Positions 1 to 64,000 are shown, counted from the stretch's first letter. The stretch: DNA of 64,000 nt from Rhodocyclaceae bacterium (GCA_027365955.1 DAHXLO010000036.1:83807-147806); one strand, 5' to 3'. Program-made: numbers and translations. The notes: generated by a model not told the origin, from the sequence alone.

Positions 1-1
1 A

Positions 2-430
2 GACTTGATCACTGAGAACCCCCTGCACGCTATCGCATGCCCATCGCCTGAGGCCGCCCTCCAGATTTTCGCGTTGCTAAGCAGCCGGCTCGCGTTCTGG
101 TGGTGGCATGTTCACGGTGACGGTTTTCACGTATCCAAGCACGTCATTGAGACGATGCCGGTCGGGGAGATGCTTGACTGCGCTGAACATGCAACGGAGT
201 TGACGCGGTTGGGCGCGTTGCTCTGGAACGAGATATCAGTTAGCCCCATCGTCAGCCGCAATCGTGGCAAGACGTCACTCGGTTTCTCGGCCGTGGCGTC
301 ACCGCTTCGCAGCAAGATCGACGCGCTACTCGTCAGAGCACTTGGCCTGCCATCCGAATTTACCCATGAACTGGAACGGTTCTGCGAGGACGTGACCCGT
401 GCGCGGACATCGCCAGGCACCGAAAGATAA
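2..430 (+). CDS. C-terminal part of a probable DNA adenine methyltransferase (target-recognition region); 5' end outside window
   Basis: Frame is open to the window edge. FALLSSRLAFWWW..GDGFHV resembles the C-terminal regions of Eco57I/TaqI-like methylases. Lies 16 bp upstream of a second MTase. No catalytic motif is visible. Confidence 0.5.
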   Translation, partial: DLITENPLHAIACPSPEAALQIFALLSSRLAFWWWHVHGDGFHVSKHVIETMPVGEMLDCAEHATELTRLGALLWNEISVSPIVSRNRGKTSLGFSAVASPLRSKIDALLVRALGLPSEFTHELERFCEDVTRARTSPGTER

Positions 431-446
431 CGAGAGGATCGATTCC

Positions 447-1370
447 ATGAGCCACAAACCGTCGGCCGAGGACAAGGAAAAAAGCAAGCTCACCAAGGAG
501 GAGTGGCGGGACTACACCAAGACCGTCTGGTCGATTGCCAACACGAGTCATGAAGACCATCCCGCTGTGTTCCCGCTTGAGATTCCGCATCGGCTCACAA
601 AGCTGTTCAGCTTTTATGGTGAAACCGTGCTGGATCCCTTCGCAGGAACCGGAACCACGGCCCGGGCGGCCATCCCGCTGGGACGCCGCGCGATCTGCGT
701 CGATCAGAACGCCGGCTACACGGAGATCATCAAGAAGGACTGCGCAAAGCTGCGCAACGGGCATGGAGCGGACTTCGAGCCGCTCGTCGTGGTCAACGGC
801 GATAGCCGCAAGATGGATTTCGTCGAGAGCGACAGCGTAGGTCTTGTCGTCACCAGCCCCCCCTACTGGAACAAGGCGGATTACGGCGATAGTAAACGGA
901 ACCTCGGGACGATCGAGCGCTACAGCGACTTCATCGAAGGTATCCGTCCGGTCTTCGAGGAGTGTTATCGGGTCCTGACACCGGGTCGAAAGCTCTGCGT
1001 CGTGACCGCCAACGTCAACCAGCACACCGACCATGGCCTGCTCACGTTTCCGCTGGCGACCGACTTCGCCGTGCTGCTGCGCCAGATCGGCTTCGTTATG
1101 ATCAATGAGATCATCTGGTCGAAAGATGCGACCGGCGGGAAATGGGGGTCTTACGGCGCCCAGCGCCCCATCTTCGGCAGCTATCCCTACCCGCCGAACT
1201 TCCTCTTCAAGAACGTGCATGAGTACATCCTGATTTTCGCGAAGCCCCCGCGCACCAAGACCACCGGCCCCAAGGTGCAGCCTTACAAGAAGCTGGTCGA
1301 GGGTCTCACTGGGGGCATCATGGAGCCAGACTCGCTGCCGGCCTATGCTCAGGCATTCAGGCAACAGTAG
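447..1370 (+). CDS. DNA methyltransferase, probably N4-cytosine, with permuted motif order
   Basis: HPAVFP, motif I LDPFAGTGTT and motif IV VVTSPPY are present. GAGAGG lies upstream of ATG 447. Confidence 0.9.
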   Translation: MSHKPSAEDKEKSKLTKEEWRDYTKTVWSIANTSHEDHPAVFPLEIPHRLTKLFSFYGETVLDPFAGTGTTARAAIPLGRRAICVDQNAGYTEIIKKDCAKLRNGHGADFEPLVVVNGDSRKMDFVESDSVGLVVTSPPYWNKADYGDSKRNLGTIERYSDFIEGIRPVFEECYRVLTPGRKLCVVTANVNQHTDHGLLTFPLATDFAVLLRQIGFVMINEIIWSKDATGGKWGSYGAQRPIFGSYPYPPNFLFKNVHEYILIFAKPPRTKTTGPKVQPYKKLVEGLTGGIMEPDSLPAYAQAFRQQ

Positions 1371-1389
1371 ATCGGCCGACGGAGGGGAC

Positions 1390-2481
1390 ATGGAGTTCGA
1401 GTTTTGCGTGCAGGATCCCACGGATCCGGGTACACGCTACCTGTACGAGGCCATCATCGGCGCGGCTGCCGACGCCACGACGTGGCGCGGCATGTACGCT
1501 TTTGCGACACGTGGCGGGGTGGACCAACTCATCGAAGATCCGGTCGTCCACGAGTTCATGCGGCGTGGCGGAGAAATCGATCTCATCGTCGGCATTGATG
1601 CGGTGACGAACCGGCAGACGCTGGAGCGCATGCAGGCACTCGAAGAGCGGCATCAGCATTTTCATCCCAAGGTCTTCTGGAACACGACCGGCGGGTTGTT
1701 TCATCCCAAGATTTCGCATTTTGGCTATGCCGATGGACGCACAAAGCTGATCTTGGGGTCAGGTAATCTGACGCCAGGCGGGCTGAGGCATAACTTCGAA
1801 GGCTATAGCGTCATCAGTGGCGGGCGGCGGGAGGCGATTGACCTGTCTTCGCTGAATGCGTTCATAGCACGACACGAAGCAGATATTCGGCCTATCGATC
1901 AGGCGGCGCTTGACCGTGCGGCGCTCAACATCGTTCGCCCCGTTGCCGCTCTCCCGGGTCCGCGAGCGCCTCAGTTAAGGCCACCGAGGGCGGTCCCCAG
2001 GGAGGCGGTACTTGACCGTATCCTGCTCGCGCAAGTCCCAGCGGCAGGTGGTCGATGGTCCCAGGTGCATTTCAATACTCAGATCACGGAACAGTACTTC
2101 CGCGTGACCGATGTCGCAACTCAGCGGGTCTACTTGACATCCATCGACGCTGCAGGCTTGCGGGGGGAAGAGGAGGTACGGCCGGTCGTCTTCTCCCAAG
2201 CCAATGGGAATCACAAGATTGAGATTGCGGCGGCAAAGGGCTTGGACTATCCGGATTCCCCGCCGCTGCTCGTTTTTCGCGAGCGGCAGGTGCGGTGTTT
2301 CGATTACATGCTTTTGATGCCCGACAGCCCTGGATATGGAGAATTGCTCGGCCTATCGCAGGCGTTGCCCACGATAGGTCGAGGCCTGAGACGTGCCATC
2401 ACAGATATGGCGACGCTCTCACAAGCATGGCCAGCATGCCCATTGCTGACTGCTGGAGACGCATTGGATCAGACCATTTAG
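1390..2481 (+). CDS. Phospholipase-D-family nuclease, BfiI/NgoFVII-like restriction endonuclease candidate (363 aa)
   Basis: Single HxK motif (FHPK) followed by ILGSGNLT..HNFE. GGAGG precedes ATG 1390. Third gene of the MTase operon. Confidence 0.75.
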   Translation: MEFEFCVQDPTDPGTRYLYEAIIGAAADATTWRGMYAFATRGGVDQLIEDPVVHEFMRRGGEIDLIVGIDAVTNRQTLERMQALEERHQHFHPKVFWNTTGGLFHPKISHFGYADGRTKLILGSGNLTPGGLRHNFEGYSVISGGRREAIDLSSLNAFIARHEADIRPIDQAALDRAALNIVRPVAALPGPRAPQLRPPRAVPREAVLDRILLAQVPAAGGRWSQVHFNTQITEQYFRVTDVATQRVYLTSIDAAGLRGEEEVRPVVFSQANGNHKIEIAAAKGLDYPDSPPLLVFRERQVRCFDYMLLMPDSPGYGELLGLSQALPTIGRGLRRAITDMATLSQAWPACPLLTAGDALDQTI

Positions 2482-3227
2482 AGATACTTCTTGAACGTCG
2501 CCGCCGCAATGCACGCCGCCACGCCGAGCAGCGCAGCGCTGGGCAGCAGGATCAGCAGCGGGTTCACGCTGACCGGCAATGCCAGGTAAGTCACCCACGG
2601 CAGCACGGCCAGCGGGATCAGGCTGGCCCTGGCGCGGTGATAGATGAACCCCGACTCGCGTCCCGCGCCGAAGCGGCGGATGTCCCGGCGCACCAGGCCG
2701 TCCACCAGCCCGACGAAGGCGGCCATCAGGAACAGCGGCAGGGTCAGGCACAGCACCAACACCCGCACGAGGAAGACCAGCGTCGTGTAGGCCGAGGCGA
2801 TCAGGTAGCTCTCCACGTTCACGTAGACCAAGCCGATGTAGTAGCGGAAATCCCTAGTCGGGCGGTGGCTGCCGGCGCTGGCCTGCGCCGAGGCGTCGCG
2901 TATCCAGTCCAGCAGACCGCTCTTCACGAACAGCCAGTCGTAGCCCTGCTCGACCAGCCGGTGCGCCGTGCGCCCCGGCTCCTGCACCAGCGCGCTGCGC
3001 GTGAAATGCGTGGAGAGCTGATCCAGCTCGTAGTTGAGCATGCCCTGTGCGTGGCGCCAGCCCTGATCGGGCCAGAAGAAGTGCATGCCGACGCATTCGA
3101 TCAGGATGCACAGCAGCAGCGCGCCGCACAGCACGCCGAAGAAGCGGAACGGCAGCGTGACCAGGCCGGCGATCAGCCCCTGCTGTCGTTGCTGCTGGCG
3201 CTGTGCCGCGACGGCCGGATCGCTCAT
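2478..3227 (-). CDS. ICE membrane protein (TIGR03747/DUF4400-like)
   Basis: Hydrophobic segments and DIRRFGAGRESGFIYH; directly follows traD. Confidence 0.85.
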   Translation of the reverse strand: MSDPAVAAQRQQQRQQGLIAGLVTLPFRFFGVLCGALLLCILIECVGMHFFWPDQGWRHAQGMLNYELDQLSTHFTRSALVQEPGRTAHRLVEQGYDWLFVKSGLLDWIRDASAQASAGSHRPTRDFRYYIGLVYVNVESYLIASAYTTLVFLVRVLVLCLTLPLFLMAAFVGLVDGLVRRDIRRFGAGRESGFIYHRARASLIPLAVLPWVTYLALPVSVNPLLILLPSAALLGVAACIAAATFKKYL

Positions 3228-5380
3228 GCTTCGGCCTCTTCAGCGGCGGCCATCTGCTTGAAGTCGTCCAGCAGGTCGTCGGGCAGCGCCTTGTCCTGCA
3301 GGCCGGGGATGCCCTGGTTCTCCCACCAGTCTCCCGCCTCGACGTAGTGCTGTCGCATGTAGCCGGCCAGCTCCTGCAGATCCTTCGGCATGGCTTCGTC
3401 GGGGTCGGGTGCCGGCAGCGGCATGCGGACTTTCCAGAGGTTGCCGCCCTCGGTCAGCGCGAAGCACTGCCCCTTGGGCAGCGCCACCACATGCGCCGGC
3501 TCGATCAACGGCACGCTGTTGCTGCTGATGCGGTCCTGGGTGTTGGACGTGAACGCGGTATTGCCGTGCGGGTCGGAGCTGTCGGTGGCGCCGCTCATCA
3601 GTGCCGTGGCATACACCTCGACCTTGGGCAGTTGTCGCGTCAGCAGCTCGGCGGTCGCGGTCTCGCGCACGCGCAGCATGAACAGGTTGTTGAAGTTGCC
3701 GACCACCTGGCCGGCCTTGGCACGGTTGCCGATGCGCGCCTCGATGTCGCTCAAGGTCTGCGTGTAGGCCGTCACCTGCACGCCGGCACCGCCACCCTTG
3801 TTGACCATCGGAATGAACTCGTCGCCCATGAGTTCATTGAATTCGTCGGCGTGGACATTGATCGGGATCTTGGCGCCCGCCGCGGTGCCGGGCAGCCCGT
3901 CGTCGATGCCGAACTTGTAGATGTGGCCGGCGACCGAGACCAGATCGCTGAACATCGAGTTGCCCACCGCCGCCGCGACTTCGGCGTCGGACAGCGCATC
4001 CAGCCCCACGTAGACCACCGCGCGTTTGCGGATCACCTGCATCCAGTCGAAGATCGGCCGCGGGTCGGACAGGTCGGAATAGTTCGGTGCGAGCAGTTGC
4101 GCAATCTTGCCGGTGGTGAGCTTCTCCAGCAGCGGCAGCAGCGAGGCGACGATCTTGTCGAAGTACGTCCGGTCGTAGCGCACGGCGCTGCGCAGGCCGT
4201 CGAGCACCGGGTCATAGACGCGCACCTGGGACAGGTACTGTTCGAGGGCCACCACGCGCTTCTCGCGCCCGATCATGTTGCGCGGGATGTTCTTGTCGTT
4301 CAGCTTGGCTTCGAGCTGGACGATGACTTCCCAGGCCTTCGGCTCATTCTTAGCGAAGTAGTGCTGGGCGTACTCGATGAACAGCGCGTCGATGTTGATG
4401 ACGTGGCGCTGGATCAGCAAGTAGTCCGGCCGCTGCCCCAGCTCGACCAGGGCGCGCGCGATGATGTTGACAAAGCGCCAGGCGAACTCGCGGAACGCGG
4501 CGCTGTTGCCTTCGCCCGAGAGCTGTCCGGCGATGCGCGTGGCCACCTCGGAGATCCGCCCGAACCGGCCGACGGCGTTGTAGCGCGCCGAGATGTCCGG
4601 CCAGCCCAGATGAAACACGTAGAACTCGCCTTCGCGCCCGGCGCGCTTGGCCTCGACGTACATGCGCTTCAACAGGTCCGCATCGCCCTTGGGGTCGAAG
4701 ACGATCACCACCTCGTGCTCGCCGCGGACCTTGCGGCGGATGTCTTGCGTGATGAACAGCTCGGCCAGCCGCGTCTTGCCCACGCGCGTGGTGCCCAGCA
4801 CCAGGGTGTGGCCGACGCGCTCGCCCAGCGGCAGGGTGACGTCGACCTCGTGCGGCTCGATGCCATGCAGGCGCGGCAGTCCGCCGACCGGCGGCAGCGG
4901 CCGGGCCGGGTTGAGCGGGCTGTCCCAGGCCAGCGCGCGCGCCAGCGTCGAGACGGGAAACGGCGCGAACTCTAGCCGCTCCTCCAGCCGCCGGGCGGCC
5001 CGGTAGATCGCCGTCGGCTCGACGTAGCGGCGGAACTCCGGCCGGTAGGTCTGCATCAGCCGGTGCGTGTGTCGCTGCTCCCAGCGAAAGCCGCGGCCGA
5101 CGAACAACCGTTGCTGACTCACCGGCACGTCGCGGCTGGTCATCAAGTAGCGCGGCAGGCGGCGGATATTGCGGCGATAGCGCAGGATCGCCCAGGCATC
5201 GCGCAGGCGAATCGCGCCGAAGGTCAGGAAAGCCAGCGCCGAGCCCAGGCCGAGCAGCGGGTTCAGCGCGAGCGACCACGGTGCCACCAGGCACAGAATC
5301 GCGGCGCCGGTGCAAACCGCCACGGTGTAAAGCTCCACCGCTGGCCGCAGCAGAACCTCGACCGCATGCGGTTGGGCCAT
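3224..5380 (-). CDS. traD: Type IV conjugative coupling protein, PFGI-1 class
   Basis: Walker A GTTRVGKT and Walker B region ADEFNE; starts MAQPHAVEVLLRPAVE. Confidence 0.92.
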   Translation of the reverse strand: MAQPHAVEVLLRPAVELYTVAVCTGAAILCLVAPWSLALNPLLGLGSALAFLTFGAIRLRDAWAILRYRRNIRRLPRYLMTSRDVPVSQQRLFVGRGFRWEQRHTHRLMQTYRPEFRRYVEPTAIYRAARRLEERLEFAPFPVSTLARALAWDSPLNPARPLPPVGGLPRLHGIEPHEVDVTLPLGERVGHTLVLGTTRVGKTRLAELFITQDIRRKVRGEHEVVIVFDPKGDADLLKRMYVEAKRAGREGEFYVFHLGWPDISARYNAVGRFGRISEVATRIAGQLSGEGNSAAFREFAWRFVNIIARALVELGQRPDYLLIQRHVINIDALFIEYAQHYFAKNEPKAWEVIVQLEAKLNDKNIPRNMIGREKRVVALEQYLSQVRVYDPVLDGLRSAVRYDRTYFDKIVASLLPLLEKLTTGKIAQLLAPNYSDLSDPRPIFDWMQVIRKRAVVYVGLDALSDAEVAAAVGNSMFSDLVSVAGHIYKFGIDDGLPGTAAGAKIPINVHADEFNELMGDEFIPMVNKGGGAGVQVTAYTQTLSDIEARIGNRAKAGQVVGNFNNLFMLRVRETATAELLTRQLPKVEVYATALMSGATDSSDPHGNTAFTSNTQDRISSNSVPLIEPAHVVALPKGQCFALTEGGNLWKVRMPLPAPDPDEAMPKDLQELAGYMRQHYVEAGDWWENQGIPGLQDKALPDDLLDDFKQMAAAEEAEA

Positions 5381-5388
5381 TTGCGCAC

Positions 5389-5922
5389 CTACTGCTCGAT
5401 GCCGGTGGACGTGATGAGCACCGGGTAGTGGCGCAGGCCCAGGCGCTGGGCCAGGTCGTCGCCGGAGGCCGGCGAGAGGGTCAGGCCGGGAGCCAGCCTG
5501 CGCAGCGCCGTCAGCGCGGCCATCGACTCCACGTTGACCACCAGGCCCACGGCCTGCAGCTCGCGCAGCGCCACCTGCCGCTGCCGCAGCCAGGCGCGCG
5601 AACGCTCGTCGTCGCCGATCAGGAACAGCGCCGTCAGGCCCGGCGCCCGGATGACGCGGCGCTGCACCTCGCCCGGCGACAGTTGCGTCGAGCGCACCGG
5701 CAGCATGGCGGCTTCGGCGTCGGCCGCGTTGCCCACGCGAGGGGCCGGCATCGGGGTCGGCGGTGTGGCCTGATCCGGCTGAGGATTCAGCGACCGGTAG
5801 TACGGCAGCGCGGAGGCGCCGCCGTGGTCTTCGACGACGATCAGCGGCGCGGAGGCGGTCTGGGCGAAGACGGTGGTCGTGGACAGCAGCCCGATGGCGG
5901 CGATGAGGACGATGTGGTTCAT
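5389..5922 (-). CDS. ICE protein, PFL_4695-like family
   Basis: Signal peptide, LFLIGDD..SR.WL motif, C-terminal HYPVLIT; position in the backbone. Confidence 0.8.
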   Translation of the reverse strand: MNHIVLIAAIGLLSTTTVFAQTASAPLIVVEDHGGASALPYYRSLNPQPDQATPPTPMPAPRVGNAADAEAAMLPVRSTQLSPGEVQRRVIRAPGLTALFLIGDDERSRAWLRQRQVALRELQAVGLVVNVESMAALTALRRLAPGLTLSPASGDDLAQRLGLRHYPVLITSTGIEQ

Positions 5923-6539
5923 GGCGTGGTGGCCTGGAGGGTTGGAACGGGAACGTCGGGGTCGAGCACACGGGTCAGGTGCCGATGCACACTGCGCCGG
6001 TAGCGCGCCGCGGGTGCCCCGCCGGCGGGCCGGTGGTAGCGGCCGATGGCAAGCAGCCAGTCCTCGCCCGGCGTGTGCTGTTCGCGCAGGATTTCCGCAG
6101 CGATGGCGAGGTTGCGGTACGGGTCCAGCAGCTCGCAAGGCTGCGTGTAGCGATGCGTGTGGTAGCCGAGATTGACCTGGCCGAGGCCGGCGTCGATGCG
6201 ATTGGCCGGCGTGCTGGCGAGTGCCCGGCGTAGCCCCGCGCAGGCCTCCGCGCGGGTGGCATAGCGCTGTGGCGAGCCGGCGACGTTGAGCGTCCACGGC
6301 CAGGGGATCAGGCGCCCGCGCAGCATGGCGCCGCTCTCCTGCAAGGCCACCGCGTACAGCACCGTCGCCGGCACGTCTGCACGATGTGCCGCCAGTTGAT
6401 AGGCCGGCGGCGGCACTTCCCGCGCCAGGGCGGCCAACGCCCAGCCGCCGGTGGCGAGCAACAGCGCGGCGCTGGCGCAGCGGATGGCGACGCGGGATGG
6501 CCGACGCTTCCGGCCCGGAGTACCTATTGCCGCTGCCAT
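5919..6539 (-). CDS. Lytic transglycosylase (SLT) of the ICE transfer module
   Basis: VLYAVALQESG catalytic motif, IDAGLGQVN and AIGRYH. Confidence 0.88.
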   Translation of the reverse strand: MAAAIGTPGRKRRPSRVAIRCASAALLLATGGWALAALAREVPPPAYQLAAHRADVPATVLYAVALQESGAMLRGRLIPWPWTLNVAGSPQRYATRAEACAGLRRALASTPANRIDAGLGQVNLGYHTHRYTQPCELLDPYRNLAIAAEILREQHTPGEDWLLAIGRYHRPAGGAPAARYRRSVHRHLTRVLDPDVPVPTLQATTP

Positions 6540-7243
6540 TGGCCGTTCACCTCGCGCACCACGGCCGGCAGATCGCCGGGCAGGCCGAGCGACAGCCAGC
6601 GCCCCGCATCGTGGTTGAGCGTGATGGTGCGGGCGCGCACCCTGGCCGGGTCGATGCCCGCCTGGGTGGCCCACTGCCGGATGCGCGCGTCGTCCTGACG
6701 GCTGCCGACCATGTAGAGATCGAAGGCCGTGCCGGCCGCCTGCAACTGCTGCACGCGCTGCGCGCACGGTGCGCAGTCGGCCTTGACGAAGACCGCCAGG
6801 CGCCCGGAGCCGGTGTTGCCGGCACCCTGCGCCTTGGCGCCGGGCAGGCTCACGCGCGGCTGGCCGGGAAACAGGCGCTGCCACGCCGCGTCGTAGGCGC
6901 GCTGGTAGGCCAGCGCCTTGCCGACGCGCCGGGCCTCGGCCTGCACCTGCAACTCCGCGTAGCGCCTGCGCTCCTCCTCGCTGCGGGCCTCGATGCCCAG
7001 CGCCGTGAGCGGATCGAGCTGGGGCGAATAGACCCCGAGCGGCCCCTGCATCAGTTGGCGGTAACGTGCCCACTCCTCGGGCTGAAGCCCCCACTCCCGC
7101 GCCTGCCTCTCGTCGAGCGCGGCATCAGCGCCCGGCTGCACCTGGGCGGGCACCATGCGCGAGTTCGTCACCGGGGCCGGCTGGGCGGATGCGCCGAAAG
7201 CGGCGAACAGAACGACGGTAGCGAGCAACGGCCGCAGGTTCAT
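6524..7243 (-). CDS. ICE protein, PFL_4693-like family
   Basis: Signal peptide, WGL..EEW.RY, LDPLTALGIEA and a CxxC (CAPC) thioredoxin-like C-terminus. Confidence 0.82.
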   Translation of the reverse strand: MNLRPLLATVVLFAAFGASAQPAPVTNSRMVPAQVQPGADAALDERQAREWGLQPEEWARYRQLMQGPLGVYSPQLDPLTALGIEARSEEERRRYAELQVQAEARRVGKALAYQRAYDAAWQRLFPGQPRVSLPGAKAQGAGNTGSGRLAVFVKADCAPCAQRVQQLQAAGTAFDLYMVGSRQDDARIRQWATQAGIDPARVRARTITLNHDAGRWLSLGLPGDLPAVVREVNGQWQRQ

Positions 7244-7329
7244 GGTCAGCCTCCGCCGAGCCGCCTCAAGGAGGCTGAAGCCCCCTCGGGGGGCTGCGAA
7301 CGAAGTGAGCGTGGGGGTCATGGCACCTC

Positions 7330-7977
7330 CTACGGCACCGCAACGCGCTGCGTCTGGCCGTTCACCTGGAACACGCCCGCCTGCGCCTCGATGGACTGCA
7401 GTTGCCAGCCGCCCTCGGCATCGCCCTGGCGCAGCAGCCGGGCGCCCGCAAGCGAGGCCGCGGCGGTGGAGGTGATCGACAGAAAGCGCTCGCCGCCACG
7501 CAGCTCCACGCCCAGCACCCGGAACGGCGGCTCCGGCACCTTGGGCTTCGTCGCAACCGGAATGCGCGGGCGAGCGGCGGATGCCACCTGCCGGGCCTTC
7601 TCCAGGCGGGTTTCGATTGCGTTCACGCGCGCCTGCAGCGTCTGCAGGTCGATGGCCAGAGCCTTCGCCTCATCGGCCTCTTCGAGACGCGTCATCCGTT
7701 TGTCCAGCGCCTGCCGCGCGGTGGCGAATTCGGCCTGGCTGATCGGCGCCGGCCGGCGCTTGTCCGCATCGGCCTGTTGTTCGAGATCGGCCACGCGCAG
7801 GCCCAGCGCGTTGACCTGCGCATCCTGTGCGCTGCCCTGGGTCTGTTCGGCGAGCCGCGACAGGCCGACGCTGTTGATGAGTACCACGGCACTGATGAGC
7901 AGTAGCCAGAAGGCTGCGGCGATCTTGAGCCAGCGCGTGCGGGAATGGCGCTCGGATGGCGCTTGGGGAAAGGTCAT
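7330..7977 (-). CDS. Conserved ICE protein with N-terminal membrane anchor and coiled coil
   Basis: One TM segment, a coiled-coil stretch and PPFRVLGVELRGGERFL; sits between pilL and the PFL_4693-like gene. Confidence 0.75.
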   Translation of the reverse strand: MTFPQAPSERHSRTRWLKIAAAFWLLLISAVVLINSVGLSRLAEQTQGSAQDAQVNALGLRVADLEQQADADKRRPAPISQAEFATARQALDKRMTRLEEADEAKALAIDLQTLQARVNAIETRLEKARQVASAARPRIPVATKPKVPEPPFRVLGVELRGGERFLSITSTAAASLAGARLLRQGDAEGGWQLQSIEAQAGVFQVNGQTQRVAVP

Positions 7978-8540
7978 GGCTGCATCTCCTCGGGCCGGTC
8001 GGCGTCCGGCACGGGCGTGGCGGTGCCGGGCGGGTCAGCGGAAAGGAAGGTGGGAGCACCGTGCCGGCTGAAGCAGACCTGGCGCCTCAAGTCATCGACC
8101 GACAGCTCCCAGGCCGGGCCGGCAAGGGTCAGCAAGGCATCGCGCAGCATCAGCGGGCCCAGGCGCAGGTGTGCGGCAGGCAGCGGCAGCGCGTAGAGCG
8201 CGGCGGCCTCGGCCGCATCGCAGAGCCGGTAGCCCGAGCGCAGGAGCACATGGCGCATGGCATCGCCCACGCTGGCATCGAGCATGGGCGGAATCGAGAC
8301 CTCCACCGCCTGCTGCAAGAGATCACGCTGCGCGGGCTCCGGCACCAGCTCGACCAGGGTGTAGCGGCCGTAGCGGGCCACCGGAACGAAACCTGGCTCC
8401 GGCGCGACGGCGGTTGGCGATGCGGCCGGCACCGCTGGCACAGACGGCGTGGCGGTCGTGGCGCAGCCGGCGGCCAGGACGGAGCTGGCTATCGCGCCGT
8501 AGATTGTGGGAGGGCTACGAAAACGGGCGAACAGTCGCAT
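7974..8540 (-). CDS. pilL: PilL-like lipoprotein of PFGI-1 class ICEs
   Basis: Lipobox LAAGC, RYGRYTLVEL and PAAHLRLGP..LRDAL. Confidence 0.85.
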   Translation of the reverse strand: MRLFARFRSPPTIYGAIASSVLAAGCATTATPSVPAVPAASPTAVAPEPGFVPVARYGRYTLVELVPEPAQRDLLQQAVEVSIPPMLDASVGDAMRHVLLRSGYRLCDAAEAAALYALPLPAAHLRLGPLMLRDALLTLAGPAWELSVDDLRRQVCFSRHGAPTFLSADPPGTATPVPDADRPEEMQP

Positions 8541-8667
8541 GGTTCGGCTCCCCAGAATGTGGAGCCGTCACCATCGCTGCCGTGACGAGCGCTGGCAGCA
8601 AACAAAGGGAACTGGACGCCGACCGATTAGTGCGGTGGGTCAAGAAATCGTTGCCCTGGACAGGTAC

Positions 8668-9876
8668 CTACGTGGCAGCGACTTTCAGCAATACCTTCGT
8701 GAATGCTTCTGGTGCAAGGAGGAACGATTGGAAGCCATCAGCCCACACCGCCGCTTTGCCACGGGCATCCACAGTCCAGCCGTCGTCCGCTTTGAAGCGT
8801 GCTTCAGCGACGTTTACCAGATCGATGCCTAGTTCATGGAACAGCGCGATGTCACGATCTTCCAACTCGAAATGGATGGTGCTGTAGAAGTCCAGCGCCT
8901 CTCGCCCCCAATAGCCGACGTAGAGAATCGGCACGTCGGGTCTGGCACGCCGGGCAGCCTTCAGGAACGTGTTCAGATGGAGATCCGCTAGCCCGCTGCC
9001 TAGCACCAGAATCAGGTCTGCCTCCATGGCCTCCCGGTTGAGCGCCGAGTAGTAGAACGCATAGGGCGACTGCTGAAGGCGGCCGAGTTTGTCCAATCCG
9101 GTGATGATCGCGCCCCGCTCGACGTGGGTGCCATCCATCCTGTCAACGCCCGAGCCATTGAATCTGGCTTGCCGACGTGCCACGGCCTTGTCATCGAACC
9201 AAACGATGTCACCGATCTGATGCTCGCCGGGCACGGAGAATCCCATATGGACTGATCCGTGTAGATGGAACAAGGCCGGCTTGCCCCACTCCGCCCAGAA
9301 AGCCTTTCCGTCGAAGTCCGAGTGATCGCCATGTCGCTGCGTAAAGCCGGTGAAGTAGCGCCCTTGGGTCGCCTGGGCGACGAAATCATCGTAGTTGGTC
9401 GTGTACACGCGAGGGACGTACTGCTGCTCCAGCACCTCGAAGAACGCAGACAAGGGATTCAATGGTAGGGCTGGGTTGTCGCAGACTTCCGAGACCTTCG
9501 CATAGATGAAATCAAGCATCGCGCTGCAGGCGGCCTTGAGTGCTTGCTCAGGGTGCGTCACAGCGGTGCCCAGGAACGGATACATCACGGGTAGGAACTT
9601 GGGAACCGCGCCTTGCTTTGCGCGCAACTGGCTGAGTTCGTGCATGACGTGATAGATGCGCTCAAAGTGGGCTTCGGCCTCGCTGGCATAGTAGGTGCGC
9701 AACTTGTCTCGAATGTCGAAATAGACCTCCGTTCCTCCCACATGGGCACAGTATTTGTCGGCCTTGATGGCGTCATCGATAAGATTCCCGAATCCAATCG
9801 TAGCGGGGATGCCCAGCTCCACCGAGGCTCCGGCCCCCATCACGACCAATGCCCTCTGCTTACCGTTCTTGTTCAT
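8668..9876 (-). CDS. SIR2-like (SIR2_2) domain protein, putative NADase defence effector
   Basis: GAGAS, YTTNYD, HLHGS and LVLGSGLAD motifs. GAGG precedes ATG 9876 (alternative start 9888). Confidence 0.85.
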   Translation of the reverse strand: MNKNGKQRALVVMGAGASVELGIPATIGFGNLIDDAIKADKYCAHVGGTEVYFDIRDKLRTYYASEAEAHFERIYHVMHELSQLRAKQGAVPKFLPVMYPFLGTAVTHPEQALKAACSAMLDFIYAKVSEVCDNPALPLNPLSAFFEVLEQQYVPRVYTTNYDDFVAQATQGRYFTGFTQRHGDHSDFDGKAFWAEWGKPALFHLHGSVHMGFSVPGEHQIGDIVWFDDKAVARRQARFNGSGVDRMDGTHVERGAIITGLDKLGRLQQSPYAFYYSALNREAMEADLILVLGSGLADLHLNTFLKAARRARPDVPILYVGYWGREALDFYSTIHFELEDRDIALFHELGIDLVNVAEARFKADDGWTVDARGKAAVWADGFQSFLLAPEAFTKVLLKVAAT

Positions 9877-9935
9877 TACCCGCCTCATAAAGAGATCGAA
9901 GATAACCTAACAGAAGGCAGCCCCGAAGGGCCGTG

Positions 9936-9968
9936 GAAAGAAGCCGGCGACCCCGAGGGGCCGCCGGC
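9936..9968 (-). terminator. Intrinsic terminator after the ICE helicase
   Basis: Minus strand GCCGGCGGCCCCTCGGGGTCGCCGGC hairpin followed by TTCTTTC. Confidence 0.7.
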
Positions 9969-9981
9969 ATGAGCACATGGA

Positions 9982-12255
9982 TCAGACCGTGACAAGCTGC
10001 CGTGCCAGTGCCACCTCCACCGAGTCGCCGTCCTGATTCAGGACATCGAGCCCGGACTCCGGCACGTCGCCCGACGTGCTTTGCGACACCATGATCTTCC
10101 GGGCCATCAACCCCAGGCAGGTCATCTGCGAGGAGTTGGCGTAGCCGAGGTAGATCACGCGCACCGGCTGCTTCTGGCCGATGCGCCATGAGCGCCGCGC
10201 GGCCTGCTGCAACGAATACACGTTGTAGCCCGACTGGAGGAACACGATGGTCGGGAACTCCAGCAGGTCCAGGCCGGTTTTCACCAACTCGGGATTGGTG
10301 ATGAGCACGTCGATGCCACGGTCCAACTGCTCGGCGATCCAGTCCTCGCGGCGGGAGGCATCCACGCTCGCGCGCAGTACCGCCACCTTGAAGCCTTCCT
10401 GCTCCAGCAGCACCTTCAAACGCGACGTGGTGTCGCGCGTGCCGGTGTAGACCGAATAGACCAGGGTCTTGCGACCTTCTGCCTTCTCCTGCTTGCAGAT
10501 CTCGATCAGCTCGCGTTCCTTGGGCATCACCTCCAACTCGTTGAACTGAGCCGGCACGAACGCCAAGGTGTTGCGCGTGCGCGGATGCACCACGGTTTCC
10601 GACCGGAAGCAGCAGTCCGGCCAGGCCAGCAGCACGTTGAGGACCACGCCGAGCAGCGTCGTGTCGCGCTTCGCCAGGGCCTGCTTCAGCTCCTGGGTCA
10701 GGCGACCCGCCAGATCGCGGTAGGCCGCGGCCTGCGCCGTGTCCATCGCGACTTCGCGGAACTCCTCGTCGTAAGGCGGCAACACATTGCCGCCGATGTC
10801 CTTCAACTTGAGGAATACCGTGAACGGCAGGACGCACCGCAGTACGCCCTTGGGACCGAAACCCGGCGCCTTGACCGTGCGCACCGATACCTTGGTGCCC
10901 TTGGCCGTCTTGTGCGCCGTGCCCGTGCTCTCGGAATAGATGTCCTTGAGCACGCCGTGATCGCGCATGAACGCCATCGCGGCCGACGTCATGCTGCCGC
11001 TCTTCGTCGGACGGTAGCCGTCTTCGATCATCCGCCCCGGCAGGGCTCGGAACAGCAGGTGGAACAGGTCGTCGCCGTAGCCGCCCATCAGCGTTCCGGT
11101 GAGCAGCAAGGTCTTGCGCGACTTGGCCGCCAGCACGCCCATGGCCTGGCCCTGAGCGGAACCGCCGTTCTTGTACTCGTGCGCCTCGTCGGCGATGAGC
11201 AGGTCGAACGTGCCCTGGGGCAGGTAGCGCTTGATGAACTCGGACGGCTGGTAGCCGCCCTCGCCGAAGCCGAACTCCATGTTGGCCATCGCGCGCTCCA
11301 TGCGGTGGGCTTGCCGGTCCGAGAAGACCAGCTCGCCGTTGCCATCCATCAGGTTGATGAACTCGTGGATGTTGTCCCCGAGCATCGACGCGAGGAAGGC
11401 GTCACCGAACTTTTGCATCAGCTTCTGCGCGGTGACTTCCCCGATGGTTGGAATACGCTTCAGTGCCTTGAGCACGGTCGAGGACTGGTCGCTGGCGGAC
11501 AGGCCTCTGGGACGGATCAACGACCACAGCGGTGCACGGCAGTGGCTGCACTTGCGGCGGGACTCCTCGGCTTCCAGCTCGACCGGGTTGATCGGCTCGC
11601 CGTCGAGGTCGGTGATGACATGCCCGCAATCCGGGCAGGCCCCCACGTCGCCGTGAGGCGTGCGCCGCCGAACGAAGACAGGTTTCCAGTGGAACCCCAT
11701 CCGCATCCGCACGCGGCCCAGGACGAAGAACTCCTGGCCCTGGGCCGGCACGCCCAACTGCTCGCGCAGTTTCAGCAGCTTGACCAGCGTGTCCGGGCCA
11801 TTGAGTACCCAGACCTTGGCACCGGCCACCGTCTCCTGGATTTCGCGCCGCCACTTGTAGACCAGGTGGGGTGGCGAGAGCACCAGGGTGCGGCGGTAGC
11901 CTTCGGCGTTGAGCACGGCGGCCGTGGCGATGCCGACGGTCGTCTTGCCGCATCCCATCTCGCCGTTGACGATCGCGGCGCGTTCGCCGCGGTCGATCAG
12001 TAGCTCGGTGACGGCATGGACCACATCGGCTTGCGCCGGGAACAGCTTGCGCTTGAGCGTGGCGAGGATCAGTTGCCGATGCCCCCGCACCTGGCCGGTG
12101 TAGACCGGCGGATTGGCGCGGTTGAGCGAATCGAGCAGTTCGTTGCCGAACTCCGATACAAAGTCCTGCAGGCTGAGCGTGAGGGGTGAAGCGGCCGCCT
12201 CGAGCAGGTAGCCCTGCACAGCGGTTTCGGGAACGGTTTCGAGATCGAGGGACAT
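9982..12255 (-). CDS. Superfamily II (SNF2/DEAD-like) helicase of the ICE backbone
   Basis: GEMGCGKT, DEAH, LTGT and QAARRSWRIGQ motifs. Confidence 0.9.
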   Translation of the reverse strand: MSLDLETVPETAVQGYLLEAAASPLTLSLQDFVSEFGNELLDSLNRANPPVYTGQVRGHRQLILATLKRKLFPAQADVVHAVTELLIDRGERAAIVNGEMGCGKTTVGIATAAVLNAEGYRRTLVLSPPHLVYKWRREIQETVAGAKVWVLNGPDTLVKLLKLREQLGVPAQGQEFFVLGRVRMRMGFHWKPVFVRRRTPHGDVGACPDCGHVITDLDGEPINPVELEAEESRRKCSHCRAPLWSLIRPRGLSASDQSSTVLKALKRIPTIGEVTAQKLMQKFGDAFLASMLGDNIHEFINLMDGNGELVFSDRQAHRMERAMANMEFGFGEGGYQPSEFIKRYLPQGTFDLLIADEAHEYKNGGSAQGQAMGVLAAKSRKTLLLTGTLMGGYGDDLFHLLFRALPGRMIEDGYRPTKSGSMTSAAMAFMRDHGVLKDIYSESTGTAHKTAKGTKVSVRTVKAPGFGPKGVLRCVLPFTVFLKLKDIGGNVLPPYDEEFREVAMDTAQAAAYRDLAGRLTQELKQALAKRDTTLLGVVLNVLLAWPDCCFRSETVVHPRTRNTLAFVPAQFNELEVMPKERELIEICKQEKAEGRKTLVYSVYTGTRDTTSRLKVLLEQEGFKVAVLRASVDASRREDWIAEQLDRGIDVLITNPELVKTGLDLLEFPTIVFLQSGYNVYSLQQAARRSWRIGQKQPVRVIYLGYANSSQMTCLGLMARKIMVSQSTSGDVPESGLDVLNQDGDSVEVALARQLVTV

Positions 12256-12354
12256 GGTGATGCTCCAAGGCAATGGGGCATGCACCTCCCCCACGGGGCG
12301 GTGACATGCCCCTGGGTGGGAAGAAAGAAGCGGCGCGAGACCGCTGGATGCGGA

Positions 12355-12660
12355 TCAGTATTCGCTGGGCAGCAGCAGTGTGGTGACGCTGCGATCCCAT
12401 TCGGTGATGATCCAGAGCTTCAGGTCGCGCGTGACCTGGTAGGACGAGAACAGACGATCTTCGCCGGACTTCAGCGCGGCGTCGTTCTGCCGCCGATCGC
12501 TGTCGCTCAGGTCGCCCCAATCGCCATGAAGATGGCGGCGCAGGTACGGCGTGGGGTTGAGCCGGCCCTGTCGGACCAGTTCGTCGACGCCGGCGGTCAT
12601 GATCACCTGCCCGGGCGAAAAGCGTGCTTGTGACGCGAGGTTGAGGACTGCGAGTGCCAT
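12355..12660 (-). CDS. Small conserved ICE/plasmid protein
   Basis: RHLHGDWGDL..D...ND.AL..G.RLFSSY motif; AAGGAG upstream. Confidence 0.8.
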   Translation of the reverse strand: MALAVLNLASQARFSPGQVIMTAGVDELVRQGRLNPTPYLRRHLHGDWGDLSDSDRRQNDAALKSGEDRLFSSYQVTRDLKLWIITEWDRSVTTLLLPSEY

Positions 12661-12761
12661 GGTGGTATCTCCTTCTGGAAGAAGGGGCCACGGCACCCCA
12701 TCGGGGCAACGTGACCCCGGTGGGTGGATGAAAGCGACGACGAACCGTCAGGGAACAGCGA

Positions 12762-13871
12762 TCAGCGAATGGTCAGCACTTCGCCCCACGTGGGCGAGCC
12801 CAGCGTCAAATCCCATGCACGAATGACCGGCACGAACTTGTCGGTGAGGATGCGCGTCTCGGCCACGGAGCCGTCGTCGCGTTCGGTGTACTCCGTCTGG
12901 AGGGTCTTCTCCTTGTGGGTATCACCTTTGACGACGAGCACGCGCCCGCTCTTGGACTTCACCACGCCGGAGATCGCGCCTGCGGCCAGAGCCAGGGCGA
13001 GATGCCAGTGCGACAAGGCCCGCGCGGGCGGACGCAGCGACTGCTGAGCGGCGCCCAGGTGGGTATCGAGCGCCGGCCAGAGTCCTTGCAGCCGGCCGAC
13101 TTCATCGGCGAACTGCTCGGGCTCCATCGTCACGCGATAGAAGTGCTCCGGCTCGGCCGGGCTGGCAGGGACGGTGTACGGCAGGAACGGCCATTCGGGC
13201 GGCAGCTCCTCGGCTTCGGCGTCACCCTGTCCGATCTGCAGCAGCAGACCGCGCAAGGACTTGGCCGACTCCGACGCCTGGTCGCGTTGACGAATCCTGC
13301 GACCGAAGATCACCACCTGCTTGAACTGCGTTTCCACCGCACGGTAGATGCGCAGGTCGGCGAAGTGGCGCGTCAGCCATCCGACCAGCTCGGCGTCGAG
13401 CACGTAGGACGGCACGATGAAGATCAGCACGCCGCCGTACTGCAGCAGCGGCAGCGCGCGCTGATAGAAGAGCTTTTCCAGCCGCGCACGGCCCTGGCCC
13501 TGATAGCCGATGTTGCCGTTCACGTCCTTGCTCAGGTCGCCATACGGCGGGTTCAGCCACAGCAGCCCGAAGGACTGGCGCGAGATCAGCGTGTCCATCA
13601 GATCACCTTGGATGCAGCGATCGACAAGTTGCCGTGCGTGGCGGGCACGCTCGGCGTCGTACTCGACGGCGAAGGCCTGGACCTGCTCGCGCCCGAGGGC
13701 GTGGGCGGCTTCGGCAATCGCCACGCCTTCGCCGGCGCAGGGATCGAGGAGGGACATGGAGCCGGGAGACGGCACCAGTGCGGACAAGGCCCGCTCCAGC
13801 GTCGGCTCGTCGGTGGGGAAGTAGCCGTTACGGATGAAATTGCGCGCCAGGCGCGGAAACATGAGTGCCAT
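12762..13871 (-). CDS. SAM-dependent methyltransferase (DUF6094-like), probable orphan DNA adenine methylase
   Basis: Motif I LLDPCAGEG and motif IV WLNPPY; CAGGAG upstream of ATG 13871. Confidence 0.85.
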   Translation of the reverse strand: MALMFPRLARNFIRNGYFPTDEPTLERALSALVPSPGSMSLLDPCAGEGVAIAEAAHALGREQVQAFAVEYDAERARHARQLVDRCIQGDLMDTLISRQSFGLLWLNPPYGDLSKDVNGNIGYQGQGRARLEKLFYQRALPLLQYGGVLIFIVPSYVLDAELVGWLTRHFADLRIYRAVETQFKQVVIFGRRIRQRDQASESAKSLRGLLLQIGQGDAEAEELPPEWPFLPYTVPASPAEPEHFYRVTMEPEQFADEVGRLQGLWPALDTHLGAAQQSLRPPARALSHWHLALALAAGAISGVVKSKSGRVLVVKGDTHKEKTLQTEYTERDDGSVAETRILTDKFVPVIRAWDLTLGSPTWGEVLTIR

Positions 13872-13936
13872 GGATTTCTCCTGGTGATGGATGAGGGAAG
13901 GCGGGCACGCGCGGCGCGCATGCCCGTGGGGATGGC

Positions 13937-14587
13937 TCACGCCACACGCCGAAGCGGTGCGTTCGCGGCCAGTTCGTACTGCGTGGCGCCAAGGGTGCCG
14001 TTGCGGATCAGCTCGCCCAACGCCTTCGTCAGCGCCGGGACATCGAGGGCCAGCCGATGGCCTTCCAGCGGCCCGAGGGCCAAGGGAAGACCGGTCAGCA
14101 TCCGCCGTGTCTGCAACAGCTCCAGCACGGTGTCGCGCCAGTGGTCGAGCAGTGGCAGCGGGCAGGTGTCCTGCACCAGCGTCCACAGCCGGTCGAGCCG
14201 GTGAGCGGAATCCCTGGGCAGAAGCGCCAGCGCGCTGGCGTTGGCCTTGTCTGGCTTCACGCAGCGACGATCGAACAGCCACACGTTCGTCAGCGAACCG
14301 AACAGCGTTCGCCGATAGGCGCGGGTGATGCGCTTTTCCAGGTTCTCGACGTTGCCGACGAAGACCGAGATGGATGCGCCCTGCTCGGTGATGACGTGGA
14401 ACTGATCCAGTCCCTGTTCGTCCCGGCCGAGGGTCAGGCGGGCGAGGAACTCCTGAACGGCGGTGTCGCGCGCCCAGATCGAGAGAAAGACGAGATTGCC
14501 CTGCTCGTCACCGACGCAACCGTCAGCCATGAGGTCGGGGCATTCGTCGATGCGGTACAGCGGTTTCGCGGAAGAAGGTGCAGGCAT
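13937..14587 (-). CDS. Conserved hypothetical ICE protein
   Basis: 216-aa ORF with GAGG RBS, in the backbone gene run. Confidence 0.75.
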   Translation of the reverse strand: MPAPSSAKPLYRIDECPDLMADGCVGDEQGNLVFLSIWARDTAVQEFLARLTLGRDEQGLDQFHVITEQGASISVFVGNVENLEKRITRAYRRTLFGSLTNVWLFDRRCVKPDKANASALALLPRDSAHRLDRLWTLVQDTCPLPLLDHWRDTVLELLQTRRMLTGLPLALGPLEGHRLALDVPALTKALGELIRNGTLGATQYELAANAPLRRVA

Positions 14588-14671
14588 GGTGATGTCCTCT
14601 TGGAAAAGAAGGAGCAACCACAGCCCGCGGGGCCGTGCTCGCCCCGGTTGGGTGAAGGAAGATGCGTGCCG

Positions 14672-15036
14672 CTAGACAGCGCGCCCCGCGTGGAAGCGGT
14701 GAACCCGCTCGCGCCACTCGGAGCTTTGCACCGGCGCCATGTCGAGATAGCGCAGCGGCACGAGTAGTAGTACGGATGCACGGACTCATCGAGGGACTTG
14801 TAGCCCCAATCGCCGCCCGAGCTTTCCAGAAGATGGCAGCCGATGTAGCAGACGGACTCACCGGCCGCGAGGCCCATGACGCCCGCCTGCCTGGCGGTGA
14901 CGCGAACCACGGTCCACAGAACGTCGCCGTCCAGTGTGTGGTCGATGACTTCGCAGCAAGCGCGTTCGGACGCCTGCGGAGCGAGCAGCTCGCGGATCAA
15001 CTGATCGCGCGTCTGACGAACGAAGGTCCAGCCCAT
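14672..15036 (-). pseudogene. Frameshifted conserved ICE hypothetical gene (1-bp deletion near 14757)
   Basis: MGWTF...HPYYYSC continues as PLRYLDMAP..EWRERV in another frame. The span is 365 nt, one base short of 122 codons. Confidence 0.75.
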
Positions 15037-15125
15037 GAGGGTCTCCTTGAAGCAAAGGCCGGAGCCCTCCCCGTCGGGGGAGAACCCCGGCGGGTGGCGG
15101 AATGCCGCGTAAGGCGGCGGATGGA

Positions 15126-15737
15126 TCAGGCAGCTTTGAGGTGCCAGTCCTGGGACAACGGAGCGAACTCGTAGCCGAGCTTGTCGAGACGGTCGCGCTG
15201 CTGACGCAGCACACGACGATCCACGGTCGCATCGAGCTTCACGGTCTCGCCCAGGGGCCACAAGGCACCAAACAGCACCGCGTCGTCTGCCTCGGCCGAG
15301 GCCGCAGCGGACACGGGAGCCGATTCGCTGCCGAACGGCGTGGTATCGACCAGGGGATCACGCGGACTGCGCGACTTCGCCTTCGGCTTGGCCGGGGGCG
15401 TTGCCGGCGCGGGCGTCTGCGCTTCCTCGTCGATCGGATCGACTTCCTGCGGACTCAGCCGGCGGGCCTCGTCGCGGCTCAGGGCGTCGATGTTGGACAG
15501 TGTCATCCCGCCCAGATGGGCGCGGATCTCGATGACCATGCGGCCGTTGGCGTTGTACGTGGAGGGGCGAATCTCGACGATGACGAAATCACCGTCGTAC
15601 TTGCCCTCGCGGTACTGATCGAGTTCGGCGTTCTTCACGACGAACTCGCCGATCGAGGTCGCCAGGCGGCCGACGTTGAAGTCGCCGTTCCTGCCGTGGA
15701 TGGTCTTGATGGCCAGTTGGCCGGGGATGGTGATCAT
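15126..15737 (-). CDS. DUF3275-like ICE protein
   Basis: MITIPGQLAIKTIHGRNGDFNVGRL N-terminus; CAGGAG RBS. Confidence 0.8.
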   Translation of the reverse strand: MITIPGQLAIKTIHGRNGDFNVGRLATSIGEFVVKNAELDQYREGKYDGDFVIVEIRPSTYNANGRMVIEIRAHLGGMTLSNIDALSRDEARRLSPQEVDPIDEEAQTPAPATPPAKPKAKSRSPRDPLVDTTPFGSESAPVSAAASAEADDAVLFGALWPLGETVKLDATVDRRVLRQQRDRLDKLGYEFAPLSQDWHLKAA

Positions 15738-15792
15738 GAAGGTCTCCTGCTGACGAAGAGAAGACAAGGCCCCGGGGATGGGGCCTTGCGGA

Positions 15793-16344
15793 TCAGAACG
15801 ACTCGGCAACGGCCAATGCGGGGGCATCGGCAGCGTCGTCGGCAGCATCGGCGTCGGGCTTGGAAGGCTCCGGTGCCGAGGCTTGCTGCGCGGCGGGCGC
15901 GTCGGACGTCACAGGGACTTCCGGGTCGCGCTCGTCGGTCTCGGTCGGCTTGGGTTCGGCCTTGTAGACGAGCTTGCCGTCGACCTTGATCCAACTGACG
16001 AACAGCAGGCGGGCCTTGAGGCTCACCCCCTGCTCGCCGGCACGCTTGCCCTTGGAGTAGGTGAAGGTGTCGGCCCACAGGTCGCCCAGGCGGAAGCCGA
16101 TCATCACCTTCTTCTCGGCGTCGACCGCCTGAATGCAGCGGCGCACCAGGTGCTGCGCTTCCGAACCCGATACGCGCGTGTCGAAACGCACATACGAGAC
16201 GTCATCGCTGGGACCGTTCAGAGCCGCGATGTCGCAGGCCAGGAACGCATCGCCTTTCTTGGGCTTCACTTCGCGGATGCGATTGAGATACCCGAGGCCG
16301 GTGATGTGCAGATCGAAGTAGGACTTTTCGGTGGAAGTGGTCAT
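15793..16344 (-). CDS. DUF3577 (STY4534-like) ICE protein
   Basis: YFDLHITGLGYLNRIREV N-terminus; CAGGAG RBS. Confidence 0.82.
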   Translation of the reverse strand: MTTSTEKSYFDLHITGLGYLNRIREVKPKKGDAFLACDIAALNGPSDDVSYVRFDTRVSGSEAQHLVRRCIQAVDAEKKVMIGFRLGDLWADTFTYSKGKRAGEQGVSLKARLLFVSWIKVDGKLVYKAEPKPTETDERDPEVPVTSDAPAAQQASAPEPSKPDADAADDAADAPALAVAESF

Positions 16345-16497
16345 GGTGAATCTCCTGAGAACAATGAGGCGGAGACACACCCGACCCAAGGCGGGGAAGG
16401 TGTGGAACCCCCGCGTGGGTTGATGGAACAGCTTGGTGGCATCGCCATCGAGAACCGATGGCCGTTCGCGCATGGATGCCGGTGCGAACTGGGGTGA

Positions 16498-16570
16498 TCA
16501 ACGCGGTCGGAACCGCATCGCAGCCTTGAAGATCGTGGCTGCCTGGGCATGTCGCTGACGGACGTCAGCG
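16498..16570 (-). repeat. Family B three-hairpin element, copy 1
   Basis: CAACGCGGTCGGAACCGCATCGCAGCCTTGAAGATCGTGGCTGCCTGGGCATGTCGCTGACGGACGTCAGC; aligns with the copies at 18026 and 19960. Confidence 0.8.
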
Positions 16571-16649
16571 GAACATGGGCGGAAGCGTGGCGCCGGGGCG
16601 GCGCGCATGCGAGCGGTAATTGGCACTCGCGGCTGTCCGCATTGCCGGG

Positions 16650-16676
16650 AAGAAAGAGGCCCCCGGAGCGGGGGCC
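16650..16676 (-). terminator. Intrinsic terminator after the DUF3085 gene
   Basis: Minus strand GGCCCCC-loop-GGGGGCC followed by TCTTTCTT. Confidence 0.7.
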
Positions 16677-16688
16677 AGGGATGGGCGG

Positions 16689-17054
16689 TCAGTTACCGCT
16701 GGGCGCGGAAGGAACCGCCTGCAGCGACAGGTGTGTCGCGGTGGCGGACACGTCGAGATCGTCCTCGCTGTGCAGGATGCACGCAAACACGCCCTCCTTC
16801 GGATCGAAGAACTCGCCAAAGTCATCGCCGCCGAACTCGGCGCGCGCCAGCTCCCACCAGTCATCGAACGCATCGACATCCGGGTTGCAGCCAGCGGCAT
16901 AGGCGATGGTCTTCTGGCGACCATCGGGTCGGCGCTCGCCGCGCTCGGCCAGGAAGTACACGCCCTGATCCTTGACCAGGATGACGCGGCATTGATTCGC
17001 CACCGCTTCGGCGAGCACGGGCCGCAGCTCCGTGCCTTTGAATCGAACAGTCAT
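16689..17054 (-). CDS. DUF3085-like protein
   Basis: LVKDQGVYFL, YAAGCNP and FGGDDFGE motifs. Confidence 0.82.
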   Translation of the reverse strand: MTVRFKGTELRPVLAEAVANQCRVILVKDQGVYFLAERGERRPDGRQKTIAYAAGCNPDVDAFDDWWELARAEFGGDDFGEFFDPKEGVFACILHSEDDLDVSATATHLSLQAVPSAPSGN

Positions 17055-17120
17055 GGGTGTGATCTCCAGGGATGCAGGAAGAGAGGCTTCCCGCCGCGAA
17101 GGCGGGAAGCTGCTGGGAGA

Positions 17121-17921
17121 TCAGTGCCGGACAGCCTTGCGACCCGACAACAGGCACTGCACTCGGATGCGGCGCCAGCTCCCGTCGTCGATCAGCCGTT
17201 CCAGCGTCTCGCCGAGGGTGTCGAAGAACACCTCATCGACCCGTTCAATCAGCTCGCCGTCGCGGCGCAGCTCCACCGCGTAGAGGTCGAGGCCACGCTC
17301 ATACAGCACGGTGACGCAACCCTGGAACTTCGTCGTGGCGACGGTGAAGCCGATGGCCGGCGGCGTGCGGATGATGTCGGCGGGCAGCGGATCGACCCAG
17401 GTGATGTCCCGCGCACCGGCATCCACCAGCATGTGGGTGATGCGCCGGAAGCCGTCGGGAGCGGGCAACTGCTCCAGTTGGTCGATCAGTTCCTGCAGCT
17501 CGGGGCAGCGCGGCTCGGGGATCGGCAGCTTCGCCGGTGCGGAACCGAGCACGAACCGCTTCACCGTGTAGGGCTGGCCGTCGGCGGTGAACTCGGTCTG
17601 CTCCTCGGGCGTGTCCGCCCGCTGACCGTCGAAGGGGCGTCTGACATAGGGTTCGACCTGCACCTTGGCGCCCTCGTCGGGCACCTCGGTCACGAGCGTT
17701 CGATCGAGCACCGCGAACTCGGCTCGTCCCGTCTTGACGACGATGGCCTCGTCGGTGGTGGCGATGACCTTGCCCTCGAAAGGCTTCGGGTCAATGTGAA
17801 AGCCCAGCGTCGAAACCTTGGGCTGGCCGTCGAAGATGTTGAACTTGAACGAACGGACGTTGGAAGGCACATGACCGACAACGAGCGTCGGCATCTGTGC
17901 GCGGATGGCTTGGGTATCCAT
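17121..17921 (-). CDS. Conserved hypothetical ICE protein
   Basis: 266-aa ORF starting MDTQAIRAQMP with AAGGAG RBS. Confidence 0.78.
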   Translation of the reverse strand: MDTQAIRAQMPTLVVGHVPSNVRSFKFNIFDGQPKVSTLGFHIDPKPFEGKVIATTDEAIVVKTGRAEFAVLDRTLVTEVPDEGAKVQVEPYVRRPFDGQRADTPEEQTEFTADGQPYTVKRFVLGSAPAKLPIPEPRCPELQELIDQLEQLPAPDGFRRITHMLVDAGARDITWVDPLPADIIRTPPAIGFTVATTKFQGCVTVLYERGLDLYAVELRRDGELIERVDEVFFDTLGETLERLIDDGSWRRIRVQCLLSGRKAVRH

Positions 17922-18025
17922 GGGGAGACTCCTTGTGGCAACCAAGGGACTCCCGCCCGCAAGGGAGGTCTGTCCCTTGAGGGTGAGGTGGATGGACGCG
18001 GGTGCGCCCGGAGAACGAAACAACC

Positions 18026-18092
18026 AGCACGGCGAACCGCGCCGCAGTCTCGAAGGTCTCGACTGCCTGGGCATGCTGCCGGCAACGCCAGC
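18026..18092 (-). repeat. Family B three-hairpin element, copy 2 (most diverged)
   Basis: GGCGAACCGCGCCGCAGTCTCGAAGGTCTCGACTGCCTGGGCATGCTGCCGGCAACGCCAGC. Confidence 0.72.
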
Positions 18093-18170
18093 GAACATGC
18101 GGCCAGCGTGCGGCACATGACGGCGGCCGTCCGCCTGGAATCGGCAACGCGCCGGCACCGCGTTCCGCGG

Positions 18171-18195
18171 AAAAGAAGAGCCCCGCACGGGGCTC
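18171..18195 (-). terminator. Intrinsic terminator after the 18205-18921 gene
   Basis: Minus strand GAGCCCC-GTGC-GGGGCTC followed by TTCTTTT. Confidence 0.72.
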
Positions 18196-18204
18196 AAGAG
18201 GGGG

Positions 18205-18921
18205 TTACTCGTCGTCGTAGAGCGTCAGTCCGTCCAGCACGGGCGCGCCGGCATCGAACACCAACATGCGAACGTCGGCGAGCGCAGCCAGGTGCAACAC
18301 TTCCACGAGGGACTCCGGCATGCCCTTGGCCCGGTGCTCCTGCCGCAGTTCTTCGGCGGTGATGCCCTCGACCTGCTGCACGTTCGCATCCGTCCAGGGC
18401 GTGGCGATCAGCTTCACGCCGACCGCCGGGCTGTAGGGAATGCGGAAGGCGATGAACAGAAAACCGCTCGGCGTGGCGATGTCGGCCAGGTTGGCCAGAT
18501 AGCGGCCGGCCTCCTCGGTGATGTGCGCCGAGCTGATTTCCCAGGCACGGCTGTAGAAGCCGGTCTCGAAGCGCAGGCGCCGCACCACCTCGCGTGCGGC
18601 TTCCTCGGAGTAGGTATCGCCGACGTGCAGCGGCTGGCCGGCTTCTTCGGCCATGACGGCGTAGACGAGGTTTCGGGCGATGCCGTGGCTGCGGCATTGC
18701 GCGTCCAGCTCGGGCGGCACGTTCTGGCCTTCCGTGATCAGCGCGAAGTCGTCGCAGAAGACGCAGGCATGGCGCTCGACCTGGCTGTCCGGCAGGTGCG
18801 ACTGCGAGACGTGCAGCGGCAGATAGCTCAGCGGGCAGTCGTCGTCGTAGGAAATCGCCAGCAGCCGTTGCACGGACAGGCCATCGTAGCCGCGGACGAA
18901 GGGGTTGTTGGAATGGGACAT
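18205..18921 (-). CDS. Conserved hypothetical ICE protein
   Basis: 238-aa ORF starting MSHSNNPFVRGY with GGAGG RBS. Confidence 0.78.
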   Translation of the reverse strand: MSHSNNPFVRGYDGLSVQRLLAISYDDDCPLSYLPLHVSQSHLPDSQVERHACVFCDDFALITEGQNVPPELDAQCRSHGIARNLVYAVMAEEAGQPLHVGDTYSEEAAREVVRRLRFETGFYSRAWEISSAHITEEAGRYLANLADIATPSGFLFIAFRIPYSPAVGVKLIATPWTDANVQQVEGITAEELRQEHRAKGMPESLVEVLHLAALADVRMLVFDAGAPVLDGLTLYDDE

Positions 18922-19171
18922 GGGATTCCTCCAGCAGAGGATGGCCGAGGCAATCCCCTGCCGGGGATTGAACCCCAGCGGGTGGATGAAGTGGCAGCCG
19001 GTCAGCCGGCCGCGGCGTCGGACCGCCCTGGTGGCGGGCGGTGCGGGTCAGTGGAAGATGCTGATTCGGGACATGGCCGCTCCTGCGAAAAGAAGGAGGG
19101 ACATGGCCCCGAACGGGGACGCATGTCCCTCGTGGGGTGGGATGAAAGGACGGTGGGTTGCCAGGCGCGGC

Positions 19172-19564
19172 TCACCAGCCGTTGTAGTGCAGCGTGAGGT
19201 CAGCGATGACCTGGCGCCGTTCCAGATCGAGGCCGCCGAAGTCGGACAGCCCCTCGAAGCCGCAACGCTTGAGCATCGCGCCACCCTCGCGGGCGTTGTA
19301 GAAGCTCACCATCGCGGACAGGAACATGCGTTGACCGCTGCTCAGCACGCCCAGGGCGTCGTTGAGCATCAGCATGTTGGGCCGCAGATCCCACTTGGTG
19401 GTGGCACGCTGCAGACCTTCGCGTGTGCCGTCGCCGAACCACTCGTGGCCGGCGATCTGCGCGCCGCGCTTCCAGGCCTCGAAGAAGGCCTGCGGTGCAG
19501 CGTCGAAGTGCGCCTGTTCCAGCGCCATCTGATCGAGCACGTCTTCGGGCAAAGACAGATTCAT
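19172..19564 (-). CDS. Conserved hypothetical ICE protein
   Basis: 130-aa ORF with AAGGAG RBS. Confidence 0.78.
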   Translation of the reverse strand: MNLSLPEDVLDQMALEQAHFDAAPQAFFEAWKRGAQIAGHEWFGDGTREGLQRATTKWDLRPNMLMLNDALGVLSSGQRMFLSAMVSFYNAREGGAMLKRCGFEGLSDFGGLDLERRQVIADLTLHYNGW

Positions 19565-19590
19565 GAGAGGACTCCTTGAAGGGTGGGGAA

Positions 19591-19827
19591 TCAGGGCTGA
19601 GCGCGCTGCGTCCAGGCATGGGTATCCAGGGCGCGCTGTGCTGCGAGGTGGGTGGGGAAATACTCGACGGACTCCCGCGATACCGGGCCTTCGTCGTCTT
19701 GCGTGCCGATGTATTGGCCGGCCGCGCTGCGCAGCACCTGTAGCGGCAGACGCTTGCCGGTCCAGGCCAGCGCCAGCGCACCACTGCGCACTGCGGTTGC
19801 AGAGGAAGATGCGGAAGGTTCAGACAT
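19591..19827 (-). CDS. Small conserved ICE protein
   Basis: LQVLRSAAGQYIGT...PVSRES.EYF motif; AAGGAG RBS. Confidence 0.75.
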   Translation of the reverse strand: MSEPSASSSATAVRSGALALAWTGKRLPLQVLRSAAGQYIGTQDDEGPVSRESVEYFPTHLAAQRALDTHAWTQRAQP

Positions 19828-19959
19828 GCCGTGCTCCTTGGTGGGTCGGGGAGCACGCATCCCACAGGGGATGGGGTTCCCCTCGGGTGGTTGAGAAAAG
19901 TGCATCGTCGCCAGGCCGGCGAGCGTCCGCGGTGGGCGATGCGAAGCGGACTGGATCGG

Positions 19960-20030
19960 TCAACGCGGCGAACCGCGTTGCAGTCTTGAAGACCGAGACT
20001 GCCAGGGCATGCCGCTGACGACTGTCAGCA
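19960..20030 (-). repeat. Family B three-hairpin element, copy 3
   Basis: CAACGCGGCGAACCGCGTTGCAGTCTTGAAGACCGAGACTGCCAGGGCATGCCGCTGACGACTGTCAGC; first stem is a perfect 8 bp. Confidence 0.8.
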
Positions 20031-20606
20031 ACGCATGGGTGAGGATGGGCGCGAAGCATGGCTGCCGTCGCAGGGAAAACCGAATCGCGGACGGCCCGCT
20101 TTAGGGCAGGCCCGCGTCACGGGACAAGGCAAGGACCAGGGCGCCGAAGGCCACGCGGGCCTTCGGCTGGAGAGGAAGGAAAACCACCTGTGGGCTGCGT
20201 CAGCGCAGGCCGTCGTCAAAGCCGTTCGCTGCGTCAGCAATCGCACCCGGCCCGTTTCGTGGCTGGGGCCGGAAACCTCTGGCGTGCATCCACACACAAA
20301 GGGAGCCCGTTGTTCCGCCGGCGGGCACCGGCACGGAATACCCTCGGCCCAAGTGGCCTCCTCACGGCTCGCGCGGCGGCAAGGCGTCAGGAAGCCCCTC
20401 GTGGCCGAGGCAAGGCACACCGATCAAGGGAATGGCGGCGGGCGCGATTCGTGGAGCAATGACCTTCTCGCCCCGTCGCCCGATGCCGGGCAGACGGGGC
20501 GCGCACACCGTTGCAGAAGGAGACGCGCGCTTTGGAGTCCCGCGCGGCGCGGGACGTTTGCCTCGCCGCCAGTGAAGTGGCCGGCGCGGCAGGGGAAAAG
20601 CGAGGA

Positions 20607-22622
20607 TCAGGACGCCTTGGAGGCAGCGCGCCGCTTGCGCGGTGCGCTGCGCCGGCCCGTCGGGGACTCGATCGGCAGCGTGCCCTTGCAGTCCGGGTAG
20701 CGCGAGCAGGACCAGAACGCGCCGCTCTTGCCCGTGCGCTGCTGCATCGGTGTGCCGCACTGCGGGCAGGCCGGCGCCGGCGGCAGCTTGAGCGAGAGCG
20801 TTGCGCCGCGGTACTGCTGCACGAGCTGGCCGACCCACACGGACTGCTTCTCGATGAAGGTGTCCAGCGCCATCTGGCCGGCCTCGATCATGTCGAGTGC
20901 CTGCTCCCACACCGCCGTGGTGCCGGGGTCGGCGATGGCCGAGGGCACCGCGTCGATGAGCGTGAATGCCGCGTCGGAAGCGCGGACGGCGCGGCCTTTC
21001 TTGACCAGGTAGCCGCGACCGATCAGACCGTTGATGATGTTGGCGCGTGTCGCCTCGGTGCCGATGCCGGTGGTATCTCGCAGCTTCTGTTTCAGCCGCG
21101 GGTCGGTCACGAACTTGGCGACGGTCTTCATGGCCTTGATCAGCTCGCCCTGCGTGTAGGGTTTGGGCGGCAGCGTCTTCAGCGCCTTGAGATCCACCTT
21201 TCCGACCGGGCAGGACAGGCCCGCATGCAGGGCGGGCAGCACCTGGCTGCGCTGCACATCCTCGCCATCGGCATCGTCCGGCCCCGGCGTCGCCAGCACC
21301 TCGCGCCAGCCGGTGACGGCGATCTGCTTGCCCACGGCCGCCAGCGACTGACCGCCGCACGAGAACTGCGCCATCGTGCGGTCGAACTCATGGTGTGGGA
21401 GGAACTGCGCGAGGTAATGGGCGCGGATCAGCCGGTAGACGGCCAGCTCCTTCTCGCTCATGGCCGACAGGTTGGCGGGTTCCAGCGTCGGGATGATGCC
21501 GTGGTGAGCCGACACCTTGCCGTCGTTCCATGCACGCGAGCGCAGTTGGCGATCCAGGCGCTCGATCAGCGGCCGCAGGCTGGGGTCGGTCTTGACCAGG
21601 CTGTCGAGTACGGTCGGCACCTCAGCCAGCATGCTCTCGGGCAGGTAGCCCGAATCCGAGCGCGGATACGTTGTCGCCTTGTGCGTCTCGTACAGCGCCT
21701 GGGCAATGTCCAGCGTCTCCTGCACGTCGAGGCCCAACTGCTTGGAGCACACCTCCTGCAGCGTGCCCAGGTCGAACGGCAGCGGCGGCCCTTCGCGAAC
21801 GCGCTCGGTTTCTACCGACAGCACCTGGGCGGAGCCGGCCGTGCGCAGGCGCTCGGCGGCCTGCTGCGCCACCGGCTGTTGCAGGCAGCGGCCCGCATCG
21901 TCGGTGCTGCCTTGCGGCGGCGTCCAGCTTGCGACGAAGGGCTGGCCTGCATGCGATAGCGCAACCTCGATGGCCCAGAACGGTACGCAGACGAAGCGCG
22001 CGATCTCGCGATCGCGGTCCACGACCAACTTCAGCGTCGGCGTCTGCACGCGCCCCACCGACAGCACGCCGCTATAGCCGGCCTGGCGCCCCAGCAGTGT
22101 GAACAGGCGGCTCAGGTTCATCCCGATCAGCCAGTCGGCGCGCGATCGGGCGAGTGCGGAGAAATACAGCGGCAGCGTCTCGGCGGACGGCTTGAGCGCG
22201 CCCAGCGCCTTGCGGATCGACGCATCGTTGAGCGCCGACAGCCACAGGCGCTGAATCGGCCCGCGGTAGCCGCATAGGTCGATGATCTCGCGGGCGATCA
22301 TCTCGCCCTCGCGGTCGGCGTCGGTCGCAATCACCAACTCGCTCGCCTTGGCGACGAACTGCTGCACGACCTTGAATTGCGCTGCGGTCGCCGCCTTGGG
22401 CTCGACACGCCAACGCTCAGGAAGAATGGGCAGTTGCTCGATGGCCCAGCGCTTGTATTGCTCGCCGTAACCTTCGGGCGGAACCGCCTCCACCAGATGA
22501 CCGATGCACCAGGTCACGACGACACCTGCGCCGCTGTAGCAGCCGTTGCCGCGTTGACCGGCACCCAGCACACGGGCGATGTCCTTGCCCTGGGACGGCT
22601 TCTCGCACAGGAACACGCGCAT
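20607..22622 (-). CDS. topB: DNA topoisomerase III
   Basis: Toprim CEKPSQ and DADREGE, GRVQTPTL, catalytic TYPRSD, C-terminal zinc ribbon. Confidence 0.95.
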   Translation of the reverse strand: MRVFLCEKPSQGKDIARVLGAGQRGNGCYSGAGVVVTWCIGHLVEAVPPEGYGEQYKRWAIEQLPILPERWRVEPKAATAAQFKVVQQFVAKASELVIATDADREGEMIAREIIDLCGYRGPIQRLWLSALNDASIRKALGALKPSAETLPLYFSALARSRADWLIGMNLSRLFTLLGRQAGYSGVLSVGRVQTPTLKLVVDRDREIARFVCVPFWAIEVALSHAGQPFVASWTPPQGSTDDAGRCLQQPVAQQAAERLRTAGSAQVLSVETERVREGPPLPFDLGTLQEVCSKQLGLDVQETLDIAQALYETHKATTYPRSDSGYLPESMLAEVPTVLDSLVKTDPSLRPLIERLDRQLRSRAWNDGKVSAHHGIIPTLEPANLSAMSEKELAVYRLIRAHYLAQFLPHHEFDRTMAQFSCGGQSLAAVGKQIAVTGWREVLATPGPDDADGEDVQRSQVLPALHAGLSCPVGKVDLKALKTLPPKPYTQGELIKAMKTVAKFVTDPRLKQKLRDTTGIGTEATRANIINGLIGRGYLVKKGRAVRASDAAFTLIDAVPSAIADPGTTAVWEQALDMIEAGQMALDTFIEKQSVWVGQLVQQYRGATLSLKLPPAPACPQCGTPMQQRTGKSGAFWSCSRYPDCKGTLPIESPTGRRSAPRKRRAASKAS

Positions 22623-22816
22623 GAAGCCTCCTTGGAAATGTGCGGGTCATCGGATGGGCGTCAGCTTTGCGGGACCGGGAGATGCCGGCAGCAAGGAAGC
22701 CGATTGATGCAGACACCGCTTTGTGATCGGCAGGCGGTCCGTTGGCGCAGCCGCAGGTGCTGGCACAGCAAGAGCGTCGTTTCGGGAGGGCGGCTGGAAC
22801 GCCGTGGACGACCTTG

Positions 22817-22839
22817 GAGCTACCCCCTGGGGATAGCTC
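22817..22839. promoter_or_regulatory. Palindromic box, copy 1 (about 195 bp upstream of topB)
   Basis: GAGCTACCCCCTGGGGATAGCTC, one mismatch to a perfect inverted repeat. Confidence 0.6.
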
Positions 22840-22903
22840 GCTGGTGCATCGCGGGCGTATGACGGTTGCTACAGCCGCCCTCGGGGGAACGGCGATGGGC
22901 GAA

Positions 22904-23287
22904 TTACTGTCCGCCGGCCGGCTTGGCGCTGAGCGCCACCGACGCGATGCGATACGGCAGAATGCCCACGCGCCGCGCTTCGACCTTGAACGTGACGCGC
23001 TCGTTCTCGTCGGCGTCCTCCCATTCGTCGCGCACGGTGCGGCCCTCGACCAGCACCCGCATACCTTTCTGGTACAGGTCTTTCCAGTGGTCGGCGTCGC
23101 GGTGCCACAGCTCCACCGGCGCCCAGAAGCCGCCGCGATCCTCGTAATCGCCATCCTTCTTCGGGATCGGGTTGTCGAAATAGACGTTCAGGCGAAGCAG
23201 CCGGCGCGGCTCGTCGTTGCCGTTCGGAAATTCGCGGTAGTCCGGCGCAGAACCGATGTTGCCCTCGCCGACGAAGTGCGTGCTCAT
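22904..23287 (-). CDS. ssb: Single-stranded DNA-binding protein, ICE type
   Basis: MSTHFVGEGNIGSAP and YQKGMRVLVEGR OB-fold motifs. Confidence 0.88.
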   Translation of the reverse strand: MSTHFVGEGNIGSAPDYREFPNGNDEPRRLLRLNVYFDNPIPKKDGDYEDRGGFWAPVELWHRDADHWKDLYQKGMRVLVEGRTVRDEWEDADENERVTFKVEARRVGILPYRIASVALSAKPAGGQ

Positions 23288-23832
23288 GGTGACTCCTTGG
23301 TGGTGGGTGGAACGGACGCGGTATTCCCGTGGACGCGCCGCAGGTAGGCCGCTTCCGCCTGCGCGGCCTTGTTGGCGCATTCCAGGGCTTGACGAGCGAT
23401 GCTGTGGGTCAGGCTGATCTGCATGTTCAGCACGATGCGCTGCAGTTCCATCGCGTACAGCTCGTCGATCAGCGAGGCCGGTGTCGCGGGGTTGGCCAGC
23501 AGGGCCTCCCACAACGCCACGCCCATGGAGGAACGGTCGAGGTTGCGCCAGCGCAGGAAGGTCGTCCCTGCGCCAGTGGCCTGCTGGGCCAGTTGCACGT
23601 CGAGCAGACTGAATGGATAGGCGCGCGCCTGGGGCAGCACGCGCCGCTGCGCCAGGCCAATCACGTCGTCGCGCAGCGCTGCGCACTGGCTGGCCCAGGT
23701 CTCCAGACTCCCCTTACCCTTAAAAGGCTGTAAAAGGCCTTTTAGGTAGCCTGCGTGTTCCAGCCGCTGGAAGTCCGCCTGTTCCAGCGCCACGAAGCGC
23801 GTGGAGTGGCTGATAGGGGGCGATGCTGTCAT
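23284..23832 (-). CDS. DUF3158-like ICE protein
   Basis: LKGLLQPFKGKG and FLRWRN motifs; lies between the inrR-like gene and ssb. Confidence 0.8.
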   Translation of the reverse strand: MTASPPISHSTRFVALEQADFQRLEHAGYLKGLLQPFKGKGSLETWASQCAALRDDVIGLAQRRVLPQARAYPFSLLDVQLAQQATGAGTTFLRWRNLDRSSMGVALWEALLANPATPASLIDELYAMELQRIVLNMQISLTHSIARQALECANKAAQAEAAYLRRVHGNTASVPPTTKESP

Positions 23833-24617
23833 GCGCCAGCACCCTCATCGCCCGCCGCACCATCGGCTGCGCCACCCGTGGAAGCCTGCGCATCGGGCAC
23901 GATGGCAGGCGCAGCAGGCGGCGTGCCGGGCTTGTTCGTCCGCCGCGCGATGGGTGGCGCGAAGCGCGAGCGGCGCGTGCCTTCCAGCACGTCCTGCGGC
24001 AACTCGCCGAACTTCTCCAGCGCCGCTCGCGCCGCCGCGTTCTTCGCCGCGAAGTCGTCGCGCGTCGTGCCCGAGTAGCGGTACTGCTGGGCCAGCGAGA
24101 ACAGGCTGCGCAGCGCGTGCGCACCATCATTGAGCCAGCGCTCCAAGGTGCTGCGGTCGATCAGCGCCGTGTGGTGCGCCAGGATGAGTTTGCGTGCCAG
24201 GTCGTCGTAGTCGGCCAGCAGATACACCGCCATGAAGCCGAGCTGGGCGTTCACGAACAGCGGCAGCTTCACCGGCTGCACGTTCATGTTCTCGCCCAGC
24301 GACAGCGCCGATGGCACGTCGGCCAAGGCCTGATCCACCTGGTCGCGCAGGGTCTGCAGACGGGTCTTGGTGTCGGCGAGCTTGTCCTCGATCCGCAACA
24401 TCCACCAGTCCGAGTACGGGTCGTCCTGCTCGGCGCCGCGCTTCATCTTGTTCATGGCGCCGATGAAGCCGTTGAGACCGATGATGCCTGGGCGCCCCTC
24501 GGTCGGCGCGCGGCCGTGCCAGATGCGCGAAGCGTGGTGCGTGTGCAGCGTCAGCGACATCGCGCTGCGCAGCGATCCGAGATTCAGTTGCAGGGGTTCT
24601 GTGCGTTCGTTGGCCAT
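23829..24617 (-). CDS. PFL_4669-family ICE protein, InrR-like activator
   Basis: LTLHTHHASRIWHGR and DDPYSDWW motifs; same position as inrR in ICEclc. Confidence 0.8.
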   Translation of the reverse strand: MANERTEPLQLNLGSLRSAMSLTLHTHHASRIWHGRAPTEGRPGIIGLNGFIGAMNKMKRGAEQDDPYSDWWMLRIEDKLADTKTRLQTLRDQVDQALADVPSALSLGENMNVQPVKLPLFVNAQLGFMAVYLLADYDDLARKLILAHHTALIDRSTLERWLNDGAHALRSLFSLAQQYRYSGTTRDDFAAKNAAARAALEKFGELPQDVLEGTRRSRFAPPIARRTNKPGTPPAAPAIVPDAQASTGGAADGAAGDEGAGA

Positions 24618-24737
24618 GGGAGCGACTCGCGGTGAATTGGCGAGTCGCCAGCATCGGCATCGGCCGGAAGGCTGTCAGTCAACAAACCGCAGCCCATGCG
24701 CGCCCGGTTTGTTCCGCGCGGAAGGCTGTGTGTGCCG

Positions 24738-24758
24738 GCTATCCCCTGGGGATAGCTC
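24738..24758. promoter_or_regulatory. Palindromic box, copy 2 (about 120 bp upstream of the inrR-like gene)
   Basis: GCTATCCCCTGGGGATAGC perfect inverted repeat around a central T. Confidence 0.6.
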
Positions 24759-24805
24759 GGCGGATGTGTTCGCGGCTCGCGCGGAGGTGAGACCGCGTTG
24801 CGGGG

Positions 24806-25666
24806 CTATGCTTCGCGAGGTCTGTACCAGGCGGCCCGTTGCCCCTCCACCTCACGGTAGCGAAGCTCGAACAGGCGGCACTCATGCACCACCTGCCGCC
24901 AACTGCTGCAGCCGTACTTGGCTGGAAGCTGCTCGGGATGCCGGTCCGCGATCCAGCGGCCAGCGGCGGCGATGGGTGTCCAGCCCTCGACGGCCAACTG
25001 CGCGGCGGCCTCGCGCAGCGCGCGGACGATGCCGGCGGCCGGCCAGTCCACCGTGCCGTCCGGCGCGATGCCATTGACCACCAGGTCGTGGAACACATCC
25101 GACTGGACGAACTCCGCTGCCAGGCGCCGCGCCTGATCCATGTGCTCGGCCCAGCCGCGCAGCTGCTCGAAGTGTTGATCGATGCGCGTGTAGGCGGAAC
25201 CGAGTTCGTCCTGTGCAACGCGGCACCCGTCCACGGTCCATAGATCGTGCTGATCGATGAAGTGGTGCACCAGAGTGTTGCGCAGCGATACCAGGTCTTT
25301 GAGGTCGGCCTGGGTGTTGGCGTAGTCCTGCGCAGACAGGCTCAGTTGCACGCGCGTGCGAAAGGAAATCACGTCGCCGGGAAGATCGTCGTCGCGTTCC
25401 TCGCCGCCATTTCCATCGGTGACGACATACGAACCAAACAGTTGTCCGACCAACGTGCCCAGGGTCTTGGTCGCGGCATCTTCAATCCGCGCTGCGCGAA
25501 TGGCCTCCAGCGAATGCGCCGGGCCTGAAATCTCGTGGTGGGCCACGATGGCTTTCATGAGGCGCTCGTATTGTTGAAGGCGCAACAGGCATCTGCCCAG
25601 CAAGCGCTGAACGTCTTGCTGTAGTGGTTGCAGTGCGTTTGTGGCGGGGGAAGTCGTCATGTCCAT
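24806..25666 (-). CDS. HEPN-motif plus OST-HTH/LOTUS domain protein (accessory insertion)
   Basis: LRNTLVHHF (R-x4-H) in a helical N-terminal part. C-terminal GW..IA.AG.WI...HPE..P.KYGCSSW.QVV...LFE resembles LOTUS. The start could be 25660, 25666 or 25729. Confidence 0.7.
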   Translation of the reverse strand: MDMTTSPATNALQPLQQDVQRLLGRCLLRLQQYERLMKAIVAHHEISGPAHSLEAIRAARIEDAATKTLGTLVGQLFGSYVVTDGNGGEERDDDLPGDVISFRTRVQLSLSAQDYANTQADLKDLVSLRNTLVHHFIDQHDLWTVDGCRVAQDELGSAYTRIDQHFEQLRGWAEHMDQARRLAAEFVQSDVFHDLVVNGIAPDGTVDWPAAGIVRALREAAAQLAVEGWTPIAAAGRWIADRHPEQLPAKYGCSSWRQVVHECRLFELRYREVEGQRAAWYRPREA

Positions 25667-25771
25667 CGTCGGCCGGGCTCGTGCGTGGCTGTCCTCGTCT
25701 GATTCACAGGCGACAGTTTCGCCTGTCATTCGGCGGGCGACAATCGAGCGCGGCGGAAAGATGTCTGTTCC

Positions 25772-25790
25772 AGCTATCCCCTGGGGATAG
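25772..25790. promoter_or_regulatory. Palindromic box, copy 3
   Basis: AGCTATCCCCTGGGGATAG, between the STY4528-like stop and the HEPN-LOTUS start. Confidence 0.6.
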
Positions 25791-25796
25791 TCAACA

Positions 25797-26990
25797 TCAG
25801 CGATCACGCAAGGCTTCTCGGAGCTGAGCCAGGTAGGCTCGTGCGACCTCGGGGTCAGCCGCACGGGATGCCGGCGGTGACGAGGGCGCAGGTGACGGGG
25901 GCGCTGGCGGTGCCGATGCACTTTCTCCGGCCCAGGCCTTGAACTCCCCGCGGATCGCCTTCTGGATGATGCCAAACAGGTAGCCGGCCGGGTTGCGTAC
26001 CGCGCTGTTGTGGCAGCGTGCCGCCCACTCGTCGAGAACGGCCTGCCTCTGCGCCTCGTCCACCTGCTGCAGCGCCACCAGCGCGCCGGCCTGCTGCTCG
26101 TCCTTCAAGCGCAGGAAACGCTCGGGTAGCCGCAGGTTCTGCAAGGCCCTCGCGCGCGGTACTGTACGTACTTCATTTATACGATCATTACGTACTGTAC
26201 GGTCCTCCTTCGGAATCCGAAGAGAGCCGTCCGGCGCGGGTTTCGGTCCTGCTTCGGATTCCGAAGACGGGCGCGCAGCATTCCGAAGAAGGGCTTCCTG
26301 GCCTTCTTCGGATTCGTGGTCCGCACCCTCCTGTGGATAACCTGGCGTCGTCCAGCCATGCAGCGCCATGCGCTGCGCCAGCACCTGCAAGCGGGTCGGC
26401 AATGTGCGGCCGCTGAGCAGCGGGTCTTCGGCAATCTCCTTGAGCGTGTTCATGCCCACGATCTGTACCGCCTTGGCGGCATGGGTCAGCGCCTGGCTGA
26501 CCAGGCCGAGGTAGTCGGCATCGAGCTGCATCGCCTCGAAGGGCGACAGCGGTTCGTCGTGCAGCACGTAGAGGTTGCCTTGGATGCGGCCGGTCTTCGG
26601 GTCGCGCCGCCGCCGCGCCAGGCTGAGCCAGCGCGTCAGCCGCAGCAGCGTCAAGGCGCGCGCCACGGTCTCGTGCGAGGCTTGCGCCGCACAGGGCATG
26701 GACGCCAGATAGGGGCGGAGCTGGTCGTAGGTGGGAAAGGCGGTCACGCCGTCGTCGTTGAGCTGCAGGCGGAACACCTGCCAGGCGTTGCGCTCCAGCG
26801 GCGTCAGGCGCCGGTCGAGGAACAGCCTGCGCGGCACGCTCTCATGGCGGTTGCCGCTGTAGAGGAAACCGTCGGCGGCCGGCGCCGTGCCCTGCGCCGG
26901 TTCCTTCGGCTCAAGGTGCCGCAGCGCCTCGTCGAACAACGCCGACAGCGCAACCGGGCCATCGCGCCGTGATGCGCTGCCCGTGGTCAT
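25797..26990 (-). CDS. STY4528-like ICE helix-turn-helix/replication protein
   Basis: FLYSGNRHESVPRRLFLDRRLTPLERNAW and terminal NPAGYLFGII motifs. Confidence 0.82.
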   Translation of the reverse strand: MTTGSASRRDGPVALSALFDEALRHLEPKEPAQGTAPAADGFLYSGNRHESVPRRLFLDRRLTPLERNAWQVFRLQLNDDGVTAFPTYDQLRPYLASMPCAAQASHETVARALTLLRLTRWLSLARRRRDPKTGRIQGNLYVLHDEPLSPFEAMQLDADYLGLVSQALTHAAKAVQIVGMNTLKEIAEDPLLSGRTLPTRLQVLAQRMALHGWTTPGYPQEGADHESEEGQEALLRNAARPSSESEAGPKPAPDGSLRIPKEDRTVRNDRINEVRTVPRARALQNLRLPERFLRLKDEQQAGALVALQQVDEAQRQAVLDEWAARCHNSAVRNPAGYLFGIIQKAIRGEFKAWAGESASAPPAPPSPAPSSPPASRAADPEVARAYLAQLREALRDR

Positions 26991-26992
26991 GG

Positions 26993-27553
26993 CTACACCA
27001 GCCCCTGGTCGATCCAGTTCCGTATCGCCGACCAGATCACCGACATGGGCAGGGTCATGGCCTCGGCCAGGTCCATGGTCAGCGCCAGCATCGCCATGTC
27101 GTCGTTCAGTGCGATGTGCCGCTCCGTGATGCCGGCCTTCCAGCGTTCCCACAGGGCCACGTCCTGCGCCTCGTCGAGCACCGGATGCCGGCCCTTGCGC
27201 TTGGGCAGTCCGAGGATGTCGCGGCGCAGCGCCACTTCTTGATGCGTGAGGCCGTAGAACTTGCTGACCATCTCCGTGCTCGCCTCCAGGCGCAGCATGC
27301 GGTCCACCGTGGCGATCTCCCGCTCCACGTCGTGCACCTGGCTCAGCAGCCGCTTCAACACTTCCCGGTTCACCGACACCGAGCACCACGACACCGTGGC
27401 ATTCACCAGCATGCTCACGAGTTCGGGGTGCTTCAGCGCATCCAGCTCCTCCTCGCCGAAGCCCATCGCCTTGCAGCGGCGCAACTGCCCGTTGCGCAGG
27501 TCATGCAGGGCCTGGGCGATCACGGCCTGGTTGAGTGGGTGCGGTGCCGACAT
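26993..27553 (-). CDS. DUF2857 protein (BisC-like activator subunit)
   Basis: NQAVIAQALHDLRNGQLRRCKAMGF N-terminus; directly downstream of the ParB-like gene. Confidence 0.8.
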   Translation of the reverse strand: MSAPHPLNQAVIAQALHDLRNGQLRRCKAMGFGEEELDALKHPELVSMLVNATVSWCSVSVNREVLKRLLSQVHDVEREIATVDRMLRLEASTEMVSKFYGLTHQEVALRRDILGLPKRKGRHPVLDEAQDVALWERWKAGITERHIALNDDMAMLALTMDLAEAMTLPMSVIWSAIRNWIDQGLV

Positions 27554-27570
27554 GCGGGAGCCTCCTGCGC

Positions 27571-29229
27571 TCAGGAATCCTGGCTCGCTACGCCGGCTTC
27601 CAGATCCAGCAGCCGGCGCGCCAGGCGCAGCAAACGGAACAGCTTCACCAGCGCAGCATCGCTCAGGCGTGTGGCCGAGCCGCCGTGGCCATGCAGCAGC
27701 GCCGCCAGCTCGTCGGCCAGCCGCGCGCGGTCCAATCCATTCGCGGAGGGCGGAGCCGCACTCAGCACATGCAGCAGGGTCAGCACCGCCCGCGCGAACG
27801 CCGGCAGCGCCTTCGCCTGGCCCACGGCCGGTGCCACGCAGACGAAGCCGATGCCGCCGACGCTGGCCTCAATGTGGTCGGCGACCGCCGCTTCCTCGCC
27901 GATCTCGCGCGCGAACTGCGCGATGTGCACGCGCAGGCGATCCGGCACGTCCAGCCCCGGCTCGACGTACCAGACGTCCGAGATGGGATAGAGCCCGCCG
28001 ACCTGCACGGGGATCGCACGCAGCGCATCGGCCTCGAAGTCGGGCAGCTTGTCGCCGAGCTGGTCCGCGACCATCCGCTGGATGGACTGCAGGCGCTCGG
28101 TGGTCGGTGCCGGTGTCACGATGTGCCCTTGCAGGCGCTCGTCGCGTTGCCCGTGCTGGTCCTCCGGCGCTTCGGGCGATGCAAGCGGTGTCGCTGCTGG
28201 CGCCGAAGGCGCGACCGGCGTGGTGTCGCGCGGCACAGACGAGGCGGGTGGCTGCCGAGGCGCGGAGACCGGCGGGGGAGGACCAGCAGGCACGACAGGC
28301 GCTGCCGGTGGCGTCGGTGCCGCCGGTTCGCTGGTCAGCGCACGCTGGCGGCTTTCGCTGTCGTTGATCTCCAGCGCCAGCGTGTCGTAGTCCGCCTCCA
28401 GCAGCTCGGCCATCTGGCCGACCAGCTCGTCCTGCACCCGCTGCGGCGAGAAGTCGTCCGGCTGTGTGTCGAACTGCGTCAGCACGTCCTGAAACAAGGT
28501 GGCGAAGTCCACAGTCACGGTGCGGCCCAGCGCACGCCGCTCCCAGGTGCGCTCGCACGCCTTGCGCAGCACCGCGAGCCGGTCCACCTGATGCCGGCCC
28601 AATCCGCCGTACAACAGCGTCGGGATCGCCGGCAGTAGATAGCGCACCGCATCGTTCATGCGGCTGATGTGTGACTGCGGCACCGGATAGCCGTCGGCAG
28701 TCAGTCGCCGCGCGAGTTCGCTCTGCGACAGCGCCTGGCCGCTTTCCTGCTCGTAGAACTCGCGCGCCTTCTCGATGCCCAACGCCCGCTCGATGAAGGT
28801 CAGCCCGCCGCGCAGCTCGTTCTCGGCCAGATGCCCGGTCAGCGCCACGATTTCGCCGCGCGCCGGCCACGGGCGGAACAGGCACGCAATGCGGAAAAAG
28901 CGCTCCTCCTTGGTCTCGCTCCACAACTCGCGCAGGATCGCCAGCCGCGTGTTGCCGCCGTTGCGAATGATGTAGTGCGCCTCGCCCGGCCTGCGCGTGA
29001 TCGCGGGGGGCGCGTCCAGCCCACGTTCGCGGATGGACGCCTTGATCTCCGCATAGGCCGGGTTGCGCGTCACGCGTGGGTCGTGGTCGTAGGGCCGCAA
29101 CTGGTCCAGCGTCACCACCATCGGCGTGTCGGCGATGGGGTCGCTCAAGGTCGCGGCCGAAGGGCCGCTGCGCTCGAAGCCGGTGGCCAGCAGCTTGGCA
29201 GCCATGTTCTGCGGCGTCAGCTCAGCCAC
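27571..29229 (-). CDS. parB: ParB-family protein, PFGI-1 class (BisD-like)
   Basis: NGGNTRL ParB-box, HLAENELRG and an HTH with ISRM; GTG start with GGAG RBS. Confidence 0.85.
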   Translation of the reverse strand: MAELTPQNMAAKLLATGFERSGPSAATLSDPIADTPMVVTLDQLRPYDHDPRVTRNPAYAEIKASIRERGLDAPPAITRRPGEAHYIIRNGGNTRLAILRELWSETKEERFFRIACLFRPWPARGEIVALTGHLAENELRGGLTFIERALGIEKAREFYEQESGQALSQSELARRLTADGYPVPQSHISRMNDAVRYLLPAIPTLLYGGLGRHQVDRLAVLRKACERTWERRALGRTVTVDFATLFQDVLTQFDTQPDDFSPQRVQDELVGQMAELLEADYDTLALEINDSESRQRALTSEPAAPTPPAAPVVPAGPPPPVSAPRQPPASSVPRDTTPVAPSAPAATPLASPEAPEDQHGQRDERLQGHIVTPAPTTERLQSIQRMVADQLGDKLPDFEADALRAIPVQVGGLYPISDVWYVEPGLDVPDRLRVHIAQFAREIGEEAAVADHIEASVGGIGFVCVAPAVGQAKALPAFARAVLTLLHVLSAAPPSANGLDRARLADELAALLHGHGGSATRLSDAALVKLFRLLRLARRLLDLEAGVASQDS

Positions 29230-29458
29230 GGCCATTCTCCTGCGCTTGCCGGTCGGCGCGGCGAAGCTGTGCGCGGGCATTGCGGTCGGCACGGTTGTCG
29301 CTCGCCGTCGAGCTGGTGTAGATCGACGCGCAGCCTTGCTTCGTGAATTTCAGGTGCCCGCCGGACGTGCGAACCACGCGCCAGCCTTCGCCCAGCGCGA
29401 ACTCGATCAGCGCGCGCAGCCGTTCGCGGCCGCGCGCCAGTTCATGCGCGCTCGCCAT
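29222..29458 (-). CDS. Small HicA-like protein (position of shi in ICEclc)
   Basis: GWRVVRTSGGHLKF motif; overlaps both parA and parB. Confidence 0.7.
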   Translation of the reverse strand: MASAHELARGRERLRALIEFALGEGWRVVRTSGGHLKFTKQGCASIYTSSTASDNRADRNARAQLRRADRQAQENGRG

Positions 29459-30308
29459 GGCCGGCCCCTCCCGCATCGGCCCGACCGGTGACCAGCGCGA
29501 AGCGCTCCCGCCACACGGGGAACAGTTCGCCGGCCAGCGTGCGCATGGTCTCCAACGCCGCGGGCGCCGTGCGCCCAGCCGGCTGCCGGTACTCCACCCG
29601 GTGCACCGGCAATCCTCGTGTCGCAGCGCGCGGATAGGCTTCGATGGCCGGTACGTCGGTGCCCAGCACCTGCACGCCGGCCTGTTCCTGAAACACCTGT
29701 CGCAGCGCCTGCTGGACCAGCCGCGCATTCGACGACACAGGATGCACACGGTTGATGAGCAGACGCAGCGGCGGCGGCTCGATGCCCAGGTGCCGATACG
29801 GCGCGATGTCCTCGATCAGTTGCAGCGTGCCGCGCCGCAGCTCGCGCGCCGCGAGGATTTCCGGCGTCACCGGCGACAGCGCCAGGTCGGACGCCAGCAC
29901 CGCCATCTCCAGCAGCACGCTGCGCGCGCCCTGGGTGTCGATCAGCAGCAAGTCGTAGTGCGTGCGGAAGACGGGAAGCAGATGGCGCAGTCGCAGGCGC
30001 CCATCCGGAGCGTGCAGCAGCAGCGTGTTCAGTTCGCCGCGGTCGTCGTTGGAGAGCACCAGGTCCAGGCCCGCGATCACGGTACGCGACACCAGTTGCT
30101 CGATGCGCCGCTCGTTGAAGGCCAGCATCTGGTAGATGCCGCCGGGCGCGCGAACGTCCAGCGTGAAGTAGCTCGACAGCGTGGGCTGCACGTCCAGGTC
30201 CAGCAGCAGCACGCGCAGCCCGGCATCGGCGATGAAGCCGCCCAGGTTGGCCGCCGTCGTGGTCTTGCCCACGCCGCCCTTGGTCGAAATGATGGACACC
30301 ACCTGCAT
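29442..30308 (-). CDS. parA: ParA/Soj ATPase
   Basis: KGGVGKTT, DLDVQ and LIDTQG motifs. Confidence 0.92.
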   Translation of the reverse strand: MQVVSIISTKGGVGKTTTAANLGGFIADAGLRVLLLDLDVQPTLSSYFTLDVRAPGGIYQMLAFNERRIEQLVSRTVIAGLDLVLSNDDRGELNTLLLHAPDGRLRLRHLLPVFRTHYDLLLIDTQGARSVLLEMAVLASDLALSPVTPEILAARELRRGTLQLIEDIAPYRHLGIEPPPLRLLINRVHPVSSNARLVQQALRQVFQEQAGVQVLGTDVPAIEAYPRAATRGLPVHRVEYRQPAGRTAPAALETMRTLAGELFPVWRERFALVTGRADAGGAGHGERA

Positions 30309-30348
30309 GGGCTTCTCCTCGTCGAATGGCATGAACCGAGAAGAAGCG

Positions 30349-30567
30349 TCAGGCGCGTTCTTTGAGGCGATCGGCGATCCACTGTTCGATCTCCACCGAG
30401 TCCCAGCCCACCGCGCGCACGCCCAGGCGCAGCGCCTTGGGGAACTTGCCTTCCTTCATGAGGCTGTAGATGTGCGCGCGCTTGAAGCCGGTCTTGGCTT
30501 CGACCTCGGCGCGGCGCAGGATGCGGTGCTCGGGCGGCAAGGCCGGCGCGATGGTCTGCGAAGACAT
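30349..30567 (-). CDS. alpA: AlpA-family regulator
   Basis: ILRRAEVEAKTGFKRAHIY.LMKEGKFP...LG.RAVGW. Confidence 0.92.
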   Translation of the reverse strand: MSSQTIAPALPPEHRILRRAEVEAKTGFKRAHIYSLMKEGKFPKALRLGVRAVGWDSVEIEQWIADRLKERA

Positions 30568-30569
30568 GA

Positions 30570-30613
30570 GAGGCACTCCTTGACGCTCGATGGCGTTGTT
30601 CAGAAAGTGCCTC
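30570..30613 (-). promoter_or_regulatory. Hairpin in the alpA 5' leader that pairs with the ribosome-binding site
   Basis: GAGGCACT...AGTGCCTC arms with an inner ACGC/GCGT stem. The 3' arm overlaps AAGGAG, 2 nt before ATG. Confidence 0.5.
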
Positions 30614-30691
30614 GCATTCCATATGCTGCTGCTGCGAGATTCACTGCAACTGCAGAACACGCAACTGCAATTGCAGTCTGCTGTTACAGGC

Positions 30692-31447
30692 TCAGCGCGA
30701 TGCCTCCAGGTGGCGACGCGCCTGTGCCAGCTTGCTCCACAGCGTTCGCTCGCTGATGCCGGGCCGCCCTTCATGGTGGGCCAGTAGCGCACTGATCACC
30801 GCATCCATGTTGCGGAAGGACGAGTAGGCAGAGCCCGCGGGGGACTTGCCTAACAGCAATGTCAGCAGGCCGCCAATGATGTTCAGGTAAGTCGATTCGC
30901 TGCGCAGGCCCGGTTCACTCGCATCGCCCTCACGAATGCTACTGGCATGCTCCTTCGCCAACGCTTCGTGCTGTGCCTTCAGCGCCGCATGTAGTTGTGC
31001 GAGTTCGGCAAGCTGCAGCTTGGCGGCCTCGCGATCGGCTAGCAACACGTTCAGCATGGCGACGCTCACCGAAGGATGCAGTTCGCGCTCGATGCCGTCG
31101 AACAGGAATGGAGGCCGCTCACCGGGGTAGTAATGCGACATCCACGCCTTCAGGTCGACGTGGCGCACGATCAACGCAGGATCGTCGAGTGCGGGGCGCT
31201 GAGGTTCCTGCGCCATGCCTGCCTTGCCGTAAGAAAGCTCATCGTGTGCCAATGCGTCGAAGATGCGCTCGGAGAAAAGGCGCAGCAAGGGCCAGCGCGG
31301 AAAGTCGTTCGGCTCAGGCATGGCACGTGGCCCGAGCGTTTCCAGAATCCGCGGCTCAAAGCGCAACAGTCCCGCCCAACGGACGGCCGCCTCGATCGGG
31401 CGGTAGTAGATCCTGGCGCCAAAGGCAAGGCAACTCGATTTCTCCAT
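30692..31447 (-). CDS. BisR-like ICE transcriptional activator (by position and sequence type)
   Basis: IYYRPIEAA.RW, SERIFDAL and RSESTYLNIIGGLL.LLLG.SP.G motifs; immediately upstream of alpA as in ICEclc. Confidence 0.68.
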   Translation of the reverse strand: MEKSSCLAFGARIYYRPIEAAVRWAGLLRFEPRILETLGPRAMPEPNDFPRWPLLRLFSERIFDALAHDELSYGKAGMAQEPQRPALDDPALIVRHVDLKAWMSHYYPGERPPFLFDGIERELHPSVSVAMLNVLLADREAAKLQLAELAQLHAALKAQHEALAKEHASSIREGDASEPGLRSESTYLNIIGGLLTLLLGKSPAGSAYSSFRNMDAVISALLAHHEGRPGISERTLWSKLAQARRHLEASR

Positions 31448-32001
31448 GTCGCGTGCGTCCCATCGTCGGCTCGAACTCTGGCAGACGCGCACCGCCCAAG
31501 TGGGCGAGGCGATTGCCCAGAAATCCGGATGAAGCGCAGGACCGGCCGGGATCGTGGAAGGAAGCGTTGCATCGGCGCTGACGGCCGGCTAAGGGCGAAC
31601 TACATCTTGCTACGCTTGAAACTCCTCAACCATGATGCGGGCGCTTTGCCTTTGGACCGGCACGCGGCTTGGTGGTCGCGCTCCCCTGGAGTCAAGCATG
31701 GGTGCCGCGCTTTACCCGAAACCTGGCCAAAGTTTTCCGTAGGAATTCCAACGGCGTAAAGTGCCAATGCGTCAACAGGATGAGCCGGTTTGCAACCAGC
31801 AAAAGCTCATGCGTTCCGCGTCAGTGAAATGACCGCGGCGGCGAGCCCGCAGGCGAGTGCCGGAGTACGGAAGGGCGCAGCAATTGCGTCGAAACTGGAA
31901 TCAGTACAGCGCATGAGCCATGCAGATCGGGTCAGCCGCAAGACCAAAGATGAATCGCGCAATCCGAGAAAACTAGCCGCGCACCTTTCGATAGATCTGC
32001 G

Positions 32002-32913
32002 TCAAATCGCGCGTGATGTGCTTGCGTCCTGATGACATACACGTTCGGCGCGTTCGATGAACCGCTGCAACGGCTCCGTCATGCCACCCTCGGTTCGTAA
32101 CAGATAGGTGGTTATCGATGCGCTCTGACCGGCCAACGGGCGGACAACAACATCCGCCGGCTGGCAAGTTGCCAAGTGCGCGGCAGTGGAAAAACTTAGC
32201 CCGTACCCTGCGGCCACCAACGTCAGCATCAGCCCGTGAGAAGCGGCATACTCAGCCACGATCGGTTGGACATCGACAGAGCGGAACAGTCGTTCGCTCT
32301 GCCGACCGCAACCTTGGCATGCCCGTGGATCACAAAGTACCAGCGGATAGCTCACCACTTCCTGCAACGGCACTTCCTTGAAGGCTACAAGCGGGTGCCG
32401 TGCGGGCAGGATCACTACCAAGGGGTCGGCCCACAGCGGCTCAGCAATGATCCCGTCCTCCACTTCATTGACCATTGCAAAGCCGGCGTCGAACAGATTT
32501 GCGTTCAGCCCCTGCACGAGTTCGGTCAGCGGTACTTCGGAGAGCCGGATGTTTACCTGCGGCGACTCTTCGCGGCACAGTGCAAGCAGTGCTGATAGCC
32601 TCGCCCGTCCTATGTCTCTCGACAGCGCGATTCGCAAAATGCCCTGAGAACCGGAGGCAGCAGCCTTCGCGCTGGCCACTGCCTGCTCAACGCTCAACAT
32701 GATGCGGCGGGCGTCGTCGAGGAAGACTCGCCCTGCCCAAGTCAGGGTTGCGCCCCGCGGCGTGCGACTGAGCAACGTCACGCCTAGAGTTGTCTCCAAC
32801 TTGCGGATCGTGCGTGATAGGGGAGATTGTTCTATATGCAGCCGCCTAGCGGCTCGACCGAAGTGCAGTTCCTCGGCTACAGCAATGAAACAGCGAAGAT
32901 GACGTAAGTTCAT
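32002..32913 (-). CDS. LysR-family transcriptional regulator (TciR-like candidate)
   Basis: MNLRHLRCFIAVAEELHFGRAA HTH plus substrate-binding domain. Confidence 0.93.
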   Translation of the reverse strand: MNLRHLRCFIAVAEELHFGRAARRLHIEQSPLSRTIRKLETTLGVTLLSRTPRGATLTWAGRVFLDDARRIMLSVEQAVASAKAAASGSQGILRIALSRDIGRARLSALLALCREESPQVNIRLSEVPLTELVQGLNANLFDAGFAMVNEVEDGIIAEPLWADPLVVILPARHPLVAFKEVPLQEVVSYPLVLCDPRACQGCGRQSERLFRSVDVQPIVAEYAASHGLMLTLVAAGYGLSFSTAAHLATCQPADVVVRPLAGQSASITTYLLRTEGGMTEPLQRFIERAERVCHQDASTSRAI

Positions 32914-33330
32914 GCGCAGTCCCTCGTGACGTGACCAGTCCTTATGATCGTAGGGAGCCGCATGCGTGCGGAGAAGAGGCCGGCATGTCTTGCAGCGGCT
33001 GTCGTCGCCGGCTCACAGCACGCGGGCAATGGTGTCCGGAGTTATTGCAACGCTGCTTGAACGCGGGCGGCGGTCATGGCGGATGGCTAGCTAGAGCACT
33101 CGCGCCAGCGCGCCTCGGCTAGTCTTCTGTGGCCGCAGCGACCCGAGGAAGACAGTCGCGGCGTCTTACGTCACTCCCCGAGGGCGAGCGATTTGGTCTG
33201 TCGACACGGGCGGCGGCGCAGCGTCTGAAGTTCGCGCCAGCGGGCATCGCGCCGGATGAACTGTCGATGGGCATGTTCGGCGAATTCGAGATCGCCACCT
33301 GTAACCGCGCTGCTGAAGCACTGCGGCCGG

Positions 33331-33855
33331 AGCAGTCGCAGCAAGCGGCTGACGCGGGCGGACAAGCAATTCCTGTAACATGTGCCGCGCCTCTTCACTG
33401 TCTTGCAGCAAGCCCGCGACAGCGTGAGGGGAGCGGCCAACGGCTTTCACGGTCAGCAACGCATTACGCTGTCCGATGGCATCACCCCGTCGCGCTTGCC
33501 GACCTTGCTGGCGTTAAGCTGGCAGGAGGAGCCCGACGTCGAGTTGCGCCTGTTCGAGGTGTCACTGTCGCAGCAAATCAAGGGGCTGCATGGCGATCTG
33601 TATGACCTAGGGCCCAGTCTGGTGAAGTGGGTGACGACATCGTGGCTAAGGCGCTTTGGAGCGCCCCCCTCATGGTCGCGGCGCCGGCATGGCATCCGCT
33701 GCTCAAGCACAAACGTATCTCACTGGACGAGGTGCTGCGTTATCCGCTGGTGCTGGTGACCCACATGCATACGGGAGTCATGCACGTCAGATCCAACGAG
33801 TGCTGCCGCGGGTGAAGCAGGAACCCGTGATCGCTGCACGGGTGGCTTCCTGGGA
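33331..33855 (+). pseudogene. Degraded LysR gene
   Basis: RLTRADKQFL*HVPRLF...SDGITPSRLP..EEPDVELRLFEV: in-frame TAA at 33376, frameshifts near 33610 and 33760, no HTH and a truncated 3' end. Confidence 0.8.
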
Positions 33856-33926
33856 ACCTGAAACGCGTCGAGGTATATTGATTGGACAGAAGCTAGTCTT
33901 CCGTCAACAGGTGTAGCCATCCCTTG

Positions 33927-34400
33927 CTAGCGGCTTCCATAGAACTTTTCCACGAACGGGCGACGGTAACTCTGGTGGCAGGCTAGGCAGCTTTGCTGGG
34001 TTTTGGAGAAAGCCGCGATGACTGCTTGGCCGTCATTCCGCTGTGCAGCCTCGCCCATGGCGGTCGCGGCGTCATGCACCTGTCCATCCAGACCCCGAAA
34101 CTTTCCAGCGTCTGCCCCAAGCCAAGCAAGGATGCGCATCTTTTCCGACATGGGCGGCTCGGCATGCTTGGCGATTCGTGGTGCTAGCTCGGCGACCAGC
34201 GGCCAGTCTTCTTTGGAGATCGCGCCCGTGACGGCTTGCATGTCGCGACCGAGTCTTTCCATTATGGTACGAAGCGCCATTGGCTTTGCCGCCTCTACGG
34301 ACTGCGCACCGAGTGCCGTGGCGAAGGTTGCCAAGAGCACGGACAGCGGGACGGTGAAAAACGATCTGGGTTTCAAGGGCTGGTTCACGAATTTCTCCAT
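33927..34400 (-). CDS. Cytochrome c' (class II c-type cytochrome)
   Basis: Signal peptide, helical body and C-terminal CLACH heme motif. Confidence 0.85.
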   Translation of the reverse strand: MEKFVNQPLKPRSFFTVPLSVLLATFATALGAQSVEAAKPMALRTIMERLGRDMQAVTGAISKEDWPLVAELAPRIAKHAEPPMSEKMRILAWLGADAGKFRGLDGQVHDAATAMGEAAQRNDGQAVIAAFSKTQQSCLACHQSYRRPFVEKFYGSR

Positions 34401-34448
34401 TGATGTTGTGACGAATGCTTTGGGTCTAACGATTGGTTGCAGGTGTCC

Positions 34449-35648
34449 TCAAAATTCCAGACTCAGCGCGATCGATCCGAATGCGTGATGGCCCGCCTGC
34501 TGGTCGAACTCGCGGGTTCTCCAAACGCGCATCACGGCGAGCCGTACGCCACGTCCAGCAACGATCCATTGGCTACTGATGCCGAGAGCTGCTTGCGCGA
34601 TCCAAGGCCGCCGGCTGACGTGATGGCTATGCCGGAACATGTTTCCGTCGAGTGAGAAGTCCCAGGCGACGGCTTTACCCTCCAGATTCAGGAAGACATG
34701 TGCCCCAGGTTTGGGCGCCAGGACCGACTGCGGCGTTGTCGTGCGCAGATCCGCAACACCAGAGGGCGGGCGGTTCTCTGCGCCAGGGCGGATCGGATAG
34801 CTGCCGAAGTCGTTCGGTATGTTCCAGCCCGCGCGAAACTCCACGCCGGTACTGGCGGCGGTTTCGATGTTTCCGACCCGCAGGGCATAGCTGCCGATCA
34901 CGTCGCTGCCCCATCCAGGGCGGACCGCACCCTCCGTGTACGGCTTGAACTTGCGCTCCATGGCCATCTGAAACGCCGGCTCGTTGCGCAACTGGTTGTC
35001 CCAGCCGCGAAATCGCTCAATGCCGCGTGCCCGATGCACCAGATCCTGAGATTGCTCGGCCAGCGACCAGGGGCCGATCACGCCCAGGGTCAGCTCACGC
35101 ACGTCAAGCATTTCGTAGCTGGCGGCTTGTGGGTGGATGCGGCGATTCCACGCCAAACCCAGGTAGAGCAAACCAGCGTACGGTCGGTCATCTGGAATCA
35201 CGTCGGTGCGCGTCTTGTTCTCGGGCGTGTACATGGACTGGCCAAAGCGCACGACGAGGTTTTGCGACGATGTCTGGGCGCCGGAATCGCGCCAGAACCC
35301 GGGATCAGCCCAGCCGATGAAGCGGGCGTACAAACCAATCGGCTGAGGCAGGCACTCCGGACGGAGCCCGCCTTGCAGATCACGTGAGACTGCTGTTAGC
35401 GCGACACCGTTGGTGTAGTTGCGATCGGAGCCGGTGAACAAATCGTTCTCCAGACGCAGGGTGCCGCCCCGCCAGCGCAGGGATTGCTCTGGCGAGCAGG
35501 AGGGAGGATTTGCAGAGAGTGAGACTTCGGAACCAAAAGCAGAAATCGGGCTGAACAATGCACCCGCAATCAACAAGATAACGCACTGCATCGGCTGCCG
35601 CACCTTGGTGCCGCGCAGGCTCCAGCGATACCCGCCGATGCCAATCAT
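34449..35648 (-). CDS. LpxR/DUF2219-family outer-membrane protein (lipid A deacylase-like)
   Basis: ENDLFTGSDRNYTNG, GQSMYTP, RPYAGLL and C-terminal Phe. Confidence 0.82.
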   Translation of the reverse strand: MIGIGGYRWSLRGTKVRQPMQCVILLIAGALFSPISAFGSEVSLSANPPSCSPEQSLRWRGGTLRLENDLFTGSDRNYTNGVALTAVSRDLQGGLRPECLPQPIGLYARFIGWADPGFWRDSGAQTSSQNLVVRFGQSMYTPENKTRTDVIPDDRPYAGLLYLGLAWNRRIHPQAASYEMLDVRELTLGVIGPWSLAEQSQDLVHRARGIERFRGWDNQLRNEPAFQMAMERKFKPYTEGAVRPGWGSDVIGSYALRVGNIETAASTGVEFRAGWNIPNDFGSYPIRPGAENRPPSGVADLRTTTPQSVLAPKPGAHVFLNLEGKAVAWDFSLDGNMFRHSHHVSRRPWIAQAALGISSQWIVAGRGVRLAVMRVWRTREFDQQAGHHAFGSIALSLEF

Positions 35649-36514
35649 GTTGCCCCATCGCCTGCCGCCCTGTTGACGTAAAAGCGTTCGAGGGCACTGA
35701 CGATTTCCTCCGCATCGTCTACGCAGGTGAACAAGTCGAGATCAGATGAAGAGACATAGCCTTCGTCGAGCAGAAGATCGAAATCAACTACGCGACGCCA
35801 GAATGCACGGCCGACCAGCACCACCGGAACACGCTGCATCTTTCTGGTCTGGATCAAGGTGAGCACCTCGAACAGCTCATCGAGCGTTCCATAGCCACCG
35901 GGGAAGGCCACCAAGCCCTTGGCGTGTAACAAGAAGTGCATCTTGCGCAGCGCGAAATAGTGGAATCGGAACGCCAAATCCGGGCACATGTAGGGGTTGG
36001 GTGCCTGTTCGTGGGGCAGCGTGATGTTGAGGCCAATCGAACGTGCGCCGACCTCGAAAGCACCGCGGTTGGCGGCCTCCATGATGCCGGGCCCACCCCC
36101 GGTGACGACGACGAAATCACGGCGGTTTTGCTGCTGGAAACGCGCCGAAATAAGGCCCGAGAAACGCCTCGCTTGCTCGTAGTGACGTGCCTGTTCGACC
36201 CGGCGATTGGCCCGCGCAAGCTCTTGCCGCAGCCCGACATCCTCCGGAGTGACGAGCGCCTGACGCTCCAGAACGCCAAGACGGGCTTCTGCCGTCTCGG
36301 CATCGCTCACGCGTGCGCTGCCGAAGACCACTACCGTCGAGCGAATGCCTTGCTCGTGCAGGATGCGCTCGGGCTTGAGCAGTTCGAGCTGTAGTCGCAG
36401 CGGCCGCAGTTCGTCCTGGCCAAGCAGCTCGATGTCTTCGTACGCAAGCCGGTACGTTGGCGACTCGCGGATGGCGCGCAGGCGTTCATCGAGATCTTCT
36501 GCGGGCTTCATCAC
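35645..36514 (-). CDS. LOG-family (nucleotide phosphoribohydrolase-like) protein
   Basis: VFGSAR, GGGPGIMEA and PGGYGTLDEL motifs. Confidence 0.9.
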   Translation of the reverse strand: MMKPAEDLDERLRAIRESPTYRLAYEDIELLGQDELRPLRLQLELLKPERILHEQGIRSTVVVFGSARVSDAETAEARLGVLERQALVTPEDVGLRQELARANRRVEQARHYEQARRFSGLISARFQQQNRRDFVVVTGGGPGIMEAANRGAFEVGARSIGLNITLPHEQAPNPYMCPDLAFRFHYFALRKMHFLLHAKGLVAFPGGYGTLDELFEVLTLIQTRKMQRVPVVLVGRAFWRRVVDFDLLLDEGYVSSSDLDLFTCVDDAEEIVSALERFYVNRAAGDGAT

Positions 36515-37920
36515 TCGTGCGCCAGAAAGTCCGGCCAGCGCAGCGCATGGCCATACTCGGGCACCGTGACCTGCCAGCCGAGTTGCTGCTGCAAGAGGTC
36601 AGCGAAGGTTTGCGCGGCCGACGATTCCCCATGCACCACGAAGGTTTGCGCCGGTGCTTGAATGAAAGCACGGGCCCAATCCAGCAGCGCCTTCTGGTCG
36701 GCATGCGCCGAGAGGCCGTCCACGCTGTGGATCGCCGCACGTACCGGGATGTCCTCGCCGAAGATGCGTACACGTTCGGCCCCCTCGATCAGGCGCCGGC
36801 CAAGCGTCCCCTGCGCCTGGAAACCGGGAAACAAGATGCTGCATTCGCGGCGTGGCAAGTTGTGGCGCAGGTGGTGCCGGATACGTCCCGCATCGCACAT
36901 GCCGCTGGCAGAAATAATGATGGCCCCGGAGCGAATCCGGTTCAGCGCCATGGACTCCTCAGCGCTCGCTGTGAAATCCAGGTACGGGAGGTTCTCGCCG
37001 CGCGCGTGCCATCCGGCCAACCGCTTCGCCTGTTCGTCGAACAATTCGAGATGTTCACGCGTGATGCGTGTGGCCTCGGTGGCCATCGGCGAATCGACAA
37101 ACACCATTGGACGCTGCAGACGCCCTTCGCAGGTGAGACGATGTAGGTGGTAGAGCACCTCCTGGGTTCGGCCGACCGCAAAGGCCGGAACGATGACATT
37201 GCCGCCGCGCTCGAACAGGGTTTTCTCGACGATGCCGATCATGTCCGCTTCGGTCGCCGAAAAATCCTTGTGCCGGCGGTCACCGTAGGTGGACTCGATG
37301 ACGAGGATGTCGGCTTCCTCAATGGGTGTCGGGTCGCGCAGGATGGGGCGTCCCGGCTGACCCAGATCGCCGCTGAACACGATCTTCGTGGGGTAACCGT
37401 ACTCGGTAATCCACACTTCCACGATGGCCGAACCAAGGATGTGTCCGGCATCACGAAAGCGGGCGCGCACCCCGACGCGGGGTGCGAACTCCCGGTCGTA
37501 TTCGATACCTCGTACTTGCTGCAGGCATTCGTGTGCATCCTGCAGGGTATACAGGGGTAGCGGCACGGTCTTTTCTTTGAGCCGCTTGGCAACCCGCTTG
37601 GCATCGATTTCCTGGATGTGAGCGCTATCGGGCAGCATCACCCCGAGCAGATCAACCGTCGCTGGCGTGGCGTAGATGGACCCCTTGAACCCGGCGCGCG
37701 TGAGTTTGGGCAATAGCCCGCTGTGGTCGATGTGGGCGTGGGTCAGCAGGACGAAGTCAATGGACGCCGGGTCGAACGCGAACGGCTCGTGGTTGCGTGC
37801 TGCTGCTATACGCCCACCTTGAACCATGCCGCAATCGACCAGGAAGCGGACATTAGCCGCTTCGACCAGAAAGCACGATCCGGTGACTTCTCGGGCTGCG
37901 CCCAAAAAACTGAGTTTCAT
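36511..37920 (-). CDS. Metallo-beta-lactamase/beta-CASP fold hydrolase (RNA-processing type)
   Basis: THAHIDH, AGHILGS, FAVGRTQE and LSAHAD motifs. Confidence 0.9.
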   Translation of the reverse strand: MKLSFLGAAREVTGSCFLVEAANVRFLVDCGMVQGGRIAAARNHEPFAFDPASIDFVLLTHAHIDHSGLLPKLTRAGFKGSIYATPATVDLLGVMLPDSAHIQEIDAKRVAKRLKEKTVPLPLYTLQDAHECLQQVRGIEYDREFAPRVGVRARFRDAGHILGSAIVEVWITEYGYPTKIVFSGDLGQPGRPILRDPTPIEEADILVIESTYGDRRHKDFSATEADMIGIVEKTLFERGGNVIVPAFAVGRTQEVLYHLHRLTCEGRLQRPMVFVDSPMATEATRITREHLELFDEQAKRLAGWHARGENLPYLDFTASAEESMALNRIRSGAIIISASGMCDAGRIRHHLRHNLPRRECSILFPGFQAQGTLGRRLIEGAERVRIFGEDIPVRAAIHSVDGLSAHADQKALLDWARAFIQAPAQTFVVHGESSAAQTFADLLQQQLGWQVTVPEYGHALRWPDFLAHE

Positions 37921-37927
37921 AGGGCGT

Positions 37928-38131
37928 TCACTCGGGTTTTCGCATCGGGCAAGTGCTGAGGCCGAGCAGGCGATAGCCAGGACAGCGGCCTGCCAGGCCG
38001 GTGAGGAGTGGCATGATTCCAATGAGTCCCAGCCAACGCCAGGATGAGTCCAGCCACAATGGGAGACTGAGCAAAATCAGTCCGATGACGATGCGCACAA
38101 TGCGGTCGAGATTTCCAACGTTGATTTGCAT
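37928..38131 (-). CDS. DUF2892 (YgaP-like) small membrane protein
   Basis: NVG.LDR.VR, TGL...CPGY.LLG.STC motifs. Confidence 0.85.
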   Translation of the reverse strand: MQINVGNLDRIVRIVIGLILLSLPLWLDSSWRWLGLIGIMPLLTGLAGRCPGYRLLGLSTCPMRKPE

Positions 38132-38151
38132 GACGGTCTCCTTGTGTTGAA

Positions 38152-39690
38152 TCAGCGGCTTGAAAACGCGACGGGGGCGGCAGCGCCCCGCAGCGGATGG
38201 GTTGCGGTCGATGCCGTCGTGGATACGTCCCAGCCACCACCAAGGGCCTTGTACAGCGCCACCAGTTGCACGGCGGCGTTGGTATGCGCGCGTGCGGCTG
38301 CGGTTTCGGCCTCGTGCAGACTGCGCTGGGCAGCCAGCAGTTCGACCAGCGCAATGTCGCCCGCCGCGTAGCGCGCCTTGGCGTGGCCGTAGCTGGTGCG
38401 CGCGGCATCCAGTGCCATACCGCGGCGCTCCAGTGTGTCCAGCCCGCCGTGGTAGTCGCCAAGCGCGCGCTCGGCATCGCCCAGCGCCGCCAGCACGGCC
38501 TGCTCATAGGCCAGCGCGGCCTGTCGCTCGGCCGCCTCGCGTGCCCGAATTTCGGCTCGCACACGGCCACCGTCGAACAGGCGCCAGGAAATCAGCGGCA
38601 GGATGGAAAAACGCGAGCTGGATGCATCGAACCAATCGCCCGTACTGAGCGCTTGGAACCCGCCGCCGACACCGATGGAGAGTTTGGGGAACAACTCGGC
38701 CGTGGCCACGCCGATGTCGGCGGAACTCGCTGCCAGGTGACGTTCCGCAGCCAGCACGTCCGGGCGCCGGCGCAGCATCTCTGCGCGCTCGCCCACCGGC
38801 AGCGCCCGCAGCGTGCTCGGCGTCAAGGGGCCATCCAGCAGTGCCAGCTCCCGCTCCGGCGGCGCGCCCAGCAGCACGCCCAGGCTGAGTATCGCGGCGC
38901 GCTGACGCGCCTGGATATCCGGGATGAGCGCGTTGACTGCTGTCCATTGGGCGTACGCCGCCTCCACGTCGGCGGCCGACGCGTCGCCCAGCGCATGCCG
39001 CAGGCGCACCAATTCCAAGGTCTGCTGCAGCGTATCCAGTGTGGCCTGTTGTGCGTGCAACTCGTAGCGGGCGCCGACGGCGGTGAACCAGGTGCGCGCG
39101 ACCTCGGCCACGATGCGCATGCGTATGCCCTGCGCCTCGGCTTCGGTCGCCTGCAGGCGGGCGCTGGCGCCTTCCAGCGCCCGCCGCTTGGCCCCGAACA
39201 AGTCGGCCTCCCAGGCCGCGTCGAAGCCCGCGTCGTAGATGGTCTGCGTGGCGTCAAGGCCGGGGATCGAACCTACGGGCAGGGGTCCGTTCTCGCTTTG
39301 ACGGCGCCGGTTGACGCTCGCGCCAGCGGCGGCGGTGGGCAATGCCTCGCCGGCCACACGATCGCGCAGGGCGCGTGCCTCATCGATGCGTGCCGCAGCG
39401 TGGCGCAGATCCAGGTTCTGTGCCAGCGCCGTGGCCATCAGGCGATCGAGGATGGGATCGTCCAGTGCAGACCACCATTGGCTCAAGTCTGCGGACTGGG
39501 ATTCGCTTGCCAACGGCAAGCTCCAGCCGCTGCCGACGTCGACCGGCGGCGGCTCGCGGTAGTCGGGGCCCACGCTTGCGCAGGCAGTCAGCAGCACGCA
39601 GGACAGGGCCAGCACGAGCGGACGCGCGCGCCCAGGGGTCAGGCCGGTGACGGTTGCGCGAAGAAAGGGAGTGCGGGGCTTGGATTTCAT
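38152..39690 (-). CDS. Efflux outer-membrane lipoprotein (NodT/TolC family)
   Basis: Lipobox LTAC, WEADLFG, RRPDV.AAE and LYKALGGGW motifs. Confidence 0.92.
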   Translation of the reverse strand: MKSKPRTPFLRATVTGLTPGRARPLVLALSCVLLTACASVGPDYREPPPVDVGSGWSLPLASESQSADLSQWWSALDDPILDRLMATALAQNLDLRHAAARIDEARALRDRVAGEALPTAAAGASVNRRRQSENGPLPVGSIPGLDATQTIYDAGFDAAWEADLFGAKRRALEGASARLQATEAEAQGIRMRIVAEVARTWFTAVGARYELHAQQATLDTLQQTLELVRLRHALGDASAADVEAAYAQWTAVNALIPDIQARQRAAILSLGVLLGAPPERELALLDGPLTPSTLRALPVGERAEMLRRRPDVLAAERHLAASSADIGVATAELFPKLSIGVGGGFQALSTGDWFDASSSRFSILPLISWRLFDGGRVRAEIRAREAAERQAALAYEQAVLAALGDAERALGDYHGGLDTLERRGMALDAARTSYGHAKARYAAGDIALVELLAAQRSLHEAETAAARAHTNAAVQLVALYKALGGGWDVSTTASTATHPLRGAAAPVAFSSR

Positions 39691-40805
39691 TGCAGGCGTC
39701 CTCGGACGAATACGGTGGCCATGGTCAGCGTGGCGAGGGCGATGACCGCCAGCGGCCACAGGCTGGCGAGAATGTCACCGGGCGGCATGGCCTTGAGAAA
39801 GCTGCCTTCGACGATGATGAGGAAATGGGTCAGTGGGATGGCCTGAGCCAGCCATTGCAGGACGACAGGCATGTTTTCCACAGGCGTCGCAAAGCCGGAC
39901 ATCAGCACCGCCGGCACGCCGATGGCGAACGCTCCCAGGATGGCCTGCTGCTGCGTCATGCTGACCGCGGAAATCATCAGACCGATGCCGACCACCGAGG
40001 CGATGAACAGCACCAGGCTGGCAAGCAGGAGTGCAAACGAGCCCGTAAACGGGATGCCGAACAGGAAGACGCCCGCGCTGATCATGAACAGGCCCAGCCC
40101 GGTGCCAATTGCGAGTGCCGGCAGCGACTTGGAGATGATGATCTCGGGCGTCGAGGTGGGCGACACCAGCAACTGGTCGAAGGTGCCCAGCTCGCGCTCG
40201 CGCGCGATCGACAACGAGGTGATCAAGAGCGAGCTGAACAGCGCCAGGATGCCCGTCAGGCCGGGCACGATGAACCAGCGGTAGACCAGATTCGGGTTGA
40301 ACCAGTGGCGCACGACCACGGGCGTTGGTGCCTGGGCGTCGGGCACGACCTCGGCGCCGACATCGGCGGCGATGGTGGACAGATAGGCCACGGTGATCTG
40401 CCCGGAGTTGCTGCGCCGGCCATCGACCAGTACCTGCACGCGGCCGCTGTCACCGGCGGCGATGGCGCGCGAGAAATCGACGGGAATAGCGAGCGCGGCG
40501 ATCACCTCGCCACGGTCGATCAGCTCGTGCAGCTGCTGCTGGCTGTGGACATGCCGGACGTGGGTGATGAAGCGGGCGCTGTCCAGGCGCTGTACCAACT
40601 CGTGCGACCACCGCCCCGCATCCTGATCGTAGACGGCGATATCGACGTTGCGCACTTCCAGCGTCGCGGCAAAGGCAAACACCAGCAACTGCAGGATCGG
40701 CGGCACGAACACCACCATGCGGCTGCGCGGGTCGCGCAGGACGCTGAGCACTTCCTTGATGAACTGGGCGCGCAGGCGGGTGAACGAGAATGCGGAAGTC
40801 AACAT
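39687..40805 (-). CDS. ABC-2 transporter permease (YbhR-like)
   Basis: WFNPNL and ARERELGTFDQLLVSP motifs. Confidence 0.9.
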   Translation of the reverse strand: MLTSAFSFTRLRAQFIKEVLSVLRDPRSRMVVFVPPILQLLVFAFAATLEVRNVDIAVYDQDAGRWSHELVQRLDSARFITHVRHVHSQQQLHELIDRGEVIAALAIPVDFSRAIAAGDSGRVQVLVDGRRSNSGQITVAYLSTIAADVGAEVVPDAQAPTPVVVRHWFNPNLVYRWFIVPGLTGILALFSSLLITSLSIARERELGTFDQLLVSPTSTPEIIISKSLPALAIGTGLGLFMISAGVFLFGIPFTGSFALLLASLVLFIASVVGIGLMISAVSMTQQQAILGAFAIGVPAVLMSGFATPVENMPVVLQWLAQAIPLTHFLIIVEGSFLKAMPPGDILASLWPLAVIALATLTMATVFVRGRLQ

Positions 40806-40809
40806 CGCG

Positions 40810-41979
40810 TCACTCCAGGTTCTTGCGCGTGGCGCGCTTGGCGATCACGAAGAACAGCCCCCCGATCGCCGCCATGACCGCCAGGTTGGGCAGGAACACG
40901 GCCCAGATGTCGCCGGCCAGGAACACCGTCTTCAGCGAATCGACGAAGTAACGCGCCGGAACCAGCCGGGTGATGGCGCGGATCGGTGCCGGCATGGCGT
41001 CGATCTCGTACAGAAAGCCCGACAACATGAAGGCCGGCAGGAAGCCCGTGAACAGCGCAATCTGCGCTGCCAGGAACTGGTTGCGTGCCAAGGAGGAAAT
41101 CAGCAGACCCTGACCCAGCGCCGGCACCATGAACACCGCCGACAGCAGCAGCAGCGCCGCCAGCGAGCCCCGCATCGGGACCCCGAACACGAACACCGCC
41201 AGCGCCGCCGCACCCAGCGTGGACAGCATGCCGAGCACGAAGTACGGCAGCAGCTTGCCGATCAGGATTTCGGCCACCGAGGCCGGCGTGGACAGCACCG
41301 CCTCCATGGTGCCGCGCTCCCATTCACGCGCCACCACCAGTGCAGTCAGCATGGTGCCGATGATGGTCATGACGATGGCGATGGCACCGGGAATCAGTGC
41401 GCGGCGGCTTTCCAGCTCGGGGTTGAACCAGTAGCGCGGTTCCAGCATGACGGCCTGCGCTGGTGCTCCGACGTCCAGTCCGGCACGCCAGGACTGGACC
41501 ACGCCGCGGGCGTAGTTCTCGACGTAGTTGGCGGTATTGGGGTAGGAGCCGTCGGTGACGATCTGCACCAGCGGCTCGCTGCCACGCTGGGCCAGCCGCT
41601 GCTCGAAGTCCTGCGGGATCACCACGTAGCCGCGCAGGTCGCCTGAGACCAGCTGGTCGGCCACTTCGCGCCGGTCATGGGCGAAGTGGGCATCCAGGAA
41701 CTTTGTGCCGGCAAAGGCCGCCGCAAGCTCCTGCGCTGCAGCGCCGGGCGACTCCAGCACCACGCCGACGCGGACATCCTTCGCATCCAGCGACACCGCA
41801 TAGGCGAACAGCAGCAGCAACACCACCGGCAGCACGAACGCGATCAGCAGCGTCGAGGGGTCGCGCAGCGCCTGGTAGCTTTCCTTGGTGACCAGGGCGA
41901 TCAAGCGCCGCAGATCAAAATGGCGCAGGTCGGTCTGCTGTGGTCCATTCCCGTCCTTGTGCTTTGTGGTGCCGTTCAT
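40810..41979 (-). CDS. ABC-2 transporter permease (YbhS-like)
   Basis: WFNPELES and AREWERGTME motifs. Confidence 0.9.
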   Translation of the reverse strand: MNGTTKHKDGNGPQQTDLRHFDLRRLIALVTKESYQALRDPSTLLIAFVLPVVLLLLFAYAVSLDAKDVRVGVVLESPGAAAQELAAAFAGTKFLDAHFAHDRREVADQLVSGDLRGYVVIPQDFEQRLAQRGSEPLVQIVTDGSYPNTANYVENYARGVVQSWRAGLDVGAPAQAVMLEPRYWFNPELESRRALIPGAIAIVMTIIGTMLTALVVAREWERGTMEAVLSTPASVAEILIGKLLPYFVLGMLSTLGAAALAVFVFGVPMRGSLAALLLLSAVFMVPALGQGLLISSLARNQFLAAQIALFTGFLPAFMLSGFLYEIDAMPAPIRAITRLVPARYFVDSLKTVFLAGDIWAVFLPNLAVMAAIGGLFFVIAKRATRKNLE

Positions 41980-43748
41980 GTGGCGGCCTCCAGCTCGCGG
42001 TCCGCCGACTCCACCAGGTGAATGAAGGCGTCCTCCATCGTCGGGTCGGGTCGTTCGGGGCTGACCGCCGAACGTTTGAGCGCGTCGGGCGTATCCAGCG
42101 CAATCAGTTGCCCACGCGAGAGCATGGCCACGCGGTCGCAGTATTCGGCCTCGTCCATGAAGTGGGTGGTGACCACGATGGTCACGCCCTTGCGGGCCAG
42201 TCCGTTGATGTGGGTCCAGAATTCGCGCCGGGTGATCGGGTCCACGCCCGAAGTGGGTTCATCCAGAAACAGCACGGGCGGCCGGTGCATCAGCGAACAA
42301 GCCAATGCCAGGCGCTGCTTGTGGCCCAGCGGCAGGGAATCGGGCGTGGCGGACAGCCAGTCGCCCAGATCGAAGGTTTCGATCATCTCGGCAATGCGCT
42401 CGCGCCGGGTGTTGCCTTCCAGTCCGTAGACGCCGGCCGAGAATTCCAGGTTCTGCTGCACCGAGAGCAGGCCGTAGAGCGAAAACTTCTGCGCCATGTA
42501 GCCGAGCCGGCTCTTGGCTGCGCCGGTGGCGCGGCGCAGATCATGGCCCACCACATGCGCTTCGCCAGCAGTGGGTTTCAACAGGCCGCACAGCATCTTG
42601 AAGGTGGTGGACTTGCCGGCGCCGTTAGGGCCGAGCAGGCCGAAGATTTCGCCCTTTTGCACCTCGAAGCTGACGTTGTCGGTGGCGGTGAACTCGCCGA
42701 AGCGCTTGGTGAGGTTTCGGCACGACACGGCAATGTCGGAACCCAGCTCAACCGGCGGCAGACGCTCGGCCAGCGTCGAAGTGCCGCCGGGGCCGCCACC
42801 GAGCAGATCGATGAAGGCGTCTTCGAAGCGCGCGGGCACCTGCGCCAGCTCCACTCGCGCCTGATCGGCCAGGGCCTGGAGCTGCCCTGCGTCCGCGCCC
42901 TCGCGCAACACCAGGCGCACGCCGGCGCCCTGGATCACGCCATCGCTCACGCTGGGCAGGTCGAGTGCCTGGGTCAGGACCGCTCGGCGCTCGGCACCGA
43001 CGTCTTCCAGACGGAAACTGCGGCCTTCGAGCTGTGCGGTCAGCTCCTGCGGCGGGCCATCGAACAGGAGCTGCCCTTGGTTCAGCAGCAGCACGCTCTC
43101 GCAGCGCTCGGCTTCGTCGAGATAGGCGGTGGACCAGACCACGGCCATGCCTTCATCGGTCAGCGCCTGCACCATGCGCCACAAGTCCTGGCGGCTGACC
43201 GGGTCGACACCCACGCCCGGCTCGTCCAGCAGCAGCACCTTCGGCCGCGCCATGAGCGCACAGGCAAGGCCCAGCTTCTGCTTCATGCCGCCGGAGAGCT
43301 TGCCGGCCAGGCGTTTGGTGAAGGGTCCGAGCCGCGTGAAGTCCAGCAGATCGGCAAACAGATCGGCGTTGCGGTCCGCATCCATGCCGCGCAACTGCGC
43401 ATACAGGCGCATGTTCTCGATCACCGTCAGGTCTTCGTACAGTCCAAAGCGTTGCGGCATGTAGCCGCTGACGACGTGAATGGCGTCGTTGTCCTTGACC
43501 ACGTCATAGCCTGCCAAGGTGACGTGGCCGGCGTTCGGCACCAGGAGGCCGGCCAGAATCCGCATCAGCGTCGTCTTGCCAGCGCCGTCGGGGCCGACCA
43601 GACCGGTCAACCGCCCATAGTGGATGCGCGCGCTCAAGCCCCGCAGCGCCTTTATGTCGCCGAAATGCTTGTCCACGCCCTCGATGACGACGGCAGCGTC
43701 TTCGCCCGCACCCGCAGGCACGGCGGCGATAGCAGGGCTTGCCTGCAT
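41976..43748 (-). CDS. ABC transporter ATP-binding protein with two ATPase domains (YbhF-like)
   Basis: Walker A GPDGAGKT and GPNGAGKS, LSGGMKQK, LDEP twice. Confidence 0.92.
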   Translation of the reverse strand: MQASPAIAAVPAGAGEDAAVVIEGVDKHFGDIKALRGLSARIHYGRLTGLVGPDGAGKTTLMRILAGLLVPNAGHVTLAGYDVVKDNDAIHVVSGYMPQRFGLYEDLTVIENMRLYAQLRGMDADRNADLFADLLDFTRLGPFTKRLAGKLSGGMKQKLGLACALMARPKVLLLDEPGVGVDPVSRQDLWRMVQALTDEGMAVVWSTAYLDEAERCESVLLLNQGQLLFDGPPQELTAQLEGRSFRLEDVGAERRAVLTQALDLPSVSDGVIQGAGVRLVLREGADAGQLQALADQARVELAQVPARFEDAFIDLLGGGPGGTSTLAERLPPVELGSDIAVSCRNLTKRFGEFTATDNVSFEVQKGEIFGLLGPNGAGKSTTFKMLCGLLKPTAGEAHVVGHDLRRATGAAKSRLGYMAQKFSLYGLLSVQQNLEFSAGVYGLEGNTRRERIAEMIETFDLGDWLSATPDSLPLGHKQRLALACSLMHRPPVLFLDEPTSGVDPITRREFWTHINGLARKGVTIVVTTHFMDEAEYCDRVAMLSRGQLIALDTPDALKRSAVSPERPDPTMEDAFIHLVESADRELEAAT

Positions 43749-43749
43749 T

Positions 43750-44790
43750 TCAACGCTCCCCCGCCGGGATACGGGTGCCGGCTTTCGCATCGACCTCGAT
43801 CGTCACCGGCATGCCCTGGCGCAAGGCACTGTCGCTGTCGGCTTCGTCGATGACGATGCGCAGGCGGTAGACCAGATCCGTGCGCAAATCCGTCGTCTCC
43901 ACCGTCTTGGGGGTGAACTCGGCGCGCGGCGAGATGAAGCCGATCTGGCCGCGATAGACCTTCTCTGATGAATCGCTTTTGACGCGCACCACAGTACCGG
44001 GCGCGATGCGCCCCAAGTCCGACTCGCCCACGTAGGCGCGCACGTAAACCGGCTTGTCCAGGCTCAGGCTGTAGACCGTGCTCTGGCTTGCGACCATGCT
44101 GCCGGGCTCCCGCACTCGTGCGATGACGGTGCCGCTACTGGGCGCCATCAACTCGGTGTCCGCCAAGGCTGTCGCGGCTTGCGCTGCGGCAGCCTGTGCG
44201 GCCGCAAGGCGAGCTTCTGCCGCGGCGATGTCTTCCTTGCGAAAACCTTCGGATGCTTGCGACAGGGCCGCCTTGGCCGCTTCGACGCCAGCGGCTGCCT
44301 GGTCGCGCGCCGTGCGGGCTGCATCGACCGTGCGCTGGCTGCTGGCGCCCGATGCCAGCAGGCGACTCTGGCGCTGGAAATTGCGCTCGGTCTCGGTGGC
44401 GAGCGCCTGGGCCTGCCTGAGGGCTTCGCGCGCCTGGGTGATTTCCTGCGGTCGCAGGCCGCGGCGCAGCTTGGCCAGTTCCGCCTGCGCCACCTGCACC
44501 TGGGCCTGCGCTGCCGCAAGGGCTTCCCGATACGGCTGCGCGTCGAGCGTCGCCAGCCGCGCACCGGCACTGACGGCATCGCCCTCATCGAAAAACATTT
44601 GCATCACGCGCCCGGGCTGACGGAAGGCCAGTTGCACCTCGCGGATTTCGACGTTGCCGTAGAGGCGCAATGCATCTTGTTGTCCATGGTCGCGCGACAA
44701 CCAGAACGCCAGTGCGCCGCCAAGAGCGAGCACGACGACGGCGATCACGACCCAACGGGTTTTCTTGAAGAGGAGGTTTGGAGTTTTCAT
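43750..44790 (-). CDS. HlyD-family membrane fusion protein (YbhG-like)
   Basis: N-terminal TM, LYGNVEIRE and FISPRAEFTPKTVET motifs. Confidence 0.9.
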   Translation of the reverse strand: MKTPNLLFKKTRWVVIAVVVLALGGALAFWLSRDHGQQDALRLYGNVEIREVQLAFRQPGRVMQMFFDEGDAVSAGARLATLDAQPYREALAAAQAQVQVAQAELAKLRRGLRPQEITQAREALRQAQALATETERNFQRQSRLLASGASSQRTVDAARTARDQAAAGVEAAKAALSQASEGFRKEDIAAAEARLAAAQAAAAQAATALADTELMAPSSGTVIARVREPGSMVASQSTVYSLSLDKPVYVRAYVGESDLGRIAPGTVVRVKSDSSEKVYRGQIGFISPRAEFTPKTVETTDLRTDLVYRLRIVIDEADSDSALRQGMPVTIEVDAKAGTRIPAGER

Positions 44791-44817
44791 CGATGGGTTT
44801 CCGCTGGATAAAGGTGC

Positions 44818-45243
44818 TCAGTGCTCGCGTGCGACCGGCGCATTCGCCGCTGACCGGCGCCAGGCGATGGCCGCTATGCCAGCCCACACCAACGTGCGCA
44901 GCGTCATGGCGACCACCGTGCGTCGCTCCCAGGCGCCACCCAGAGCCACATGCACTCCGAAAGCGAGGAACACGAGTGCGGTCGCCACCGTGATGACAAT
45001 CGCTAACCACGCGGCCCAGCGCCGGCGCATCCACAAGCCGACGCCGGCGACGATGTAGGCGAACCCGGCCAGAAAGTTGAACCAGAGCACGAAGGGCACA
45101 TAGTGGCCGGCGGCTTGGCGCGCCGCGCCGTCGACAAACAGAACGGCGCCGCCCTCCCGAAGAGTGAGCAGACCGAAGCCGATCGCAAGCAGGGAGATCA
45201 GCCAGTGCCAGATGCTGCGTTGTGGATGAGTGGTCATCTTCAT
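44818..45243 (-). CDS. Small integral membrane protein
   Basis: Four hydrophobic segments and YVPFVLWFNF.AGFAY motif. Confidence 0.75.
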   Translation of the reverse strand: MKMTTHPQRSIWHWLISLLAIGFGLLTLREGGAVLFVDGAARQAAGHYVPFVLWFNFLAGFAYIVAGVGLWMRRRWAAWLAIVITVATALVFLAFGVHVALGGAWERRTVVAMTLRTLVWAGIAAIAWRRSAANAPVAREH

Positions 45244-45433
45244 GGCCTTTACTTGATCGGGGAAACTCCCAGGCCTTCGTCGTCGTCGTCGCGGCGTGCG
45301 TGTGCATTCCGCCGGGCGGTCGGGCTGAGTGTTGAATGACGCGGATTCGCGCTGGAGGCGCAACGCGATCGCATGACCGTGGTGTGCCTCTCGGCTGACC
45401 GAGGAACTGCGTGGCGGCAGGATGGAAGGCGTT

Positions 45434-46051
45434 TCATCGGGTGTGCGTGATGCCACGGAGATAGATGGCAAACACGGCTGGCGCGTCGCGGCGGATGCGT
45501 GCTACATCGCCCGCCAGCAACGACTGCATCACCAGCCCTTGAATTGTGCCGATGAACAAGACGACGGCCGCGTCCACATCCAGTTCTGAATGCAGCTCGC
45601 TTCGCGCCTTACCGGCTTCGAGCAGTCGACGCAACCGCTCACCATATTGACGGGTCAAGGTCTGCACCATTTGCTTGGGCAGGGTCTCCCCCGGCCGCTG
45701 TAATTCGCCGAAGAGCATCCTCGGCACCCCCGGGTGCTCGGCCACGAAGTCGATGTGCGTCTTGAAGATCGCTTCAAGAGCTGCGAGGGGGGACGTAGCA
45801 CCTTCTGCGGCCTTGTCTACTCGAGCCAGCAGGCGTTCCGCAACCCAGGACATCACCGCCTGCAGGATTGCGTCCTTAGTCGGGAAGTGACGGAACAGTG
45901 CTCCCTGGGTCAACCCCATGCGCTGCGCGATGGCCGTGGTCGTGATGTCGCTGGGGTTCTGTTCGGCAGCCAAGTCGACCACTGCCTCGACGGTGGCCGC
46001 GCGCCTCTCATCAGCCGGTAGATGCCTGGAGTGTCCGCTCATTGCTTGCAT
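45434..46051 (-). CDS. TetR-family regulator
   Basis: TTAIAQRMGLTQGALFRHFPTKDAI HTH; first gene of the cargo operon. Confidence 0.92.
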   Translation of the reverse strand: MQAMSGHSRHLPADERRAATVEAVVDLAAEQNPSDITTTAIAQRMGLTQGALFRHFPTKDAILQAVMSWVAERLLARVDKAAEGATSPLAALEAIFKTHIDFVAEHPGVPRMLFGELQRPGETLPKQMVQTLTRQYGERLRRLLEAGKARSELHSELDVDAAVVLFIGTIQGLVMQSLLAGDVARIRRDAPAVFAIYLRGITHTR

Positions 46052-46325
46052 CCCAAAAAGTGAGTAATCTATTAATATCTTACCACTGTGCAGCCAGACC
46101 GCAAGAGGGGAAGCACGAAAAAGAGGTCTCGATGAACAGCAGAACTGCTATCTCAGACGGCTGCCAACGGTCGATTTCTGGCGGGCGCAAACGTCGCCCT
46201 CCGCACCTCATTGGCGGAAGGGCGCCGGCACATCGCAAGCCTGGCGGGGCGTAAGTGGGCGGGATGTGGATGGAGATGCTGGCGCCCGAGAGGCCGAACC
46301 AGAAGAAGACGAACAGGAGGTGGCC

Positions 46326-47222
46326 TTGGATTTCAGATTGCTACGCTATTTCGTTGCAGTCGCGGAAGAGCTGCATCTCGCCCGCGCGGCCGAGCGTCTC
46401 GGGATCGAGCAATCTCCCGTATCGCGAGCAATGCGCGACCTGGAAAGCCAGCTTGGCGTGCAGTTGTTCGACCGCAGCACCCGCCTGACGCGGCTGACCT
46501 GGGCCGGCCAGGTGTTCCTAGGCGAATGCCGACGCGTGATGGCCACCGTGGAGCAGGCAGTCAAGAGTGCCAAGGCGGCGGCACAGGGCTACCAGGGCCA
46601 TCTGCGCATCGCGATCTGCGACGGCCTGGCGCAGCCCCGCATCGCCACCTTGCTGGCACGCAGCCGCGAGGAGGAGCCCGAGATGGAGATTCGCGTCTTC
46701 GAGCTGCCGTTCGCGCAGCAGCTCAAGACGCTGCACGACGATCTGCTGGACATCGGCTTTGCGTTGTCAAACGCGGTACATGATGGCCTCGTCGCCGAGC
46801 CGGTGTGGACCGATCCGCTGTCGGTGATCGTGCCCGCACGCCACCCCTTGCTGGCACACGTGCAGGTGCCGCTGGCCGAAGCCCTGAAGTTCCCGCTGGT
46901 TCTGTGCCATCCCGAATCGGGATCGGGCTGCCGCCATCAGATTCAAGCGCTGCTGCAGGACGCAGGCACGCCGCTCAAGCTGGTCGATGAAGTGACCAGC
47001 CTGGGCGTGATGCTGACCTTGGTCGGTGCCGGCTACGGCATCGGCTTCGCCATCGCCTCGCAGGTGCAGACGCTACAGCGCCCGGACATCTCCATTCGTC
47101 CCCTGGCCGGCACCCCACCGGTGCTCTATACCTACCTGCTGCGCCGCCAGGGCGAACCCTCGGAGCCCATGAAGCGGTTCATCGAGCGGGCGAAAGGCGG
47201 GCGGGACCGCGCCTGTCGATGA
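46326..47222 (+). CDS. LysR-family transcriptional regulator at the ICE terminus
   Basis: DFRLLRYFVAVAEELHLARAA HTH; TTG start after AGGAGG. Confidence 0.92.
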   Translation: MDFRLLRYFVAVAEELHLARAAERLGIEQSPVSRAMRDLESQLGVQLFDRSTRLTRLTWAGQVFLGECRRVMATVEQAVKSAKAAAQGYQGHLRIAICDGLAQPRIATLLARSREEEPEMEIRVFELPFAQQLKTLHDDLLDIGFALSNAVHDGLVAEPVWTDPLSVIVPARHPLLAHVQVPLAEALKFPLVLCHPESGSGCRHQIQALLQDAGTPLKLVDEVTSLGVMLTLVGAGYGIGFAIASQVQTLQRPDISIRPLAGTPPVLYTYLLRRQGEPSEPMKRFIERAKGGRDRACR

Positions 47223-47470
47223 TGAGTCAATCCTTTGAGGACGCAGCTCACCTGTCCGTTGCGGCCTGTGGCGTGATGTGCCAGTGGACAGATAGACTTC
47301 GGTATGAAATCCGATGCTCTGGCTGTTAGTGGATGTGCTTGGCTCGCTTTGGATCACCCGCAACGGCCTGCGTTGACCAGGCCGAAGACTTGAGTCCACA
47401 ATCGAGTCCATTCCGTGACGCTTGGATCGGAAAAGACGTTCGTAATAAACGAGTTAGCGACCGGGTGCTG

Positions 47471-47488
47471 TTCCCATCGCCCGCTCCA
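47471..47488 (+). other. ICE attachment site: duplicated 3' end of tRNA-Gly(CCC)
   Basis: TTCCCATCGCCCGCTCCA matches the T-arm/acceptor 3' end of betaproteobacterial tRNA-Gly(CCC). The rest of the tRNA is absent. It falls where ICE-type genes stop. Confidence 0.85.
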
Positions 47489-47589
47489 CTCCACCTCGAA
47501 ATCCCCTTTCAAGTTCAGCCGTTTAGCGTTGGCTCGCCCATCTCTGCCAACGGGTCTGTGCCTGTTTTGTGCCATGAGTGTCCGGCGCA

Positions 47590-47754
47590 AGCACTCGAAA
47601 CCCTCAACGGTCTGTTCCAGGCCGCCAGGCGCCGCGCTCGCGGCTTTGCCAGCTTCGACACCATCACGACCGTCATCTTCCTGATCGCCGGCAAGCTCGA
47701 CTTCGCCGCCGCCAACCCTCATGCCCAGCAACCCACTCAAAATTCAGTAGAGCC
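47590..47754 (+). mobile_element. ISL3-family remnant: transposase C-terminus plus terminal inverted repeat
   Basis: LETLNGLFQAARRRARGF...IFLIAGKLDF, then CCCACTCAAAATTCAGTAGAGCC (reverse complement begins GGCTCT, typical of ISL3 ends). Confidence 0.72.
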
Positions 47755-47920
47755 TTTATTGAATTTCAGCCCAACCGCGCACACGCACGCCGCGGCAGGC
47801 CGGAGGCTTTGAATCCCGAATAGGAAGGTCGGCTATGTAGATTGGTGCGCCTCCAAGCCATGATGCGGCGTTACGCAGCTCATGCCTGAGCAACAAACAC
47901 TTCACTGCGCGGCATGCGGC

Positions 47921-49045
47921 TCAACGCGGTGTGCGAACCGGCACCACGACCGATTTGCCCTGCCGTATCACGGTGAGCTGTACCAGCGGTGCGCCGCGGC
48001 GGTCGTCGAGCAGGGCGAGCAGCTTGTCGACCGATTCGATCGGCTTGCCATCCACCGCGGTGATCACGTCACCGATGATTACCGAACCATTCGCAGTGAA
48101 GCCCACGCCGCGCAGGCCGGCCGCCTCGGCGGCGGAGCCACGTTCGACCTTGACGACGAACACGCCGCGCATGTCAAACATGCGGGCGAGACGTGCGTTG
48201 ATGCGCTCATCCAGCTCCAGGCCGAGGTTGGGGCGCTCGTAACGACCGCTGCGGATCAGCTCCGGCACCACGCGGTTGACGATATCGGCGGGCACCGCGA
48301 AACCGATGCCGGCGCTCGCCCCGCTGGGGCTGTAGATCATCGTGTTGATACCGATCAGCCGGCCTGCCGAATCGAGCAGTGGGCCGCCGGAGTTGCCGGG
48401 GTTGATCGCGGCATCGGTTTGGATCAGATGGTGGATCGCGCGCCCATCGTCTTCACCCAAGGAACGATCCAGCGCAGAGACGATGCCGCTGGTGAGCGTC
48501 CAGTCCAGGCCGAAGGGGTTGCCGATCGCGAACACCTTCTGCCCGACGCGCAAATCGCCACTGCTGCCGAGCGGAATCGGCGCGACCCGCTTATCACCGA
48601 GCTTGATGCGCAGCACCGCGATGTCGTGCTCGGGGCTCGCGCCGACCAGCGTGGAGCGGTAGTCCGTGCCGTCGGCGAGCCGCACCGTCGCTTCGCTCGC
48701 ACCCTCGATGACGTGGTAGTTGGTGACGACGTAACCGGATTCGTCCCATAGAAAGCCGGAGCCACTGCCCTTTGGCACGGTCATCACATTGCGGGTCCAC
48801 AGGTCGCGTACCCGTTCGCGCGTGGTGATGAACACCACCGCGTCGCGGCTGCGCTCGAACAGGGCGATGGTGGCCTTTTCGTCCGCCTGCAATTCACCGC
48901 GGGGGATGACGGCTCGCGGCGTGGCTGCGTTGCCAGCCACGCGCGCCAGCAGATCGGGGGCACCCATCGTCGCAGCCGAAGCGAGCACGGCGCCTGCAAG
49001 CAACCGGCCCCAACGCTGCAATCCTTGGTTTCGCTGCCCTGCCAT
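47921..49045 (-). CDS. HtrA/DegP-like serine protease with one PDZ domain
   Basis: TNYHV, DIAVL and INPGNSGGPLL catalytic triad motifs; C-terminal PDZ. Confidence 0.92.
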   Translation of the reverse strand: MAGQRNQGLQRWGRLLAGAVLASAATMGAPDLLARVAGNAATPRAVIPRGELQADEKATIALFERSRDAVVFITTRERVRDLWTRNVMTVPKGSGSGFLWDESGYVVTNYHVIEGASEATVRLADGTDYRSTLVGASPEHDIAVLRIKLGDKRVAPIPLGSSGDLRVGQKVFAIGNPFGLDWTLTSGIVSALDRSLGEDDGRAIHHLIQTDAAINPGNSGGPLLDSAGRLIGINTMIYSPSGASAGIGFAVPADIVNRVVPELIRSGRYERPNLGLELDERINARLARMFDMRGVFVVKVERGSAAEAAGLRGVGFTANGSVIIGDVITAVDGKPIESVDKLLALLDDRRGAPLVQLTVIRQGKSVVVPVRTPR

Positions 49046-49126
49046 GTGCATTCTCCCGTGCGGGCTGCGCCCCTGCGCGCGCCTGATCGCGTGTGATGTG
49101 GCGGCACACCGTGCGAACTTCAAGTG

Positions 49127-49155
49127 CTTGAATCTTAGCGGCGCGACCCCCATTT
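49127..49155 (+). promoter_or_regulatory. Sigma32 (RpoH)-type promoter for the hsp20 genes, back-to-back with a weaker one towards htrA
   Basis: CTTGAA-N15-CCCCATTT. The minus strand has CTTGAA at 49124-49119 followed by a weaker -10 match. Confidence 0.78.
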
Positions 49156-49208
49156 CGGGTGCATGGGCCGCCATGCCGGCGTGCCGTGAGGACGACAAGG
49201 AGACATCC

Positions 49209-49646
49209 ATGATCTACCGGAGTTTCATTCCCCGCGAAGTGCTTGCCCAACTGGATCGGCTGCAGCGCGAACTCCAGCCCGCAGAGCGTTCGTCGAGCAT
49301 CCGTGGTGCCGCCCAGGGCAGCTTTCCGCCGATCAACATTGGCAGCACTCCCTCCGCCGTTGAGCTATACGCATTCGCGCCGGGCATCGACCCCGCCACG
49401 CTTGATGTGCAGATCGAACGCGGCGTGCTGACGCTGTCAGGCGAACGCAAGTCCGATCTGCCGTCAGCAGACCAGAAGGCCACGGTGCATATCGGCGAGC
49501 GCTTCAGTGGCCGCTTCCGCCGCGTGGTCACGCTACCCGACGACATCGACGCAGGCGCCGTGAGTGCCCGTTACCGCGATGGGCTGCTGCATGTCAGCGT
49601 GCCACGCCGCGTTGCCGAACAACCGCGCAAGATCGAAATCCTGTAA
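49209..49646 (+). CDS. Small heat-shock protein (Hsp20)
   Basis: FPPINI, ER..G.FRR..TLP and A.YRDGLL.V..P motifs. Confidence 0.92.
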   Translation: MIYRSFIPREVLAQLDRLQRELQPAERSSSIRGAAQGSFPPINIGSTPSAVELYAFAPGIDPATLDVQIERGVLTLSGERKSDLPSADQKATVHIGERFSGRFRRVVTLPDDIDAGAVSARYRDGLLHVSVPRRVAEQPRKIEIL

Positions 49647-49657
49647 GGAGCCCCGCC

Positions 49658-50029
49658 ATGACCCAGGCCACCCCGAACACCGCCACCGCGCGTGAAGACG
49701 ATGTGCTGATCCCGGCTGTCGACGTGATCGAAGATCCGCAGGGCATCCTGCTGATTGCCGACCTCCCCGGCGTGCCGAAGGAGCAACTCAACATCCAGGT
49801 CGATGGCGACTTGCTGACACTGGAAGGCGCAATCGCGCTGCCAGTACCGCAGGGCATCACGTCGATCCATGCGGAAATCGAAGCACCACGCTTCCGCCGC
49901 GCCTTCACGCTGTCGCGCGAACTCGATGCCGAGCGGGTTGAAGCAGAGCTGCGCCACGGCGTGTTGCGGCTGCGGATTCCGAAGAAGGCGCATGCGCAGC
50001 CGCGCCGCATCGAGGTCCAGATCGACTGA
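49658..50029 (+). CDS. Small heat-shock protein (Hsp20)
   Basis: PAVDVIE, ADLPGV, FRRAFTLS and GVLRLRIPK motifs. Confidence 0.92.
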   Translation: MTQATPNTATAREDDVLIPAVDVIEDPQGILLIADLPGVPKEQLNIQVDGDLLTLEGAIALPVPQGITSIHAEIEAPRFRRAFTLSRELDAERVEAELRHGVLRLRIPKKAHAQPRRIEVQID

Positions 50030-50037
50030 CCAAACTC

Positions 50038-50072
50038 CCGGCCCGCCACGCTTCACGGTGCGGGCCGGTTTT
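50038..50072 (+). terminator. Intrinsic terminator after the hsp20 pair
   Basis: CCGGCCCGC...GCGGGCCGG followed by TTTT. Confidence 0.65.
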
Positions 50073-50113
50073 GCTAGCGTTATCGGCCTGACTTCTGCAA
50101 TCAGGGAGGTCTT

Positions 50114-50737
50114 GTGTCGATCCTCGATAACATCCTCGAGCAGGCGCAACCGCTGCGCATGCCGCTCTTCGCGGTGAGCCTCACCGCACTGCCCCACGCC
50201 AACACCCCCGTCTTGCTCGGCCTGCACTGGCATGCCTTCCGGCGCGATGCCGAGCAGCGCGACGCGCCGCTGCGTGCGGTGCCGTTGTCGCTACTACAAC
50301 TTAACTTGCGTTGGCACGCACTCGCCGAGCTTGAATACGAAGTGCTCGATGCCGCATGGCAATTGGGCGCCTGGTCGCTCGATCGCGACGAGCGCCGCGC
50401 CTGCAACATCGTGGGTGCGCCCAGCGCCGAAGCACTGGCCTGCCGACGCGCGTTTGCAGACCCGGTATTGTGGGCCGAGCGCGACGACGATCTGCCGGTG
50501 GAATCCGCCCCCGATCGCGAGGCGCTGATGCATCGAGCCGGTGACGTGGGCTATGTGCAGTGGCAGTTCAGGCCGGTATCGGGCGGCATCTGGCCGAGTG
50601 CAGACGGCGACGACACGCTGCGCGCCGATGGCCGCCGCGAGCCGCCCTGCCCGGTGACACCCCTGCCCCCGCACGGCGGCAGCAACCGCCACATGAGCTA
50701 CCGCCTGGGCCGCACGGCACGCCTGATCTTGCGCTGA
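50114..50737 (+). CDS. Hypothetical protein in the heat-shock cluster
   Basis: 207-aa ORF with GTG start after AGGGAGG; no recognisable domain. Confidence 0.7.
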   Translation: MSILDNILEQAQPLRMPLFAVSLTALPHANTPVLLGLHWHAFRRDAEQRDAPLRAVPLSLLQLNLRWHALAELEYEVLDAAWQLGAWSLDRDERRACNIVGAPSAEALACRRAFADPVLWAERDDDLPVESAPDREALMHRAGDVGYVQWQFRPVSGGIWPSADGDDTLRADGRREPPCPVTPLPPHGGSNRHMSYRLGRTARLILR

Positions 50738-50780
50738 AGGCCTTGTCGCGCAAGGGCTGCATATGATGTTGCGCAGCCCT

Positions 50781-50809
50781 CTTGAAAGCCGGAATTTCGC
50801 TCCTACATT
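50781..50809 (+). promoter_or_regulatory. Sigma32-type promoter upstream of groES
   Basis: CTTGAAA, spacer, then CCTACATT (imperfect -10). Confidence 0.6.
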
Positions 50810-50911
50810 GGCTGGTGCCGGCAGGCCCGGCCGGGTTGGTCGCCGCGTTCGAGCGTGGCGGGTGCACCCGTATCCCTTCCTGGTGATCTGAATCGTAAGA
50901 GGAGAAAGGAC

Positions 50912-52889
<1,978 letters not shown>

Positions 52890-52932
52890 TCCATGATGCG
52901 GCCGCCGCCCGGCGGCCCCTCATTCGCCTTGT

Positions 52933-52961
52933 GGCCACCGTCCGCGGTGGCCTTCTTTTTT
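52933..52961 (+). terminator. Intrinsic terminator after groEL
   Basis: GGCCACCG-TCCG-CGGTGGCC followed by TTCTTTTTT. Confidence 0.85.
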
Positions 52962-53200
52962 GTTCTGCCGCGGGGAGACCGCTCCAGCGAGCGTGCGATG
53001 GCTTGCACCCGCACCCGATCCAGCCCCGCTCGCAGGCTCTGTGCAGCGTTGATGCGCGCGGCAAACGGATCGCCCGCGGTCTGAGCAATCGAAAGGTGGT
53101 TTTCGGCGGTGACGGCGAACACGATTTGGTCTGCTGCGCAGCTTCAAACCGCCACTACGTGTTGATCGGGGGATGCGGTACCGCTCACGGTGCGGCAACG

Positions 53201-54859
53201 CTAAGCCTCATCGGCTGCGGCGACCACGCAGTTGCGGCGCCGCTTGGCCGCTCGCGCGAGCGCGCTGACGCGATCGAAGAGGCGCACGGCGGTGGTTTCC
53301 GAGCCGCGCTGCACCACCCCGATGCTGGTCGTGACGCGCACGCGCCGGCCATCGCTGGCGACGATCTCGAGTTGTTCGGTGTGCTGGCGGATGCGCTCCG
53401 CGACTTCAACCGCCTCCTGCAACTCGGTGTCGGGCAGCACCAGGCAGAACTCCTCGCCACCGTAGCGCGCGGACCAGTCGATCGTGCGCACGCTGCGTTC
53501 GAGGATGCCGGCAAAGGCGCGCAGCACGGCATCGCCAGTCGGCCAGCCGTAGGTCATGTTGATGTCGTGGAAGTGGTCCAGGTCGAGGAACACCAGCGAC
53601 AAGGCACGATGATTGCGCCGTGCGGCTTCGAGTTCGCGCTCGACATGCTCGTCGAGGTAGCGGCGGTTGTGCAGGCCGGTCAGCGCGTCGTGATAGGCGT
53701 CGCGCGTGGCCTCGCTCATCAACCTGCGCCCCATCAGCGTGATCAGGCTGGTCACCCGCTCGGTGACCACGCGGGTGACGTTCTCGAAGTGGTCGATGCG
53801 CAGATCCTTGCCCTCGCGCGCAAGGCTTTCGGCCAGCTCGTCGGCCACCACCAGCCGACCGCGGCCGTCGCCCTTGGCGCGGTAGAGCGCCTGATCGGCA
53901 GCTTCGAGCAGATCCTCCAGCCCGAGCGATGCGTGCGCCAGCGCCAGCCCGCCGCTGATCGACAACGGCGTCACCTCGCGCTGCGCCGGCGTCGTCGGCA
54001 CCGCTGCACGCCAGAACTCGCGGTGGCGCAGGCGCGACGCATGCGCATCCTGCGGGCCGCCGGTCAGGATCGGGAAGCGGATCGTGCAGAAGTGTTCGAT
54101 GAAGCAGCGCGTATCGCGGGTGACCGCGTTTTCGTCCTGGCGTTTGAGCATCACGACGAACTCGCCGCCGCCAAAGCGCGCGATCAGGTCGTCCGGCGCA
54201 AACCACTCGCGCAGGCAGTCCGCCAGGAAGACAAGGATCTCGTCGCCGGCCTCATGGCCATAGCTCTCATTGACCTGCTTGAGGTGATCGACATCGAGCA
54301 GCAGCACGCCGATCGCGCCCTCGCCATCGACCTGATTGCGTACAAGTTTTTCCGCGCGTTCCTGCCAGGTACGGCGGTTGAGCAGCGCGGTGAGGCGGTC
54401 GTAGTACACCTGCGCCAACTGTTCGGATTCGCGCCGCTCTAGCCGCAGCAGACGCTTCACACGCCACGCGAGTTCGACCGGCGCCGCGCTGGCGGCCATC
54501 ACGTCGTGCAGGCTGCCGGAATCGCCCCGCTCGTCGAGAAAACGTTGCACCAGCGCAGCATGGGCCGCATCGCGCATGACGATCAGCGCCGGCCGGCTAC
54601 CCGCATGCAGCGTGCGCTTGAGGCCCTCGACGCCGTCCATCAGGTCGGCGCGGATCACGTACACCGCATCCGGGTGCTGTGTCTGAAAGCCCGGCGCGAT
54701 GCACTTGACCTCATGCCCCGCCAGCCGCAGCAGATCCGCCCTGACCGCATCCGGATATTCGACGCCGTCGGGCGACACCTTGGCCTGCACTGCCGTTCTC
54801 TCCCTCTGAACCTGCCGGTCGCTCAACATGGCTTTCGAACTAGGCGAGGGTAACGGCAT
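53201..54859 (-). CDS. Tandem GGDEF-domain protein (start uncertain: 54910, 54859 or 54829)
   Basis: Two GGDEF domains (ARFGGGEF and ARYGGEEF), each preceded by D.LT.L.NRR. Confidence 0.88.
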   Translation of the reverse strand: MPLPSPSSKAMLSDRQVQRERTAVQAKVSPDGVEYPDAVRADLLRLAGHEVKCIAPGFQTQHPDAVYVIRADLMDGVEGLKRTLHAGSRPALIVMRDAAHAALVQRFLDERGDSGSLHDVMAASAAPVELAWRVKRLLRLERRESEQLAQVYYDRLTALLNRRTWQERAEKLVRNQVDGEGAIGVLLLDVDHLKQVNESYGHEAGDEILVFLADCLREWFAPDDLIARFGGGEFVVMLKRQDENAVTRDTRCFIEHFCTIRFPILTGGPQDAHASRLRHREFWRAAVPTTPAQREVTPLSISGGLALAHASLGLEDLLEAADQALYRAKGDGRGRLVVADELAESLAREGKDLRIDHFENVTRVVTERVTSLITLMGRRLMSEATRDAYHDALTGLHNRRYLDEHVERELEAARRNHRALSLVFLDLDHFHDINMTYGWPTGDAVLRAFAGILERSVRTIDWSARYGGEEFCLVLPDTELQEAVEVAERIRQHTEQLEIVASDGRRVRVTTSIGVVQRGSETTAVRLFDRVSALARAAKRRRNCVVAAADEA

Positions 54860-54902
54860 GAAGATCTCGCGACTTGATGAAAGCCATGCGATATGGCGAT
54901 CG

Positions 54903-55214
54903 TCAGTCATCCGTCATGGCAGTCGCGAGCGCATCGCGCAGCCAGATCTGCGCCGGGTCGGCGTGGGCGCGGGCGTGCCAGCCCATCAGCACCGACAAGC
55001 CGGCGACCTCGCAAGGCGGGGCGAGCACTGCAAGGCGCTCGGTGGGTGTCATGCCACGCGCGGCGGGGATCAGAAGCGGATCGACGAAGGCACCGCGCAA
55101 CTGCCGTAACTGCGCGGACAGCGGCGGCTGCGAGAGACCGACACGGCACGAGCCTGGCCGCTGCACAACGCCTTGGTACGGCGGCACGCTGATCGAAGAT
55201 CGGTTGAACATCAT
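54903..55214 (-). pseudogene. Internally deleted LysR-type regulator
   Basis: HTH-linker GLSQPPLSAQLRQLR.AF.DPLLIP..RGMTPT is joined directly to the C-terminal ...MGWHARAHADPAQIWLR; the effector domain is missing. Confidence 0.65.
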
Positions 55215-55396
55215 GGTGGCCGAAAACGCGATGAAGGCGGGCAGCCTCGCGCGCGCCGAAGCAGTCGCAACTCAGTCAACGCAAGAAGCCGCGATGCCAC
55301 ACGGCGCTCGACTCAGCAACGGGATAGCTCTTCGGGCACCCAATTTGGCGCCCGCACATTTCGGCCGAAATGCCCGTGCAAGGCGGATAATTGCGC

Positions 55397-56812
55397 ATGA
55401 CCCAAACGACCCCGCCCCCCGAAGTCACCGCCGCCGCAGGTGGCCCGCCCTTCAGCGAACTGCCGCTGCCGGCCGCCACGCTGGCCAACCTCGCGCTGCT
55501 CGGCTATCACACGATGACGCCGATCCAGGCAGTCACCTTGCCGGTCGCGCTCGCGGGGCATGATCTGCTCGCGCAGGCCAAGACCGGCTCTGGCAAGACC
55601 GCGGCCTTTGCGTTGCCGATGCTGCAACGGCTCGGTGATCGCGGTGACCGGGTGCGGGCCTTGGTGCTGTGCCCGACACGTGAGCTGGCCGAACAGGTCA
55701 GTGGCGAGGTGCGCCGCATCGGCCGCGCGATCGACAACCTCAAGGTGCTGACGCTATGCGGCGGCGCCCCGGCCAAGCCACAACGCGAAAGCCTCGCGCA
55801 TGGTGCCGATATCGTGGTCGGTACCCCGGGCCGCATCCTCGACCACCTCGGCAGCGGCGCACTCGTGCTCGACGACGTCGCCACGCTGGTGCTCGACGAG
55901 GCGGACCGCATGCTCGACATGGGCTTCTACGACGACATCGCCGACGTCGCACAAGCCTGCCCTGCAGTGCGTCAGACCCTGTTGTTTTCCGCCACCTATC
56001 CTGATGGGATCGCGCGCATCGCCGAGCGCTTCCTGCACCAGCCGCGCACGGTGAAGCTGATCGAGCAGCACGCGAGCGACAAGATCCGCCAGCGTTTCTA
56101 CGAAGTCGCCGACGACGCACGCCTCGCCGCAGTGATCCAGTTGCTGCGCCACTATCGCCCGGTCAGCACGCTGGCCTTCTGCAACACCCGCCAGCAGTGT
56201 CGCGATCTGGTCGATGCGCTGCTCGCGGCAGGCATCTCGGCGCTTGCGCTGCATGGCGAACTGGATCAGCGCGAACGCGATCAGGTGCTGGTGCAGTTTG
56301 CGCAGCGCAGCTGTTCGGTGCTGGTGGCGACCGATGTGGCCGCGCGCGGACTCGACATCGACCAGCTCGAAGCGGTGATCAACGTCGACGTTACGCCCGA
56401 CCCGGAGATCCATCTTCACCGCATCGGCCGCACCGGCCGCGGCGACGCCGACGGCTGGGCGCTCAGCGTCGTCAGTGCGAACGAAAAGCGCCGGGTTGCC
56501 GCCATCGCCGAAGCGCAGCACTTCGAACCGGCGTGGCATGCGTTGGCGGATCTGGAGCCCGATGCCTCGCCGCTGCTGCCGCCGATGTCGACGCTGCAGA
56601 TCCTCGGTGGTCGCAAAGAGAAGATGCGCCCTGGCGATGTGCTGGGCGCGCTCACCGGCGAGGCCGGTTTCACCCGCGAGCAGATCGGCAAGATCAGCGT
56701 GATGGAGCTGTCCACCTATGTCGCCGTGCAGCGTGAGATCGCCGACGAAGCGGTGCGCCGGCTCGCCAACGGCAAGATCAAGGGGCGCCGCGTGAAGGTA
56801 CGCAGACTCTGA
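55397..56812 (+). CDS. dbpA: ATP-dependent RNA helicase DbpA
   Basis: AKTGSGKT, DEAD, SAT and HRIGRTGR motifs; C-terminal GG.KEKMRPGD.LGAL RNA-binding domain. Confidence 0.92.
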   Translation: MTQTTPPPEVTAAAGGPPFSELPLPAATLANLALLGYHTMTPIQAVTLPVALAGHDLLAQAKTGSGKTAAFALPMLQRLGDRGDRVRALVLCPTRELAEQVSGEVRRIGRAIDNLKVLTLCGGAPAKPQRESLAHGADIVVGTPGRILDHLGSGALVLDDVATLVLDEADRMLDMGFYDDIADVAQACPAVRQTLLFSATYPDGIARIAERFLHQPRTVKLIEQHASDKIRQRFYEVADDARLAAVIQLLRHYRPVSTLAFCNTRQQCRDLVDALLAAGISALALHGELDQRERDQVLVQFAQRSCSVLVATDVAARGLDIDQLEAVINVDVTPDPEIHLHRIGRTGRGDADGWALSVVSANEKRRVAAIAEAQHFEPAWHALADLEPDASPLLPPMSTLQILGGRKEKMRPGDVLGALTGEAGFTREQIGKISVMELSTYVAVQREIADEAVRRLANGKIKGRRVKVRRL

Positions 56813-56824
56813 GGCTGGTGTCAG

Positions 56825-57406
56825 ATGTCCAATCCGCTATCGCATCATTTCTTCACGATGGCCTGCAACAACGCTTGGGCCAACCATCGTCTGCTCAAGG
56901 CCTGTGCCGCGCTAAGCCAGGACGAGTTCATCGCAGCGCGGACAAGCTTCTTCCCGACCATCCGCGCCACCCTGAACCACACGCTGACGGTCGACTGGTT
57001 CTATGTCGACGCACTCGAACGTGAAGCGCGCGGCGAGCCGCCGCACCCGGATTGCTACTGCTTCTTTGCACAAGACGAGCCGTTTGCGATCTGCGCCGAT
57101 CTGCAGCGCGAACAGGCAGCGGTGGACCAGCGCCTGATCGACTACTGCAAAGTGCTGCAGGATGCGACGCTCGACCGCGTCGTCACCATCGCGCGGCCAG
57201 GCACGCCGCAGCACGACACGCGCACGCGGCTCTTGGCCCATCTGTTTCAGCATCAGATCCACCACCGCGGACAGGTGCACGCGATGCTGGCCGGCACCTC
57301 AGTGAAACCGCCGCAACTCGACGAGTTCTTCTGTGCCGGTGAAGCGGCATTGCGTGCCGCTGATTTCGCGGAATTGGGCTGGCGCGAGTCGGAGATCTGG
57401 CCTTGA
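56825..57406 (+). CDS. DinB/YfiT-family protein
   Basis: N.WAN.RL, FFPTI.ATLNH and HQIHHRGQVHAML motifs. Confidence 0.88.
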   Translation: MSNPLSHHFFTMACNNAWANHRLLKACAALSQDEFIAARTSFFPTIRATLNHTLTVDWFYVDALEREARGEPPHPDCYCFFAQDEPFAICADLQREQAAVDQRLIDYCKVLQDATLDRVVTIARPGTPQHDTRTRLLAHLFQHQIHHRGQVHAMLAGTSVKPPQLDEFFCAGEAALRAADFAELGWRESEIWP

Positions 57407-58299
57407 CGCGCGGCACGGCACCGCACGGCATCGAAGCCCGGATCACCCCAGACGGCCTGCTCGAATTCCCCGCCAGCTTCCTGCAGGAACGCGGTGTCGT
57501 GCGGCTGCTTGAGCCGGCCGATGCCGATCTGCATCACCTCATGCGTCTGCTACGCGATGGCGAGTATCCGCGCCCCTTCGTGATCGACGACGGCAAGCTG
57601 CGGCGACTGCATTTCACGCTGGCGCTGGTGCAAAGCGAGATGGACGTTGCCGAGCCCTTCGCGCTGCATGCGGCCTACACCCGCAAGATGATGGCCTTCC
57701 TGTTGTTCCTGCCGCGGCCCAAGCATGTGGTGATCGTCGGGCTCGGCGGCGGTTCGCTGACCAAGTTCTGCCACCGGCATCTGGCGCGCAGCCGCATAAC
57801 CACGGTTGAGATCAGCGAGGACGTGATCGCGCTGCGCGAACAGTTCGCGCTGCCGCCGGACGATGAGCGGCTCGCGATCGTGTGTGAGGATGCGGTGGAA
57901 TACTTCGCCAGCACCGAGGACCGCGCCGACGTGGTGCTGCTCGACGGCTACGACGAGAACGGCATCGTGCCGGCCTTCTGCGACGAGCGTTTCTACCTTG
58001 CGATCCGCGCACGCCTCAAGCCCGCCGGCATGCTGGTATGCAACCTCGCGGTGAAGGGCGATGAGAGCGCCGCGCATATCGAACTGCTGCGGGATGTGTT
58101 TCGCGACCGGCTGATCGTTCAGGAAGTCGCCGGCGACGGCAACCGCATCGCCTTTGCTTTCAACGACGAAGGCTACCCGCCCGATTGGGCTGCCGTCGAA
58201 CGTGAAGCGCGCGCCCTCGCGCAACGCCTCGCGCTGGATTTCACCGGCTTTGCGCAAAAACTCGCAAAGAGCGCACAGCGCGAACGACGCAGGCGCTGA
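57403..58299 (+). CDS. Spermidine-synthase-like SAM-dependent transferase
   Basis: YTRKMM, IVGLGGGSL and DVVLLDGYD motifs; TTG start overlaps the upstream stop. Confidence 0.82.
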   Translation: MTRGTAPHGIEARITPDGLLEFPASFLQERGVVRLLEPADADLHHLMRLLRDGEYPRPFVIDDGKLRRLHFTLALVQSEMDVAEPFALHAAYTRKMMAFLLFLPRPKHVVIVGLGGGSLTKFCHRHLARSRITTVEISEDVIALREQFALPPDDERLAIVCEDAVEYFASTEDRADVVLLDGYDENGIVPAFCDERFYLAIRARLKPAGMLVCNLAVKGDESAAHIELLRDVFRDRLIVQEVAGDGNRIAFAFNDEGYPPDWAAVEREARALAQRLALDFTGFAQKLAKSAQRERRRR

Positions 58300-58617
58300 A
58301 CCGCCAACCCAGTGGGGGGCGCCTTCGGTGCTGTCAAACCTCAGCCTCGAAATTCTGCGAACCCGCTCCGGTATCCTCGGGCGCGCTCTGCGTGTCCCGA
58401 CCAAACACCATGCCCCGCGGCTTCACCCTCTCGCTCGACTGCCATTCGAGCTTTGGTCTGCGCGATCGCATCGGGTTTCCGTTTGCCCATACTGCAGATC
58501 CGCCAACGGGCGGAAGTGCGCGCACTGAAAGAGAAAGCTTCGATCAAGCGCACGCACGCCACTTCGATGTGCTCGAACCGCTGACGACGCCACCGCGGCG
58601 CAGCGCAGAAACCGGCG

Positions 58618-60222
58618 TCAGGAACTGCACGACAAAGCAGAGCAGCCCGGCTTGTGGCGCGCCCACTCCGGCCGGCGCGCAAACCAGGCTTCGTGCTCCG
58701 GTTGCTCGTCGTAGGGGCGCTGCAACAGCTCCAGCAAACGCTCGGTCGGCGCCATATCCCCTTGCGTGGCGGCATCGATGGCCTGCTGCGCAATCCAGTT
58801 TCGCAGCACGTACTTCGGATTGCTGCGTTGCATGCGACCAATTCGCGATGCGGCCGGCTCTGCTTCGTCGCGAACCCGCTGGGTGTAACGGAGCAGCCAG
58901 TCAGCCAGCGCACGGCCGTGTTCGCCCTCAAGCACGCTTGGGGTGTAGAAGGCCTCGCGCAGCGGCGTAAGCCGCGCCTCGGCCGCGACGTCGGCACCCG
59001 TTGGTACGTCGGCGAGGCGACGGAAGAAGATCGTCATGTCGGTCTCTGTCTGCTGCAAGAGACCGAACAGGTCGACGATCAGCGGGTCGTCGTCCTCGCG
59101 CGTCGCAATGCCCAGCTTGTCTGCCAGCATGCGTGACCAATGAACGCCGAAGTCGATGCGATACCGCTCCAGCCCGGCACGCAGCGCATCGTCGTCGCCG
59201 ACCAGGTCGCTCAGTGCACCGGCCAGGCGTGTCAGGTTCCAGTACGCGATCTGCGCCTGCTGGCCGTAGCAGTATCGGCGCCCCTGCGCATCGGTGGTGT
59301 TGGGGGTCCAGCCAAGGTCGAAGCCTTCCAGCCAGCCGTAGGGGCCGTAATCGATGGTGAGGCCCAGGATCGACATGTTGTCGGTGTTCATCACACCATG
59401 CACGAAGCCGACGCGCATCCAGTGCGCCACCATCAGCGCGGTGCGGCCGCAGATCTCGTCGAACCAGGCCGCGTAGGTCGCGGCACCCGGTTCGCCGAGG
59501 TGCGGGTAGTGATGCCGGATCACCCAGTCCGCCAGCGTCTGCAGGTTCTTTGCTTCATTCTCGGCGGCAAAGATCTCGAAATTACCGAAACGCACGAAAC
59601 TCGGGGCGACACGACACACCACCGCGCCAGGCTCGGTTTGCGGGTTGCCGTCGTAGAACATGTCGCGCACGACACCCTCGCCAGTGGCCACCAGCGACAA
59701 GGCGCGCGTGGTCGGCACCCCGAGATGATGCATCGCCTCGCTGCAAAGGAATTCGCGCAAGGATGAGCGCAGCACCGCGCGGCCGTCGGCATGGCGCGAG
59801 TATGGCGTGCGGCCGGCACCCTTGAGCTGCAGCTCCTGTCGCTGACCGCCGCGGTCGAAGATCTCACCCAGCGTGATCGCACGCCCATCGCCCAATTGCC
59901 CCGCCCACTGGCCGAACTGGTGGCCGCCATAGCGCGCCGCGTAAGGCTGCATGCCCGGCAGCAAACGCACGCCGCCGAGAACGTCAGCAACCATGCCGCT
60001 GCCTAGTAGCGGGCGCGCAATGCCGAGCGATTCGCCCAGCGCGTCGGACCACGCCAGCAGCCGCGGCGCCGCGACGGGCGTCGGCAAGACGCGGCTGTAA
60101 GCCGCACCGGGAACCTGACGCGGCACATTGTGGCTACCCGGATCGGCCGCATGGGAGCGCACGAACAGGTCGTCGAAAACCAGTTCTTCGAACGGGCGCA
60201 GCAGAGCATCGGGGGCATTCAT
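58618..60222 (-). CDS. selO: Protein adenylyltransferase SelO (YdiU)
   Basis: YGGHQFG, LGDGRA, LKGAG.TPYSR..DGRAVLRS, HGVMNTDN and terminal LSCSS. Confidence 0.93.
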   Translation of the reverse strand: MNAPDALLRPFEELVFDDLFVRSHAADPGSHNVPRQVPGAAYSRVLPTPVAAPRLLAWSDALGESLGIARPLLGSGMVADVLGGVRLLPGMQPYAARYGGHQFGQWAGQLGDGRAITLGEIFDRGGQRQELQLKGAGRTPYSRHADGRAVLRSSLREFLCSEAMHHLGVPTTRALSLVATGEGVVRDMFYDGNPQTEPGAVVCRVAPSFVRFGNFEIFAAENEAKNLQTLADWVIRHHYPHLGEPGAATYAAWFDEICGRTALMVAHWMRVGFVHGVMNTDNMSILGLTIDYGPYGWLEGFDLGWTPNTTDAQGRRYCYGQQAQIAYWNLTRLAGALSDLVGDDDALRAGLERYRIDFGVHWSRMLADKLGIATREDDDPLIVDLFGLLQQTETDMTIFFRRLADVPTGADVAAEARLTPLREAFYTPSVLEGEHGRALADWLLRYTQRVRDEAEPAASRIGRMQRSNPKYVLRNWIAQQAIDAATQGDMAPTERLLELLQRPYDEQPEHEAWFARRPEWARHKPGCSALSCSS

Positions 60223-60382
60223 CGTCGGGGTTCTCCGGGGTTTCGGCCTGTTCTGACCACGGCGCCATGCACCGGTTCGTTGAAGATACGACCAAAGAGT
60301 GAAATGAGAAATGTTTCCGCGCCATACCGTCAATCGCCGATGCCAGGATGCGCGATGTCATCGGAATAATCGGAGTCGACGC

Positions 60383-61492
60383 ATGTCCAAGATCAGCACT
60401 GCCCTGTTCGCCGCACTAGTCATGCTCGGCGCCTTGGCCCAGCCGGCTCATGCCGAAACGGGCGCCGATCACCCCGAAGTCAGCCGCTACCCCGGCGCGG
60501 TGATTGCGGGCTACGACTTCAAGGAATACGAAGAGGCACAGCTGATCCTGAGCCGTCCGGCCTATCGCGGCGGCCAATTCACCGCTGACAAGGTGCTGCC
60601 GCTCGAAGGTCGCGTCACCTACATCCACTACGAGATGCCGAAAACAGCGTCCGCGCTGCAGGTGTTCCGCAACTACCAATCCGCGCTGAAGCGCTCCGGA
60701 TTTAGCGAGCTATTCGTCTGCGACCGACCCTGCACCGATGCGAACCTCAGCAGCTTCAAGGCGCTGATGAAGGCGCGCGACCTCTACCTCAACGGCAGCC
60801 GTGAGAACCAGTACCTGGCGGCCAAACGTGGCAACACCTATGTATCGCTGTGGGTCAATGACCTCGGCGAGCCGAACGCGTGGCTGTTCGTGATCGAGAA
60901 AGGCAGCCTGGACGACAAGCAGATGGCAATCAGCGGCGAGAGCCCGATCGCGAAGTCCCTCAGCGAACAAGGGCGGGTGGATCTCTACGGCTTCCAGTTC
61001 GACACCGGCAAAGCAGTGCTGCGCGACAGTTCGCAGGCGACGCTGAAGGAACTCGGCAAGGTGTTGCAGGACAACCCGACGCTGCAGATCGAGGTGGTCG
61101 GCCACACCGACGATGTCGGCGGCGCCGACGCCAACCAGCGGCTGTCGGAAGCACGCGCGCGCGCCGTAACCGAAGCGCTCGCCCGCAGCGGCATTGACGC
61201 CTCCCGCATGCTTGCACGCGGCATGGGGCAAACGCAGCCGCTCGCCGCGAACACCGACGAAACGGGCCGTGCGAAGAATCGCCGTGTCGAGATCATCGCG
61301 CAGCGCCCCGCCACCGCGGCCGCAGCCCAAACCGGCCGACCCGCACCGCAGCCGCAAACGCAGACAGCGCCTGCGAACGGCAACAGCAACGAGAACAACA
61401 AGTCGGCCGCCGATACGACCCGCTCGGTCATCGACAGTGCCACGACGGCGATCGACACGGCCTACAAGCTCAAAGGCCTGCTGGGCCTGTAA
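60383..61492 (+). CDS. OmpA-family periplasmic protein with DUF4892-like N-terminus
   Basis: Signal peptide, SRYPGA, GHTD, NQRLSEARA.AV and NRRVEI motifs. Confidence 0.88.
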   Translation: MSKISTALFAALVMLGALAQPAHAETGADHPEVSRYPGAVIAGYDFKEYEEAQLILSRPAYRGGQFTADKVLPLEGRVTYIHYEMPKTASALQVFRNYQSALKRSGFSELFVCDRPCTDANLSSFKALMKARDLYLNGSRENQYLAAKRGNTYVSLWVNDLGEPNAWLFVIEKGSLDDKQMAISGESPIAKSLSEQGRVDLYGFQFDTGKAVLRDSSQATLKELGKVLQDNPTLQIEVVGHTDDVGGADANQRLSEARARAVTEALARSGIDASRMLARGMGQTQPLAANTDETGRAKNRRVEIIAQRPATAAAAQTGRPAPQPQTQTAPANGNSNENNKSAADTTRSVIDSATTAIDTAYKLKGLLGL

Positions 61493-61550
61493 TCCGCCGC
61501 AAGGACGATGAAAGCGCCATAATCGGCGCTTTCCAGTCCGCCCCGCCGCC

Positions 61551-61787
61551 ATGGAATCCAAAGATCTACCGCCGCTGCCCGAGCTACGTCCAGGCCGTTA
61601 CCGCCACTACAAAGGCGGCGAGTACGAAGTCCTGGGTGTTGCGCGCCATAGCGAAACGCTCGAGGCGATTGTGGTCTATCGCCCGCTGTACAACAGCAGC
61701 GGGCTTTGGGTGCGGCCGTACGCGATGTTCGTCGAGACGGTCACGCACGAAGGCGTGGTGCAGCCGCGCTTCGCACCGCTGCAGTAG
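61551..61787 (+). CDS. DUF1653 protein
   Basis: GRYRHYKGG.YEV..VA.HSET.E..VVYRPLY..WVRP..MF motif. Confidence 0.9.
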   Translation: MESKDLPPLPELRPGRYRHYKGGEYEVLGVARHSETLEAIVVYRPLYNSSGLWVRPYAMFVETVTHEGVVQPRFAPLQ

Positions 61788-61801
61788 CCGCTTGCGCCGC
61801 G

Positions 61802-63262
61802 TCAGATGCGCAGCGGTGCACTGAGCGGCAGACGGATCGTCACGGTGGTGCCGACATCCAGCTGGCTTTCGAGCCGGATGTCGCCCCCCAGCACACCATG
61901 CACCAGGTTGTAGGCCACATGCAGCCCGAGGCCGCTGCTGCCTTGCGCCAGGCGGGTCGTGAAGAAGGGGTCGAAGACCTTGTCGATCTGGTCTGCGGCG
62001 ATGCCCGCTCCGTTGTCCCGCACGATAATCTCCACCCCTTCGGCCACAAGCTTCGCGCCAAGCTCCAGTCGCGCATCGCCCCTGCCGGCGAGCCCATGCA
62101 CGAGTGCGTTGTCGACCACGATTGAGAGTACTTGCTGCAGAGCCGCCGGGTAGCTGTCGAGCATCAGCCCGGATGGCGCGTCGAGCACCAGCGTGCCGCG
62201 CAGTGCACGCAGTGCGGATGCAAATAGGTGGGCGATGTACTGCAAGGTATCGCTGACCGAAAACGCGGAGCGCACCGACGCCGGCTGCTCGACCGCGACG
62301 GCCTTGAAGCTGCCGACGCTGGCCACCGCACTGGCGATGGCCTTTTCTAACAGCTCCGCGGCTTCCGAAACATCGCTGATGAACGCGCGGATGTCGGAAC
62401 GCCGCAAGCTGCCTTGTGCAAGTTCGCCAAACGCCTCGCAACGCGACAGCAAGGTAGTGGCGAGGACCCGGGCGTTGCCAAGCGGGGTATTCAGCTCGTG
62501 CGCGATGCCGGCGACCATGCGCGCGAGGCTGGCAAGGCGGCGCGCCTCCAGCAGATCGCTCTGCGCCCGCTGCAGATCCTCGAAGGTTTGCGCCAGTTCG
62601 ACGTTGCGTTGCTCCAGATCGCGCGTACGTTCAGCGACCCGCTGTTCCAGCGTGTAGTTGAGTTGCTCGTAGCGCGCATTGCTCTCGGCCAGTTCGGCCC
62701 CGCGCCGGCGCTCGGCCTCGTCCATCGCCGCGCGCTCGATGGCGATCGCCGCCAGATGCGTGGACGCGCGCACCGCGTCGCGGTGAAACGCCCCCGCGCC
62801 GCGACACTCGGCGAAATACAGCGCAAACGTGCCCAGGATGGCGCCGGCACGCGCACGTATCGGCGTCGACCAGCACGCTCGAAGGCCGTGAGGCAACGCA
62901 AGATGTTTGTAGTGCGTCCATAACGGATCGTTGGCGATGTCGGTCACTTCTACCGCTTCGCCGCGGTAGGCGGCAGTGCCGCAGGAACCGGCCGCCGGCC
63001 CGATCTCGACCCCATCGATCGTCCGCACATACTCATCGGGCACACTTGGGGCGGCGCCATGACGCAGATGGGTGCCTTCGAGCAGCAGCACGGTGCAACG
63101 GACATCCCCGGCGAGCCGTTCGACACCGCGACACAGCAGATCCAGCGTGTCATGCAAGGGTTTGCCTCGCGCGACGGCTTCGAGGATGTCGTTCTGAAGC
63201 GCGAGAAGCTCGGCACCCCGCTGAGGGCATTCGAGTCTCTCCAGTTCCACCGATGCAGACAT
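61802..63262 (-). CDS. GAF-domain sensor histidine kinase
   Basis: GAF GSCGTAAY and CWSTPI, H-box AHELNTPLG, N-box NALVHG, DNGAG and GLGL motifs. Confidence 0.9.
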   Translation of the reverse strand: MSASVELERLECPQRGAELLALQNDILEAVARGKPLHDTLDLLCRGVERLAGDVRCTVLLLEGTHLRHGAAPSVPDEYVRTIDGVEIGPAAGSCGTAAYRGEAVEVTDIANDPLWTHYKHLALPHGLRACWSTPIRARAGAILGTFALYFAECRGAGAFHRDAVRASTHLAAIAIERAAMDEAERRRGAELAESNARYEQLNYTLEQRVAERTRDLEQRNVELAQTFEDLQRAQSDLLEARRLASLARMVAGIAHELNTPLGNARVLATTLLSRCEAFGELAQGSLRRSDIRAFISDVSEAAELLEKAIASAVASVGSFKAVAVEQPASVRSAFSVSDTLQYIAHLFASALRALRGTLVLDAPSGLMLDSYPAALQQVLSIVVDNALVHGLAGRGDARLELGAKLVAEGVEIIVRDNGAGIAADQIDKVFDPFFTTRLAQGSSGLGLHVAYNLVHGVLGGDIRLESQLDVGTTVTIRLPLSAPLRI

Positions 63263-63368
63263 CGCGGCACTCCGGTATCAGGTCGATCAGCGCTGCAATC
63301 AGCTCATCAAAGCCGCCTCATGATGCGCCCCGCCGGCCCGCAAGTACAGGCGGACCGGAACCGCGCGC

Positions 63369-63869
63369 CTAGTCGACCGACAGGTAGCGGTAACGCCCGG
63401 CGTAATAGATCAGCGGTTCGCCTTCGCCCCGTTCAAACGCCTCGACCTGGCCGATGAACAACAGGTGATCACCACCGTCGTGGCGGATGCCATTGCGGCA
63501 TTCAAACCAGGCACAACAGTCCTGCAGAAGCGGCGCGCCAGTCACACCTTCGCGCACATCCAACTCGGCAAACTTGTCCTCGGCACGCGTCGCGAAGCGC
63601 TGCGACAAGGGCTGCTGGTGCGTGGCCAGCACGTTGATTGCGTAATGGCTGCAGCGTTCGAAGTCTGCCAGCACCGGAAGGTGACGCGCAAGACTCCACA
63701 ACACCAAAGGAGGGGTGAGCGACACCGAGTTGAAGGAATTCACCGTCAAACCAATGCGTCGGCCCTCCGGCGTCCGCGCCGTCACCACGGTGATGCCGGT
63801 GGCAAACATGCCCAGGGCACGACGGAAGGCAATCGTGTCGAACTCGGGCGAATCGTCGGAAACGGACAT
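63369..63869 (-). CDS. Flavin reductase-like protein
   Basis: FRRALGMFATGITVVT, SVSLTPPLVL and GGDH motifs. Confidence 0.9.
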   Translation of the reverse strand: MSVSDDSPEFDTIAFRRALGMFATGITVVTARTPEGRRIGLTVNSFNSVSLTPPLVLWSLARHLPVLADFERCSHYAINVLATHQQPLSQRFATRAEDKFAELDVREGVTGAPLLQDCCAWFECRNGIRHDGGDHLLFIGQVEAFERGEGEPLIYYAGRYRYLSVD

Positions 63870-64000
63870 GCGGAAAATCTCGGTCGCTGCGGAGGCCGGA
63901 TTATGCTGCGCGCCGCGGGCCTCGTCGACCCGGCGAGCAACAGGGGCATTTCGGGATTCAAGGCGGCCAGAATGTGGCCGTAATCAATTTTGCGAGCGGC

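Follow-up and report, generated by a model that had tools for sequence, protein, structure and literature searches.

Three radC RNAs at the heads of operons

The window, a stretch of 64,000 nucleotides from a Rhodocyclaceae bacterium (GCA_027365955.1, DAHXLO010000036.1:83807-147806), carries 'DNA-processing' operons of an integrative conjugative element (ICE) of the ICEclc/PFGI-1/SPI-7 class, three of which are headed by copies of a non-coding repeat. A sequence-only reading of this DNA had described the repeats as units of about 70 nt with three hairpins, at 16498, 18026 and 19960. The positions and the gene-sense (minus) strand were confirmed by sequence and covariance scores, and the three hairpins are present, but the true unit is about 150 nt long and also includes a pseudoknot of 4-6 bp and a 3' P4/P5 domain. 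The distance from the 70-nt core to the start codon is 154, 105 and 133 nt for copies 1, 2 and 3, close to the earlier estimate of 100-150 nt. Terminator-like hairpins precede copies 1 and 2 as described (16676..16658 and 18195..18178), and copy 3 is likewise preceded by a 10-bp hairpin (20167..20143). The features are as follows.

15793..16344, minus strand: DUF3577 / STY4534-family ICE replication protein, 183 aa, served by copy 1
16351..16376, minus strand: part of the putative SD-sequestering module of copy 1, read from sequence, with anti-SD GUCUCCGC (16376..16369) and SD AGGAGA (16356..16351)
16439..16587, minus strand: copy 1, full-length radC RNA (RF01754), predicted transcribed part from about 16577/16576
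16548..16577, minus strand: copy 1 P1 (CAUG...GCUGAC-loop-GUCAGC...CAUG), from covariation; predicted 5'-terminal hairpin from promoter register
16495..16542, minus strand: copy 1 block of P2 (16542..16520), P3 (16519..16500) and pseudoknot, from sequence and covariation
16535..16531 / 16499..16495, minus strand: copy 1 pseudoknot, CGAUC in the P2 loop with GAUCA, from G-test scan and covariation
16439..16471, minus strand: copy 1 P4/P5, from Rfam model and covariation
16658..16676, minus strand: predicted intrinsic terminator hairpin of the preceding DUF3085 operon, upstream of copy 1
16689..17921, minus strand: two-gene operon served by copy 2; 17121..17921 encodes 266 aa weakly similar to the KfrB domain, 16689..17054 a DUF3085 protein
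17953..18109, minus strand: copy 2, full-length radC RNA (RF01754) with a variant 3' domain; P1 18099..18072, P2 18066..18044 and P3 18043..18026 from sequence and model, 3' hairpin 17979..17960 from sequence
18058..18055 / 18025..18022, minus strand: copy 2 pseudoknot, GACC with GGUU, from sequence
18205..19827, minus strand: three-gene operon served by copy 3, with a 78-aa ORF (19591..19827), a 130-aa ORF (19172..19564) and a DUF5983-domain protein (18205..18921)
19902..20047, minus strand: copy 3, full-length radC RNA (RF01754); P1 20037..20008, P2 20002..19980 and P4/P5 19930..19902 from sequence and model, P3 (8 bp, UUCG loop) 19980..19961 from sequence
19995..19991 / 19961..19957, minus strand: copy 3 pseudoknot, CGGUC with GACCG, from sequence

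Employing the Rfam covariance model, as the sequence-only reading had proposed, we obtained three radC matches of 98.8-127.9 bits (curated gathering threshold of RF01754, 40 bits), each spanning the full model (positions 1-149): copy 1 on the minus strand at 127.9 bits (E 3.6e-24), copy 2 at 98.8 bits and copy 3 at 118.5 bits. The E-values (1e-17 to 1e-24) place the matches far above chance expectation, and copy 1 scored 135.3 bits with a model (R1) built in the present analysis. No Rfam family except radC was found in the region at permissive thresholds (E-values up to 5), and the three copies are the only Rfam matches in the window; a fourth radC copy lies 10.7 kb to the left in the same genome. 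The copies show the P1/P2/P3 hairpins, the CCCAGG linker and the CUUCRAGG P2 loop of the family, with a GRYC in this loop paired to a GRYC 3' of P3, and they lie in sense orientation upstream of DNA-acting genes in a member of the Proteobacteria. Each of the repeats is a complete radC structured RNA, an element already catalogued and not new. The earlier suspicion that Rfam might already hold it was right, but the family is named radC (RF01754), not after DUF3577 or DUF3085.

Pairwise identity among the three copies is 72-79% in the core (P1-P3 plus pseudoknot). Copies occupy four conserved slots, before radC, the 78-aa ORF, the KfrB-like gene and the DUF3577 gene, always in sense orientation; the distance from motif to start codon is constant within each class (33, 71, 82 or 94 nt). 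Modules that may sequester the SD can be read in all gene classes.

A pseudoknotted fold selected on the sense strand

Covariation was analysed in 124 distinct homologous sequences. Paired cells amounted to 91.5%, compared with 77.5% in shuffles and 28-47% with the partners slid; helices P1-P3 were 93-99% paired, and double-sided, compensatory changes were found at 36 of the 39 pairs. The stem variants given by the sequence-only reading are present in the window: the P2 stem of copy 1 is GCAGCC/GGCTGC and that of copies 2 and 3 GCAGTC/GACTGC; in P1, copies 1 and 3 share GCTGAC/GTCAGC, and copy 2 has GCTGGC/GCCGGC. So is the conserved linker, which on the sense strand reads CATGCCCWGG. The perfect 8-bp stem with a UUCG loop is found in copy 3 only; in copy 2 one of the P3 pairs below the UUCG loop is G-U, and in copy 1 the loop consists of the six nucleotides UUCCGA. 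Across homologues, UUCG and GAAA loops alternate on P3.

The P2 loop pairs with the bases directly 3' of P3. This pseudoknot was found independently by a G-test scan, the aligning model not including it, and was 87.8% paired in the 124 homologues, with compensatory changes at all five pairs; a 4-bp version (SS_cons_1) had been annotated before (Weinberg et al. 2010, Genome Biol 11:R31). Its strands are GAUC/GAUC in copy 1, GACC/GGUU in copy 2 and CGGUC/GACCG in copy 3. The 3' P4/P5 domain has its canonical form in copies 1 and 3; in copy 2 it takes the form of a variant hairpin, aligned to the model with several non-standard pairs, and a U-rich tract follows P3.

Folding energies do not separate the two strands, each hairpin being present on the complement too. 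On the gene-sense strand, wobble pairs (G-U/U-G) outnumbered A-C/C-A by 350 to 83 overall and by about 184 to 21 in P1-P3, a ratio of about 9:1 for the sense strand that may be somewhat inflated by fitting the alignment with a sense-strand model. At two positions the pair is G-U in 81 and in 94-96, respectively, of the 124 sequences.

Promoters and the predicted start of the RNA

Upstream of each copy lies a palindromic activator box followed by a -10-like hexamer in fixed register. An inrR-like gene in the window has a promoter without radC motif, which served for calibration.

16584..16643, minus strand: copy 1 promoter region, with box AATGCGG-N11-TGCCAATT (16643..16618; ICEclc P88400/PinR motif match) and hexamer CACGCT (16589..16584)
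18105..18164, minus strand: copy 2 promoter region after the terminator at 18195..18178, with box AACGCGG-N11-TGCCGATT (18164..18139) and hexamer CACGCT (18110..18105)
20042..20102, minus strand: copy 3 promoter region, with box AAAGCGG-N11-TTCGGTTT (20102..20077) and hexamer CATCCT (20047..20042)
24643..24723, minus strand: calibration promoter of the inrR-like gene, with a box of this kind ahead of TTGACT-N17-TGCCGATGCT; transcription predicted to start at the T at 24643, the ATG (24617) lying 25 nt further on

The boxes of copies 1-3 match the ICEclc P88400/PinR motif, by which BisDC activation is predicted here. Among homologues, the box lies 34-36 nt from model position 1 in 75 of 81. The inrR-like promoter reproduces the 5'RACE-mapped ICEclc PinR base for base in register, and the -10-like hexamer, with its A at +35 and its T at +39, keeps the register of this promoter, which places the RNA start on the CAUG of P1. 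In 22 of 46 box-less copies, TTGAC(A/C/G)-N17-TA(T/A)A(C/A/T)A occurs in the same register; TTGAC is almost absent elsewhere in their upstream regions. Pseudomonas copies have a consensus TTGAC-N17-TAnAnA promoter instead of the box. Judging from register and from other species, the predicted 5' end of the RNA is the base of P1 with both promoter kinds. The Rfam model itself opens with ~10 positions of promoter DNA (the -10 region), which would not be part of the RNA. Copies of the radC-gene class, the fourth copy of the present genome included, have neither box nor consensus promoter, and the upstream ORF extends 46 nt into the motif; the RNA there must therefore come from read-through or processing. 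A promoter scan found no sigma-70 promoter-like site in 15700-20700. No -35/-10 pair was found inside any stem of the motif, and the sole TTGAYC-like hexamer covaries as a pseudoknot strand.

Published data on related copies agree with this start. An intergenic RNA of P. aeruginosa PA14 in PAPI-1, PA14sr_131 (5290034-5290160, 127 nt, ~1000 RPKM), was catalogued as an uncharacterised small RNA without a link to radC and is several-fold above the downstream gene in abundance (Wurtzel et al. 2012, Table S6). Matched by coordinates rather than aligned sequences (two sets from the literature, plus counted flank columns), its 5' end lies within ~2 nt of the P1 start predicted for Weinberg's PA14 seed; its length is close to that of the motif. 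In ICEclc, motif-bearing fragments are BisDC-dependent promoters, active in donor cells as single-copy chromosomal dsDNA, and the sequence is called a DNA promoter motif with no mention of radC RNA (Sulser 2022; Gaillard 2010; BisD-CTP clamp paper 2025). The 'motifs' of P81655 and P58432 are identical to radC matches at 45 of 47 and 41 of 44 positions; by this comparison, the published 27-bp 'promoter motif' of the two is radC hairpin P1, which MEME had grouped with the ICEclc promoter motif. Read coverage of the whole ICEclc peaks upstream of ORF81655, where 5'RACE failed and a weak primer-extension product lay ~250 nt upstream of the start codon. Transfer of ICEclc was no lower once the 81655 or the 88400 gene block had been deleted, a result that leaves the leader with no obvious biological payoff.

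Proposed function of the leader and comparison with known systems

The sequence-only reading had offered two interpretations. A structured RNA leader is backed by the covariation, the sense-strand wobble pairs, the fixed-register promoters and the published 127-nt PA14 RNA. The other, an ssDNA promoter of the Frpo/ssi kind, would have the incoming template strand fold and mimic a double-stranded promoter for early expression in the recipient. The associated genes (radC, ssDNA-binding-like DUF3577, and the methyltransferases and anti-restriction genes in Weinberg's list) do resemble plasmid leading-region genes that use Frpo, and the hairpins on the complement, not told apart by folding energies, would suit it. 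However, the conserved G-U pairs become C-A mismatches on the template strand, conventional promoters lie upstream in register, the ICEclc fragments work as dsDNA in donor cells under BisDC, and the PA14 RNA begins at P1 (by coordinates). Neither selection on the template strand nor a -35/-10 pair in a long imperfect stem was found, the only candidate hexamer being part of the covarying pseudoknot, and we consider this promoter very unlikely. Scarcely credible is a dsDNA operator, in which dimeric ICE regulators would bind the inverted repeats without any folding of the nucleic acid: the promoter-proximal position and the MEME grouping of P1 speak for it, but the stems drift with pairing kept (36/39), a long-range non-palindromic pseudoknot covaries and the G-U and A-C counts are asymmetric, none of which would be expected for protein half-sites, and the real palindromic box is separate and upstream.

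A sense-polarity ssDNA signal is also quite improbable. The motif would be a single-strand origin (sso/ssi) for complementary-strand priming in rolling-circle replication or after transfer, comparable to sso1 of ICEBs1, instead of or besides an RNA role. Such a signal agrees with selection on one strand only, with several co-oriented copies per element, with the promoter-less radC-gene class and with the tolerance of DNA for G-T pairs; ICEclc replicates from oriT1 with its own relaxase, and no sso is known for the family. It offers no rationale for the fixed spacing to two promoter kinds or for a motif whose 5' edge coincides with the RNA start, and UUCG/GNRA loops, like a pseudoknot, are characteristic of RNA; neither an oriT position nor the polarity of the transferred strand was found for this ICE family in the literature searched. 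An RNA that is passive or acts in trans is less far-fetched but still unlikely: the 5' hairpin might only stabilise the mRNA, or the ~130-nt RNA might itself be functional as a small RNA or protein sponge. The abundance of the discrete PA14 RNA relative to its downstream gene, the ICEclc coverage peak and the predicted start at the P1 base all fit, and 5'-terminal stem-loops stabilise E. coli mRNAs, which counts for a stabiliser. Yet a stabiliser needs no conserved pseudoknot, invariant CCCAGG linker, CUUCAAG loop or second 3' domain, and the constant sense orientation, class-specific start-codon distance and SD-sequestering module argue for action in cis.

We favour, with a probability of about 0.75, the explanation that each copy is the transcribed, pseudoknotted, cis-acting 5' leader of one operon, driven by ordinary dsDNA promoters that are predicted to be BisDC-activated. 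Behind the terminator of the previous operon, the BisDC-type palindromic box and the -10-like cAnnCT hexamer would start transcription at the base of P1, so that a stem-loop forms the very 5' end of the RNA. Next would come the CCCAGG linker and the hairpins P2, whose CUUCAAG loop is conserved, and P3, often capped by UUCG or GAAA, with the pseudoknot joining the P2 loop to the bases directly 3' of P3. A conserved single-stranded stretch, P4/P5 and a C/U-rich spacer would lie beyond, and the leader would end in a four-element module (SD-mimic / anti-SD / anti-SD / SD) before the start codon. It would work in cis, after initiation. The 5'-terminal hairpin and compact fold may form a very stable 5' domain, so that a discrete RNA of ~130 nt accumulates, and the conserved unpaired bases may be the platform for a putative shared factor or ligand that decides whether transcription and translation run on past spacer and SD module into the operon behind them. 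Co-regulation in transfer-competent donor cells would thereby extend to four or five operons (radC, 78-aa ORF, KfrB-like/DUF3085, DUF3577).

More tentatively, and in our view rather doubtfully, the radC leader may be a true sensor, a riboswitch-like or protein-titrated attenuator whose pseudoknotted core binds a signal tied to the ssDNA state of the ICE. Candidate signals are free ICE ssDNA-binding protein (DUF3577 or SSB) or a nucleotide. A single gate would then serve all DNA-processing operons, with the abundant ~130-nt RNA as its 'off' product. Less likely still, the sequence might have a second role in the transferred strand, as a priming site on ssDNA. The riboswitch status of radC was given as '?' by Weinberg et al. 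(2010, Genome Biol 11:R31).

The copies share with radC RF01754 as published (Weinberg et al. 2010) the hairpins, the CCCAGG linker, the CUUCAAGG loop, the 4-bp pseudoknot, the 3' domain, the host range (Proteobacteria) and the position upstream of DNA-acting genes; no structural difference was seen, and this ICE family also supplied the seed sequences (PAPI-1, PFGI-1, the ICEclc copy in B. xenovorans LB400, and B. petrii). Added here are the -10 region within the first ~10 positions, the four slots, and the variant 3' domain and U-rich tract of copy 2. Compared with the ICEclc BisDC-dependent promoters (P81655, P58432, P88400, PinR), the window belongs to another element and another host. Frpo of F-like plasmid leading regions folds on the template (transferred) strand, with -35 and -10 inside a long imperfect stem. 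Like Frpo/ssi, the radC copies are multi-hairpin non-coding elements before establishment-type genes of conjugative DNA; unlike Frpo/ssi, their fold is selected on the sense strand, their stems lack promoter hexamers and the motif is itself transcribed. With 5'-terminal stem-loop stabilisers and pseudoknotted leader regulators, such as the ompA 5' hairpin and riboswitch or protein-binding leaders, they have in common a predicted 5'-terminal hairpin, a compact pseudoknotted domain with putative SD-sequestering helices behind it, and a leader accumulating above the ORF.

Identity and genetic setting of the repeats

A whole-window Rfam scan at gathering thresholds gave exactly three matches, all to RF01754 (radC RNA, type Cis-reg; cut-off 40 bits) and all covering model positions 1-149:

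16587..16439, minus strand, copy 1, RF01754, 127.9 bits
18109..17953, minus strand, copy 2, RF01754, 98.8 bits
20047..19902, minus strand, copy 3, RF01754, 118.5 bits

A permissive Rfam rescan of 15600-20700 found no motif named for DUF3577 or DUF3085, the additional matches being noise only. Because the scan and the rescan gave RF01754 alone, the repeats that a sequence-only reading had named Family B are the core of the catalogued radC motif; that reading had suspected a catalogued motif, but the names it gave do not apply. The stem variants that it described in hairpins P1 and P2, the linker (CATGCCCWGG) and the terminators ahead of copies 1 and 2 are all present. Its perfect 8-bp stem with a UUCG loop is strictly found in copy 3 only, and its unit of about 70 nt is real but part of a larger one of about 150 nt, with an extra 3' domain (P4/P5) and a pseudoknot. 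The cores of the three copies are 72-79% identical. The contig has a fourth copy (contig positions 73070-73220), 10.7 kb from the left edge of the window. Of 400 genomes sampled across the class, four carried the motif, each in 2 to 4 copies. This sporadic pattern is the one expected of mobile DNA.

The radC element itself is already known, and the finding as stated is not new. It was described as occupying putative 5' UTRs, those of radC genes, of integrases and methyltransferases, and of an anti-restriction gene, with its riboswitch status given as '?' (Weinberg 2010); since 2010 it has been an orphan among structured RNAs.

The window is the backbone of an integrative conjugative element (ICE) of the ICEclc/PFGI-1/SPI-7 class, with minus-strand genes for ParA, a PFGI-1-type ParB-like protein, an STY4528-family replication protein, PilL2, a TIGR03759 protein and TraD. 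Copies 1-3 lead three consecutive short operons directly after topB:

20607..22622, minus strand, topoisomerase III (topB), ICE backbone gene
Copy 3 operon: 78-aa ORF, 130-aa ORF, DUF5983 protein
Copy 2 operon: 266-aa protein (weak KfrB-domain similarity), DUF3085 protein
Copy 1 operon: DUF3577/STY4534 'ICE replication protein'

The 78-aa and 130-aa ORFs of the window matched no Pfam or NCBIfam family, and a related 76-aa homologue matched no Pfam family. Within the copy 3 operon there is a strong hairpin with a T-rich tail (19049-19110, minus strand; GGGACAUG...CAUGUCCC UCCUUCUUUU), directly followed by a ribosome-binding site and a tiny 8-codon ORF (MSRISIFH). Several PLSDB 'plasmids' of 88-117 kb from Stutzerimonas/Pseudomonas (e.g. 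NZ_CP063359.1), one with VIM-2 in its name, are ICEclc/pKLC102-like replicons carrying ssb, a helicase gene, topB, two radC motifs, an STY4534-family gene and a DUF6094 methyltransferase gene.

The radC fold is conserved, pseudoknotted and selected on the gene-sense strand

A pattern scan with one genome per species gave 119 loci, and a covariance model built from 14 copies collected 144 motifs (124 distinct) from 100 sources. Over these 124 motifs, the Rfam helices were 92% paired, compared to 78% after shuffling and 26-54% with the partners slid. Double-sided changes occurred in 31 of the 34 helix pairs; the stem covariation proposed from the window copies thus holds across homologues. In an APC-corrected G-test scan of all column pairs, two unmodelled pairs near the top joined the P2 loop to bases 3' of P3. 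They extend to a pseudoknot of 4-6 bp, for which six or more sequence variants occur (GAUC/GAUC, GGUC/GACC, GACC/GGUC, AACC/GGUU, AGCC/GGCU and GGGUU/AACCC). This helix, absent from the aligning model, was 87.8% paired and showed compensatory changes in 5/5 pairs. The pseudoknot is not new, being annotated in the original Stockholm file of Weinberg 2010.

MFE z-scores, calculated for each strand under RNA as well as DNA parameters, separated neither strands nor chemistries. A hairpin is present on either strand, whereas a G-U wobble on one strand is a C-A mismatch on the other. G-U/U-G exceeded A-C/C-A by 350 to 83 overall, by about 184 to 21 in P1-P3, and, for P2 alone, whose alignment leaves no ambiguity, by 25 to 3. 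Two motif positions are G-U in most sequences, and the P3 loops alternate between UUCG, GAAA and related loops. Wobble asymmetry, G-U positions and loop alternation show that the fold is selected on the gene-sense strand.

The strand bears on the readings in which DNA is the active form. Frpo, a single-stranded-DNA promoter, had been offered by the sequence-only reading (as Frpo/ssi-like) in place of an RNA leader. A promoter of this type must fold on the transferred strand acting as template; since the wobble pairs lie on the sense strand, Frpo fails a defining test and is very improbable. A single-stranded-DNA priming site of sense polarity has the polarity of the selected fold and hinges on that of the transferred strand; we regard it as improbable. 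The latter polarity was not found in the ICEclc, GGI and review papers searched, nor was it found in plasmid records that contain the motif; these plasmids are ICE-like replicons lacking an oriT annotation. A double-stranded DNA operator is the least probable reading.

Ordinary promoters in register with the motif

A palindromic activator box of the ICEclc BisDC promoter type (AAnGCGG-N11-TGCCGATT) was found upstream of 81 of 122 distinct copies, usually directly after the terminator of the previous gene; in 75 of the 81 it lay 34-36 nt before model position 1. The box matrix also matched 24723..24672 (minus strand), ahead of an inrR-like gene without a radC motif, where the box abuts TTGACT-N17-TGCCGATGCT-N6-T-N25-ATG:

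24643-24723, minus strand, PinR-type promoter of the inrR-like gene, predicted start T 24643, 25 nt before the ATG at 24617

At PinR of ICEclc, 5'RACE mapped the start to a T that precedes the start codon by 25 nt, with -35 TTGACT and -10 TGTCGATCCT. When radC copies were aligned by the box, a conserved A at +35 (62/76) and T at +39 (60/76) shared register with GATGCT of PinR, and the PinR start, +46 on this alignment, coincided with the A of the CAUG opening P1. Of the 46 box-less copies (Pseudomonas-type elements), 22 carried TTGAC(A/C/G)-N17-TA(T/A)A(C/A/T)A, with TTGAC starting 24 or 25 nt ahead of model position 1 and nearly absent elsewhere in the upstream regions; P1 starts 7 nt after the -10 hexamer of these promoters. 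Because two different promoter types agree in register, we place the transcription start at the base of P1, and Rfam positions 1-10 are therefore promoter DNA. For the window copies, transcription is predicted to start at 16577/16576, about 18098 and about 20036.

A start after P3 was also considered, because TTGAYC-N15-17-GCATCC resembles the -35/-10 of PinR and because a distance of 152 bp between the box and the start of PinR had been published (Sulser 2022). It was rejected because TTGAYC covaries as a pseudoknot strand, the PinR analogue of the window has its box abutting the -35, and both promoter types put the start at P1. The radC-gene class, including the fourth copy of this genome, showed neither box nor consensus promoter; its upstream ORF extends 46 nt into the motif. 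At the fourth copy, which precedes a RadC/JAB-domain gene, this ORF crosses P1, and its UAG stop codon falls in the 5' arm of P2.

Near the inrR-like promoter, GAGCTATCCCCAGGGGATAGCC (24738-24758, minus strand) is near-identical to the ICEclc bisS site GAGCTATCCCCnGGGGATAGCTC, the loading site of the ParB-like BisD-CTP clamp (PMC12409273). This likeness probably explains the 17-bp palindrome family at 22817, 24738 and 25772.

Published data from ICEclc and Pseudomonas aeruginosa PA14 bear on the same region. A 'common motif' of ICEclc transfer-competence promoters was presented in S3 Fig of Sulser 2022. Compared with radC hits from the DUF3577 and radC-gene classes, its P81655 and P58432 entries were identical at 45/47 and 41/44 positions, within model positions 3-50; on this alignment, the two published 'motifs' are hairpin P1 of radC RNA. 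The P88400 and PinR entries correspond to the upstream box instead. In reporters carried as single-copy double-stranded DNA in the chromosome, BisDC turned on P81655 and P88400 even when the ICE was absent, P81655 rising from about 43 to about 506 units (Sulser 2022). Upstream of ORFs 81655, 88400 and 58432, 5'RACE failed, and a weak primer-extension product was seen about 250 nt upstream of ORF81655 (Gaillard 2010); close homologues predict an ORF81655 leader of about 225 nt.

In PA14, the RNA PA14sr_131 (5290034-5290160, plus strand, 127 nt, about 1000 RPKM) lies directly upstream of PA14_59400 (Wurtzel 2012, Table S6). In the PA14 seed of Weinberg (5289921-5290473), 111 flank columns precede the P1 AUG, which predicts a start at 5290032. 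By these coinciding published coordinates, used without sequence alignment, an abundant discrete RNA starts no more than about 2 nt from the predicted position and spans the motif. The PAPI-1 small RNA PesA is not the radC motif; it lies downstream of pilM2 and fits PA14sr_128. An antisense RNA, PA14sr_130 (5289980-5290078, 99 nt, about 480 RPKM; Wurtzel 2012), overlaps the promoter and the P1-P2 part of PA14sr_131. It may be a genuine antisense regulator; alternatively, an RNA that is structured and very abundant may have given rise to it as a library artefact.

The proposed leader model

Sorted by downstream gene, radC copies fell into conserved slots.

Conserved slots and median distance from motif to start codon
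DUF3577 slot, 35 copies, 94 nt
KfrB-like slot, 35 copies, 33 nt
78-aa ORF slot, 26 copies, 71 nt (from 19/26)
RadC slot, 16 copies, 82 nt

The other seven copies of the 78-aa slot, window copy 3 included, had been clustered under a spurious longer ORF call; in copy 3, 74 nt separate the Rfam 3' end (19902) from the ATG (19827). Between motif and start codon, every class has a C/U-rich, G-poor spacer and, after it, a four-element module (a mimic of the ribosome-binding sequence, SD; two anti-SD elements; an SD), which in copy 2 reads CAAGGGAC / CUCCCUUG / GUCCCUUGG / CAAGGAG. In the window, the modules stand just upstream of start codons:

16351-16420, four-element SD module
17929-17979, four-element SD module
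19833-19890, four-element SD module

Such modules also precede genes without a radC leader, and are probably the hairpin-plus-tail elements ('Family A') of the window. Judged from its sequence, the module can sequester or free the ribosome-binding site. Conserved loops showed no complementarity to the modules that was consistent across gene classes.

Directly after the motif, the DUF3577, RadC and 78-aa classes have a conserved C/U-rich, G-poor stretch of 20-35 nt (e.g. CACCAAGCUGUUCCAUCAACCCAC; 16390-16438 and 19860-19901 in the window) resembling a Rho-utilisation or S1-binding tract. Copy 2, and the KfrB-like class generally, carry a U-rich tract after P3 (GUUGUUUCGU; 18025-18044, minus strand); P3 with this tract scores as an intrinsic-terminator-like site and may be a class-specific attenuator within the leader.

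On published data, the motif is transcribed and abundant, and is BisDC-driven in ICEclc. The radC element is very probably a transcribed leader RNA. We propose, with a probability of about 0.75, that it is a pseudoknotted 5' leader acting in cis. It would act after initiation; the 5'-terminal hairpin and compact fold would form a stable 5' domain, on which invariant unpaired bases (CCCAGG, CUUCAAG, CGCAUC) would bind a shared putative factor or ligand. That factor would set read-through and translation over the spacer and SD module, co-regulating DNA-processing operons. For this sensing or attenuation part, we consider the chances about even. A passive stabiliser or a trans-acting small RNA is an unlikely alternative. 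Processive antitermination (put-like) is not supported: the terminators between radC-led operons evidently work, since ICEclc Northern blots show separate transcripts.

The remaining interest of the radC leader is its function and the cross-links between literatures. Three mutually uncited bodies of work are joined here: the Rfam motif, the BisDC 'transfer-competence promoters' of ICEclc, and the abundant PA14 RNA. Their combination fixes, by inference, the RNA 5' end and the promoter, and supplies the argument against a single-stranded-DNA promoter. A ready, tractable test system exists in ICE-free P. putida, where the P81655 reporter is combined with inducible BisDC; it could reveal the leader's effect on the most strongly induced ICE transcripts. 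The host of radC RNA is one of the most widespread ICE families (including ICEclc, PAPI-1/pKLC102, PFGI-1 and SPI-7), whose members carry degradation, resistance and virulence cargo. Within the window, the inrR-like promoter agrees exactly with the RACE-mapped layout of ICEclc PinR, in the same register.
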